NCBI GenBank assembly: GCA_038087875.1
Contig: CM075992.1
Span: forward strand, 4,962,001-5,026,000
Direction of reading: 5' to 3'
From: Malacoraja senta
Taxonomy: Eukaryota
Length of the DNA stretch: 64,000 nucleotides
A model generated the notes under the pieces. That model worked only from the letters and a program-made list of their open reading frames with translations. It ran no database searches and was not told where the DNA came from. The first letter of the stretch is position 1. Each line of letters starts with the position of its first letter. Position numbers and translations under genes: made by a program. Shown one piece after another: positions 1 to 64,000 of the stretch.

Positions 1-579
1 GCTTGGAGTAACGGAAGACGGGAACAAACTGAACACATTTCAAAATTCATTTTTTAATTATGGGTTAATAACGGCAAAAAAAAACGTATATTTAAATTTT
101 GGAAAAATACACCCATACCAACGCTTAAAATGTGGATTTCAAACATGTTGGACACCGCACATCTTGAAGAAATGCGATTCCTCCTAACAGACAAAACCAG
201 ACCAATTCTTAACGAGTTGGTCTCCATTTATCGACTTCTTGGAAGCATATGGTGCAACAAAATCGTAGAAACCAACTGTTTCAGGACTGGGTGAAGGATG
301 GTCAAGAATATAAATAACTATCTCCTATAATCTCGTACTCTCTACTACTTCTCTTTCTCTCTCTTTTTTTTTCTTCCCCTCTTTCCCCCCTTTTCCTTTT
401 CACACACCTAGACATCACACGCTTTTCTATTTCTTTATTACCTATTCTATCTTTCTCTCTTTTATTATTAAAGGAAAAAAAACCCCGAAGCTGTACATGA
501 AATGTAACATGCCAATATATATTAGGCACCTTGGTGTCACATTACTGTACTTCTAAAATAAAAATATTTTAAAAAAAAG
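1..579 (+). mobile_element. 3' end of an L1/Tx1-like LINE (degenerate ORF2 C-terminus, 3' UTR, A-rich tail)
   Basis: Frameshifted translation gives ...WKNTPIPTLKMWISNMLDTAHLEEMRF... and ...FLTSWSPFIDFLEAYGATKS*, resembling L1-clade ORF2 C-termini; pyrimidine-rich UTR, then AATAAA and an A-rich tail at ~555-579. Confidence 0.6.
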
Positions 580-609
580 CTAAACATGAATTGTTTTCTC
601 TGGAACATC

Positions 610-1075
610 AAAGGTTGAGGGGAGACGATAAAAATATATAAAATTTGGAGAGCATAGATTGGGTAGACAGTCAAAACCTTTTTTCCCAGGGTGGCAATGT
701 TGAATACCAGAGGGGGAGACGATAAAAATATATAAAATTTGGAGAGCATAGATTGGGTAGACAGTCAAAACCTTTTTTCCCAGGGTGGCAATGTTGAATA
801 CCAGAGGGCATAGCCATGAGATGAGAGGGGGAGAGTTTAACGGAGATGTGCGTGGCAAGTTCTTTACACAGAGAGTGGTGGGGCCTAGAACACGCTGACA
901 TGGGCGGTGGTTGAGGCAATAGTGAAGTTCGAAAGGATTTTAGGTAGGCACATGGAACTGCAAGGAATAGATGATATGGACCATGTACAGGCAGAGGAGT
1001 TCAGATCAGCTTGGCATCATGTTCGGCACAGACATTGTGATGGAAAGGCCTATGCTTACAGTTCTGTGTCCTATA
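610..1075 (+). mobile_element. CR1/HER1-like LINE 3' fragment with an internal ~92-bp tandem duplication
   Basis: Typical CR1 3' sequence (ttctttacacagagagtggtg...); the segment gagggggagacgataaaaat...gaataccagaggg is repeated from ~617 and ~709. Confidence 0.75.
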
Positions 1076-1554
1076 TGATGTGCAATAATGGGGTAAGTTT
1101 ATTTAAAAAATGATTAGCAATAATCAAATAAACTTTGGTTAACATAAGAAGAGGCATCACCTGAATAGTCCTTGAAATAAACACTGTTTAATCATGTGCC
1201 CAATATTTTAATTAGTTCGGTTTCATAATATACATGGCATTAAAATTCAATGTTTTTTGCGAAAATTCAAAAGATTTTCAGTGTGTTTAGTTCCATTTTG
1301 TTTTGTTGCCCAGCAACCAAAAGAGGATGAGAACACTCAACAATGGCTTGTATTTCCATAGCCAGTTTAATATCAATGAACATGGCAGAATGTTTCACAA
1401 AGGTAGAATAACAAAATATGAATGCCAAGCTAATTAACCCAAAAGAGTAGGCTGTAAAATGGTGCAGGGTTTTATGGAGTTGGAAAATGAACCAGGGCAG
1501 AAATCTAGACTATACAGTGAAGATCACTAGACTATCTAGACTATACAATAGATC

Positions 1555-2175
1555 AGTGGATGAACGCAGTCAACCTAGGCCTGCACTTCATCCTCCAGCA
1601 CAAGGGGACCTATGCAAGGATTTTGTTTGTTGATTTTAGCTCTGCATTCAACACCATTGTGCCAGAGCTACTACACTCCAAACTCTCCGAGTTGACTGTG
1701 CCTGAACCCCTCTGTCAGTGGATCACCAACTTCCTGTCAGACAGGAAGCAGCATGTGAGGCTGGGATAGCACATCTCGGACCCACTGACCCTCAGCGTAG
1801 GAGCACTGCAAGGCTGCGTACTATCTCCTCTCCTTTACTCTCTCTACACCAACGCCTGTACCACCACTGACTCCTCTGTCAAGCTTCTCAAGTTTGCGGA
1901 CGACGCAACCCTGATTGGACTGATCCAGGATGGGGAGGAATCTGCCTACAGACAGGAAGTGACACAGCTGGCATCCTGGTGCCATCGCAACAACCTGGAG
2001 CTCAATGCTCTAAAGACAGTGGAACTGATTGTAGACTTTAGGAGAGCTCCTCCTCCCCTCCCCTCCCCCCACTCGCCATCAACAACACCACAGTCACATC
2101 TGTGGAGTCTTTTAAGTTCCTTGGAACCATCATCTCCAGGGACCTTAAATGGGAGGCCACCATCGAGTCCACAAG
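1555..2175 (+). mobile_element. Rex1/Babar-like LINE reverse transcriptase fragment (disrupted)
   Basis: ORF track: ARILFVDFSSAFNTIVPELLHSKL...WITNFLSDRKQHVRLG, an in-frame stop, then QGCVLSPLLYSLYT, KFADD and LASWCHRNNLELNALKTVELIVDFRR RT motifs. Confidence 0.85.
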
Positions 2176-2779
2176 ACACAAAATGGCTCCTGTTTCCTCC
2201 CACACTCCAAAGATGTGCAAAATTGTCACAAATGTGTAGGATAGAAGTAGCAGTGGGCTGAGTCAGTGGGCTGAAGGGCCTGTTTCCACACTGTATCTCT
2301 CAACTCTAAAATGGAATTAAAAACTCAATTGTTGGCCGGATGGGTGGCAAGCTGGAACAGCCTGAGGAACTTGGCTGAGGGGTGAGGTACAGGGTTGGAG
2401 TACAATTTATTGGTATGTTCAGCGCTGGAGCAGTAGTTTTGCTCTTCCTAGAACTTTCACGAGGTATCCCATCGAGGACCACACATGGAACAAGCCCAAC
2501 TCAGGCAGTGAGGTAGCAGGGATACAGTAACTCCAGAGATGAGAGCGGCCTGCTGAATAATCAGACAGAATTGATAAGTGGCAACATGTAGCCAAGGAAG
2601 AAGGAAGTGAGAAAGGCTTCTTGTTGCTCACTTCCTTCTCTCTCCTCTGCATGGGTTGTGCCCAACAAAGAGGTTTGGTTCACAGAATAGTCTATTAAAT
2701 GATAAACCTTTTTATTGTATCCAGTCTGCAGGAATAAAGTATTTGAAGAGCTTCCCCATATGTAGGAGAATTAAAAAGA

Positions 2780-3212
2780 CTACAAAAATGCACACAATGT
2801 GCGGGGGTAACTCAACGGGTCAGGCAGCATCTCTGGAGAACATCGATACTGGAGATGTAATAAAATGGATGAAGATGCTGCTTTAGACCAAAGGTAGACA
2901 CAAAATGCTGGAGTAACCCAGCGGGTCAGGTAGCATCCCTGGAAAAAGTGGATTAGTGATACTCTGGGTCGGGACCTTTCTTCAAACTTATAGATGCCAG
3001 AGATGCTACCTGACCTAGACAGCATCTTTGGAGAAAGAGGATGGGTGACATTTCGGGCTGGGACCTTACCTCAACTCTAGTCTGAAGAAGGGTCCCGACC
3101 TGAAACGTCATCCATCCTTTTTCTCCAGAGATGCTGCCTGACCCACTGAGTTACTCTAGCACTTTGTGTCTATCTTCGGTATAAACTAGCATCTGCAGTT
3201 CCTTTCTACACA
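2780..3212. mobile_element. Cluster of non-autonomous Penelope-derived terminal repeats with a minimal hammerhead core
   Basis: Inverted copies of gatgctgcctgaccc...ttactccagca; core CTGAAGA-AGGGTCCCGACCT-GAAACGTC at 3082-3109. Confidence 0.7.
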
Positions 3213-5539
3213 GTACATGGTTCATTTTTGGTAGAATGTTAGAGAGGAAACTAAGAGCAAATGTAGAAATCGCTATGAGTTAATAGTTAATAGTGTTGGA
3301 TGGAAGTGGTTGAGTAATGGGTTTGGTAAATGTCCAGAAGGTGTGGCTCTTGAAGTCAATGGTAATTGTGGTTCATAGTTCCAAAGTTGACTCAGAGCTT
3401 TAGGAGGAAATGTAGGAAGAATATTGAAAATTATATACATTTACATTGAACATGCAAGTTTCCTTCATCATCGTTACTTTTTGTATATACTTCATTCATT
3501 TGTTCTATATCACAGTCCATAATCTGTAGCCTCCCTTTGATCTGGTATTTTGTTGGTTCACATGCTTGATCAATGGTGTTTTATCATTAATGTTTTATTA
3601 TTATTAAAGTTTAGTGTTTTCTGAGTCATTCGTAACTGTCACTGTATGTCATGTTGTTACTTGTGGGCGGAGCAGCAAGGCAAATTCCTTGTATGTGAAT
3701 ACTTGGCCAATAAACTTATTTACTTACTTACTTATATCTCTCGTTACCCGTTCTCATGACTCTCAGTCTGAAGAAGGGTCTCGAGCTGAAACGTCACCTA
3801 CTCCTTCAATCCAGAGATGCTGCCTGGCCGGCTGAATTACTCCAGGTATTTGTGTCTATCTTCGGTAGAAAAAGGCTTTGGCCCAACTTGTTCATTCCAG
3901 CATATATACCTCATTTAAACTAATTTCCATCCTTTCTCCATTCATTCCTATCAACACAATCCTACAACTTACTGTGTTTCTAGATGTGTCAATTGAAAAA
4001 AAATCAAGGCCACATCTACTCTCAGAAAGGCAAAAAGATCCCATTCAATCTGATGAACGATCTCGACCCAAAGCATCATCTGCCCTTTCCTTCCACAGAT
4101 GCTGCCTGACCAGCTGAGTTCTTCCAGCGTTTTGTGGTTAGTTAAAGATCTCATGGCACTACAATGAAGAATAGGGTGAGTTGTCTGTTTTTTTGGTCTC
4201 CATCATCTGCTCTCCACTGATCTTTGGTTTTATGTTGGGTTGTTGTTGGGGAAGGCGAGAGCTGGTTAGTTTATCATGGTGGTGATGATTTTTTGGAGCA
4301 GGTAGCACGGGATTACATGGTACCCGTGGCGGGGGGAACTCCCCCCGACCTGACCTGATACCCTGCTTTACAGGTTGTCAATTGACACTTGCAAGTGCAT
4401 GCATGAAAACAAGCATCCGCCTGCCTCAAAATGGGAGGCACAGTGGGAGAAAAAGAGGCTTAGCATGAAAATGCCGACACATTTGAACCGAAAGGTTAGA
4501 CCAATGGTAGGAATGTCAATGATAAGGATAGAATAGGACAGGTTTAGGAGGGATATGGACCAGTGTAGCTGGGACATGTTGGCCGGTGTGGGCAAGTTGG
4601 GCCGAAGGGCCTGTTTCCACACTGTATCACTCCATGACTTTGAGGAAGGTTTCCAATCAAGATTCTCTTGAGTTTTAAAGACATGAAAGCAGATTTGAAA
4701 ATACAAGCTGGGGAAAATACACTGGGCTTTACAGCACATTGAAAACCACTTGGTATATGTAGCATAGACAGCTGAGTCTGACAGTCACAGATTACAAATG
4801 CAATTATTTGCAGGCACAAGAGTGGCAGTTTAAACCTGTACTCTTGAGAACATTGGCTTCACAACCAGCTGAGATCAAGTGGTAGATGCCCAGCAAAGTT
4901 TGAATTCAAATGTCAAGTTGTCTTCGAAGATTGACACAAAAAGCTGGAGTAATTCAGCGGAACAGGCAGCATTTCTGGAGAGAAGGAATGGGTGACGTTT
5001 CGGGTCAAGACCCTTCTTCAGACTGATCAAGTTCATTATTTGGAACGTCGAGATTTCTTGGTGGGTTTAGAGTTTAGAGATAGAGCGGGGGAACAGGCCC
5101 TTCGGCTCACGGACCAGCAACCCCCGCACACTAAACTATCCTACACACACTAGGGACAATTTACAATTTTACTGAAGCCAATTAACATACACACATGTGC
5201 ATCTTTGGAGTATGGGAGGAACTTGGATAGAAAACCCACATTTTCACAGGAATCTGGACAGAATCAACAATCAGAGTCTTTACTTGAGAATGTCAGATGC
5301 GATCAATTAACGACTCAGAAAGATCAAAGATTGAAAGTGCAAAAAGCTTCTTGTTGCAAAGAGACTTGTTGGCAGGTTTGCAATCTGACAGAGAGACATT
5401 GTGTTGTTTTGCCGACAATAACATGTTTAAAGAAACTGACACAAAGTACTGGAGTAACTGAGTGAGATAAAGCGAGAAACAAGTGAGATAAAGTAAGAAA
5501 AATGAGAAGAAATGAGAAACTGAGGTGAAAAGGTGTGGG

Positions 5540-6052
5540 GGAAGGAGGAAGTGAGAGAGAAAGGGAGGGAGGGGAGGGGGAGGGGGAGAGAGGGAGAGAG
5601 GGGGAGAGAGAGAGAGGGGGGGAGAGAGGGGGAGGGAGAGAGATGGGGAGAGAGAGGGGGAGAGGGGGGGAGAGAGGGGGGAAGAGGGGGAAAGAGGGGG
5701 GAAAGAGGGGGGAAAGAGGGGGGAAAGAGGGGGGAAAGAGGGGGAGAGAGGGGGAGAGAGGGGGAGAGAGGGGGAGAGAGGGGGGTAGAGGGGGGGAGAG
5801 AGGGGGGAGAGAGGGGGGTAGAGAGAGGGGGGGAGAGAGGGGGGGAGAGGGGGGGAGAGAGCGGGGGGAGAGAGCGGGGGGGAGAGAGGGGGGGAGAGAG
5901 AGGGGGGGAGAGAGGGGGGGGAGAGAGGGGGGGGAGAGAGGGGGGGAGAGAGGGGGAGAGAGGGGGGGAGAGAGGGGGGGGAGAGAGGGCGGGGAGAGAG
6001 GGGGGGGAGAGAGGGGGGGGAGGGAGAGAGAGGGAGAGAGAGGGAGAGAGAG
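5540..6052. repeat. Polypurine (GA/GGGGAGAGA) low-complexity satellite
   Basis: ~510 bp of almost only G and A on +; explains the spurious Pro/Ser- and Gly/Glu/Arg-rich ORFs. Confidence 0.95.
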
Positions 6053-6576
6053 AACCATTGAACAAGCAGGAAACATGTAACAGATAATATATGCACCATA
6101 ATCACCCTTAAAAAGCCTTTGGTTTATGACCAGAAAAATGTTAATGTAGATTGAACAATAATTATTGCAAGGAGATAAAAGGAGAATTCCCTGCCCCTTC
6201 GTTTCTTTTATTTCTTCTATCATTATCTCTGAGATATTAGAGGATAGCTGATAATGCAACAAACAGGGATACAGATCTACAAAGGGATATATTGTGCAAA
6301 GCAGAATCTCTTTGAAACACAGGCAGCTTTTCTCCTGAAGTAAAGAGAGATTCTTTCTTGAACATACAACGTGTCAACAACATACACTCCAGCAGTTGGT
6401 CACGTGCTTGAATCGTAAAGTCATACCAGCCAGTATTACATATGTCACAATTTACCAATTGGGGAAGGGTTAACAAAAAGCTTCTATAATCATCACTTCT
6501 TTCACTGAAAGCATGTTGAGTACATGGAACGAGCTCCCAGAGGTGGTAGTTGAGGCAGGTACTATAACATCGTATA

Positions 6577-6805
6577 GGGGCTGTGTAGCGGTAGAGTTGC
6601 TGCCTTACAGCGCATTGCAGTGCCGGAGACCGGGTTCGATCCCGACTGCAGGTGCTGCCTGTACAGAGTTTGTACGTTTTCTCCGTGACCGCGTGGGTTT
6701 TCTCCGAGATCTTACGTTTCCTCCCGCACTCCAACGATGTGCAGGTTTGGAGGTTAATTGGCTTGGTGTATGTGTGAATTGTCCCTAGTGTGTGTAGGAT
6801 AGTGC
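6577..6805 (+). mobile_element. tRNA-derived V-SINE (HE1-like), partial
   Basis: A box tgtagcggtagag, B box ggttcgatccc, V-domain gggttttctccg...ttcctccc.cactcca. Confidence 0.8.
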
Positions 6806-7632
6806 TGGAGTAACTCAGGGGGTCAGGCAGCATCTCTGGAGAACATGGAAAGTTGACGATTTGGTTCTGAACCCATCTGAAGAATCAGTCTGAAGAAGGA
6901 TCCCGACCCGAAATGCCACTATCTATCTATGTTCCCCAGAGATGCTGCCTGATCTACTGCCAGTCTTGATAAACCAGCATCTGCATTTCCTTGTTCCATT
7001 TCCCCACAGATGGGTTTCAATTTGTTTTAGTGTTGAGCCCCTCCTGTGTCCTTTTTTAACAATATTTTAGCTGAATTTGGAAAGGATACAGGCCGCTGCT
7101 CATGTTAAATATGCAGAGATAGTGGATGGGACATAATCTACAGAGTTTACAGTGGTAAAGTTTGGATTGGAAACTTAAAATATATGATGTCCATTAATCA
7201 ATGTCAGGTTTTGATGATCACAGTTAAGAATGACCATTATATCTAATTGCTGCTCTTCGATGAATATTGTCACAAGGCTTATCTCTGGATGAAGCAGACG
7301 TGTTTCTTCCATGGCAACCTGTGAGGTGACTGATTTAATTGTCAAGATAAAAGGAAACCAAATGCTGAACATCTGAAAGAGAAGCGGAAGAACAGAGCAA
7401 GCAATTAGCATTTGAAAGGGAAAACTGGGCCAATATATCAGGGAGAATAATTCAAAAGGAAAAGGAGCTCATCGGAAAGGTAATTACTTGCAGGGGCATT
7501 ACAGAACCACAGAATGGTTACAACATTTTTTTTAAATGCCATTCTGCCCCTTGAGTCCGTACTAGCTCTCTGGCAAGAGCGATTAAAACAATCAAATCAG
7601 CTTAATCTCTGCCCCGAGGCTTTATATTTTAA

Positions 7633-7922
7633 AGATACAGAAACAGACCCTTCAGCCAAATGAGTACACACCGACCAGCGACCACCCTGTACACTAACAC
7701 TATCCGATACGCTAGGTATGATTTACAATTTTACCAAAGTCAAAGAACCTATAAACCATACGCCTTTGGAGTGTGGGAGGAATCCGGAGCACCTGGAGAA
7801 AACCCACGCAGGTCACGGGGAGAACGTACAAACTCCGTACGGACAGCACCCGTAGTCAGGATCGAACCCCGGTCTCTGGCGCTGTGAGGCAGCAACTTTA
7901 CCGCTGCGCCACCGTGCTGCCC
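7633..7922 (-). mobile_element. tRNA-derived V-SINE (HE1-like)
   Basis: Reverse-complement SINE ending in ggatcgaacccc...accgctgcgccaccgtg (A/B boxes on -). Confidence 0.85.
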
Positions 7923-8109
7923 TATTGTTGATAATCTGGAATTTAAAGGAAAACAACTGGTCTTGGCAACGATGTGTGAAAAACTACTGGCTTGTCATTA
8001 AAATCCCATTTGATTCACTAATATCCAGGAGATTATGAAATTACTGCACTGTCCTTAACTGGTCTGTTAATATGCGACCAAATCCTTATCCATCTGTTTG
8101 TTCTTGGGC

Positions 8110-8710
8110 TCGGTCCACCAAGGACTACTGGATCTGCCAATGGCTAACCATTTTAACTCCCCTTCCATTCCCACACTGACATTTCTGTCCTGGGCCTCCT
8201 CCATTGCCAGAGTGAGGCCACACGCAAACTGGGGGAACAGCACCTCATATTCCGCTTGTGCAGCTTACAACAATGAGTTACGAACAATGAGTTCTCCAAC
8301 TTTAGGTAACCTCTAACAACCACTCTCCTCCCCTTTCTCCCCCAAACCCTCTCCCTTTCTCCATCCCTCCCCTAACCTGTAACCCACCAGGACTCCCACC
8401 CATTTCTCTGCTCCCCTATCCCCAATATTCCCTCCTCCAGCTTCACAATTGGCAACTCTTCAAACCTGTCTCACACCTTCTGCTTTTATCTCTGGCCTTT
8501 GTTCCAACCAGCTGCCTATCAAACCCACCCACTCCTCATCTGTGTGCACCTATAACCCGCCACACTTTGTTCACATCTTTCACATCTTTCTTCCCCATTC
8601 TGCAATCAGTCAGAAGAAGGGTCCCGACCCGAAACGTCACCTATTCATGTTCTCCAAAGATGCTGCCTGACCCGCTGAGTTGCTCCAGCGCTTTGAGCAC
8701 TTTGTGTCCG
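8110..8710 (+). mobile_element. Degenerate Penelope-like element 3' end
   Basis: Homologous to 28100-28480 (DLPMANHFNSPS...EQHLIFRL), followed by the terminal repeat with a hammerhead-like core at ~8611-8638. Confidence 0.75.
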
Positions 8711-9577
8711 TTTGCCCTTAAATGTCCCCTAGAAAGGGTTGAGGAAGCCCCTCTATTCAGAGGCAATTAGATATGGGTTAGGGGAGGGGAAGAACAATGG
8801 AGGAACCGGCGTATGGGGACTACTGTAAGGGAGGGGAAGGGGGAGCACATAGGGGGAACCTGGCGTGGATACACTGTAACTTTGTCAGCGCCCTTTATGA
8901 GTGACTATTTGCATGCCTTGTTTAAGAAGGAATTGCAGATGATGGAAAATCGAAGGTAGACAAAAATGCTGTTGAAACTCAACGGGTGAGGCAGCATCTA
9001 TGGAGCGAAGGAAATAGGCAATGTTTCGGATCGAAACCCTTCTTCAGACCCAAGGTATGCAAGCAAAGAATTTCACTGTGACTTGTCACACGTGACAACG
9101 AAGTATTAATCAATTCATTCATTCATGGGTGATAAATGGTAGCTTTGCAAGTGATGCCTGCATACATTCTGAAAAATATGAATGAATTAAAAAAACAAAA
9201 ATCCCCCCTCCTTGGAATAATTTTGGTAAATCTCTTCCACACCCTTGCTAAAGCTTTAATATCTTTTCTAAAGCATGACACACAAAACTAGATACAATAC
9301 TCCAGTTGTAGTCAGATCAGTGTCCTTGTATTCATGCCTGAATTGATGGTGCCCGGGATATGAATACTTCTTTATCCACACTATAAACCTGCCCTACAAC
9401 TTTTAACGGACAACACACACACACTCTCTGTTATCCTATTTCCCATAGATGCTGCCTCACCCGCTGAGTTTCTCCAGCATTTTTGTCTACCTTGTTTGCC
9501 TTTAACAAATCCTAGATTTCTCTAATCAGTGACTGTTAATTCTGCCCTGATTACTGTTTCCAGAACTTTCCCCCCCT

Positions 9578-9827
9578 CTTAGTCTCAGTCCTAAATGGCC
9601 TACCCCTTATTCTTAAACTGTGACCCCTGCTTCTGGACTCCACAAACATTGGGAACATTTTTCCTGCATCTAACCAATCCCTCAAGAATTTTATATGTTT
9701 CTTCAAGATCCCCTCTCATCCTTGTAAATTCCAGTGAATATAAGACCAGTCGATCGATTCTTTCATCATATGTCAGTCCCGCCATCCCGGGAATTAACCT
9801 GGTGAACCTACTCTGCACTCCCTCAAC
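9578..9827 (-). mobile_element. CR1/HER1-like LINE fragment
   Basis: Translation RFTRLIPGMAGLTYDERIDRLVLYSLEFTRMRGDL. Confidence 0.85.
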
Positions 9828-10225
9828 AAATTGGAAAGGACCCGACCCGAAACATTGCCTATGTTTTCTAGAGATGTTGCCTGACCTATAAGTATTGATT
9901 TTTCTACCTTCAAGTAACCCTTGCATCCCCTCTCTCCCCGTCCCTCCCCCACCCTAGTCGTTGCATTAGTTTCACTGTCGTCTTGTTAAGTTTCACTGTC
10001 TGTATAATTCGTCACCACCTCGCCCACAGCCAACAATGGACCGTTTCCATGATCATTGTTACTTTTTTTGTGTGCATATCTTTCATTCATTTGTTCCATG
10101 TCTCTCTATTCCACCGTCTCTATCTCTCGTTTCCTTTCCCCCAGACTCTCAGTATGAAGAAGGGCGTCGACCAGATCCGTCCCCAATTGCTTATCTCCGG
10201 AGATGCTGCCTGTCCCACTGAGTTA

Positions 10226-10595
10226 AGCCCCTGTCCCACTTAGGAGACCTAAACAGCAACCTCTGGTGACCTTGCCCGCTACCCAAGGTTTCCATGAGGT
10301 CACCGGAGGTTTTGGCCACTCTCCCTCATGGTTGAAAGTGGTTTCCGCGTGGTCGAGGCTTCATCTAGGTTGCTGCTATTTTTTCATCATGATTAAAACC
10401 GGCCTGGACTAAAAATATGTTTTTTTGTCGCAGGTCTAGTCAAAACCGGTTGTGATGCTAGTCGCTAGTCAAGGGAGGTCGAAGGAGGTTTTCTTCATAG
10501 TCGAGGAAGGTTTTCAACATATGCGTGGGAGGTGGTGGGTGGCAGGCAAGGTCACCAGAGGTTGCTGTTTAGGTCTCCTAAGTGGGACAGGGGCT
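10226..10595. mobile_element. PIF/Harbinger-type MITE
   Basis: Long TIRs AGCCCCTGTCCCACTTAGGAGACCTAAACAGCAACCTCTGGTGACCTTGCC with their reverse complement at the right end; TTA TSD at 10223-25 and 10596-98, splitting a host repeat (gagTTActccagc). Confidence 0.9.
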
Positions 10596-10671
10596 TTACT
10601 CCAGCATTTTGTGTCTATCTTCGGTTTAAACCAGCGCCTGCAGTTCCTTCTCTGCAGCGCCTGGTGGGTAA

Positions 10672-10690
10672 AACTACAACTCCCAGCATA
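10672..10690 (+). promoter_or_regulatory. ZNF143/Staf (SBS, ACTACAnnTCCCA) promoter motif upstream of RNASEH2A
   Basis: AACTACAACTCCCAGCATA, ~450 bp upstream of the ATG in a CpG-richer region. Confidence 0.7.
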
Positions 10691-10943
10691 TGAGAGCGGT
10701 GTGAAGGCTCCACATGCGGAAGCACTAACTTGTTCGCGATCAAAACACACTCGTATTCATCGCTAATTAAATTGCAACGCGCTGTGAAATTTCTTTGTTG
10801 GATTTTAACTCCTGAATTTGGGGAAATTCCCAATTTGTAATTTGGAAGTTGGTTGTGGTTGAGGGAGTCAAGGGTCAGAGGTGGAAACCGAATGCGGGAA
10901 AGTTTGGTGCCGGCAAGTGGCTGGACAGAGTCGGGCAAACTCC

Positions 10944-11021
10944 TGCACCCCTTGCCCGGACTCAGCCCCGCACCCCTCGCCCGGGACTCAGCCCGCACCC
11001 CTTGCCCGGACTCAGCCCGCC
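10944..11021. repeat. Three-copy ~25-bp GC-rich tandem repeat in the promoter/5' UTR
   Basis: cacccc(t/c)tgcccggactcagcccg x3, imperfect. Confidence 0.85.
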
Positions 11022-11141
11022 TGCCTGTCCTTCTATAGTCTGCACCAAAGATTATATCCTCTAGTATCTTTGGTCTGCACGCTGCACTTCTGCAGCCCAC
11101 AAACCCCCAGCCAGCCAGCCAGCCAGCAGCTTCCCAGCCGT

Positions 11142-11268
11142 ATGGAGCTGAGCGAGTGGCGCCGCGACCCGGGCAGTAGCTGCCGTCTGAGCTCGGCCGT
11201 GGCCGCCGCCTGCCGCGAGGAACCCTGCATCCTGGGGGTGGATGAGGCGGGGAGAGGCCCCGTGCTGG
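11142..11268 (+). CDS. RNASEH2A: Ribonuclease H2 subunit A, coding exon 1
   Basis: [43 protein letters not shown] (D34/E35, G37); donor G|gtgagt; 127 nt. Confidence 0.97.
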
Positions 11269-11269
11269 G

Positions 11270-13100
11270 TGAGTGGGTGAGAGGAGGGGGTGGGGGAGTG
11301 AGAGGAGGGGGTGGGGAGTGAGAGGAGGGGGAGTGAGAGGATTGGGGTGTGTGTGAGAAGCTGGGGGGTGGGGGTGTGGGGGGTGAGAGGAGGGGGTGGG
11401 GGTGAGAGGAGGGGGTGGGGGTGTTCTTGGTTTCTTGGTCCTCCAAAATATTCCAAATGGAATTTAAACTGGAGGTGAGAGGAGGGGGAGTGAGAGGAGG
11501 GGGTGGGGGAGTGAGAGGAGGGGGTGGGGGAGTGAGAGGAGGGGGTGGAGGAGTGAGAGGAGGGGGTGGAGGAGTGAGAGGAGGTTGTGTGGGGGGGGGG
11601 TGAGAGGATGGGGGTGGGGAGTGAGGAGTGAGTGGGGGAGTGAGAGGAGGGAGTGGGGGAGTGAGGAGGGGGTGGGGGTGTGAGAGGAGGGGGTGGGGGA
11701 GTGAGAGGAGGGGGTGGGGGAGTGAGAGGAGGGGGTGGGGGTGTGAGAGGAGGGGGTGGGGAGTGAGAGGAGGGGGTGGGGGAGTGAGAGGAGGGGTGGG
11801 GGTGTGAGAGGAGGGGGTGGGGGTGTGAGAGGAGGGGGTGGGGGAGTGAGAGGAGGGGGTGGGGGAGTGAGAGGAGGGGGAGTGAGGAGGATTGGGGTGT
11901 GTGTGAGAAGCTGGGGGGTGGGGGTGTGGGGGGTGGAGAGGAGGGGGTGGGGGTGAGAGGAGGGGTGGGGGTGTTCTTGGTTTCTTGGTCCTCCAAAATA
12001 TTCCAAATGGAATTTAAACTGGAGGTGAGAGGAGGGGGAGTGAGAGGAGGGGGTGGAGGAGTGAGAGAGAGGTTGTGTGGGGGGGGGTGAGAGGATGGGG
12101 GTGGGAGTGGAGTGGGAGTGAGTGGGGGAGTGAGAGGAGGGAGTGGGGAGTGAGGAGGGGGTGGGGGTGTGAGAGGAGGGGGTGGGGGAGTGAGAGGAGG
12201 GGGTGGGGGAGTGAGAGGAGGGGGTGGGGGTGTGAGAGGAGGGGTGGGGGTGTGAGAGGAGGGGGTGGGGGAGTGAGAGAGGGGGTGGGGGAGTGAGAGG
12301 AGGGGGAGTGAGAGGATTAGGGTGTGTGTGAGAAGCTGGGGGTGGGGGTGTGGGGGGTGAGAGGAGGGGGTGGGGGTGAGAGGAGGGGGTGGGGGTGTTC
12401 TTGGTTTCTTGGTCCTCCAAAATATTCCAAATGGAATTTAAACTGGAGGTGAGAGGAGGGGGAGTGAGAGGAGGGGGTGGGGGAGTGAGAGGAGGGGGTG
12501 GGGGAGTGAGAGGAGGGGGTGGAGGAGTGAGAGGAGGTTGTGTGGGGGGGGGGGGTGAGAGGATGGGGGTGGGGAGTGAGGAGTGAGTGGGGAGTGAGAG
12601 GAGGGAGTGGGGGAGTGAGGAGGGGGTGGGGTGTGAGAGGAGGAGGTGGGGGAGTGAGAGGAGGGGGTGGGGGAGTGAGAGGAGGGGGTGGGGGTGTGAG
12701 AGGAGGGGGTGGGGGAGTGAGAGGAGGGGGTGGGGGAGTGAAGAGGGGGTGGGGGTGTGAGAGGAGGGGGTGGGGGTGTGAGAGGAGGGGGTGGGGGAGT
12801 GAGAGGAGGGGGTGGGGGAGTGAGAGGAGGGTGGGGAGTGAGAGGATGGGGTGGGGGAGTGAGGGGAGGGGGAGGGGGAGTGATAGGATGGGGGTGGGGG
12901 AGTGAGAGGAGGGAGTGGGGGAGTGAGAGGAGGGGATGGGGAGTGAGAGGAGGGGGTGGGGGTGAGAGGAGGGGGTGAGGTTGCCGCGAGGGAGGAATGA
13001 GGATTGGGGTGTGTTTGAGAGGCTGGGGGTGAGTGTAGGGTTGGGTGTAAGAGGGGAAGAATGGTGAGGAGGGGAAGGGTGGGAGGTAAGGAGAGGGTGG
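11270..13100. repeat. G-rich ~21-bp minisatellite (gtgagaggagggggtggggga) with higher-order repeat structure
   Basis: Dozens of units; an identical AT-richer block gtgttcttggtttcttggtcctccaaaatattccaaatggaatttaaactggag recurs at ~11421, ~11971 and ~12396. Confidence 0.95.
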
Positions 13101-14206
13101 GGGTGAGGGAGGGAGATGTGGGATGGGAAGAATGGCACAGGGTGGGGTGAGTTGGGTGGGCAGGGATGGATGGGAATAATATCTGTCCAAATGTTTGTTA
13201 AACATTGTGTTCGTACCTGCCTCAACTACCTGCTCGTTCCATATATCCATCTGTGTGTAAAAAAAAGTTGCTCCACAGATTCCTATTAAATCTTTCCCCT
13301 CGCGCCTTAAACCTATATTCTCTGGTTCTTGATTCCCCTACTCTGGGTAAAAGACTGTGAATTTACCCTGTCTATTCCTTTTATAATCTTATACACAGAC
13401 GCAGGTACGCAGACACATGCATAATCTCCTGATCGTAAAAATACCTCTTCAATGTTTAGACATCACTCTTCCATTGCATGTTGTGGTGCCTTGTGGTCAT
13501 CTTGGGCCGCACCGCTCTGTGTGGTGAGGAAGGGGCTCCTTAAAACCTGAGCCGGCACCCGGGCAGTGATGTCAATGGGGGGAAAGCCCTTTCGTGGTTA
13601 TGTGTAGAAAGGAACCTGTAGGTGCTGGTTTACACCAACACATGCACAATGTAACTCAGCAGGTCAGGCAGCATCTCTGGAGGTAGACAAATGTGCTGGA
13701 GAAACTCAGCGGGTGCAGCAGCATTCTATGGAGCGAAGGAAATAGGCAACGTTTCGGGCCGAAACCCTTCTTCAGTCTACACTCTTCAGACGAACCCGCA
13801 ACATGGCCTATCCCTTTGTTCTAGAGATGCTGCCTAATCCGCTGAGTTAGTCCAGCAATTTGTGCTGTTTTTGGTTATAGTGGACAATCGGCCATACCAT
13901 TCTGGTCTGTTGTAGCAGGATTACTGTACAATGAAAATCTTACCTATAGCAGCACCACTTGCACATGGACTCGTACAATTTGGAGTTTTGTATTTGCCTA
14001 TAAACATAAATTCTACAAGATAGTAAAAAGCCAGGATCTGTGTACTTCCTTGTTATTACACAAAACGCATGGTTTGCTTTGAGGTCACCATTTTACGGAG
14101 GTGGAAAAATGAATGCTGCCACAGATGTTGCTTTAAATTGCCACTGGCTCTAACCTCTTGATCATACCACTGGAAGTACCCCATGGTCTGTCTTTGGTAC
14201 GGTTTA

Positions 14207-14443
14207 AATAGACGATAGGTGCAGGTGTAGGCCATTCGGCCTTCGAGCCAGCCACCACCATTCAATGTGATCATGGCTGATCATCCCCAATCAGTACCCC
14301 GTTCCTGCCTTCTCCCCATATCCCTTGACTCTGCTATCTTTAAGAGCTCTATCTAACTCTCTCTTGAAAGCATCCAGAGAACCGGCCTCCACCGTCCTCT
14401 GAGGCAGAGAATTCCGCAGACTCACAACTCTCTGTGTGAAAAG
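14207..14443 (-). mobile_element. CR1/HER1-like LINE 3' end
   Basis: ataggtgcagg.gtaggccattcggcc...gaattcc.cagactcacaactctctgtgtga tail shared with the other copies. Confidence 0.85.
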
Positions 14444-14884
14444 CAATGCCCACATTTACCCACTGATGCTAAAAGTGAATGTGGCTTAGTATTCACTCTT
14501 GTCAGGAGGATTGAAATTGAAGATAGATGGCAAAAAAGCCTTTAGTTTTGTTTTATCACTTGTACCAAGGTACGTGCGATACAGTCGAAGAAATGACTAT
14601 AATGAATGAATGAATACGTTTATTGGCTAAGTATTCACATACAAGGAATTTGCCTTGGTGCTCCGCCCACAAATGACAACATGACATACAGTGACAGTTA
14701 GGAATGACACATAAAACATTAAACATAAATGATTACAATCAAGCTGTCCACAGTGTACAGATAAATATGAGTTGAAGTGAACAGTTTTATGCTGTTTGGT
14801 GTGAAATGGATTGAAAGGGCGGTGGGAGAAGGCTCAGCAGTAACTTGCAAAAAGGAATTGCATAAATGCGATTTGTTGGGAAAA

Positions 14885-15644
14885 GAAACATAGAAACATA
14901 GAAAATAGGTACAGGAGTAGGCCATTCGGCCCTTCGAGACTGCACCGCCATTCAATATGATCATGGCTGATCATCCAACTCAGTATCCTGTACCTGCCTT
15001 CTCTCCATACCCCCTGATCCCTTTAGCCACAAGGGCCACATCTGACTCCCTCTTAAATATAGCCAATGAACTGGCCTCAACTACCTTCTGTGGCAGAGAA
15101 TTCCACAGATTCATCACTCTCTGTGTAAAAAATGATTTTCTCATCTCGGTCCTAAAAGACTTCCCCCTTATCCTTAAACTGTGACCCCTTGTTCTGGACT
15201 TCCCCAACATCGGGAATAATCTTCCTGCATCTAGCCTGTCCAACCCCTTAAGAATTTTGTAAGTTTCTATAAGACCCCCCCTCAATCTTCTAAATTCTAG
15301 CGAGTACAAGCCGAGTCTATCCAGTCTTTCTTCATATGAAAGTCCTGCCATCCCAGGAATCAGTCTGGTGAACCTTCTCTGTACTGCCTCTATGGCAAGA
15401 ATGTCTTTTCTCAGATTAGGAGACCAAAACTGTACGCAATACTCCAGTTGTGGTATCACCAAGACCCTGTACAACTGCAGTAGAACCTCCCTGCTCTTAT
15501 ACTCAAATCCTTTTGCTATGAATGCTAACAAACCATTCGCTTTCTTCACTGCCTGCTGCACCTGCATGCCTACTTTCAATGACTGGTGTACCATGACACC
15601 CAGGTCTCGTTGCATCTCCCCTTTTCCTAATCGTCCACCATTCA
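14885..15644 (-). mobile_element. CR1/HER1-like LINE 3' fragment with open RT C-terminus
   Basis: ORF 14980-15648: QRDLGVMVHQSLKV...LEYCVQFWSP...FFTQRVMNLWNSLPQKVVEA; tail (tttctatg)n. Confidence 0.95.
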
Positions 15645-16980
15645 GCAAAAGAAGCTCTGCACCAACTCATTGGATCAACTTTCAAAGAGCCAGCACAATG
15701 ATAATCAAATGTTTGATTTTCTGCACTCTCTGATATATAAAGGGTGGGAAGAATGACATTGCCAGTGAGTTGTTGCTTAATGAGCAGTTACTTTCCATGC
15801 TTCACCCCAAAGATTTGGCCACAGGTGACATATCACACTCTGTAATGCTCATTAATGCTTTGAGATAGCTAATTATAGAGGTGGAAGGGACTTCATAGTA
15901 CATGTTGACATTGGTCCACTGAGAAAAATTTCACCGATTGTGATTCTTACAAACCCGTGGCACTTTCATTACTGGCAATGTTACTGGCAACTTGGGGGAA
16001 GCAGTGTTGTTGAAACTTGATGTGGTACCAAATCTCCCATTACATGCTGCATGGTTTCTAACACATTAGAAATACAATGTGTACAGATACCTGCATTTTG
16101 AGGTTTACAGGCCCTCCCTAGACTTGACCTGAAACGTCACCTATTCCTTTTCTCCAGAGATGCTGCCTGACCTGCTCAATTACTCCAGCATTTTGTGTCT
16201 GTCATCGGTTTAAACCAGCATCTGCAGTTCCTTCCCACACATCTCCGTAGGTAATAACAGGTTCTGATCCTGTGACCTGTTTCTACCCCGATCAGTTTGC
16301 ATTGGCAATGAGAGACACACTATTTTTTCCTGCCAGCTGCTTTCCTAAGTAATCGTGTACAGAGCAGTTTAAGAGTTTTAAAGAGTTTTACTTGGCACTG
16401 AATGCATGTTCATATGTGATTGGAGCAGAATTAGGCCATTCGGCCCATCAAGTCTACTCCGCCATTCAATCATGGCTGATCTATCTCTCCCTCCTAACCC
16501 CATTCGCCTGCCTTCTCCCCATAACCTCTGACACCAGTCAGGATATGGCTTTTGAAACAATAATTTTGTGTTTTTCCTCAAGTTTCTGAAATCTTAAATT
16601 TTGCACCTTGGTTTCGTGGGAAGAAGCTTTCAAAGTTTAGAAACTATTTGACAGCCAACATGCTCCAGTGTAATGGAGAGAAGGAATGGGTAATGTTTCG
16701 AGTCAATACCCTTCTTCAGACCGGAGAAGTCTTCTTGAATCTGAAGAAGGGTCTCAACCCGAAACGTCACCCATTCCTTCTCTCCAGTGCCTGTCCCGCT
16801 GAGTTACTCCAGCTTTTTGTGTCTTATCTACAGTTTAAACCAGCATCTGCAGTTTCTTCCTGCACTGCTCCAGTGTAATTATCACCGAGGTTGTCCGGAA
16901 TCATGAACTTTGGACTTCTCCACCTGCGTTCAGTGTCAGTGACTGTTGTCCCTTATACCCGCTGTTTCCCTGTCTTTCAG

Positions 16981-17052
16981 GGCCAATGGTGTATGGAATC
17001 TGCTTTTGCCCGCTCTCCAAGCAGCAACAGCTTCAAGATCTCAAGGTTGCAG
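16981..17052 (+). CDS. RNASEH2A: RNase H2A coding exon 2
   Basis: tctttcag|GG CCA ATG...GPMVYGICFCPLSKQQQLQDLKVA...G|gtatgg; 72 nt. Confidence 0.97.
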
Positions 17053-17246
17053 GTATGGAAGTCTAAACATCAAACATGACTGATAATGCAGTCAAACCCG
17101 GACCGTGCCAAAATCCAAACAAAAAAACAATTAGTCACATCAACAGTTAAATCTGTGCTCTGTTTTATGGATTTGATGATATAAACTTGAGTCTTTGCAG
17201 GATTTACAGTGAAAGAATTCTACTATCCTTATGTATTATGTTCTTT

Positions 17247-17886
17247 TAGTTTAGTTTAGAGATACAGTACGGAAACAGGCCGTTTGGCTCACCAAGTCTG
17301 CACCGACCAGCGATCCCCGCACACTGACACTATCCTACACACACTTGGGATAATTTACATTTAAAGCCCTGTCCCACGGTACGAGTTCATTCCAAGAGCT
17401 CTCCCGAGTTTAAAAAAAATCTAACTCGTGGTAAGCACGGAGAATGAACGTAGCGGGTACGTCGGAGCTCGGGGACGTCTCTTAGCGGCTCGTAACGCTA
17501 ACGGCAGGTACTCGAGAAGACTCGCTAACGGCAGGTAAGCACGGGAAGACTCGTGAAGATTTTTCAACATGTTGACAAATGTCCACGAGAGCCCCGAGTA
17601 CCGACGAGTGGCCATTACCGTAAATCTCCGAGTTTGAATCAGGGCAAACCCGGGAGAGCTCTTGGAATGAACTCGTACCGTGGGACAGGGCCATTACATC
17701 AAGCCAATTAACCTACAAACCTGTACGTCTTAGGAGTGTGGGAGGAAACTGAAGATCCCGGAGAAAACCCACGCAGGTCACGGGGAGAATGTACAAACTC
17801 CCTACAGACAGCACCCGTAGTCAGGATCGAACCCGGGTCTCTGGTGCTGTAAGGTAGTAGAGCTACCACTACGCCACTGTGCCGCC
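17247..17886 (-). mobile_element. V-SINE (HE1-like) interrupted by a MITE
   Basis: SINE tail at 17247-17363 resumes at 17694 and continues to the tRNA-like head. Confidence 0.85.
17364..17693. mobile_element. PIF/Harbinger-type MITE
   Basis: TIR (aa/tg)GCCCTGTCCCACGGTACGAGTTCATTCCAAGAGCTCTCCCG; TTA at 17361-63 and 17694-96. Confidence 0.9.
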
Positions 17887-18259
17887 CCCAGAGTTAAAAA
17901 TAATTTGGGAATGAATTAATCAATCCTGTTTTCACAGATGTTTATTTGGAAAAAGTGAAGTGGGCATCTTTACTGTCTTTGGTAATAGAAATGCCCCTGC
18001 CAAAGAAAGAGAAAGGCTTCCCATTTAATCTGGTGTCTTTCATGGCAGTACAGTAGCGGTGGCTAACAAACAGCCAAATCATTGATAATGTTTCACTGGG
18101 TGCTAATTGAGAGGGAAATATTCACATTGGATGCAATACCTTTTTGTGTGAGAATTGTCAGTATATGTTGCATTTTTTTCCCCTAGCTTGTATATCTGGT
18201 TTCATTTTTATTAGTGACTTGTGCCTCATCATGTACCAGTTCCTTCTACTGAACTGTTG

Positions 18260-19032
18260 GCGGCACGGTGGTGCAGCGGTATTGCTGCCCTGCAGCGCCA
18301 GAGATCTGGGTTCAATCCCGACTACAGGTGCTGTCTGTACGGAGTTTGTACGGCCTCTCCGTGACCACGAGGGTTTTAGACAATAGTGCAGGAGTAAGCC
18401 ATTCGGCCCTTCGAGCCAGCATCGCCATTCAATGTAATCATGGCTGATCATCCCCAATCAGAACCCCGTTCCTGCCTTCTCCCCATATCCCCTGACTCCG
18501 CTATTTTTAAGAGCCCTATCTAGCTCTCTCTTGAAAGTATCCAGAGAACCGGCATCCACCGCCCTCTGAGGCAGAGAATTCCACAGATTCACGACTGTCT
18601 GTGAGAAAAACTGTTTCCTCGTCTCCGTTCTAAATGGCTTACCCCTTATTCTTAAACTGTGGCCCCTGGTTCTGGACTCCCCCAACATGGGGAACATGTT
18701 TCCTGCCTCTAGCGTGTCCAAACCCTTGACAATCTTATATGTTTCAATGAGATTACCTCTCATCCTTCTAAACTCCAGAGTGTACAAACCCAGCCGCTCC
18801 ATTCTCTCAGCGTATGACAGTCCCGCCATCCCGGGAATTAACCTTGTTTTCTCCGAGATTTTCAGACACCTCCCACACTCCAAAGACGTACAGGCTTGTA
18901 GGTTAATTAGCTTGGTATGCGTGTGAAATTGTTCCTAGTGTGTGTAGGATGGTGTTAATGTGTGGGGATCGCTGGTCGGTGCGGACTTGGTGGGAAGAAG
19001 GTCCTGTTTCCGCACTGTATCTGTAAACTAAA
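18260..19032 (+). mobile_element. V-SINE interrupted by a minus-strand CR1 fragment (~18377-18845)
   Basis: SINE head 18260-18376, then CR1 RT tail (RLIPGMAGLSYAERMERLGLY...), then SINE resumes at gttttctccgag. Confidence 0.85.
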
Positions 19033-19211
19033 CGTAAAGTTGATGTCAGTGATGTATGTATTTATGTCTGTACTTAATCTGTGAACCACTGTTGTATAAC
19101 GTTAGTACCTCCACCAATGTAAAGCACTTTGGTCAACGAGAGTTGTTTTTTAAATGTGCTATAGAAATAAAAGTGACTTGACATTTCCGTTTTCTAACTT
19201 GTTTTATGCAG

Positions 19212-19338
19212 ACTCCAAGACATTAACTGAGAAAGAAAGAGAGCGATTGTTTGCCAAACTCGATGAAGCAAAGGATTGTATTGGCTGGGCTCTTGATATC
19301 ATCTCACCCAATGTCATTTCGACAAATATGCTACAAAG
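19212..19338 (+). CDS. RNASEH2A: RNase H2A coding exon 3
   Basis: ttatgcag|ACTCC...[42 protein letters not shown]...AG|gtacat; 127 nt. Confidence 0.97.
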
Positions 19339-19536
19339 GTACATCTCAACTTATTGACTTAACAGGAGGGATCCATTAATGAACAAGTCTTGCAATAGCT
19401 GGAATAAATCTAATCTGGTCAGTGACAGTGAAACCATGAATCAACTGCATGCGTATGATAAGACACTTATTTTTTTATGAACAACCGCCCAGAAGTTTCT
19501 GGCTGTGTGTTCGGTGGATGTGACTGTGTCCTTTAT

Positions 19537-19886
19537 AGGCTTAGATAGAGTGGATGTGGAGAGGATGTTTCCAATAGTGGGAGAGTCTAGGACCAAGGGT
19601 CATAGCCTCAGAATTAAAGGGCGTTCCTTTAGGAAGGAGATGAAGAGGAATTTCTTTAGTCAGAGGGCGGTGAATCTGTGGAATTCATTGCCACAGAAGG
19701 CTGTGGAGGCCAGGTCAATGGATATTTTTAAGGCAGAGATAGATAGATTCTTGATTGGTACGGGTGTCAGGAATTATGGGGAGAAGGCAGGAGAATGGGG
19801 TTAGAAGGGAGAGATAGATCAGCCATGATTGAATGGCGCAGTGTATTTGATGGGCTGAATGGCCTAATTCTGCTCCTATCACTTGA
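19537..19886 (+). mobile_element. CR1-like LINE 3' end
   Basis: GLDRVDVERMFPIVGESRTKGHSLRIKG...NLWNSLPQKAVEA. Confidence 0.9.
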
Positions 19887-20693
19887 TGCAATGCATTTGA
19901 GCACTCTCATTTGTGCTTTCTCATTTTTATTTCCATTAACCTGCACTAAATCCATAGATCATTTGGCTCATTAAGTCTAGGCAGGCTCACAAACCACTTG
20001 CCTTCCCCGTAACCTAATGTGTCTCCGGTGCCCATCAACATCACTCCTCTCTTGGTTCTCCTGCCACTCACCCACCCTCGGGGTAATTTAGAACAACCAG
20101 TTAACCTGCCAGCCAGCATGTTTTTGAGATATTAGAGGAAATCAGAGTACCTACAGGAAACCCACGCTGCCACAGAGAGAGAACGCAAACTCTACAAGTA
20201 ACGGATCTCAGAAGCCATCTGTGCTCTGTGCTGCCCTATTTCCACCCGTCCAGCAATTATCAGGACAGTAGACATCTGTGTTCCATTCTTGTCAATAGAA
20301 GAATATATGGATAGGACAGGTTTGGAGGGATACGGACCAAGCGCAGGCAGGTGGGACTAGTGTAGCTGGGACATGTTGGCCGGTGTGGGCAAGTTGGGCC
20401 GAAGGGCCTGTTTCCACACTGTATCACTCTATGACTACGACTCTGCTGCTTTGATATAAACAAAGGCTTATAATGTGTGGGATAATGTACAGTAAATCCT
20501 TGCTGTACCAGACCACAGTGGGGGAAGGCGGGGGGGGGGGGGGGGGGAAATAGTGTCCATTATTGTCCACTGTCCGCTATAACCGCGCGAGGGGGATAAA
20601 TACTCAAATTTCTGCCACATGATTTCAGACTTCAGGAGACTCGGAGGGGGTGAACCAGTTGCTGACCAAACTTGATTCTTGTTTCCAAAACAG

Positions 20694-20781
20694 AACCAAA
20701 TGCAACCTGAACACTTTGTCTCACGATTCTGCCATTGGACTCATCCAGTACGCATTAGACAGCGGTGTCCAAGTGAGCGAG
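20694..20781 (+). CDS. RNASEH2A: RNase H2A coding exon 4
   Basis: ccaaaacag|A ACC AAA TGC AAC...(R)[29 protein letters not shown]|gttagt; 88 nt. Confidence 0.95.
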
Positions 20782-21112
20782 GTTAGTGGGGAAAAATGTA
20801 CTCCAGAAATATAATGCTGTGTAAAAGTCAAATGGTAATGGAAATCTGCAATCAAATGATGGAAATCCCCTTTCTGTTGCTTAAGATCTGCGGAAAGAAT
20901 TTATAGTGAAATCTATTGAACTTCTCCCCGTGACCACATGGGTTTTCTCCGGGTGCTCCGGTTTCCTCACACATTCCAAAAATCGTCCAGGTTTGTGGGT
21001 TAATTGGCTTCAGTACAAAATTGTAAGTTGTCCCCAATGTGTATGATAGTGCGAGTGTACGGGGTGATCGCTGGTTTCCGCTAAATTAAACTAAACCAAT
21101 TGTGACTATTGT

Positions 21113-21520
21113 ACTTTAGACTTAAGATATACAGCGTGGAAACAGGCCCTTCGGCCCACAGAGTCCGTGCCATCCAGCGACCACCCTGTACGCTAGCACT
21201 ATCCAACACACTAGGGACAATTTATAATTTACAGAAGCCAATTAACCAACAGACCTGTACGTCTTTGGAGTGTGGGAGGAAACCGGAGTACGCGGAGTAA
21301 AGCCATGCAGGTCACGGTGGGAACGTACAAACTCCGTTCGAGATCTTTGGTTTCCTCCCACACTTCAAAGACGTACAGGTTTGTAGGTACATTGGCTTGG
21401 TATAAATGTAAATTGTCCCTAATGTGTGTAGGATAGTGTTAATATGCGGGGATTCGCTGGTCAGTGCGGACTTGTTGGGCCGAAGGGCCTGTTTTCGCGC
21501 TGTATCTCTAGACAAAACTA
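21113..21520. mobile_element. Two V-SINE halves in inverted orientation
   Basis: Minus copy ~21113-21337 directly abuts plus copy ~21338-21520. Confidence 0.8.
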
Positions 21521-23298
21521 AAGTAAATAGTGTAAGGGTTTAAAGAAACTGAGAAAACTGTACATCATGCACAACTTGGGACTGCAGTCACAAGGAATCT
21601 CCAACAAGGGAAATCGTGCTTGCATGCAATAATTAGTTGTAGTTGATGTCAAAGACAGGGATGGTTTGGCAACACGATCTTTGTTATTACTGTCAACATG
21701 GATCACGAGCCGCCTGTTTAGTGTTGCCACATACTTATTTCTTCCAATATCCTGCCACGCTTGTCTTTGCAAATTCATGTTATTATCATTCAGCAAGTTT
21801 AATTTCCCTTTTATCTCTAGTTATTGTAGAGCTATGTTTGCAGTGTCTAGACAGGATTATATCTCCAAAAACAGTTCGGATAATTGGTCACCTCTGCAGA
21901 AATGTGGCAACATTACTATGGCAACAGTAAAAGCAGAGAAACTGAGGAGTTATTGTCACCATTTATATTTGAGACCTTTTTCCATCGCCAGTGATATCTT
22001 ATGCACTCCTCATGAATTACGACCACTGGCCCTAATGGTTGATTTGCGAGTGTAATTTGGCCAGCTAAGTGTCTATGAGCAGGATAAATGATTAGCTTTT
22101 GGCCTTTTAACGTTTGAAACCTGGGCGAGCTTTTGCTTTTGTGCAGCAAAGTTCTCTTGGTTCTGACTCAATGTGAACGTTTGGCCTGGCGGACTTTCAT
22201 TAATAACTGACTGAAATTAGAGCACCACTTTTAGTGTTTAATAATAAAATGATATTTTTACAAGACACGCATAATGTAATATTGATTTCTGTTGCTGTGA
22301 ACTTATGTTTAAAATTCACAATTTGGATATCACAGTGTGTATAGTAGTAGAGTGTAGCTCCTATTTTCTTCCTCTGTGAGATTCATCGTCAACTTTCATT
22401 AGATTGCATGCTTTTAATGATCAAAATCAAATGGACAAAAAGTGGCAATTTGGTAGAATGCCACTTCATCTGGTCCAAGCTGGAGAAAATGGAGATGTTT
22501 GGGTTCATTTCACTTCCCATCTCTTGGTCGGTGGTCTTGTAGGTTATGGCACTTTGGTTGTCTGAAAATACGATGAAGGTTTCTGCCGCCACCACTCTTT
22601 CAGCTGGTGAGGTTTTGAGCCCTTGCTGTTCTTTGCATGGAGGGCAATACAAGGTTCCTCATCTCCACTCTAATCTTTCACACGGCCCCTACTTGTTGAC
22701 CTTTCATCCAATGGATAGATACAAAATGCTGGAGTATCTCAGCGGGACAGGCAGCATCTCTGGAGAGAAGGAATGGGTGACGTTTTGGGTCGAGACACTT
22801 CTTCGGACTGAGAGTCCTCTAAACATAGCCTTATCTTTTAATCATTTAATGCAAGTTAATAATACCTCCCCTTCATGGAAAACAAGCCCATCCCAACCAA
22901 TTTCTCCTCGTGAACAAAATTCGCCAATCCAGAGTGTCTTTTACAAATTTCCTCTGCATCCTCTTGTTTTTCTGTATTGATTGGAACTGCAGATACTGGT
23001 TTATACCGAGGATGGACACAAAATGCTGGATTAACTCAGCGGGACCGGCAGCATCTCTGTAGAGAAGGAATGGGTGACGTTTCGGGTCGAGATCCTTCGT
23101 CTGACGCCCGAAGAAGGGTCTCGACCTGAAACATCACCCATTCCTTCTCTCCAGAGATGCTGTCTGTCCCGCTGAGTTACCCCAGCATTTTGTGTCTATC
23201 TTGATCAGATGCCCAGTTTATGTCTCCAGGTCGAAGTGCTACTTGTGAGAGAATGTTTCTAACTAACTGTGTTCTGATGTGCCTTTCTTTATCTGTAG

Positions 23299-23436
23299 GT
23301 ATATGTAGACACGGTTGGACCTGCTGAAAAATACGAGGCAAAGCTGAAGCAGCGTTTTCCAGAGCTTGAGGTTACAGTCAGACCCAAGGCTGATTCCCTA
23401 TTCCCAATTGTCAGTGCAGCTAGTATTTGTGCTAAG
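23299..23436 (+). CDS. RNASEH2A: RNase H2A coding exon 5
   Basis: ctgtag|[46 protein letters not shown]|gtgagt; 138 nt; contains the third and fourth catalytic Asp. Confidence 0.98.
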
Positions 23437-23505
23437 GTGAGTGTTGAGCGATCTGTACTACTTTGCCTTCCAATTTTGGCAACAGAATGGTTTGGCTTAT
23501 TGGAG

Positions 23506-23892
23506 CGCAGGAGGATGAGGGGTGATCTTATAGAGGTGCATAAAATCGTGAGAGAAGTAGATCGGGTAGACGCACAGAGTCTCTTGCCCAGCGGACCAAG
23601 GACCAGAGGATGTAGTTTTAAGGTCAAGGGGAAAAGATTTAATTGTAATCTGAAGGGTAACATTTTCACACAAAGGGTGGTGGGTGTATGGAGCGAACTG
23701 CCAGAGGAGGTAGTTGAGGCAGGGACTATCCATACATTTAAGAAACAGTTAGACCGGTACATGGATTGGACAGGTTTGGAGGGATATGGACCAAATGCGA
23801 GCAGGTGGGACTAGTGTAGCTGGGACATGTTGGCCGGTGTGGGCAGGACGAAGGGCCTGTTTCCACACTCTATGACTCAATACCTCTATGAC
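23506..23892 (+). mobile_element. CR1-like LINE 3' end
   Basis: [15 protein letters not shown]...[21 protein letters not shown]. Confidence 0.9.
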
Positions 23893-24449
23893 TCTGGCTC
23901 AATGAGGTTTTACCACCATATTTTCCAAGGAAGACAGGGACAACCAATTTCTCCCTCCCAGGACTCCATACCCTGAGAAACAATAGGAACATTTGAAACT
24001 ACCATCACAGATGAAACTGTGCAGGATAAAGTGTGTGTGCCAAACATTTAGCATATTAATACTACAGCATTTTCATTTTCTGGGTACCTCCGTACTTTAA
24101 TCATCATTGATTATTGGTTGGGCGCTTGTGGACTTAACATCACTATTGCATTCGTAGATGTTATAATTTTAGAAAATTGACTGCAGTTTGAATTTCTACT
24201 TTAGATCAGTATGACACAATTTGCGCTAAAATAGTTTAGCTTTTATTTAGTTTAGTTTGGATGTACAGCACGGAAACCGGCCCTTGGGCCCACCGAGTCC
24301 GCACCGACCAGTGATCCCCGCACACCAACAACACTACCCATCACACACTAGGAGCAATTTTAAAATTCATACCAAGCCAATGAACCTACAAACCTGTACG
24401 TCTTTGGACTGAATGTCCAAGAAGGAACTGCAGATGCTGGAAAATCGAA

Positions 24450-24806
24450 GAAACATAGAAAATAGGTGCAGGAGTAGGCCATTCGGCCCTTCAAGCCAGC
24501 ACCGCCATTCAATATGATCATGGCTGATCATCCAACTCGGTATCCTGTACCTGCCTTATCTCCATACCCCCTGATCCCTTTAGCCACAAGGGACACATCT
24601 AACTCCCTCTTAAATATAGCCAATGAACTGGCCTCAACTACCTTCTGTGGCAGAGAGTTCCAGAGATTCACCACTCTCTGTGTAAAAAATTATTTTTATC
24701 ATCTCGGTCCTAAAAGACTTCCCCCTTATCCTTAAACTGTGACCCCTTGTTCTGGACTTCCCCAACATCGGGAATAATCTTCCTGCATCTAGCCTGTCCA
24801 ACCCCT
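24450..24806 (-). mobile_element. CR1/HER1-like LINE 3' end
   Basis: Near-identical to 14893-15247. Confidence 0.9.
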
Positions 24807-25317
24807 GTAGTTTGGTAAGGAAACGTATTTGCAAATGTCTCAATATCGTTCAGTCCAAAGTCGGACAAAAATCATGGCAAAGTATGACCAGTGGATGGCA
24901 ATGTTGAGTTGTCCTTCAAATTAAAAAGAAAAAAATCAAATTTATAGTTTGATCTGTTAAGTTTAGGGAATATTATGACATTCCTAGTGTGTATTTTGTA
25001 GCAAGAAAAATCTTTAAAAAAAAATTGAAAGGCTATTTCGAAAGACTTCAATGTAAGATGACTTTGAATAGGCACATGGATATGCAGGGAATGGAGCGGT
25101 GTGGGTTATGGGCAAGCAGATAGGAGTTGGTCTTGGCATCATTTTCAGCACAGATATTGTGGGCTGAATGCCCTGTACTGTTCCATACGATACGATACGA
25201 TAGAAATTTATTTATCTCAGGAGGGAAATTGGTCTGCCAACAGTTGCATAAGAAATTTAAAAAATGCAATTCAAAGTAGGATTGAGAAATTTGTATGCTG
25301 GTTTAGTTTAGAGATAG

Positions 25318-26074
25318 GTTTCAAAGGACTTTTATTGTCACGCACTGATTAAGGTACAGTGATATGCAAATTACCATGCAGCCATTCGAAAAAAAACCCC
25401 AACAAGACACACAACTACATAAAAGTTAACATAAACATCCACCACAGCGGATTCCCCACATTCCCCACTGTGTTGGAAGGCAAAAAAGTCCAATCTTCTT
25501 CCTCTTTATTCTCCCGCGGTCGGAGCAGTCGAACCATCCGTCGGGGCGATCGAAGCTCCCGCAGCCAGTGATCGAAGCCCCCGCAGCCAGTGATCGAAGC
25601 CCCTGCGTCGGGGTGATCGAAACTCCTGTTTCGGGGTGATCGAAACTCTCGTGTCGGGGTGATCGAAACGCCCGCATCGGGGCGATCGAAATTCCCGTGT
25701 CGGGCAAATCGAAACTCCCACGGCTTGGAGTTCCCGAAGTCGGTCTCTGACCAGAGACCACAGGCTCCGTGATGTTAAGTCCGCGGGCACCCGCGGTTGG
25801 AGCTCCGAGGTCGACCCCTGGCAGCTCCCTGTCGATCTCCAGCAGAGGACGCCAACTCCTCGATGTTAGGCTGCAGTGCAGACGGAGATATGATACGGAA
25901 AAAAAATCGCATCTCCGTCGAGGTAAGAGATTGGAAAAAGTTTCCCCCGACCCCATCCCCCACATAAAACAAGCAAAAGAACACTAAAAAATACATTTAA
26001 CACTACAATTAAAACACAAAGGAAAGGACAGACAGACTGTTGACGAGGCAGCCATTGCTGGCGCCACCTGGTGG
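25318..26074 (-). mobile_element. Unclassified CpG-rich retroposon with internal ~21-bp tandem repeats, inserted into a V-SINE tail
   Basis: Splits gtttagtttagagata|...|gatacagtgtggaaacagg; repeats gatcgaa(g/a)c(t/c)cc...tcggggt at 25548-25720; gtgacaataaa tail on -. Confidence 0.6.
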
Positions 26075-26311
26075 ATACAGTGTGGAAACAGGCCCTTCGG
26101 CCCAATGAGTCGGCACCGACCAGCGATCCCTGCATATTAACACTATCCTACACACACTAGGGATAATTTTACATTTATACCAAACCAATTAACTTACAAA
26201 TGTACATGAAAAGATTGTATGGATTGCTATTAATGATCCTAAGTTATATATTTTGAACGTAATACTGGAAATTGGCTATTGACTGACCTTTGACTTGCAT
26301 CTCCTGTTTAG

Positions 26312-26399
26312 GTCGCAAGAGACCATGTTGTTCAGGCATGGAAGTTTATTGAAGATCTGGGAGACATAAACTTGGATTATGGTTCGGGATATCCCAACG
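26312..26399 (+). CDS. RNASEH2A: RNase H2A coding exon 6
   Basis: ctgtttag|[30 protein letters not shown]|gtgaga; 88 nt. Confidence 0.97.
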
Positions 26400-26467
26400 G
26401 TGAGATTCGGTAATAGGTGGTCATGTTATCGGCTCAGTGGGGTGGGAAGTGGTTTGTTTATAAAAAT

Positions 26468-26845
26468 TTTAGTTTAATTTAGTTTAGAGATATATCACAG
26501 AAACAGGTCCACAGAGTCCACACCGACCAGCGATCCCTCCATATTCACTCTACCCTACACACACTAGGGACAATTTACATTTATACCAAGTCAATTTATG
26601 CTAAGCTGTAGAAAATGCAATTTCGTTCAAACCAAGCTGTTTGAATGACAATACAAGGCATTCTATTCTATTCTAAATTAACCTACAAACCTGTACGTCT
26701 TTGGAGTGTGGGAGGAAACTGAAGATCTCGGAGAAAACCCATGGGGTTACGGGTAGAACGTACAAACTCCGTACAGACAGCACCCGTAGTTAGGATCCAA
26801 CCCATGTCTCTGGCGCTGTAAGGCAGCAACTCTACCGCTGTGCCA
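26468..26845 (-). mobile_element. V-SINE (HE1-like) with a small internal insertion
   Basis: Matches the other SINE copies in the window. Confidence 0.8.
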
Positions 26846-27119
26846 TCTCACTACTGGGATGATTTGGAAAGTTTAGGCTAGATTTTCCAAGGGATGAAAA
26901 AGAATTGAACCTGTCACAAATTAAACTTTTTCATTGCCAGTGTGAGTTGTTTTTGTTTCTAGTTTTTTGCTGATACCTGCAATTATTTTCTCAGAAGTAT
27001 TTGAAGTAGAATGACCAAGGAAATCATAGGAAAAATAGGAATCAATAATTAATAAAAATGCAGACGTCAACAAAAAACTAGACACTAAAGTTTCTAGTTT
27101 TTAAGCATAGGTTAGTTTT

Positions 27120-27452
27120 ATGTGGAGAGGATGTTCCCACTAGTGGGAGAGTCTAGGACTAGAGGTCACAGCGTCAGAATAAAAGGATGTTCTTTTAGGA
27201 AGGTGATGAGGAGAAATTTCTTTAGTCAGAGGGTGGTGAATCTGTAGAATTCATTGCCACAGAAGGCTGCGGAGCAAAGTCTGGATATTTTTTAAGGCAG
27301 AGATAGATAGATTCTTGATTAGTGCAGGTGTCAGAGGTTATGGGGAGAAGGCAGGGGAATGGGGTTAGGAGGGAGAGACAGAACAGCCATGATTAAATGG
27401 CGGAATAGACTCGATGGGCTGAATGGCCTAATTCTGCTCCTATCACTTATGA
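27120..27452 (+). mobile_element. CR1-like LINE 3' end
   Basis: Homologous to 19555-19886. Confidence 0.85.
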
Positions 27453-27559
27453 CCTTTATCCAGCATATTCATTGCATTATTTGGGATATTATTGAGGCTG
27501 CAAGCTAGAGGGGGAATCGAAGATATGTTGGACTGAGCCCTTTTCCCTCATGAAGTACA

Positions 27560-28483
27560 TTACTTCAGGGAACGGGGGTTCCCCTCCCCCACTGTAGATG
27601 AGGCTCGCACCAGGGTCTCCTCCATACCACGCAACACTGCTCTCTCTGCCCATCCCCCCACTCGTAACAAGGGCAGAGTCCCCCTGGTCCTCGCCTTTCA
27701 CCCCACTAGCTGGCACATACAACAGATAGTCCTCCGTCAGTTTCGCCACCTCCAACGTGACCCCACCACTCGCCACATCTTCCCATCTCCCCCCTGTCTG
27801 CCTTCCGCAAAGACGGCTCCCTCCGTAACTCCCTTGTCAATTATTCCCTTCCCTCCCGCTCCACCCCTTCCCCGGGCACTTTCCCTTGCAACCGCAAGAG
27901 ATGCTACACTTGTCGCTTTACCTCCCCCCTCCACTCCATTCAAGGACCCAAGCAGTCGTTCCAGGTGCGACAGAGGTTCACCTGCACCTCCTCCAACCTC
28001 ATCTATTGCATCCGCTGCTCTAGATGCCAGCTGATCTATATCGGTGAGACCAAGCGGAGGCTTGGCGATCGTTTCGCCGAACACCTCCACTCGGTCCGCA
28101 CTAACCAACCTGACCTCCCGGTGGCTCAGCACTTCAACTCCCCCTCCCATTCCGTATCCGACCTCTCTGTCCTGGGCCTCCTCCACGGCCAGAGTGAACA
28201 ACACTGGAAATTGGAGGAACAGCACCTCATATTCCGCTTGGGCAGTCTGCACCCTAGCGGCATAAACATTGAATTCTCCAATTTCCGGTAGCCCTTGCTG
28301 TCTCCTCCCCTTCCTACCTCTCCCTCAGCCCTCGGGCTCCTCCTCCTTTTTCCTTTCTTCTCCCCGCTCCCCCCCCCACCCCCTATCAGTCTGAAGAAGG
28401 GTTTCGGCCCGAAACGTTGCCTATTTCCTTCGCTCCATAGATGCTGCTGCACCCGCTGAGTTTCTCCAGCATTTTTGTGTACC
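27560..28483 (+). mobile_element. Penelope-like retroelement 3' portion (GIY-YIG endonuclease) with hammerhead-containing terminal repeat
   Basis: ORF 27965-28291 RQRFTCTSSNLIYCIRCSRCQLIYIGETKRRLGDRFAEHL...; CTGAAGA-AGGGTTTCGGCCC-GAAACGTT at 28391-28418. Confidence 0.9.
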
Positions 28484-29489
28484 TTACTCTCCTTTTGGCC
28501 CTGTTCATTTTTATACCTGATATCAATTTCCTTTGCGACACCACACGAACATTGAGTTATTGAGAACGGCTGAATCAAGGTTGCTGTTCGACATGTACAG
28601 CCAACATGTTGAGGAAAAAATCGCAAATATTATTTCTGTGGAAATTGAGACTTGTAAAGGACGGGAGCATGAATTATTTAATTGTGACCTGATTGTTTCG
28701 TTTATGGTCACGTGCACTGAGATACAGTCAAAAGCTTTTTTATTGCGTACTATCCAGTCAGCGGATAGACTATACATGATTGCAACCAAGCCATCCGCAC
28801 TGTACAGATACAGGATAAAAGGAATAACATACAGTGCAAGGTAAAGTCTAATTAAAGATAGTCCAAGGGTTTCCAGTGAGGAGATGGTAGTTCAGGATTG
28901 CTCTCTGGTGGTGACAGGATGGTTCGGTTGCCTGATAACAGCAGGAAAGAAACATCCCTGAATCTGGAGGTGTGAGTTTTCCACACCTTCCAAATTCTGT
29001 ACCTCTTGCGTGATGGGAGGGGGGGGAGAGGGGAGAAGAGGGAGTGTCTGGGGTGAAATTCAAAGGTAACTAATTCTATTATTGTGTTCTCACTAAAGGC
29101 TAACATTATAACGAAAATAAATGTATATCAACAACGCTTCCCCTTAAAATTTTTTTATCTCTTCAATATTTGTGGTTTGGTTTTTAAGCTAATGATGGAT
29201 TAAAATGGTTTAGTTGCGATTGCACAAGCAACAGATGGGCTTAATTTAATTGACGGTGATTCCTTATGTACGTTATCTGGGGAGTTTTGACTTGTGCAAT
29301 TGTTTTTGATAATTGCCTTCGGTGATTTTGTCTATTCCCTTTCCAGTCGCAACCAGGGCTTGTTGCTGCCCATGTAATTCAGAGGCCATCTGACAGGTTT
29401 AAACTCGGGGCAAATGGATTTAGATTAGTGGCACCAACCAATCCATCACACTTAGCACAATGGATTTATATTGGAAACTGCTAGGGAGG

Positions 29490-30632
29490 GGTTCCTATGT
29501 ACCAGATCATCGGAGATGTCCTCATTCTTTAGGAAACGGGGGTTCCCCTCTTCCATTATAGATGAGGCTCTCACTAGGGTCTCCTCCATATCCCGCAGCT
29601 CCGCTCTTGCTCCCCCTCTCCCCGTTCGTAACAAGGACAGAGTCCCCCTTGTCCTCACCTTCCACCCCATCAGCCGTCACATACAGCATATGTTTAAGAA
29701 GGAACTGCAGATGCTGGGAAAATCGAAAGTTGACAAAAAATGCCGGAGAAACTCAGCAGATGAGGCAGCATCTATGCAGAAAAGGAATAGGTGATGTTTC
29801 TGGTTGAGACCCTTCTGCAGCCAGTCGCATTCAGCATATAATCCTCCAACATTTTCACCACGTCCAACAAATCCCACTGCTGGCCACATCTTCCAATCCC
29901 CACCCCTTTCTGCTTTCCGCAGAGACCGTTCCCTCCGCAACTCCCTAGTCAACTCGTCCCTTCCCACCAATATCACCCCATCCCCAGGCACTTTCCCTGC
30001 AACCGCAGGAGATGTAACACCCGTCTCTTTACCTCCTCCCTCGACTCCAACCAAGGAACCCGACAGTCTCTCCAGGTGAGGCAGAGGTTCACTTGCACCT
30101 TTTCCAACCTCATCTACTGTATCCGCTGTTCCAGGTATCAACCCCTGTACATCGGTGAGACCAAGCGCAGGCTCGGCGATCGTTTCGCTGAACACCTCCG
30201 CTCAGTCTGCCTTAACCAACCTGATCTCCCGGTTGCTCAGCACTTCAACTCCCCCTCCCATTCCCAATCTGACCTTTCTGTCCTGGGCCTCCTCCATTGT
30301 CAGAGTGAGGCCCAGCGCAAATTGGAGGAACAGCACCTCATATTTTGCTTGGGTAGCTTACACCCCAGCAGTATGAACATTGACTTCTTTAACTTCAAAT
30401 AGCCCTTGCTTTCCCTCTCTCTCCATCCCCTCCCCCTTCCCAGTTCTCCCACCAGTCTTACTGTCTCTGACTACATTCTATCTCTGTCCCGTCCCCTGAC
30501 ATCAGTCTGAAGAAGGGTCTCGACCCGAAACATCACCCATTCCTTCTCTCCAAAGATTCCGCCTGTCCCGCTGAGTTACTCCAGCATTTTGTGTCTACCT
30601 TTGATTTAAACCAGCATCTGCAGTTCTTTCCT
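29490..30632 (+). mobile_element. Penelope-like retroelement 3' portion (GIY-YIG), with a nested inverted terminal-repeat copy
   Basis: SSEMSSFFRKRGFPSSIIDEAL..., then ORF 30076-30402 NLIYCIRCSRYQPLYIGETKRRLGDRFAEHL; nested minus copy ~29690-29820; degenerate core at 30507. Confidence 0.9.
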
Positions 30633-30751
30633 ATACACCTATATATTTGTTACAGTTTTTCATCGTGAGGGGGGTGGCGGGAGGATCAATAGAGGACCCG
30701 GCGTGGGGGGACCGCCATGATGGGAGGGAGGTGGGGGACAAGCATGGACCT

Positions 30752-31498
30752 TGTTGTGTATTTGAGTGCTTAGAACAGACTTTAATAAGGCTCGGACACG
30801 GGAGTAAACTAACAAGCGTCTTTATTCCAGGACGCCACCTTGAGACTCCCTGTGCACATGCGTACTTGCACAAGACATCACAAGACATCACAAGACATCA
30901 CATATACTAATTACATATGCTAATTATATCACATACCTAACACTCCTCCCCCTTTAACTTGGAGGCAGGTAACACCATTTCTATTACATACCTAAAAGGC
31001 CTGTCTCACGAGTCTGCGGTCATTGGCGGTGATACAGGAAGTATCTACCGCTCGTGGACCGCCAGAGACCGCGGGTTCGGTCAAACGCACACTGCCGAGT
31101 GCTCACAAAAAATCAACACTGTCTAAAAATAATTTCTTACCGCACAGCCGGCGCCAGTGAGGCACGAGTGCGGCACGGTCACCGCCACAGCCGCCGCCAG
31201 TGCGGCACAAGCGCCGTGAGTCAAACTCTCACCGCCACAGCCGCCGCCAGTGAGGCACGTGTGCGGCACGGCCGCTGCCACAGCCCCACGATCCGAAAGA
31301 CGTCATCGCGTAGCGTGTCGCGTTGCGCGATGACGTCATCACCCGACGCCGCAAGCTCGTGAAACCGGCCGTACGGAGATCACTCGGCCCCCGCGCAGCA
31401 TCCGTGCGGTGCTCTCGTGGTTGCCGTGCGGTCCCCTTTTCCGGCGACGCCGCGCTTCACCGCCAATGACCGCAAACCCGTGGGACAGAGCCTTAACA
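30752..31498 (-). mobile_element. LTR-like element (TG...CA, polypurine tract) interrupted by a MITE
   Basis: On -: PPT AGTTAAAGGGGGAGGAG (30943-30959), then TGTTAGG...AATAAA...ACAACA (30942-30752); flanks gacct/gccct. Confidence 0.6.
30996..31493. mobile_element. GC-rich PIF/Harbinger-type MITE
   Basis: TIRs aaggcctgtctcacgagtctgcggtcattggcggtga / tcaccgccaatgaccgcaaacccgtgggacagagcct; TAA TSD at 30993-95 and 31494-96. Confidence 0.85.
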
Positions 31499-31662
31499 GC
31501 CCTGGTGCGGGATACTTTGTTTCTTTCTCAGTGCCATTTATGTAGCGACTATTTGCATACCTTGGGTCTACAAGCAAAGAATTTCAATGTGACTTGTCAC
31601 TTGTGACAATGAAGTATTCCATTCAATTCAATTGAAGATTTGATTGTCTTTGTTTACAACAG

Positions 31663-31786
31663 ACCCTAAAACGAAGGGATGGATGGAGAGCCATGTGGAC
31701 CCTATTTTCGGTTATCCACAGTTCGTACGTTTTAGTTGGAGCACAGCCCAGACTATATTGGATAACCGAGCAGTACCTGTTCACTG
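31663..31786 (+). CDS. RNASEH2A: RNase H2A coding exon 7
   Basis: ttacaacag|(D)[42 protein letters not shown]|gtatgt; 124 nt. Confidence 0.97.
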
Positions 31787-31981
31787 GTATGTAATGAATG
31801 ACTTGCTAAGTTAATCCACGGTTAAAGCGTTCTGTTTAAGGAGCAAACCTTAAGTCTGAGGAAAAGTCCCGACTCAGAATGTCACCTATCCATGTTCTCC
31901 AGTGCTGCTGCCCGACCTGCTGAGTTAGTCCAGCACTTTTCTGGAATAGATACATTATTTTTTATTATTGTTCCATTCTTA

Positions 31982-32301
31982 AACCCCTGTCCCACGGTAC
32001 GAGTTCATTCCAAGAGCTTTCCCGAGTTTGCCCTGATTCGAACTCGGAGATATATGGTAACGGCCACTCGTCGGTACTCGGGGCTCTCGTGGACATTTTT
32101 CATCATGTTGAAAAATCTTCACGAGTCTTCCCGTGCTTACCTGCTGTTAGCGAGTCTTCCCGAGTACCTGCCGTTAGCGCTAAGAGACGTCCCCGAGCTC
32201 CGACGTACCCGCTACGTTCATTCTCCGTGCTTACCACGAGTTAGATTTTTTTTAAACTCGGGAGAGCTCTTGGAATGAACTCGTACCGTGGGACAGGGCT
32301 A
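31982..32301. mobile_element. PIF/Harbinger-type MITE, same family as 17364-17693, opposite orientation
   Basis: TIR cccctgtcccacggtacgagttcattccaagagc; TWA flanks. Confidence 0.88.
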
Positions 32302-32752
32302 TAAGCTCTGCAATGATTGCAACACTCCAGCAGGTGGCTCCATTTCCATGTGTAATCACTCAGGAACGTTGCACTCAAGTGTATTGGAATATGGTGCTCG
32401 TTTTGATATGAAGGCAACACAATGTTACAGATAAATCCTCGAGGAAGAGATTTACAATTTCTTATTTTTATCACTTATTTTAGAAAGAAAAATGCCCGTG
32501 GCAGCTAATGTATCATTGTACACCTCGAGTGTTTTATGCAAAGAATTATTTTTGCAATGAGTCTGTCTTGTGTTGACAAGAATATATGGTTACATAAATA
32601 AGATGCTATCAACCACAAGGCAATGCGCAGGCATCTTTTTTTATGGTTGAATACATTTGCAAAAGTAGCAATAGTGCAAACTCAGTGCATGTAGATACAA
32701 GAATTAGGATGAATTCTTCCAATTCCTGCTTGACTAGATGGATAGGATCTGG

Positions 32753-33437
32753 GTGGCACGGTGGTAGAGTTGCTGCCTTACAGCGCCAGAGACCCAGGTT
32801 CGATCCTGACAACGGGTGCTGTCTCTACAGAGTTTGTACGTTCTCCCTGTGACCTGCTTAGGTTTTTTCCGGGAAGCTCCAGTTTCCTCCCACACTCCAG
32901 AGACGTATAGATTTGTAGGCTAATTGGCTTGGTATAAATGCAATTTGTCCCTAGTGTGTGTAGGATAGTGTTAGTGTACAGGGATCAATAGGCAATAGGT
33001 GCAGGAGTAGACCATTCGGCCCTTCGAGCCAGCACCGCCATTCAATATGATCATGCCTGGTCATCCACAACCAGTCCCTCGTTCCTGCCTTCTCCCCATA
33101 TCCCCTGACTCCGCTATCTTTAAGAGCTATATCTAACTCTCTCTTGAAAGTATCCAGAGAATTAGCCTCCACTGCCTTCTGAGGCAGAGAATCCCACAGA
33201 TTCACAACTCATGGGGTGAAAAAGTTTTTCCTCATCTCCGTTCTAAATGGCCTACACCTTATTCTTAAACTGTGGCCCCCTGGTTCTGGATTCCCCCAAC
33301 ATGTTTCCTGCCTCTAGTGTGTCCAATCCCTAAATATAATCTTATATGTTTCAATCCTTCTGCAGATCGCTGGTCTGCACGGACTCGGTGGGCCGAAGGG
33401 CCTGTTTCCGCTCTGTATCTCTAAACTAAAACTAAAC
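32753..33437 (+). mobile_element. V-SINE interrupted by a minus-strand CR1 fragment (~32989-33360)
   Basis: SINE head and V-domain, then CR1 tail, then SINE tail gatcgctggtc...ctaaactaaa. Confidence 0.85.
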
Positions 33438-33778
33438 CTCAATTGATCTTGCCTGAAGAAGGGCAAGATAGTTAACACATCCTTTTTTATTACTGCCTGA
33501 GGATGCTGGCTTTGACTTCACAAATCTAATCTTGCTTCTGAAATGAATTGACAACCTAATTAAAACAGTGGTCCCCACTTCCGTAGTTTGGTTCTACATT
33601 CCCAGGTAGATCAAGGCTTGAGTTGCTTTATATTGGTGTGCTTATCTAATGCATTCTGCAAAGAGTGCCAATAGTGCCAAATAAACATACTAATTTTTGG
33701 ATCATAGTATTCTGTAAATAGTAGTTGACATAATGTTGATTGTTACAGCGCACATCAGATGAAGGAAACATTGGTTAA

Positions 33779-34060
33779 GTTTCGTTTAGCGATACAGCAT
33801 GGAAACAGGCCCTTTGGCCCACCGGGTCCATGCTGACCAGCGATCCCCCGTACACAAGTTCTATCCTACCCACTGGGGACAATTTGCAGAAGCCAATTAA
33901 CCTTCAAACCTGTACGTCTTTAGAATGTGGTTAGAAACCAGAGCACCCTGAGAAAACCCACGTGGTCACGGGGTGATCGTACAAGCTCCGTACAAACAGT
34001 ACCCGTAGTCAGGATTGTACCCGGGTCTCTGGCGCTGTAAGGCAGCAACTCCACCGTGCC
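33779..34060 (-). mobile_element. V-SINE (HE1-like)
   Basis: Matches the other SINE copies. Confidence 0.8.
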
Positions 34061-34839
34061 GCTGGTTCAGGCATGGAGGAATGTTAGAGGCGGAAGTCAT
34101 CGGAGGGTGAGAATATGTTGTGGGTTTTATGTTGAAATTAAACTTGTTCATTAACACGCTCTATCTCCCTTGAATTGTGCAAGTTTGTAAAATCAGTGAT
34201 CTGATAGATGTCTTTCTATCACCAGCACAGCGGGTTGATAAATGATCTGTTTCTCTGTTTTCACCTTGTCTGGTTTGCCTGAAACCCTCTAGCTGATGGG
34301 CTTACTAAGTAATTTGCATTGATTTTATTTATTTTTGGAGTCCACTTTCCCAGCTCTTAACAGGCAGTTTGTTTCAGCGTGACAGGGTGAAAACAACTCC
34401 TGTCACCTTTGCTTTTAACCTTTTTGTTTTCGACTTTCACAGCAGTGACTTGTGTTGCTGCCTTGCAATGAGAAACGATTTTGAAGCCTTGTTGAATACA
34501 AACCATGCAATAGCACATCTGTGAGGCAAAATGTATTCCCAGTGATGTTCAAGAAGGAACTGCAGATGCTGGAAAATCGAAGGTAGACAAAATTGCTGGA
34601 GAAACTCAGCAGGTGCGGCAGCATCTATGGAGCGAAGGAAATAGGCAACGTTTCGGGCCGAAACCCTTCTTCAGACACTTTCCAGTGATTTTCATCACTG
34701 TCGTCCCCCCCCCCCCCCCACTCCCAAATTAACAGGCAGTTTCATCTTGAATAATTCCAGATAGATCCTCTTTTCGCCTACCAAAGACCTCATTACTGAC
34801 CTGAATCATTCTGGTCATCGCGCGTACTCATACAGAATA

Positions 34840-35192
34840 GTGAAAGGCTTGGATAGAGTGGATGTGAAAAGGATGTTTCCGCTAGTAAGAGAGTCTAGAG
34901 GTCACAGCCTCAGAATTAAAGGACGTTCTTTCAGGAAGGAGATTAGGATAAATTTTTTTAGTCAGAGGGTGGTGAATCTGTGGAATACTTTGCCGCAGAA
35001 GGCTGTAGAGGCCAAGTCAGTGGATATTTTTTAAGGCAGAGATAGATCGATTTTTGATTAGTACAGGTGTCAGAGGTTATGGGGAGAAGGCAGGAGAATG
35101 GGGCTAGGAGGGAGAGATAGATCAGCCATGATTGAATGGTGGAGTGGACTTGATGGGCTGAATGGCCTAATTCTGCTCCTATCACTTATGAC
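34840..35192 (+). mobile_element. CR1-like LINE 3' end
   Basis: KGLDRVDVKRMFPLVRESRGHSLRIKG. Confidence 0.88.
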
Positions 35193-35336
35193 TTTATTCC
35201 TTGTTCTTGTGAGAGCAGAAAAAGTTTCCTTGGTTTAAGCTCATAAACACACCTGTTCTGAAATGGCCCATTAGGTTTCAACAAATACAATTATTTTCTA
35301 GGTCTATTAGTTTAACTTCATTATGCACTTAAGAGT

Positions 35337-35690
35337 TTTAGTTTAGTTTAGAGATACAGCGCAGAAACAGGCCCTTCGACCCACCGAGTCCACGCCAACC
35401 AGCGATCCCCGCACACTCACACTATCCTACACACACTAGGGACAATTTTGCATTTATACCAAGCCAAATAACCTACAAACCTGTTCGTCTTTGGAGTGTG
35501 GGAGGAAACCGAAGATCTCGGGGTGAAAACCCCCCCCGCGGTCACGGGGAGAACGTACAAACAGCACCCGCAGTCGGGATCGAACCCGGGTCTCTGCCGC
35601 TGCAAGCTCTGTAAGGCAGCAACTCTACCGCTGCGCCACCGTGCTGATAGCAAGGCTAATGAAAGAGTTGGCAAAAACAGAGTGTAGGAG
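35337..35690 (-). mobile_element. V-SINE subfamily with a 5' extension (shared with 39020-39346)
   Basis: ...gcgccaccgtgctgatagcaaggctaa.gaaagagttggcaaa occurs in both copies. Confidence 0.8.
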
Positions 35691-36729
35691 TAACTCAGCG
35701 GGTCAGGTAGCATCTCTGGAGAATATTGGATAGAAAGGACACATCCATATTCTCCAAAGATGTTGCCTGAGCTGCTGAGTTATGCAACACTTTGTCATCT
35801 CTTAATTATGAGCTGCTTGTATTCTAATAACCAAGGTTATTAAATACTACTGGAGATCCATCTACATGTAGGTCCATCTACACTTGTTTAGAGTCATACA
35901 GTACGGAAATGGGCCCTTCGGCCCAACTAATTCATGCCGACCAAGATGCCCTATCGGAGCTGGTCCCATTAACCCATGTTTGACCCATATCCCTCTAAAC
36001 CTTATGTGAGCCGTTTCTCATAAACTCATCGCTGCGGTGTATACGTTTTGATTATGCAGGTTCGGCGTTGGAACTTTTAAAACCTTTTTGAGGTTTTTTT
36101 GCACCTGAGAAAAGTGGATCGGAAAGGCAGAGGAATCGGGATTAAAGCTCGTCAGTAAACCAAACAATGATGGGATTCATGAGGCCTTGGCTGTGGTAGC
36201 ACTTTGCACATTTCAAATCGGATGGGTTCAATGGTCTTTTGTGAGAGTTGAGCATGTAATCGTGTTGTTCTTCAGCGCAGAGCCAACGTCTTTTTAGCAA
36301 GATATTCAATTGAGCTGCCATCTGAAGCGGATGCCAAAAGTTCAGTGTTTCTCTTGAAGCCCTGTTCCCCCACTGTCTGCACTTGTCAATCTTACCGCGT
36401 CCTCTTGAACAGATTACCATTCATTAGTTTTGTGACTGCCAAAACTGTTTATGGCATTGTGCGGTGCACAATTTAGTTGCCATATTTCCCAGTGTAACGG
36501 TAGTAATCCTGCTTCCAAAATAACTTTTGATTGAAATTCTCTGGGATGTTTTGAGCTCACAGAAATTGCGACGTGAAGGGATCTATTTCTACACATCAAA
36601 TACTGACGGTTCTCCATAAAGCAGCAGGAATTGAGTTAATTGGCTTAAAAGGAAGAGGTTGTAAGAAATAATATTAAACTTGGGCGATTTGATTTCTGGT
36701 TTTCTACAGTGTGACATATGCGGCAATTT

Positions 36730-37100
36730 TAAGATGAATTAATAAGTTTATTGGCCAAGTATTCACATGCAAGGAATTTGCCTTGGTGCTCCGCCCGCAA
36801 GTGATAACATGACATACAGTGACAGTTGGGAATGACACATAAAACAATAAACATTAATAATAAAACATTATTGATTAAACATGTGAATGAAATAAAATAC
36901 CAGAGCAAAAGGAGGCTACAGATTTTTGGTTGTTGAGTAGAGCTACTACTCATGGGGAAAAAAAGCTGTTTTTATGTCTGGCTGTGGCGGCTTTGACAGT
37001 CCGGAGTCGCCTTCCAGAGGGAAGTGATTCAAAGAGTTTGTGGCCGGGGTCAGAGATGAATTTACCCACTCGCATCCTGGCCTTTGCAGTGTACCACAGT
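36730..37100 (-). mobile_element. Rex1/Babar-like LINE 3' end
   Basis: SDPGHKLFESLPSGRRLRTVKAATARHKNSFF, plus the 3' UTR also seen at 3525-3730 and 14605-14720. Confidence 0.8.
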
Positions 37101-37278
37101 GTCTGCCACACACAATGATACGCAAGATGGCGCCCAACCCAGGAGACCATTTGCATGCTAGCCACAGAAGCAGATCTACAATCACATATTACAATCGCTC
37201 CACGCTCTTAAATCTCTACTCCTACAGCGACATTTCTGACTTTAACTATGCTTGCACTTAACGTTATTCCCTTATAAT

Positions 37279-38322
37279 TAGGTATGTTACAAAACTTACC
37301 TTCAGCGGCGCTGCAGTTCTGTCACTGCCTGTGTGTGCGACTTTGGCGCCTTTGAGAGGGGGGCGGGTTTAAAATGCGATATTTCGGCAGCCTATTCAAA
37401 TCGATGTCTGTCAGGTAAATTAGCTGCAAAAGAAAAATCGCTTCGACTGCCGTTTTATTAAGTTTATTAAAATTAGCGCTGGATAATTAAATTGTTGGAG
37501 TAAAATTAAAATCATCTTCTAATGCCGTCAACGCCGACAACGGGACGGATTTCACGCACGGGACAAGGCAAGGTATGCCGTTTATTTTTTCATATAAACT
37601 TGCTTATTAGGATGCCCTTAATCAAAATTTCTCGTTGCGAAAATGTGACTATGTAAATATACCAACCGGCAGTATTTTTCTTGCCGATATTGGGTTTAAA
37701 TTCACTGCAACCGCAACGTTCCAAACCAGCGCGTTCCAAAAAAACCCACTTGCAAGATGATTTAAATGCCCATTAATTTACAGGAATTAAACACTAAATT
37801 CCTTCCATTTGGCCTATAAATTCATGACAATGAGATTTAAAAATCATGTTATATTGTGAATTCTTGTGTGAATGTTATTTGGACACTTAGGCTTTTTAAA
37901 AATGTTAACCTTTTCTTAAGAAATGGATAGATGTTTAGATCTAGTAATTGAATTTTGTAATTAGCTACAATTGGGTAACTAACTAATTATATGCTTTACT
38001 TTCAGGTCATCCAAGTAAAATTGTTTCATATTTGGTTCAGAATGCTTCAATCTATAATAACTGAAAATTTCTTTCAGTTCTCTTAATTATTTAGAAAGTT
38101 ATGGGCTTTTGACTGTCCTTGATCACAGCTTTTGTGTTAAGTCAATGGAAAAGCAATAGGGAGCAAGATGCTAATTTCCGAGTATGAAAATGGCCATAAC
38201 CTTTTTAATACTGAAGATATGAAAGTGAATTAGGTGTCAAATTAAACTTCTTTTTATGCTTTATCTGATGGGATAAATTGCAGACTTGATTTTTAAAATC
38301 TCACAATTTTGTAACATTGCTA
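37279..38322. mobile_element. Non-autonomous DNA transposon (~1044 bp) with imperfect TIRs and a 7-bp TSD
   Basis: Left TAGGTATGTTACAAAA, right TTTTGTAACATTGCTA; TTATAAT at 37272-78 and 38323-29. Confidence 0.8.
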
Positions 38323-39019
38323 TTATAATGTATCTGTACTGCAATGGCTCGATTGGAATCATGTGTTGTCTTTCTGCTGACTGGATAGCAGGCAACAAAA
38401 GCTCTTCACTGTACCTCGGTTCACGTGACAATAATCAAAAAGGAACTGAGCTTTACTGCCAGTGATTCATTGTTGGGGAAGATCATTAAAATATGAAGTT
38501 CAAGGGTGGTTCAAATGCAATTTAAAACATTGGAAATGAATGAAATGCCTTTATTTGTCATTGTAAGCACTGCATACAACATATTTGCCACTCCATTGGT
38601 GCATAATATACAAACATAAAAACACAGCACACAATTTAAAAACAATGTTGAAAACTAGGTATTAAAATAAGTAAGTAATCAGTACTGTACATGGTGATAG
38701 TAAAGTTCAAGGTGGGTAGCAGCATGGAAGAGTGCAGCATGAATAATACTCAGTGTTTTTTCATGTTGAATGTGAAGATTGCTTTGGGGAAGAAACTGTC
38801 TCTGAGTCTGCATAGTGAATGAATAAATGATACATTATCGTCAAATGTACCTAGGTACAATATTACCAAAACAAATGATTGGGAACTGAGATGCGCTAGA
38901 TTCTTGTGTGTGTGGTGCACATTCTCTTCGGTTCTACCTCATGCTACAAAATGGAGTTCCCATTTTGCCTAGCGGGTGTTGCAGGAGTTTGCCCATTCTT
39001 ATTTCAATCACAAAACATG

Positions 39020-39346
39020 GGTCTCTTTGCCAACTCTTTCTTTAGCCTTGCTATCAGCACGGTGGCGCAGCGGTAGAGTTGCTGCCTTACAGAGCTTGCA
39101 GCGGCGGAGACCCGGGTTCGATCCCGACTACGGGTGCTGTGTGTACGTTCTCCCCGTGGCCACGTGGGTTTTCTCCGATACCTTCGGTTTCCCTCCCACG
39201 CTCCATAGACGGACAGGTTTGTAGGTTAATTGGTTTGGTATAGATGTAAAAATTGTTCCTAGTGTAGGATAGTGTTAATGTGCGGGGATTGCTGGTCGGT
39301 GTGGACTCAGTGGGGCCGAAGGGCCTGTTTCCCCGCTGTATCTCTA
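39020..39346 (+). mobile_element. V-SINE (HE1-like)
   Basis: gcacggtggcgcagcggtagag...gggttcgatccc, then V-domain and tail. Confidence 0.85.
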
Positions 39347-39594
39347 AAAATAAATGATTGTGCACCTTCTCCGACCTGCTCCATCCACTTGATGGATACT
39401 ACAATGCCCAATTTGACTGTGTATGTCGGCAGTTTTTATCTTCTCTTGAGTCAGGGGTTTTAAGCTGCTTGATGTTATAAGTAATTGCATGGGACATGCT
39501 GCCACTGGCCATTGCTGCATGACTTCAACGGTTGACGTCGACAAATTCAGCGTAAAATACATGGGGTTATTCTGCCTGAGGTTTTATTGTCAGG

Positions 39595-40170
39595 CAGCAC
39601 GGAAACAAGTTCTTCAGCCCGACTCGTCCCTGCCGACGAAGATGACTGATCTAAACTAGTCCCATTTGCCTGCATTTGGCACAAATCAATTTAAACTTTT
39701 CCTATCCATGTACCTGTCCAAGTGCCTTTTAACTATTGTTATTGGACCTGCCTCAACTACCCCCTCTGGCAGCTCATTCAATATATCCACCACCTTCTGA
39801 GTGAAAAAGTTGCCTCTCAGTTTCCTATTAACTCTTAGGTAGACACAAAATGCTGGAGTAACTCATCGGGACAGGCAGCATCTCTGGAGAGAAGGAATGG
39901 GTGGCGTTTTGGATCGAGACCCATCTTCAGATTAATAGATCTTCATATTAATTATTTCTACTCTCACCTTAAACCAATGTCCTCTGGGTCTTGATTTGTT
40001 TTCACTGGGTAAAAGACTCTGTGCATTTAACCGATCTATTCGCCTTACACTTTTATATACCTCTATATAAAATCATCCCTTCGCCTCCTGTGCTCCAAGG
40101 AATAAAGTCTTAGCTTTCCCAATCTCGATTTAGCCGAGGGCCTCGAGTCCTGGCCACATCCGAGTAAATC
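39595..40170 (-). mobile_element. CR1-like LINE 3' fragment with a nested Penelope-derived repeat
   Basis: cctgcctcaactacc...gaaaaagttgcc; insertion at ~39838-39930. Confidence 0.75.
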
Positions 40171-40782
40171 TGCCTTTGTTTTCCACTTGGCTTTGTTCTT
40201 CGATTGGAGACCACAGTGTATATGGGTGATAGCTTCTTATTTATGCAGTTTTGCACTGTAGTCAACCATTAAGGAATTTAATGGATGACATTTGAGTGGG
40301 CTGTTTTATCTGTGATGACAAGCCTGTGACCACCAGGAAAGGGGAATTAATTCCATGAAAGTCGAGGGAATTCAAGAAGACTTGGAATGGAATTCATTGC
40401 CACAGACGGCTGTGGAGGCCACGTCAATTGATATTTTTAAGGCGGAGATTGACAAATTCTTGATTAGTACGGGTGTCGGGGGCTATGGGGAGAAGGCAGG
40501 AGAATGGGGTTGTGAGGGAAAGATAGATCAGCCATGATTGAATGGCGGAGTAGGCATGTTCCGAGACCTTATTTCCTCATTGATTTTTGTTCCATTTGTC
40601 AGCTTGCGTCTGATTTGGAGATACAAGCAGTCGATGCCGCCCATTCCCATTCTTCAATACGCCTCATTCTCGTCCCTCGTCCTTGATTGAAACTTCCCAC
40701 TGTTGGGATGTGAGGCAGAAACTCCCGAAGTTTTAACCCTGCTCCCGGACCCACGATTCTGATGCTTGTTTTAATTTTACAG

Positions 40783-40924
40783 GGATGATGATGATGAGGA
40801 GGATGCCAGCAAGAAGGATACTCCCTCAGTGCTGACTTACTTCCAGCGCAAGTCCGAAGACCCAAAAGTTCAGCCCCATCGCTTCTTCACTGAGAGGAAG
40901 CTGGTCTCTCTTGCCAATCTATGA
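40783..40924 (+). CDS. RNASEH2A: RNase H2A coding exon 8 (with stop)
   Basis: ttttacag|(W)DDDDEEDASKKDTPSVLTYFQRKSEDPKVQPHRFFTERKLVSLANL*; total CDS 906 nt = 301 aa. Confidence 0.95.
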
Positions 40925-41517
40925 ACTCGCCAACCATTTTGTTTCTCTGTACCGGGGGCAGATGCAAAACACATTCTCAAATCGTTCTGCGGGGGAACAA
41001 AGTAACTGGTGGGGAGTTGAGCCTTTCCAAAACGTAGTGCATTGGTTCATCAGCGAGCAGTGATAGAACATAGACGCGTAGAAGGCTATATTAACCTAAG
41101 ACTGATGCTTCATGCAGAGTTCTCCAATTTCAAGTAACCCTTGCATTCTCTTTCTCTCTCCCATCCCTCCCCCATCTTGGTCATCGAACTAGTTTCACTG
41201 CCGTCCTGCTGAGTTTTACTGTTGGTATCCACACCACAGCCAACAATGGACCATTGTGGGCTCCACCTTTCTTTGATCATTGTCGCTGGCTTCGGTGTGT
41301 CCTTTTGCATACCTTTCATTCATTTGTTCTTTCTACCTTTTCATATCTCTCGTTTCCCTCTCCCCTGACTCTCGGTCGGAAGGAGGGTCTCGACCCGAAA
41401 ACATCACCTCTTCCTTTTCTCCAGAGATCCTGCCTGACCCGCTGAGTTACTCCAGCATTTTGTGTCTATCTTTGGCATATTGCAGTATCTCCACAAGTTC
41501 CCAAGTTTTACGAGTAA

Positions 41518-41853
41518 AATTAGGCCATTCGGCCCATCGAGTCTACTCTGCCATTCAATCATGGCTGTTCTCTGCCTCCTAATCCAATTTTCCTACCTTC
41601 TCCTCATAACCATTGACACCCATTATAATCAAGAATTTGTCCATCTCTGCCTTAAAAATACCCACTGACATGGCCTCCACAGCCCTCTGTGGCAATGAAT
41701 TCCACAGATTACTACCCTCGGACTAAATAGGTTACTCCTCACCTCCTTCCTAAAAAAGCGGCCTTTAATTCTGAGGCTGTGACATCTGGTCCTGGACTCT
41801 CCCACCAGTGGAAACATCCTTTCCACATCCACTCTATCTATGCCTTTCATTAT
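41518..41853 (-). mobile_element. CR1-like LINE 3' end in the probable RNASEH2A 3' UTR
   Basis: MKGIDRVDVERMFPLVGESRTRCHSLRIKG. Confidence 0.85.
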
Positions 41854-42771
41854 TGCATCTTGTTGAATACTTTTGCTGTATCACAGGCCTCAATTAAGAT
41901 ACAGCCTCTCTCCTAATGACCTTGTTGTGATTCTCTCAAGAATACTGACTGAAGATTTGCTCCTCAGCTTTGACCAGTGCGTCGGTGACTGGGAGGCATG
42001 TGTTGTTCTTGTCGATCTTCCTCACTCCCAGGTGGGAGATGTCAGTCTGCCTTCATTTAATAAGGACCCTTTCCGAGGAATAGTGAACTTGTCTCTGAAC
42101 TCTATGTTGCAGTGCTCTGGAACGGTAAATTGGAGCGGTCCTCATTGATATGCAGAGCCGACTTGTCGAAGATGAGATCATTTGCAACTGACTCTGTGTG
42201 AGAACTTCGAAATGACACCAATAAAATATTGCCTGTTGGAGCTGAACTCCCGATATTTTGAATATTGGTAAATGGAGTACGACTGTGAATTAGACTCGAA
42301 GGTAGACACAAAATGCTGGAGTAACTCAGCGGGACAGGCAGCATCTCTGGAGAGAAGGAATGGGTGACGTTTCGGTTGAGACCCTTCTTCACACTGAGAG
42401 ATGCTGCCTGTCCCACTGAGTTACTCCAGCATTTTGCGTCTATCTTCGATTTAAACCAGCATCTGCAGTTATTTCCGACACATAGTGAATTAGACTCCAT
42501 AGGATTTCAGTTAATTAACAGCTGTCCTGTCATAACGTTGACAGGTTTATCACGGGAAGGGGAGCATTTACAAGTGACAATTTATAGTTCCACCTAAAGT
42601 GCATGACAAGTGAAGTGTGAGTCTTGAACGTTGCTATAGCAATCTCTTGTCACTTAATAAATCGCTCGGTGTACACCCAAATAATATTTCATCTCACTCA
42701 TAGTTACTCCCTTGCTTTGCTATCACTGCTCCTGTTCCATCTTTCGTATGTTTTTAATATCCGTATATGTG

Positions 42772-42777
42772 AATAAA
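42772..42777 (+). terminator. Candidate polyadenylation signal for RNASEH2A (alternatives 42220, 42656)
   Basis: AATAAA after a U-rich unique tract; not confirmed by transcript data. Confidence 0.45.
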
Positions 42778-43000
42778 TAGCTTTTGCTATCAAGCATGGT
42801 CCATGATTCATTGTTCAATCTCTGAACAAATGTGTTTCACAACTTGGTATGGGTTGATTCTAAGATGGCATTGTACCAGTGTTATAGCCTGAGTGTGAAG
42901 GATGCTGGCAAGGTTGATAAAAGGAGTGGGACTAAGTTAATTCTTTCAATGCTGCATAGAAAAGTGAGACGGCAGATTACTGATTTGTTAAAAGGATTGA

Positions 43001-43290
43001 GTTTAGTTTAGTTTCGAGGTACAGTGCAGTTACAGGGCACTTCGGCCCACCGAGTCCACACCAACCAGCGGGCACCGTGTATTAACGCTATCCTACACAC
43101 ACTAAGGGCAATTTTCACTTATACCAAGCCAATTAACCTACAAACCTGCATGCCTTTGGAGTGTGGAAGGAGAAACCCCACGCACGTCACGGGGAGAACG
43201 TACAAACTCCGTACAGACAGCACCCATAGTCAGGATCGAACCTGGGTCACTGGCGCTGTGAGGCAGCAACTCGACCGCTGCGCCACCGTG
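43001..43290 (-). mobile_element. V-SINE (HE1-like)
   Basis: Matches the other SINE copies. Confidence 0.85.
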
Positions 43291-43494
43291 TGATTGAGAG
43301 TATTTTAATTTTCAGTGAAACAGAGTTCCAACCACATCTGCTCCAGAGGTGATACCTTTGCACCAAACTGGCGCAGTGTTGCATGTTCTGTTGCTGGGAT
43401 GCAGTGGGGGGAAATGCAGTTTTCTTTCATGTAATGGTGGCCTCTGACAATTACTTTAAACCCACCCCTCAGCACTTTCACTTGGAGTAAACAA

Positions 43495-43937
43495 GCATGG
43501 AAACAGGCCCTTCAGCCCAGCTTGCCCACACTGACCAACATGTCCCATCTACACCAGTCCCACTTGCTTGTGTTTGGGCCATATCCTTCTAAAGCTGTCT
43601 GATCCATGTCTAAACCTTTATTAAATGTTGCGATGGTACATGCCTCATCTACCTCCTCCTGCAGCTTGTTCCATGCACCCACCATCCTTTGTGTAAATAA
43701 TATGTAACCCCTCAGGTTCCTATTAAATCCCCCCCTCACTTTAAACCTATGTCCTCTGATTCTCAATTTCCCTACTCTGGGCAAGAAACTGTGTTTCTAT
43801 TCAATCTATTCCTCTCATTATTCTGTATACATCTAACAAATCACTCCCTCCTCCTCCTGCTTTCCAAGGAATAGTCCTAGCCTGCTTATCCTCTCCCTGT
43901 AGCTCAGCCCCTCGAGTCCTGACAACACCCTCGTAAA
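43495..43937 (-). mobile_element. CR1-like LINE 3' end
   Basis: RGHRFKVRGG...FTQRMVGAWNKLQEEVDEA. Confidence 0.85.
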
Positions 43938-44119
43938 AGGTGAAAGTTAATTACTGTAATGTAATAATTCAATATATTTGTTTAAACATATTAGATATAT
44001 TGTGAGTATTTTCACATTGAGTGAAATGAAATGAACTACATATTACACAAATGCTAAATATGGAGGAATATCAAAGTGGGCAGATAATAGGTGGCCAACT
44101 TGTGCCACCTATAAAAAGG

Positions 44120-44433
44120 GCAGCACGATGGCGCAGCGGAAGAGTTGCTGCCTTACAGCGCCAGGTTCGACCAGGTTCGATCCTGACTACAGGTGCTGTC
44201 TGTGCAGAGTTTGTACGTTCTCCCTGTGACTTGCGTGGGTTTTCTCCGAGATCATCGGTTTCCTCCCACATTCCAAAGACGTGCAGGTTTACAGGTTAAA
44301 AATCAAGTTAAAGTCAAATTTATTCGTTAATGGGCTTGGTATAAATGTAAATTGTCCCTGGTGTGTTAATGTGCGGGGATCGCTGGTCGGCGCAGGCCGA
44401 AGGGCCTGTTTCCATGCTGTATCTCTAAACTAA
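44120..44433 (+). mobile_element. V-SINE (HE1-like)
   Basis: Head gggcagcacgatggcgcagcgg, B box ggttcgatcc. Confidence 0.85.
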
Positions 44434-45118
44434 AGGTAAGAGGGACAAAAGCTCGTATCTAATGTTAAAGGAAGTAAACACTGTTTGGAAACCTTATAAT
44501 TTACATAAAATTAATTTGTAATCTAAGAATACAGTTCATGCGAGAGTTTCCATTAAAAGAAAATCAGTCATATGAAACCAAAATCTAGTCATTGCATCTT
44601 GTACCATCAGTGTCATTCTTAACTGCTTGGTGAGTGCACTGTTTTCACGTTGGGCTGGCAGTGTAATGGTTTGGCCCCCAGGGGCGTTGGGACATTTTGT
44701 TCCCCTTGTTAATAATTACAGGGAATGGATGGCACTGTTGGCGAACAGATGGTTCTCTGATCAGTGTCTGAAACTTCGGACAGGTACTGAACTGAATGCA
44801 CCCATGGGTGACAACACTGACATAACATTCCAAACTGATTTTTGTTATAGCAGAAGCCATCTTCTGCCATCTGACTCCTGAACCCATCACCTCTTTCACG
44901 CCTTTTTCCCAGAGGTACCTCCACATACTCTCAACTCCACCTCATTCTGTTATTCTATTTTTGTACTTTAATATTTTGTTTAGTTTCGAGATACAGCGCG
45001 GAAACAGGCCCTTCGGCTCACTGAGTCCCCACCGACCAGAGATCCCCGTGCACTAACGCCAACCTACCGACACTGGGGACAATTTATACTTAGACCAAGC
45101 CAATTAACCTACAAACCA

Positions 45119-45384
45119 GAGGTACACAAAAATGCTGGAGAAACTCAGCGGGTGCAGCAGCATCTATGGAGCGAAGGAAATAGGCAACGTTTCGGGCCGA
45201 AACCCTTCTTCAGTCTGAAGAAGGGTTTCGGCCCGAAACGTTGCCTATTTCCTTCGGTCTGAAGAAGGGTTTCGGCCCGAAACGTTGCCTATTTCCTTCG
45301 CTCCATAGATGCTGCTGCACCCGCTGAGTTTCTCCAGCATTTTTGTGTACCTTCGATTTTCCAGCATCTGCAGTTCCTTCTTTA
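45119..45384. mobile_element. Palindromic Penelope-derived insert with tandem hammerhead cores, inside a V-SINE (44978-45542)
   Basis: Inverted arms 45119-45213 / 45214-45354; CTGAAGAAGGGTTTCGGCCCGAAACGTT twice on + (~45215, ~45259) and once on -. Confidence 0.85.
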
Positions 45385-45856
45385 ACAACCTACAAACCAG
45401 TATGTCCGGAGTGTGAGAGGAAACCAAAGATCTCCGAGAAAACCCACGAGGAGAGCGTACAGACAGCTCCTGTGGGCAGGATCGAACCCGGGTCTCCAGC
45501 GCTGTAAGCGCTGTAAGGCATCAACTCTACCACTGCACCACCTTGTGTTAATGTTATCCAGAGACATAGAGAACGGGTGACGTTTCATGGCCGCTAAACT
45601 GGTTAGTCCATCCACTGGTAACCCATATATTATGCACCTAGCGTAACTTGGCCGGCGCAGTGGTCGCAGCTGATAGAGCTGCAGCCTTGCAGCACTGGTG
45701 CTGCCTGCATAGAGCAGCACAGCAGCTGGCTGAGCGGGTTGCCACTAGGTTCTTGTGAAGGAAGGAACTGCAGATGCTGGTTTACACTGAAGATGCACTG
45801 AAGCTCCGCAAAATACTAAAAAGCAGTGAAGCCCTACTCCTCGATGTGAATGCTAA

Positions 45857-46212
45857 ACGGCCTGTCCCACTGTACGAGGTAAATCAAGAGTTCTCCCGAG
45901 TTTTCCTCTGATTCGATCTCGGAGAATGTCCACAGCGGGTCCGTAGGAGCTCGTGGATGTCTCGTAGCGGCTCGTACGAGTAACGGTAGGTACTTGGGAA
46001 ATCCGGTAAACTCGTGACGTTTTTTCAACACTGTGAAAAATGGCCACGAGTAAAAAAAATACTCGTGATGAAAAAAATTGTTACTTTTTACTCGTACGAA
46101 CCGCTACGAGACATCCACGTACTCTTACGGACCCGCTATGGGCAATCTCCCAGTTCGAATCGGGAAAACTCGGGAGAACTGTCAAATTACCTTGTACAGT
46201 GGGAGAGGCCCT
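45857..46212. mobile_element. PIF/Harbinger-type MITE
   Basis: acggcctgtcccactgtacgaggtaa ... ttaccttgtacagtgggagaggccct; TAA TSD at 45854-56 and 46213-15. Confidence 0.88.
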
Positions 46213-47572
46213 TAAGGCAGTATCAGCAATTTCTACCAGTCTGAAGAACTTAAAAATGGGCACAAAGTGCATAGAATAACTCGAAGGGCCATTTCTGATT
46301 TCCAGCATCTGTTATAATTTACTTGAAGTGAGGGGAATCACCAATATGAGAACAAAGCGAGGATAGTTAAGTAAGGAATTGGGGCAGATGAATGGAGTTC
46401 AGCTACAAGGTGGATTGGGTGATGTTTCAGGGCAAGACCCTTCTTCAGTGACAGTCAGGTGGTTGTGTGGTTACTTAAGTTGCAAACATAATTTGCACAA
46501 TTGGCATGGTAGAACAATCTATCAGTAATTTAACCATTTTACTTATGAAGTGGTGCAGATTTTTTCCATTTTGGGCATCCACAGACTAGGTATGGCACAG
46601 TTACTTGCAGAGTTTATCCCCCAGTGCTGCAGCTGAGAAAATCTTCCCGAATCCTTAGCATTGGCCCTTCAGTTGTGTTAAACTGTGATTACAAACATGG
46701 AGGAACTGCACCCTATGCTGTTGTGCTGTTGATCCACTTCTGAAGGCAGCGGATTAATCCAACCTAAACTCATTTATTTTGTTTTCAAGTCGATGATCTG
46801 AGGAATCGCTTTGTGTGCTCAGTATCTTTTACCATTTTCAATCCAAAAAGAATGTGGAAACTCAGTCATTAACTAGTGCCTGGTGCATCTGGATAAGAGT
46901 TGATTCTCTTGAAATTCAAGATGACAATCCCACAGTGTGATACAGAGTAGAAACAGAGATTTAAGAGAATAAAATGGCTGCAGCATTTGACTGCAGTACT
47001 ATATAAGATATTTGACTGCAGTACTATATAAGATATTTCTCAATGGTAGCCTCTAGATTAGCATTAAAATATATTAAGTTTAGCAAAAACAATATCTTAA
47101 GCAAATCTTTTAAATATGTACTGTTTCAGGTCAGTTTAGTTTATTGTCACATGTGCCAAGATACAGTGAAATTTTTTGCATGCTATCCAGTCAGTCACAG
47201 GTGACGATAAATAAACTAAAAACTATGTAATTCAGGAGGCCATCAGGCTTCTGAACTCATAAACACATCATATATGTTGATTATTTTATTTATTATTGCC
47301 TTTTACCTACCAATGTCACTTATCTTATCTTTTTTAAAATCTTATTTTCATCCTCGTAATATCTTATTTTTATCTTATTTTCATCCATGTAATATAATTG
47401 CTGAGGTGACCCGTTGTCTTGTCAAACACATTTCATTGTACCGTTGCCCCTGTGTTAACCTACATATGACAAATAAAACTGAACTGAACTGAGGGAGATT
47501 TAAGGAGTTTCACGTTCTTTCGCATTAATAAAACTTCACGACATTGGCATCTTTATCACCACGTTTCCCATT

Positions 47573-47578
47573 TTTATT
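47573..47578 (-). terminator. Candidate polyadenylation signal of rtbdn (implies a ~4.2-kb 3' UTR)
   Basis: AATAAA on -, preceded on - by U-rich/UGUA-containing unique sequence (47580-47800). Confidence 0.5.
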
Positions 47579-50186
47579 AGTAAATCTTACAGTTCTTTGG
47601 AATTGCACAACATCAGTAGTACAGAGACAGATAACTGGTTAATAAAAATACAGAAGCAGAAACAACAAAAGTGCACTATCCATTTATACAAAGACAACTA
47701 TATCTTAATGTTCCTGTCTATAGCACAAACTGCACAGGGCCAGAATCCACAGCAAATGGACTTTATACCAACAAGCACCAGACACCACAGCAGGAACTTT
47801 GTCTAAAATACATAATAAAAGGCTGCAGGAATGTTTTTATTTATAATTTTGAAAGCACTAGATCAGGGCATGTTGCTAGCGTATTGTGTGAATGGGAGTA
47901 TATTGGTAATCAAGACCAAAGCAAACTGCAACACAAGAACCTCCTTCACCTAATGGCAGGAGACACAATTGACGTCTGAAGTTGAAGGGGATTAGTGTTG
48001 CAGGAAAATTGGTGATTTGTACATTAATTCTATGGAATAGGGATATAGTGATACATTAGAGTGATACAGTGCAGAAATAGGCCCTTTAGCCCAACTTGCC
48101 CACACCGGCCAACATGTCCAAGCTACACTAGTCCCAACTTGCCCATACCTGCCAGCATTTGGACCAGATCCCTCCAAACCTGTCCTATCCATGATGGTCT
48201 GAGGAAACATTTGTATTGAGTCCAGCCAAGCTTGGATAAGTCATCAACCCATTCTACCACCACATTCCCCATTTCTAATTAGGACTTTCTATAAAAATAA
48301 CCAAAAAAATGTAGGTTTGCTCCACAATAGTTTACGCAAACACTAAATCGAGCAGAAAACTTAACTCCATTAAACTTTCAGCCAAGATATTCAGAGTTCA
48401 AATTCTATCAGTTTATGTGAATGACCATTAGTGGAGTGTTACTGAATAAACTGTATACTTCACTATGTTTCTGGTGGTTTTCATTTATCATTTATATTCC
48501 AAGAAAATATATAGTAGGCTAACAAAAGCAAGGACAATACTCCCCATGGTTCAGAGTTTGGGTTAGCAACGCAGTAAAAAAGACACCCTCTGTAATTTTA
48601 ATTCATCTCTGCAAGGACAATATTATATCTGTGTATTAGCTTGTTCCTGTTCAGTTTTAATTATTTTATTCAATATCTGATAGAATTTTTTAAGAAAACA
48701 AAAAATGTTCTGTTCAGCAAAAATAACTACTTTAATAGTGTACACAAAATGCTGGAGTAACTCAGCTGGAGTAACTCAGGCAGAGAGAAGGAATGGGTGA
48801 CGTTTCGGGTCGAGACCCTGCTTCAGACTGAGAGTCAGGGGAGAGGGAAACGAGAGAAATAGACAATGGACAATAGACAATAGGTGCAGGAGTAGGCCAT
48901 TCGGCCCTTCGAGCCAGTACCGTCATTCAATGTGATCATGGCTGATCATCCCCAATCAGTACCCCTGGAAATGGAAGGGTTAAAAAGGTGTGACGCAAAA
49001 TGCTGGAGTAACTCATTTAATGGTGTGTTGTCTCCCTGGAAAATGTGCCATTTGCAAAGCAAAATATCTCTGGGCCTGATGGATAAGTTGAGGGTTGAAG
49101 CAGCATATGTACAACTCGAGACAGCTGGCCAGTGGAGAGGAGTTGTTGTCAGGGTGCTGAATAGTTGTTTGAACTACAGCAGTGAAAGTGCCGAGAATTA
49201 AGTGGAAAGCAAAAGTTTAAATTTGTGGGCATCATAAAGCAAAAGGGCACATGACACACAAACCCATGAATTAAGTGTTTCATTTAAATGTATTCTATCC
49301 AAGATGGCATCCGTCCAACCCGGTCAACTCTTTGTGTACTAGTCACAGAAGTGGATCTGCAATCACGCATTACAATGACTCATCTTGCCCACTTTACCCT
49401 TATGTAATTAAACAGGTGACAAGGGGGACATTTAAATCTATTCGTTGCAGCATTCTTTGACAGCTTGTAATATCAAGCTAACTGGTTATATCTGCATTAT
49501 TTGTCGTTGATCCAACTGTTCTGAAATTATATGGAATGCTACAGTTTAGAGTGCAGTTCATTTCAGTGCCGTTAACGTACAGAGCCGCACATCTTTGCAA
49601 CGTGAGAGAAAGCCAGAGAACCTGGAGGCACCGTCATTGGGAGAACGGTCGAACTCTACACAGACAACACTTGAGGTCAGGATCAAACTCAGGTCTCTGG
49701 CGCCGTGAGGCAGCAGCTCTACCCTTGTGCCTCCGTGCCACCCTAGGGATGCGACTAAGAATCTCCTTTCCATTCCACAATTAGTATTGGTTTATTATTG
49801 TCCCGGGTACTAAGATACAGTGAAAATAGGCGCAAAAGAATGGGAAATATAACCTGTACAAAATAACCCTATAACTCAAGTCTTATTGTGTTAGGTGTCC
49901 AATGTAAATGCTCATGCTTCGCTCTAAACAGGTGATAGAAGAAGGGCAAAGAACTTTCGGGCAAAACAAATGACAATTTTCAGGCATCTAATAATTTGTT
50001 GCTATAATGCAGGAGGGTTTGTAGAATTGTCCCAAGGACCGAGGCTGTAAAATGACCACCCGGCGTTCAATAAAGAAACTAAATGATGTTTGAAGAGATC
50101 ATAGTTTTGCCAACTGGAGACTCTCATGCTGCTCGCAAAATGTGTGATTGTAAATTAATATTTATATTTGCTATCAGCTTTGTGAG

Positions 50187-50240
50187 GGGGTGGGAGATTG
50201 CAACCTTCACGTGGTCCGCCCTGTTTCGACGAATGCAATC
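50187..50240 (+). ncRNA. Minimal HDV-like (CPEB3-type) self-cleaving ribozyme
   Basis: P1 GGGGUGG/CCGCCCU (G1-U wobble), P2 GAUUGCA/UGCAAUC, P3 ACC/GGU, L3 UUCACGU, J4/2 CGAA; P4 reduced to UUCGA. Confidence 0.85.
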
Positions 50241-50325
50241 AACCTGGCGTGCACAATCAAATAAGATCAAATAGAACAAGTTGTCCTACAACTTTAGGCT
50301 GTGCACGCCATACGCTAGAAGAAGA
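50187..50325 (+). mobile_element. Ribozyme-headed short retroposon with (GAA)n tail
   Basis: TSD AGCTTTGTGAG(G) at 50176-50186/7 and 50326-50336/7; 11-bp stem 50245-55/50300-10; tail agaagaaga. Confidence 0.85.
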
Positions 50326-50349
50326 AGCTTTGTGAGGAAGATATGCACA

Positions 50350-50665
50350 GGGTATTTTACCCAGGGAAGGGGAATCAAAAAGAAGAGGACATATGTTTAA
50401 GGTGAGCGGGACAAGACTTAGTACAAAGCTGAGGGGTGAGTTTTTCACTCAGAGGATAGTGGGTGTATGAAACAAGATGCAATGGGAGGTAGTTGAGGCA
50501 GGTACAATAATGGCATTTAAATGACACTTGGACAGGTACGTGGACAGGAAAGGCTTTAGAGGGTATGGGCCAAACGCAAGCAGGTGGGACTTGCTTAGAT
50601 GGGGCATCTTGGACGTGTTGGGCCAAAGGGCCTGTTTCCCTGTGTAAATCACATGGCTCTATGTG
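50350..50665 (+). mobile_element. CR1-like LINE 3' end
   Basis: agaggacatatgtttaaggtgag...gaggtagttgaggcaggtacaat...gggcctgtttcc. Confidence 0.8.
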
Positions 50666-51735
50666 ATTTAGACTTAAAATGTGGTGAATCTGGATGTGAG
50701 GTGGCTGTTTCGTTTTGATTGAACAAGGAACGAGAGAACAGGAGCACAACGTTAATAGTCTTGATGAGCCACAGACACTGGAACTTTCAACACCCAACAG
50801 AAAAGAAAGGTGGCTGTCTGGGACGGGATGCTTTTGGCTAAGTTTGTTTCTTGCGGGACTGAAAGTTAAGATTGGGGCGAGCTGTTGAAATGCGCTGCTA
50901 CAAATAACAGCCCTGGATCAGAGGACATATATGAAAGCAGGGCGGCACGATACGAGACTGTAAGTATCTTGCAATTGTACTTCAAAATTTATGGAGAAGT
51001 TCGGACGCTTGATACTTTTATCCACAGCAAGTCACTATGCGGATTAAGCTGTGCGCTTGTTTAAGAAAATTGCATAGGATGAGTGGAAGGAAAAGACTTA
51101 GTGGACTGTAAGCAGAAGCAGGTAATTGTTTTGCGATTGGTAAAAGCACATTTGATCCATCCAACTTTTCTTCCTAGAACGGTCCCATTATTCAGCTTGT
51201 TACGTTGTTTTGTCAACAAGTGCATCCCTTCTATTTGCTACCTTGTCAATGAAGATCAGTGCAGCTATAGTTAGATGGAGGTGAGAAGATGAAACAGCAT
51301 TTGAACAACCCCTGATGGAGCAACCAATGGAGGCCACTGGTGACGTGAACACATACTGCACCCCTCAGCATTTTTACGTTCCAATGTTTCAACTGGTTTG
51401 TGTCTTAAGTGACATGGAAAGATTGTGAGAGGGAATGCACCCAGGAGAGATATGATGGGACTGAGATCACAAGTATCAGCAGGTACTTTTCCTTCTCTGA
51501 ACTCTTTTATCTGTGGCTCTTTGTTTAATAGTGGGCTGGAAAGAGAAGGATGTGTGATGATGATCGTAGAGATAGGACTAGGTTAGTGCTGGAATGGGAA
51601 TGGTTGGGTTTCGGGTATGGGTGCAGCAGTCAGCGATACTTCGGACTTTTTAATCAGCACGAACACAGCAAGGGGGAGATTGTGTTAATAAGAGCAGCAA
51701 CTATTGCAAAGGAGAGGGGTTAGAAACAGAATGAA

Positions 51736-52005
51736 CTATTCGGTTGATGGAAACCCGCTTCCACTGCCGTCGATGTCCTCAACGAAGAGGGAGCGCTTGT
51801 GCATGGAGCGCCTCAGCTTGTTGATGATGCTGCGCTTCTCCCTGCACGGGAGCTTGCTGTCAGCGTCCACCTTGGTGCTGTCGGTCTGCACCAGCGTTGC
51901 CACCACTCGCGCGTCGCCCTTGTCCATGCTCAAGCAGTTGCACGATCGCACGGTGAACGTGTCGCTGCCCGAGCTCTCGCACAGATCCTTGCCGTTCTTG
52001 TACAT
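51736..52005 (-). CDS. rtbdn: Retbindin / riboflavin-binding protein family, last coding exon
   Basis: gtgactag|MYKNGKDLCESSGSDTFTVRSCNCLSMDKGD...EDIDGSGSGFPSTE*; aligns to RBP MYANGTDMCQSMWGESF...CLCLQM; GSGSG tail as in RTBDN; syntenic with RNASEH2A. Confidence 0.9.
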   Translation of the reverse strand: MYKNGKDLCESSGSDTFTVRSCNCLSMDKGDARVVATLVQTDSTKVDADSKLPCREKRSIINKLRRSMHKRSLFVEDIDGSGSGFPSTE

Positions 52006-52157
52006 CTAGTCACACAGGCGAGAAAGAGAGGCGTTAAGCTGTGTGAGTGTGTTGAAGCCAGTGTGTGGGCGAGCACGTGTGTGAGAGCGCGTGTGTGTGA
52101 GCCGTGTGCGAATGCTGTGTGCACGCGTGTGTGAACGAGTGCGCAGGGAGCGACTGT

Positions 52158-53778
52158 AAGAGCGAGTGTGAGAGCGAGTGTTGGAGCGAGCGTGAGAGCG
52201 AGTGTGAGAGCGTGTGTGAGAGCGAGCATGAGCGTGTGTGAGAGCGAGTGTTGGAGCGAGCGTGAGAGCGAGCGTGAGAGTGAGTTAGAGCGAGTGTGAG
52301 AGCGAGCATGAGCGTGTGTGAGAGCGAGCGTGAGAGCAAGTGTTGGAGCGAGCGTGAGAGCGAGCGTGAGAGCAAGTGTTGGAGCGAGTGTGAGAGCGAG
52401 TGTGAGAGCGTGTGTGAGAGCGAGTGTTGGAGCGAGCGTGAGAGCGAGTGTTGGAGCGAGTGTGAGAGCGAGTGTGAGAGCGAGTGTTGGAGCGAGTGTG
52501 AGAGCGAGTGTGAGAGCGTGTGTGAGAGCGAGTGTTGGAGCGAGCGTGAGAGCGAGTGTGAGAGCGAGCGTGAGAGCGAGCGTGAGAGCAAGTGTTGGAG
52601 CGAGTGTGAGAGCGAGTGTTGGAGCGAGTGTGAGAGCGAGTGTGAGAGCGTGTGTGAGAGCGAGTGTTGGAGCGAGCGTGAGAGCGAGCGTGAGAGCAAG
52701 TGTTGGAGCGAGTGTGAGAGCGAGTGTTGGAGCGAGTGTGAGAGCGAGTGTTGGAGCGAGTGTGAGAGCGAGTGTTGGAGCGAGCGTGAGAGCGTGTGTG
52801 AGAGCGAGTGTGAGAGCGAGTGTGAGAGCGAGTGTGAGAGCGAGTGTGAGAGCGTGTGTGAGAGCGAGTGTGAGAGCGAGTGTTGGAGCGAGTGTGAGAG
52901 CGTGTGTGAGAGCGAGTGTGAGAGCGAGTGTGAGAGCGTGTGTGAGAGCGAGTGTTGGAGCGAGCGTGAGAGCGAGCGTGAGAGCAAGTGTTGGAGCGAG
53001 TGTGAGAGCGAGTGTGAGAGCGAGTGTGAGAGCGAGTGTGAGAGCGAGTGTGAGAGCGAGTGTGAGAGCGAGTGTGAGAGCGAGTGTTGGAGCGAGTGTG
53101 AGAGCGAGTGTTGGAGCGAGTGTGAGAGCGAGTGTGAGAGCGAGTGTGAGAGCGTGTGTGAGAGCGAGTGTTGGAGCGAGTGTGAGAGCGAGCGTGAGAG
53201 CAAGTGTTGGAGCGAGTGTGAGAGCGAGTGTTGGAGCGAGTGTGAGAGCGAGTGTGAGAGCGTGTGTGAGAGCGAGTGTTGGAGCGAGCGTGAGAGCGAG
53301 CGTGAGAGCAAGTGTTGGAGCGAGTGTGAGAGCGAGTGTTGGAGCGAGTGTGAGAGCGAGTGTGAGAGCGAGTGTTGGAGCGAGTGTGAGAGCGAGTGTG
53401 AGAGCGTGTGTGAGAGCGAGTGTGAGAGCGAGCGTGAGAGCGAGTGTTGGAGCGAATGTTGGAGCGAGTGTGAGAGCGAGTGTGAGAGCGTGTGTGAGAG
53501 CGAGCGTGAGAGTGAGTGTGAGAGCGAGTGTGAGAGCGAGCGTGAGAGTGAGTGTGAGAGCGAGTGTGAGAGCGAGTGTGAGAGCGAATGTTGGAGCGAG
53601 TGTGAGAGCGAGTGTGAGAGCGAGTGTTGGAGCGAGTGTGAGAGCGAGCGTTGGAGTGAGCGTGGGAGCAAGTGTGAGAGCGAGTGTGAGAGCGAGCATG
53701 AGAGCGAGTGTTGGAGCAAGTGTGAGAGCGAGTGTGAGAGCGAGCGTGAGAGCGAGTGTGAGAGCGAGTGTGCGAGCT
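52158..53778. repeat. 12-bp minisatellite (GAGAGCGAGTGT and substitution variants)
   Basis: ~135 units with the phase kept throughout; source of five long repetitive ORFs. Confidence 0.97.
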
Positions 53779-54733
53779 AGTGAGTGTCATCATCGGGTTG
53801 TACAGCACAGAAACACACTCATAACCACACCGACCAAGTTATTCATCAAACTTAATCCCATTGTCTGCCAAATATCCCTCTGAGCCTTTCTTTTTCTTAT
53901 ATAAAATGACATAACGTAAGTGGTGCATAAAGTCTTGGTGGAATGTAAACAGAAGCTAGTAACTGTTTGGGGATGTTTGATTTGAATTTGATATTTTTGT
54001 AGTCAGCTTTGTGAGGAAGATGTGAGTTTGGATGTGAGCTGGCTGTTTCATTTTGACTGAACAAGGATCTAGAGAACAGAAGCACAACATCACTAGAGGA
54101 ACAGGGAACTTCAGATGCTGGCTTACAGAAAAATATACTCAAAGTATTGGAGTGATTAAATGTTTAAGAAAGAACTGCAGATGCTGGAAAAATTTAAGGT
54201 AGACAAAAATGCTGGAGTAACTCAGTGGGTGAGGCAGCATCTATGGAGCGAAGGAATAGGTGATGTTTCAGGTTGAGACCCTTCCTCAGACAAAGTAATG
54301 GAGTGATTAAGTGGGTCAGGCAGCATCCCTGGAGAAGGTGGATCGGTGACGTTCTGAGTTAGGACCCTTCACAACATTAATATTACTGACGAGGCACAAA
54401 TAATTTGAAATTTCAACACCCATCATTCACTTAAGATCTTTGCAGTGAAGAAAATATGAAGAGGATAAAGGTGGAAAATATTGAGACGTAAGTGAAGATA
54501 GATGCTGGATATTGAACAAAACCTAGTGCTGGAAGAGCATGCGAATAGAAATGCATAGATGGCCCTTTGGGTTGTGATCTCCTGCTTGCCAACCATTTGT
54601 AATTCCCCTTCCCATACTGACCTTCCCACATTGCCAGTGTGAAGGCACATGCAAACTTGAGGAACAGCACCTCATATTTTGTTGGCTAGCTTACAACCAA
54701 ATGGTACGAACATTGAAATCTCCAATTTTAGAT

Positions 54734-55140
54734 AACATAGAAACATAGAAAATAGGTGCATGAGGAGGCCATTCGGCCCTTCGAGCCAGCACCGCCATTC
54801 ATTGTGATCATGGCTGATCGTCCCCAATCAATAACCCGTGTCTGCCTTCTCCCCATATCCCTTGATTCCACTAGCCCCTAGAGCTCTATTTAACTCTCTC
54901 TTAAATCCATCCAGTGATTTGGCCTCCGCTGCCCTCTGTGGCAGGGAATTCCACAAATTCACAACTCTCTGTGTGAAAAAGTTTTGTCTCAGCTCAGTTT
55001 TAAATGGCCTCCCCTTTATTCTAAGACGGTGGCCCCTGGTTCTGGACTCGCCCAACATTGGGAACATTTTTCCTGCATCTAGCTTGTCCAGTCCTTTTAT
55101 AATTTAATATGTTTCTATAAGATCCCCCTCATCCTTCTAA
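54734..55140 (-). mobile_element. CR1/HER1-like LINE 3' end nested in a Penelope remnant (~54590-55500)
   Basis: MFPMLGESRTRGHRLRIKG...; flanks resemble the Penelope 3' end (gaggaacagcacctcatattt). Confidence 0.85.
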
Positions 55141-55524
55141 AGTCTAACACACGTCTAAAGTCTAAATAAAACGTCTATCCCCGACCACCACCTCCTCCTT
55201 CCTCTTTCTCCCCCACATCTATTTCTCCCCTCCTTCTCCACCCATTCCTTCCTCTGGCTTCACAATTTGCAACGATTCAATCCTCTTGTCTCACATCTGT
55301 GTTAATCTCTAGCTTTTGTCCAACCATTTGCTTACCAAAAACCTCAGTCGCCTGTGTTCACCTATTACCTTCCCCGCATTGTCCTGCCCTTCCTATCACC
55401 CAGCTTTTTTCCCCCTCCCCTAAAGCCAGTCTGAAGAAGGTTTCGCAACCCAAAACGTCGTCTATCCACGTTCTCCAAAGTGACTGTCTGACCTGCTGAG
55501 TTTCTGTATTCTAGCAGACTAAAT

Positions 55525-55855
55525 GTGTAGGAAGGAACTTCAGATGCTGGTTTAAACTGAAGATAGTCACGAAATGCTGGAGTAACTCAGCGGGACAGGC
55601 TGCATCTCAGGAGAGAAGGAATGGGTGACATTTCGGGTTGAGACCTTTCTTCTGTCTGAAGAAGATATACACAAAATGCTGGAGTAACTCAGCAGGACAG
55701 GCTGCATCTCAGGAGAGAAGGAATGGGTGACATTTCAGGTCGAGACCTTTCTTCAGTCTGAAGAAAGGTCTCAACCCAAAACGCCACCCATTCCTTCTCT
55801 CCAGAGATGCTGCCTGTCCCGCTGAGTTACTCCAGCATTTTGTGTCTATCTTCGA
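55525..55855. mobile_element. Tandem and inverted Penelope-derived terminal repeats
   Basis: Two minus copies, then an inverted plus copy, with degenerate hammerhead cores. Confidence 0.8.
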
Positions 55856-56673
55856 GTCACTTTGTGCACCATTTTTAGGTTGTGAATCTTCTTCAGACTG
55901 ATAGCAAATTGCTAACACTGCCTTAGCATTCACATCGAGTAGTCGTTGGTTCATTGCTTTTTGGTATTTTGCGAAGCAAAAGATTAGCAAATATGTTGGG
56001 ACAGCAAGGAAAAGTGATGATCTTTTTGATTTTATAAGCAAGACAGCCTGTCCAACAGATCTTGGTACGGAGTTCATCCTTCTCGACAACCTCTCCACAC
56101 TAGCAGCCATGTTGCCATTGCATTTCCAGCTGGCCGCAGAATTTCCCTCAGGGCCAAGCTTCCTCAAAGAACCAGAGCTCATCGATGCGACATAATTCAC
56201 AGACATCTGTGGCTGTCTGTCATACGTGCCACAGTCTTTCAGCTGAATGAGCACACAGTCCTCATTCATCCAGAATGGGGACTGAATAAATCTTCGATAC
56301 AGTGGAGGACTTGAGTATTGTTATAGAGAGACAGAGAACGTAGATGCGGGAATCTTGAGCAAAACACACAGTGCTGGAGGAACTCAGTTCTAGGAGCAGA
56401 TTAGGCCATTCGGCCCATCAAGTCTATTATCTGCCATTCAAACATGGCCGATCTATCTTTCCCTCTCAACCCCATTCTCCTGCCTTCTCCCCATAACCTC
56501 TGACGCCCGTACTAATCAAGAGTCAGGCAGCATCTCTGGAATCGGACGTTTCCGATCGGGACCCCTCACACTTTCGCCAGGCCTGAGGAGTTCCTCCAGC
56601 CGCTTGCAAGAGCGTTGTTCGAGATGATTGTTAAAATTGGAAGTTGACTCACGACTACCACAAATCAACCTCG

Positions 56674-56965
56674 GGCAACATAGTGCCGCCGTGGTAGAAT
56701 TGCTGCCTTACAGCAACAGAGACCCGGTTTCGATCTTGTCTACGGTACTGTCTGGTGCGGAGTTTGTATGTTCTCCCTGTGACCTGCGTGGGTTTTCTGC
56801 GGGTGCTCAGGGTTCCTCACACGTTTCAATGACGCACAGATTTGTAGGTTAATTGGCTTCTGTAAATTGTCCCGAGAGTGTTGGATAGAACTAGTGCAGG
56901 GTGACTGTTGGGCGGCTTGGACACGGTGGACCGAAGGGAAGTTTCCACACTGTATCTCCAAACTA
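56674..56965 (+). mobile_element. V-SINE (HE1-like), diverged
   Basis: Matches the other SINE copies. Confidence 0.75.
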
Positions 56966-58072
56966 ATGGAGTTTGATCAGCCATGATCGTATCGAATGGC
57001 TCGAAGGGCCGAATGGCCTACTCCTGCACCTATTGTCTATTGTCTGAACTAAACGCCACTGTGAATGTTGAACTTTCAAACGCAGCAGTCCCGATGCTTG
57101 TTCAATGCGGATCATTTGTCGGAAGCCTGTTTCCTGAGAGTGTCATTTTTCTCTTGTGGTCCAATTGTGCTCAAACCGAACCTTTCTCTGATCCCAGCAT
57201 TGCTGGCTGTAAATCAACTATCTGAAAGGAACTTGGATGACCTTGAAGTGCTCCAATGTCCTTCGGAGCAAATGAATTATTTTGCAGCATTGTCAATGAG
57301 CAAGTATGGCAGCCAATTTGTGTTCAACAGGGAAGAGGGATGAATGGTGAATTAAAAATTGTTCTGCAGCGTGCAGTCAAGGGGAAAATGTTTTGCCCGG
57401 ACAGTGGGAGAATATCCTTGTGCTTCTGTGAATCATTCCATGGGAACATTTATGGCCCCTGAATAGATAGACCAACCTCTAAATATTTTGTCTCCAGTAA
57501 TGACAATACTCCCCAAGTTTAGTTTAGTTTAGAGAGACCCAGTTGAAACAGGCCCTTCGGCCCACCGAATCCACGATGACCAGCGGCCCCCGCACACTAA
57601 CACTATCCTACACACACTAGGGACAATTTACAATTTCACCAAAGCCAAATAGCCTACGGACATGTACTTCTCTGCTATGTGGGAGGAAACCGGAGTTCCT
57701 GGAGAAAACCCACGAGGCTCACGGGGAGAATGTACAAACTCCGTACACCCATAGACTATCACTATCTGAAAGTTTTGACCACTAATTATCAGCGTTCTAT
57801 TGTAGATTGCTTAAAGTGCCAAGAACAAAATCAATATGATTTACAATAATAGAATCATACAATCGCAATGGCATGAAAGAGGCCATTCAGCCCACTTACT
57901 CTATGCTAGCTCCTGACAGAAAAGTCTGTCCCATCCAATTACCTCACATTCTTTCCCCAAAACCTTGCAATTTATTTATTCTCAAGTGCCTCTCAAAAGT
58001 TCCGATTATGCTCTGCCACACTTAGTCTCCATGCTATTACACATCTTTCTTTTTCTTCCAGATTGTCCTTCA

Positions 58073-58365
58073 GACTTTAGACTTCAGCGATAGAGATACA
58101 GCATGGCAACAGGCCCACGGCCCATCGGGAGTGTGCGCCGACCAGCGATCACCCCGCACGCTAACACTATCCCACCCACGAGGGACAATTTACAATTTTA
58201 CCAAAGCCAATTAACCTACAAACCTGTACGTCTTTGGAGTGTGGGAGGAAACCGGAGAAAACCCACGCGGTCACAGGGAGAAGGTACAAACTCCGTACAG
58301 ACAGCACCCGTAGTCAGGATGGAACCCGGGTCTCTGGCGCTGTGAGGCAGCAACTCTACTGTGCT
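58073..58365 (-). mobile_element. V-SINE (HE1-like); another partial copy at 57517-57755
   Basis: Matches the other SINE copies. Confidence 0.85.
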
Positions 58366-61009
58366 GACCTCCAGACCGTTTACCTTGACTTTTCCAGCTC
58401 TGATCAGAAGTCAACCTCACCCCTTCTGCACGGAAGCTGCCTTACTTGCCGAGTATTTCAGATAGACAACACCAGCAGCATTTCTGTTCTAAAATGGCTT
58501 GGTATCTTGATGGAGCTTCCATGAATATGTATAGGATGTAAGCCAACGGGTACATTTCAAGTCATATTCTCTCGATAGATAATGTGAGCTGACAGATCGT
58601 CACAGATGAATGGAATTTCAAAGTCATGCACTGAGGCTGAAGGGCATGTGACAGATCAGTGAAGATATTTTTCATTTCTCCCTGCACGTTAGGTCTCTCC
58701 ATACCCTGTATTCCACTTGCAAGTAAAGGGCATATTGCTTGTGGCCTTCCAGCTTCTAAAAGAACTTAATGGCAGGCTGAGCATTCACCATTTCCATGCT
58801 GGTTAATCTTTTTATATTTTATTCACTTTTATCTCTTTACCAGCACGTCACTGATAAGTCATGGAGCCGCAGATTGTTTTCTATGCAGCGTCGGAGGTTG
58901 AGGGGAAATCTGATAGAAGTATATAAAATTATAAGATAGAGTAGACAGTCAGAACCATTTCCCCAGGCTGAAATTATCAAATACTAAACGGCATGGTTCA
59001 TAAGTTCTTGTTCATAGGTGATAGGACCAAATTAGGCCATTCGGCTCAAGTCTACTCCACCATTCAATAATGGCTGATCTATCTCTCCCTCCTAACCACA
59101 TTCTCCTCAGGCCCTATCAGAGGGTGCATGGGCCTCAATCCTCTCTGCTTCAAAGGGATTGTGGTAATTCACGGGTTATTGATTGGGGAAGAACAGCCAT
59201 GATCACAATGAATGGTGGTGCTGGCTCGAAGGGCAGAATGGCCTCCTCCTGCACCTATTTTCTATGTTTCTATGGATCTTGATTTGGGGGCCTCTAAAAT
59301 TGAGGGGCCTCTACTTGATCTTGGTTTGGAGGCCTCTAAAATTGAAATTGGCCTGGGCCTCAGTTCATCTACGAGAGGGCCTGATTTTCCTAACATACCT
59401 TTAAGTTGAGGGGACAAAGTTGTGCGGGGCGAGTTTTATTTACACAGAAAGTGTCGGGTGCCTGGAACGCGCTGCCAGTGGTGGTGGTGGAGACAGATAT
59501 GATAGTGGTGGTTAAGAAGCTTTAAGATAGGCACATGGGTATGCAGGGAATGGAGCGATGTGGATCATGTGCTGGCAGAGAAGATTAGTTCAACGTGGCA
59601 TCCTGTTCAGACACTGTGGGTTGAAGGGACTGGTTCTGTGCTATACTGATCTATGTTCTAAATGAGACCTTAGGATAAGCCCGTCCTTGATTTTATCTAT
59701 CTACATTAATCCATTGTGTCTGCAACAGTACTGCATCCTTCTCTACATTGCCTACTACTACTACTTGCCAGCTCTCTACCAGCTTTCTCCATTCTACCAC
59801 AGTCTGAAGAAGGATCTCGACCCAAAACGTCGCCTATTCATGTTCTCCAGAGATGCCGCCTGACCGGCTGAGTTACTGGAGGACTTTGTGGGTTTTTTTT
59901 CTCTCTGAAGTAATCGTCTGGTAACATAACCACGATATCACCCTTACACCAAATGCAATTGATGCTTCCAAGCTCAACTGTGAAGGAAACTGTGGTCATT
60001 CACTCTTGCTGCGACCAGGCAAGAACTAAATTCCTTCTTGGCAACCTATTCCCAGCCCAGAAAGCAATGAGAAGGAAAAAAACATGCACAATGTTTTGAG
60101 TGCAATGAACTGCAGAGATTGTGTTTACCATTATGGAGGTCATCTAGTGTATAGTCACATCAATCGCAGCACAATATAGAATCTTTGATTTACATTCAAC
60201 ATAGAACTGTCCAGCACACCAACAGGCCCCTCTGGCCACAATGTCCATGCTGAACATGATGCCAAGGTAAAGTCATCTCATCTGCCTACATATGATCCAT
60301 AGCCCTCCATTCCTTGCATACCCAAGTGGTTATCTAAAAGCATCTTAAACACCACTATTGTATCTGCCTCCAGCACTACCCTAGGCAGCACGTTCCAAGC
60401 ACCAACCACACTCTGTTTTTAAATAAGCTGCTATCATATCTGCCTTCCATCAACACCACTGCTGGCAGCGCATCCCAGGCACCCACCACTCTCTGTGTAT
60501 ATAATTTGACGCGTACATCCCCTTTAGATTTTACCCCTTTCACTCTAAAGCTATGCCTCGTGGTCGTTGACATTTCCAAACTGTGAGCAAGGTTCATCAA
60601 GTCTACTCCACCATTCAATCATGGCTGATCTATCGTTCCCTCCTAACCCCATTCTCCGAGCTTTGCCCCTCTCAGCTTAAAGCTAAGCTGGGAGACAGTT
60701 CTGACTGTCCTTCCTCTCGTTATTTTATATACTTCTATCAAGTTGTCCCTCAGCCTCCGATGTCCTGGTGAAAACAATCCAGGTTTGCTTGTTGCCTTTG
60801 AGGATGGGATGTTGGCTGGAACATCGAGTGAGCTGCCTACTTTGACAATGTAGATTTATACTGGATGACTAGATGATGTGGTGAACGTCCAGGGTAGGGC
60901 TCGATCTCCTGGTTCTCCGGATCGGCCATCCCACCAACTCAACCAAGCTGACAAAGCGCATTTATTTGGATGATAATTGGTGTGGTTCCAGGAATTGCAT
61001 CATTCCTAC

Positions 61010-61121
61010 CTTACTGTAAGGAATACACTCCGAGGTGCAGTTGGTCTGAGTGGCATTTGAAGGCTTCAAACCAGAATTCCAGTTCTTGGTGCAGGTCAGA
61101 TCATTCTTGCAAGCTTTGTAC
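61010..61121 (-). CDS. rtbdn: Retbindin / riboflavin-binding protein family, penultimate coding exon
   Basis: ctctccag|G TAC...(W)YKACKNDLTCTKNWNSGLKPSNATQTNCTSECIPYSK|gtagga; 112 nt; folate-receptor-fold Cys pattern; phase 0 into the last exon. Confidence 0.92.
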
Positions 61122-61167
61122 CTGGAGAGGAAGAAGGCAGATAGATGTTTTACCAAAGCCAATACCA

Positions 61168-61430
61168 GGGTGGCACAACGCTGGTGCAGCAGTAGAGTTG
61201 TGCCAGCACCAGCGACCCAGGTTTAATCCTGTCTGAATGGAAATAGCATGTTCTCCATGTGACCAGATGGGTTTTCTCCGGGCGCTCCGGTTTCCTCCCA
61301 CACTCCAAAGAGGGACAGGTTTGTAGGTTAATTGGCTTCTGTAACTTGTCCCTCCTGTGTAGGATAGTGCTAGTGTATGCTGTGATCGTTGGTCGGCATG
61401 GACCCGATGGGCCGAAGGACATGTTTTCAA
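61168..61430 (+). mobile_element. V-SINE, diverged
   Basis: V-domain gggttttctccgggcgctccggtttcctcccacactccaaag. Confidence 0.75.
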
Positions 61431-61455
61431 AGTCCAGAGTATAGAGCCTTAAGCA

Positions 61456-61787
61456 ATAGACAATAGACAATAGGTGCAGGAGTAGGCCATTTGGCCCTTC
61501 GAGCCAGCACCGCCATTCAATGTGATCATGGCTGATCATTCCCAATCAGTACCCCCGTTCCTGCCTTCTCTCCATATCCTCTGACTCCGCTATTTTTAAG
61601 AGCCCTATCTAGCTCTCTCTTGAAAGCATCCAGAGAACCGGCCTCCACCGCCCTCTGAGGCAGAGAATTCCACAGACTCACCACTCTCTGTGAGAAAAAG
61701 TGTTTCCTCGTCTCCGTTCTAAATGGCTTACTCCCTATTCTTAAACTGTGTGGCCCCTGGTTCTGGACTCCCCCAACATCGGGAACA
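61456..61787 (-). mobile_element. CR1/HER1-like LINE 3' end
   Basis: FFSQRVVSLWNSLPQRAVEAGSLDAFKRELDRAL; (ctattgt)n tail. Confidence 0.9.
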
Positions 61788-62066
61788 AGCAGCATCCTTG
61801 TTCAAGAGTCAAGAGTGTTTTATTGTCATATGTCCAGAAACGTAACAATGAAATTCTTACTTCCAGCAGCACGACAGATATGTAAACATAGTACTCTATA
61901 AACACTGTAATATACTACACAAAATGAGTTGACCAATATCACCAATACCAACCAGTGTCTTGGATATGATCTGGGGCTTTCAACTACCATCTCCATTCAT
62001 GTTACCCATCTTTTTTACAATCATTCCATAATTGGGTGACACAGATTCATCTGTGACTAATGCACC

Positions 62067-62490
62067 CAACTTCTCCGTGGATTGTCACCTTGTCCGTGGT
62101 GGAGAAGCTTGTGTGGACCTGAGATCCTGAGAGCGATGCCGTCTGGAGCTACGCCCCTGGTAGGGCCACCCATGGCGGTAAGGTCGAGGGGGAGGTCTCT
62201 GACAAAGAGCAATTCAACCAAGACCTCAACGGTGGAACAGGCGGAGGACGATGGCTGACTTTAGTGGAACGTCACAAAGGCGGATGAAAGCTGCAGCAGA
62301 AAAGGGTCTCCGGTCGTCTTGGACTCCATGCCACTGGATCCTGACCCAGATCTGTCAAGGACCGTGGGGTGGCTGTGTGTGCACCAGTCTCCCCATGTTA
62401 AACAAAGTCACGCACAGGCGTCCTCCATATAGGGAATAGCAGCCTGGAGACACCTATGGTCAGCCATGACCGAGGGGGGCCTAAGAAGAA
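62067..62490 (+). mobile_element. Non-autonomous RTE-derived (Expander/BovB-like 5' region) element
   Basis: caccttgtc.gtggtggag...gagc.atg...tagggccacccatggc...aggtc...gacaaagagc resembles my recollection of the conserved RTE 5' UTR; ends in aagaagaa. Confidence 0.7.
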
Positions 62491-63265
62491 TACATCTTTG
62501 AATCATTCCCCTTTTCCCTGTGTTGGCAAAACCTCTGGACTTATGGAAGTTCACTTGTGTGCCTCACCCAACAATGACTGCTGGTGGTGATTTTACAGGG
62601 CACAGGCAAAAAATAAATAAAAACAAACAACTGCAGATACTGGTTGGCAAAAAAGGACATAAGAGTACTGGAGTAAGTCAGCAGGATCTCTGGAGAACAT
62701 GGTGGAGATGAGGGATGGGTTGGGCTCCTTCTTCAGACTGAATGTGGAGGGGGAGGCACAAAAAAATATATAGGGAAAAATGGCAATGGTCTGGAATCAA
62801 AACCTCCATGAAGATGCTGTTTGAAATCTAGGAATTTAAAAATAATTTGTTGTGTGTGGCAGCGGCTGATGTATTTAGAAGTGCCTGGGTGAGCAAAGGC
62901 AGTCCAAGTTGTGGACCAAAACTCAAAGTGCTGGAGGAACGCAGCGGATCAGGCGGCATCTGTGGAGGGATTTTATTTCATTTGGGTTGGAACCACTCTT
63001 CAGACTGAGGGGAGAAGACTGGAGGTGAGGGGGTGGACAAAGGCTGACACGTGATAGTTACATTGTGTACAGTGGTAGAGAGGGGCGAATGTATAGAGTG
63101 CGGAATACGTTGCTTTGTCCTGGATGGCACCAAACATCTTGAGTGTTGTTGGACCTGACCCCATCCAGGCAACTGGAGACCATTTTTCCATTTATCATGC
63201 TGCTTGTAGATGGTGGAAATGTGTTGAGATGTCAGGCATTGGGGCGTTTTTCAGTATAATTTTTT

Positions 63266-63538
63266 TTAGAGATACAGCGAGGAAACAGGCCCTTCGGCCC
63301 ACCAAGTCCGTGCTGACCAGCAGCCCCTGTACACAAGCACACTAGGGACTATTTACAGTCTTCACCAAAGCCAATTAACCTACAAACCTGTGCATCTTTG
63401 AAGTGTGGGAGGAAACCGAAGCACCCGGAGAAAATCCTCGTGGTCACAGGGAGAATATATAAACTCCATACAGACAGAACCCGAGGTCAGATTCGAACCT
63501 GGGTCTCTATAAAGCAGCTACTCTACCGCTGCGCCACC
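63266..63538 (-). mobile_element. V-SINE (HE1-like)
   Basis: Matches the other SINE copies. Confidence 0.85.
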
Positions 63539-63660
63539 GATTGGTTCTCATAGCCACAGTATTTATGTTCCATTGCATTTCTGGATAGAGGATGCTGATG
63601 AGAGACTCATCTACTGAACTCGCCAGTCTCTCGAGACCTTTCCTAGTCTTAAACTACTTA

Positions 63661-63829
63661 AGGGCCTGTCCCACTTACGCGACTTGCCGGCACCCGTCAT
63701 AGTCGCAGCAGGTTGCCGAAAATTTTCAAAATGCTGAAAATCCAGCGGCGACCAGAAAAAGGCACGACTCTTTGGGTAACTATTGACGACCATACAGGCG
63801 TCACATGTCGCGAAAGTTGAACAGGCCCT
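63661..63829. mobile_element. Short PIF/Harbinger-type MITE
   Basis: agggcctgtcccacttacgcgac ... gtcgcgaaagttgaacaggccct; flanks TTA/TTG. Confidence 0.75.
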
Positions 63830-63981
63830 TTGCAGTGTAGGAAAGAACTGCAGATGCTGGTTTAAATCGAAGATAGGCATAAAAATGCTGGAGTAACACA
63901 GCGGGGCAGGCAGCATCTCTGGAGAGAAGGAATGGGTGACGTTTCGGGTCGAGACCCTTCTTCAGACTGTGATCTACTTAC

Positions 63982-64000
63982 CATTGGTCACAGAAGCTGT
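63982..64000 (-). CDS. rtbdn: Retbindin family exon, 3' end only (truncated by the window edge)
   Basis: AC AGC TTC TGT GAC CAA TG|gtaagt = SFCDQW; the split TG|G codon joins exon 61010-61121 (RBP: SFCDDWYEACK). Confidence 0.88.

Follow-up and report, generated by a model that had tools for sequence, protein, structure and literature searches.

The 139-nt unit at positions 50187-50325 of the window (the whole 64-kb stretch of skate DNA that was analyzed) is a member of a dispersed retroposon family. We consider it probable, together with the mechanism proposed below, that this copy is a recent insertion of a non-autonomous non-LTR retroposon built from three modules. The first would be a minimal HDV-like ribozyme of 54 nt whose core resembles that of CPEB3 and which lacks P4; the second would be an element-specific spacer that provides one side, the 5' arm, of a stem of 11 bp. 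The third would be taken from the end of an RTE-like LINE, of which it comprises the last ~40 nt (three codons, a stop, a 19-nt 3'UTR and a (GAA)n tail). Because the first 54 bases adopt an HDV-like fold on paper and the last 40 are borrowed from a LINE, the element probably excised itself from host transcripts and was copied by the LINE enzyme. Its features are collected in Table 1.

Table 1 Features of the retroposon copy and its insertion site (positions in the window).
Feature	Position	Strand	Basis
5' TSD copy AGCTTTGTGAG	50176..50186	+	Sequence reading; empty-site contig joins 50175 to 50326
Candidate self-cleaving ribozyme of minimal HDV-like type, with the cut predicted 5' of G50187	50187..50240	+	Descriptor; sub-threshold Rfam RF00622 and RF02682; family 5' ends here
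P1 5' strand GGGGUGG	50187..50193	+	Pairs with CCGCCCU 50216-22
P2 5' strand GAUUGCA	50196..50202	+	Pairs with UGCAAUC 50234-40
P3 ACC/GGU and L3	50203..50215	+	ACC 50203-05, GGU 50213-15, L3 UUCACGU 50206-12
P4 stand-in UUUCGA, six nucleotides	50224..50229	+	Sequence reading
J4/2 CGAA, presumptive catalytic C50230	50230..50233	+	Sequence reading and copy conservation
SINE-specific 5' arm of the 11-bp stem	50245..50255	+	Pairs with 50300-10; no matching arm in the LINE 3' end
Variable loop region	50256..50285	+	Swapped in subfamily B2; A and B2 consensus identical at 11/30 columns
LINE-derived 3' end	50286..50325	+	Same sequence ends LINE copies L140-L142
3' TSD copy	50326..50336	+	Sequence reading; empty-site contig

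Rereading of the sequence bore out the pairings, coordinates, stem, tail and direct repeat given in the initial annotation. The direct repeat AGCTTTGTGAG (50176-86 and 50326-36) flanks the unit, which ends in the tail AGAAGAAGA (50317-25). Its upstream copy adjoins G50187, so that, given an 11-bp TSD, the insertion starts at the predicted cleavage site, as had been claimed. A contig from another sample (run X3) represents the empty site: exactly 150 nt are absent from it, corresponding to the element plus one TSD copy, and 12 letters are compatible with either side of the 50175/50326 joint. The fold of the 3' stem-loop is significant (z -4.76; 0/200 shuffles as stable), and the nested fold of the whole element gives a z of -1.43 against shuffles. 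The element has no ORF. A reading as a DNA transposon or MITE was rejected because the inverted repeat is internal and not terminal, the tail is a simple repeat and the TSDs are variable.

Genome searches with up to 2 mismatches returned 9,107 matches to the 5' 25-mer, in keeping with the many copies anticipated earlier, and 5,928 matches to the 3' 25-mer; reversed-pattern controls for both returned 0. The copies begin where the initial annotation had expected them to, at G1: 36/40 DNA matches start at query position 1, and the 5' head is retained in 64 of the 68 non-redundant copies sampled via the 3' end. Flanking sequence is unrelated from copy to copy and the TSDs also differ. The individual TSDs that had been predicted are clear in 47 of 74 full copies, where they abut G1 and measure 9-16 bp, most often 11 bp. 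Copies end in a (GAA)n tail. The 5' boundary at 50187 recurs in contigs of 4/4 runs from four organisms (54, 12, 3 and 1 loose ends). Since contigs cannot show RNA ends, and assembly breaks are expected at repeat edges, we did not count contigs beginning at G1 as evidence of RNA ends.

A 5' end as precise as this would equally fit a fixed transcription start, since a fixed start site would likewise give a sharp 5' end in thousands of copies. On that view the element would be an ordinary SINE, its 5' end would mark where Pol III or Pol II starts transcription from an internal promoter, and its HDV-like fold would be coincidental or an inactive relic. We regard this as improbable, and the evidence on the fold, its conservation and the promoter bears on it in both directions.

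The 54-nt head presents the nested double-pseudoknot order of HDV-like ribozymes (P1-P2-P3-L3-P3'-P1'-P1.1-(P4)-J4/2-P2'). P1 has 7 bp, including the G1-U wobble at the predicted cleavage site and a U5-G pair, and P2 is a pseudoknot of 7 Watson-Crick bp. In the HDV-like plan, the G at +1 closes P1 at its base as a G.U wobble, and J4/2 has a catalytic C followed by N-A-A; the corresponding residues are G50187-U50222 and C50230-G-A-A. P1.1 can form between C50208 and G50223. Folded without pseudoknots, the 54 nt have an MFE structure made of P1 and P3. Its energy is no better than that of shuffles (z +0.92) in a test that is blind to the P2 pseudoknot.

A generic HDV-like descriptor of our own design had its sole match in the 64-kb window, on both strands, at 50187-50240. 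The same descriptor had 0 matches in 300 simulated 64-kb windows (38 Mb) built from the dinucleotide transition frequencies of the studied window. The match is well beyond chance. Because the simulated 38 Mb contained none, a match beginning exactly at element position 1 is very unlikely to be fortuitous, which argues against a coincidental fold at the start of an ordinary SINE.

We compared a 62-nt stretch with 4,227 Rfam models, and the top two were both HDV-type: CPEB3 (RF00622; 13.1 bits, E 0.2, against a gathering cut-off of 35) and HDV-F-prausnitzii (RF02682; 14.4 bits, E 0.52, against a cut-off of 44). The search with HDV and CPEB3 models proposed in the initial annotation ranked the expected class first, but with scores far below the gathering cut-offs; these models penalise the absent P4 and cannot score the P2 pseudoknot. 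The sub-threshold scores are a point in favor of a coincidental or inactive fold. Both alignments cover the full model. The HDV-F-prausnitzii alignment begins at G50187 and agrees with the proposed fold at P1 and P3/L3, and the CPEB3 alignment, in which P1 is shifted one base inward, agrees at P3/L3 and CGAA. At the gathering threshold the whole window gave no match, and a search of 301 nt at E<=10 gave only two chance-level snoRNA rows.

The previously noted likeness to CPEB3 holds at the level of the Rfam consensus, which is identical to the element in L3 (UUCACGU), in CCCUGU after P1 and in CGAAU in J4/2, CGAA included. The one-pair P1.1 is presumably arranged as in the mammalian CPEB3 ribozyme. 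The latter is single-copy and intronic and has a full P4, whereas the skate candidate lacks P4, has other sequences in P1, P2 and P3, and sits in a retroposon.

Variation was profiled in 88 copies. The presumptive catalytic residue C50230 (C44) is kept in 82/88 copies and changed to T in 5/88; its CpG neighbour G45 is A in 18/88 and T in 9/88, and both J4/2 A positions are kept in 88/88. A J4/2 variant, CUAA, represents a subfamily. G1 is kept in 73/88 copies, most of the others being one G short in the G run. The frequent ribozyme variants lie at positions 8 (J1/2), 32 (U.G to U-A), 42 (P4 stand-in) and 45 (the N of J4/2). All helices and core residues are intact in only 37/88 copies, a proportion that is expected for decaying copies and lends no support to the ribozyme.

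The initial annotation had expected P1 and P2 to covary among copies, and here it was not upheld: no two-sided compensatory change in either helix was seen in the 88 copies or the subfamilies. The sole shared helix variant, G>A at 50218 (G32A), is one-sided, typical of some subfamilies and preserves the P1 pair. The lack of covariation is again compatible with an inactive relic. Against such a relic, the catalytic C and all helices are retained in every subfamily consensus although the loop is replaced. The consensus sequences of subfamilies A and B2 are the same at 52/54 ribozyme positions and keep the 3' end, with 11/30 in the loop. A search of the genome for another family, in which this P3/L3 core is combined with a different P1, gave none: its 16 matches comprised 15 deletion variants of the present family and 1 chance match.

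The promoter evidence also speaks against an ordinary SINE. A tRNA scan found no tRNA, no likeness to tRNA, 5S, 7SL or snRNA was found in Rfam at E<=10, and the A-box and B-box could be matched at best with 3 mismatches each, which we estimate to be about the chance level. SINEs in the strict sense combine a Pol III head from a small RNA gene with a 3' end common to a partner LINE and with dispersed copies bearing TSDs; the element has the latter and no such head. Its sequence supports the view that it is not a Pol III SINE, and we infer that it is independent of a promoter of its own. On the other side, Pol III could traverse the element because it contains no TTTT run. A promoter within the head is also conceivable, because in L1Tc the same 77 nt are described as both promoter and ribozyme (PMC3383444).

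Over its last ~40 nt the element agrees with the 3' terminus of a LINE that has a reverse transcriptase domain (RVT_1 matches in LINE copies with E 2e-12 and 1.8e-9; a zf-RVT match was below cut-off). LINE copies L140-L142 share up to 870 nt of homology upstream of the common end, and their ORF terminates in ...DLQL*. In the element, 50286-50325 comprise the last three codons of the LINE (L Q L), the TAG stop (50295-97), the tail and, between these two, the 19-nt 3'UTR with the stem's 3' arm (50300-10). The TAG stop of L140-L142 lies 19 nt ahead of the (GAA)n tail. Very short and with a simple repeat at its end, this 3'UTR is like that of RTE elements, which are described as having short simple-repeat 3'UTRs, in one example (GAA)2GA, and TSDs of 6-12 bp (PMC2887409). 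By its sequence, the anatomy of the LINE partner resembles that of RTEs. A LINE-specific 20-mer has 423 genome matches. One very short LINE-type end (L034) is 100% identical to L142 over 41 nt, and the sequence upstream of it has no second copy in the genome.

The autonomous LINE with the same 3' stem and tail that had been predicted was recovered in part. The last ~40 nt, the tail, the 3' arm and a reverse transcriptase domain are there, but of the stem's two arms the LINE has the 3' one only, and none of the copies found is intact: open frames in the 150 scored matches reach at most 442 aa. The best RVT_1 matches of the genome were rejected as partners, being L1-like LINEs with A-rich tails. 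A survey of (GAA)n tails in 339 kb found only SINE copies and one unrelated repeat.

The LINE-derived 3' end would also be expected if the element were an internally deleted (SIDE-type) RTE-like LINE that bore the same 5' ribozyme, with one parent and no chimaera. R2 SIDEs are reported to have originated by internal deletion (PMC3414825, PMC6765202), and 5' HDV-like ribozymes are described on RTEs of other animals (PMC6765202). We view this origin as possible but on the unlikely side. The ribozyme 3' end followed by non-SINE sequence gave 137 matches, with no recurrent continuation among the 100 matches listed; 30 of the 137 junctions were inspected, and 3 had foreign downstream sequence, none with a Pfam domain there. 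The single LINE copy followed upstream is 5'-truncated, and the LINE 5' end and endonuclease part were not recovered there. Neither the spacer nor the 5' stem arm has a counterpart in 1.5 kb of LINE 3' sequence.

Of the searches made for the partner, one led to the LINE, and the other junction patterns did not. Non-ribozyme sequence followed by the 5' arm gave 45 matches, none recurrent, and with the last 25 nt preceded by non-loop sequence there were 10 matches, in which the LINE was not reached. A block within the loop had 151 matches, which were SINE deletion variants and not LINE. The patterns that forbid SINE bases had about even odds each of passing a fixed LINE sequence, and the search for the head of a common-parent LINE had low power because old LINEs seldom retain their 5' ends.

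Returning to the three-module reading, we propose that a host polymerase would read through a copy sitting in any transcribed region, and that the predicted ribozyme cut 5' of G1 would then release an RNA that starts at a defined position. The LINE reverse transcriptase would recognise the common 3' end of this RNA and start target-primed reverse transcription at a nicked target, and the insertion would create a TSD of ~11 bp. The family with its exact ends and TSDs, the empty site, the LINE end in common and the agreement of the fold with the HDV-like plan are observed; from these we infer that the RNA cuts itself, that it depends on read-through by the host and that the enzyme is supplied by this LINE in particular. 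A real ribozyme might instead serve mainly to act on host transcripts after insertion, to bind protein or to aid translation, and not to make the 5' end. There are reports that the ribozyme region of R2 is also a binding site for the R2 protein and that translation initiation can be promoted by HDV-like ribozymes (PMC6765202, PMC7761336). We give this very little weight: the element has no ORF to translate, and the 5' end of the DNA copies is the predicted cleavage site, a direct signature of 5' processing ahead of reverse transcription.

Retroposons led by ribozymes are already known (R2 SIDEs, NARTc and RTEs). Like the R2 SIDEs of Drosophila, the skate element is non-autonomous and ORF-less. 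The 5' HDV-like ribozyme of the SIDEs generates the 5' end of their RNA out of a co-transcript and their 3' end is recognised by the parent LINE protein; the former is predicted and the latter proposed for the skate element (PMC3414825). SIDEs insert at specific rDNA sites, whereas the skate family is dispersed, with variable flanks and varied ~11-bp TSDs. They are also described as plain internal deletions of R2, both ends coming from one LINE, whereas the skate element has its own spacer, an RTE-like tail and no same-headed parent that we could find (PMC3414825). Its 3' end is common to the LINE, and no recurrent ribozyme-LINE junction appeared among the matches listed.

Promoter-less RTE-clade LINEs with 5' HDV-like ribozymes have been described from mosquito and other invertebrates, with the same proposed release from read-through transcripts; these RTEs are autonomous, whereas here the ribozyme candidate heads a 139-nt non-coding vertebrate element (PMC6765202). 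Minimal HDV-like ribozymes of ~54 nt without a P4 domain, like the candidate, are represented by metagenomic drz and phage theta ribozymes. They are known from metagenomes and from phages beside tRNA genes, whereas the candidate stands at the head of a vertebrate retroposon (PMC10879173).

In L1Tc/NARTc and related trypanosomatid elements, a LINE and its non-autonomous partner have a common 5' HDV-like ribozyme. The skate family is similarly dispersed, with an HDV-like 5' head on a non-autonomous element; in the trypanosomatids, by contrast, the 77 nt double as an internal promoter, and the non-autonomous partner is a truncated form of the LINE (PMC3185411, PMC3383444, PMC4035085). The SINE-like hammerhead elements of Schistosoma are likewise short non-autonomous retroposons with a self-cleaving ribozyme, which is a candidate in the skate, but they differ in ribozyme class (hammerhead), Pol III transcription and tandem arrangement (PMC6765202).

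In the literature searched, we found no description of a ribozyme-headed family in cartilaginous fishes. The most far-reaching view would be of a vertebrate SINE class headed by a minimal HDV-like ribozyme in place of a Pol III gene, and able to reach about ten thousand copies with no promoter within the element; the single-copy CPEB3 ribozyme of mammals would descend, by domestication, from the head of an old member of this lineage. We consider that view as a whole highly unlikely. Should the head cleave, the family would be a high-copy vertebrate retroposon with no promoter requirement, in which every sense-orientation copy in a transcribed region is a source. If so, a SINE would have succeeded by a route other than the Pol III heads used in SINE classification. 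P4-less HDV-like ribozymes, whose origin and role are described as undetermined in PMC10879173, would gain a eukaryotic setting and a function. The family would also offer thousands of natural variants of a single ribozyme and a testable candidate source of the CPEB3-type core. Within the host, self-cutting sense-strand copies in introns or UTRs could truncate the transcripts that carry them.

The 139-nt unit at 50187–50325 is a short retroposon built in three parts, with precise ends, target-site duplications (TSDs), tail microhomology, an empty site and a LINE-derived 3' end. Its first 54 nt form a candidate minimal HDV-like ribozyme, with the predicted cut 5' of G1 (G50187). Re-reading of 49900–50600 bore out every coordinate of the initial annotation.

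Features of the short retroposon and its flanking repeat
Feature	Position	Strand	Description	Basis
P1	50187–93 with 50216–22	+	7 bp; G1-U wobble at base, U5-G pair	
J1/2		+	GA	sequence reading
P2	50196–202 with 50234–40	+	7 Watson-Crick bp	
P3/L3	L3 at 50206–12	+	ACC/GGU around L3 UUCACGU	sequence reading
P1.1	C50208 with G50223	+	possible pair	sequence reading
P4 position		+	six nt, UUUCGA, instead of P4	sequence reading
J4/2	C50230	+	CGAA; C50230 at catalytic position	sequence reading
11-bp stem	50245–55 with 50300–10	+		sequence reading
Tail	50317–25	+	AGAAGAAGA	sequence reading
Direct repeat	50176–86 and 50326–36	+	AGCTTTGTGAG; flanks element on both sides	

We searched both strands of the window with a generic HDV-like descriptor (P1 of 7 bp starting with G, J1/2 of 0–8 nt, P2 of 6–7 bp, P3 of 3 bp, L3 of 7–8 nt with C in third place, G after P1, 4–40 nt, C-N-A-A and the 3' strand of P2). 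The sole match was 50187–50240, and 300 simulated 64-kb windows of the same dinucleotide make-up (~38 Mb in total) gave none. Rfam yielded no match at curated thresholds and nothing HDV-like with 301 nt as the query. With 50183–50244 only, the top two of 4,227 families were HDV-type ribozymes, CPEB3 (RF00622; 13.1 bits, E 0.2, model 1–78 of 78) and HDV-F-prausnitzii (RF02682; 14.4 bits, E 0.52, model 1–74 of 74). Both scores are far below the respective cut-offs of 35 and 44; these models penalise an absent P4 and cannot score P2, here a perfect helix. The HDV-F-prausnitzii alignment begins at G50187, in register with the annotated P1, P3 and L3. The CPEB3 alignment has P1 shifted one base inward and agrees with the annotated P3, L3 and CGAA. 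The claimed match of L3 and CGAA to CPEB3 is exact, as the UUCACGU, CCCUGU and CGAAU of the head are all identical to the Rfam consensus. Nested folding of the 54 nt gave exactly P1 plus P3 as the minimum-free-energy structure, with an energy no better than that of shuffles (z +0.92; whole element, z −1.43). Because this method is blind to pseudoknots, the test is neither for nor strongly against the fold.

The window holds one copy of the element, and the assembly containing it spans 1.94 Gb. A DNA search with the 139 nt returned 40 scored matches of 54 candidates, at 90–100% identity, and 36 of the 40 started at query position 1. Because this search passes over very common words, copy number is better judged from pattern counts: at up to 2 mismatches, the genome has 9,107 matches to the first 25 nt and 5,928 to the last 25 nt, and the reversed-pattern controls for both had 0. 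The expectation of many copies beginning at G1 therefore held, also when copies were sampled by a 3' motif. Among 68 such loci (70 before removal of two duplicated loci), 61 align from position 1–3 and one from position 4, three have the head before an internal deletion, and three are 5'-truncated. The flanks of 31 copies are mutually unrelated, and short direct repeats abut G1 and the tail end. Individual TSDs, likewise predicted, clearly abut G1 in 47 of 74 full-length copies and measure 9–16 bp, with a mode of 11 (20/47). About half of them (24/47) start with the dinucleotide AG or GA, and the sequence immediately before them is T-rich, in keeping with annealing of the (GAA)n tail at the nick during target-primed reverse transcription.

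Some copies have a particular genomic setting. Retroposon 3' parts lie at a regular spacing of ~3.1 kb in C20:6844484-6860554 and recur five times in C1:229135560-229230971, evidently carried along by tandem or segmental duplication. Copies often sit in one very abundant repeat (…GACCCGAAACGTCACC…CTCCAGAGATGCTGC…), as in the flanks of loci L004, L018/L019, L029, L101, L102, L119 and L127; this host repeat has GAAGAAG-like stretches of its own. The window copy lies just upstream of 50339–50600 (+), which, like 47992–48240 (−), is a fragment of another, much repeated element whose translation resembles the C-terminal portion of a LINE ORF (…EAGT…FK.HLDRY.DRKG..GYGPNA…); 50351–50422 is repetitive by contig depth. 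A tandem repeat of short period covers ~1.9 kb at 51930–53880. It has several open frames on either strand, with translations of the ALTLALTL / SHSLSHSL / ECESECES type.

Words of the element are present in contigs from 24 runs, 10 organisms and 12 studies, none recorded as RNA. The family was found in all four runs compared, from four organisms, and in each of them contigs cross from unrelated sequence into the element at precisely 50187 (loose ends: 54, 12, 3 and 1). As contigs do not reveal RNA ends, this comparison has no bearing on cleavage. One contig of sequencing run X3 revealed the empty site. Here 50175 is joined to 50326, with 150 nt skipped and 12 letters fitting either side, and the unique left flank is covered with 2 differences. 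The element and one TSD copy are missing, so the window insertion is recent or polymorphic and has the limits predicted from an 11-bp TSD and a start at the predicted cleavage site.

Across 88 non-redundant copies, the majority consensus differs from the window copy at a single site, element position 130, and differences among copies are mostly CpG decay. Some variants are linked (A32 to A71, C86 and T100, p about 1e-9; T45 to A32 and A71) and thus mark lineages of source copies. Frequent variants of the head fall at positions 8 (J1/2), 32, 42 (the P4 stand-in) and 45 (the N of C-N-A-A), and that at 32 keeps its pair by turning U·G into U-A. A T replaces the presumptive catalytic C44 in only 5 of the 88 copies, against 18 with A and 9 with T at its CpG partner G45. 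In run X3, G>T at 50231 accounts for ~46% of depth, and all changes at 50230 stay below 10%. The F. prausnitzii consensus in Rfam likewise has CUAA as its J4/2. Every helix and core residue is intact in 37/88 copies, as expected for dead copies. We saw no two-sided compensatory change in the family, and a search of this genome for another family with the same P3/L3 core and a different P1 found none (16 matches, 15 of them deletion variants). A more distant subfamily, B2, has a different loop. Its consensus, from five copies, is identical to the main consensus at 52/54 positions of the ribozyme (both changes at tolerated sites among 8, 32, 42 and 45), 13/15 of the linker and 5' arm, 11/30 of the loop and 36/37 of the 3' end. 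Such a pattern, with both ends kept and the middle replaced, would be expected if source copies were selected for a functional head and tail.

The element does not resemble a Pol III SINE. ARAGORN found no tRNA, and no tRNA, 5S, 7SL or snRNA model in Rfam matched at E≤10. The best matches to the A-box and B-box consensuses have 3 mismatches each, and about one such match is estimated by chance in 139 nt. Lacking a Pol III head, the element fails the strict SINE definition. The main rival to a ribozyme-made 5' end, namely that transcription starts at a fixed point and the fold is coincidental, is improbable, given this lack of Pol III likeness and a descriptor match whose start exactly at position 1 is very unlikely by chance.

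The 3' stem-loop folds clearly better than chance (−23.9 kcal/mol, z −4.76; 0/200 shuffles fold as well). We found a LINE partner by a pattern of block 104–124 with the SINE's own bases forbidden at 90–99; several earlier searches failed, and this one gave a few matches with a common foreign continuation. Three of these loci, L140–L142, are mutually homologous up to 870 nt upstream (86–91% identity) and encode a decayed reverse transcriptase (RVT_1, E 2e-12 and 1.8e-9), with a C-terminal zinc-knuckle match (zf-RVT) of 24.6 bits, under the 27.5 cut-off. Their frame ends in ...DLQL, followed by TAG (window 50295–97), 19 nt and (GAA)n. Element positions ~100–139 therefore correspond to the end of the LINE, from its last three codons and stop through the entire 3'UTR to the tail. 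The LINE predicted to share the 3' stem and tail thus exists as regards the common end, 3' arm and (GAA)n, but it lacks the 5' arm. The 3' arm has no partner in the LINE 3' end (z 0.65 and −0.12), which makes the 11-bp stem an invention of the short element. The 5' arm is complementary to the borrowed 3'UTR, and the entry site for reverse transcription would be held in a helix.

A LINE-specific 20-mer just upstream of the common end has 423 genome matches, and the scored copies included ~35 that bear RT, at an amino-acid identity of at least 73%. None of the scored copies is intact (longest open frame, 442 aa), though some SINE copies are very young. By anatomy, the partner appears RTE-like: RTE-clade LINEs typically have a very short simple-repeat 3'UTR, (GAA)2GA being one example, and TSDs of 6–12 bp (PMC2887409). 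A separate L1-like family with A-rich tails (C2:44046533-44049900, locus L131, and many other loci) has many copies whose 1,271-aa frame is unbroken and whose HMM scores are the same; it looks very young and possibly active. One copy of the partner LINE fetched upstream was 5'-truncated. The short element may have arisen from a LINE that itself bore a ribozyme, by loss of the interior (SIDE type), though this is less likely than not; it may otherwise be a chimaera in which a ribozyme was joined to the tail of a LINE.

Non-LTR elements led by a ribozyme, and non-autonomous riders on them, are already known as a kind. Described cases include R2 and its SIDEs (PMC3414825), L1Tc with NARTc and related trypanosomatid elements (PMC3185411, PMC3383444, PMC4035085), RTE and baggins (reviewed in PMC6765202) and Schistosoma elements with twister variants (PMC8501958); the same review reports hammerhead or HDV-like ribozymes in some LINEs and SINEs. 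Our literature search found no description of this ribozyme-headed family, which may nonetheless carry an existing repeat annotation. It stands apart from the known elements in that its host is a vertebrate, its roughly 10^4 copies are dispersed, its core is CPEB3-like and a spacer of its own pairs with the 3'UTR that it borrowed. Unlike an R2 SIDE, it has neither rDNA specificity nor a demonstrated parent, and the strict SIDE definition fails. P4-less minimal ribozymes have so far been described from metagenomes and phages (PMC10879173), whereas here one is the candidate head of a retroposon.

The initial observation is confirmed, and its interpretation is supported at the level that sequence analysis can reach. 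We consider the following scheme likely. A copy inside any transcription unit would be read through, and the head would fold and cleave 5' of G1. The RNA so released would carry a 5'-OH. The protein of the LINE would bind its LINE-type 3' end, and target-primed reverse transcription would then copy it into a T-rich/purine target. The same scheme is established for R2 and has been proposed for RTEs that have no promoter (PMC6765202, PMC7761336).
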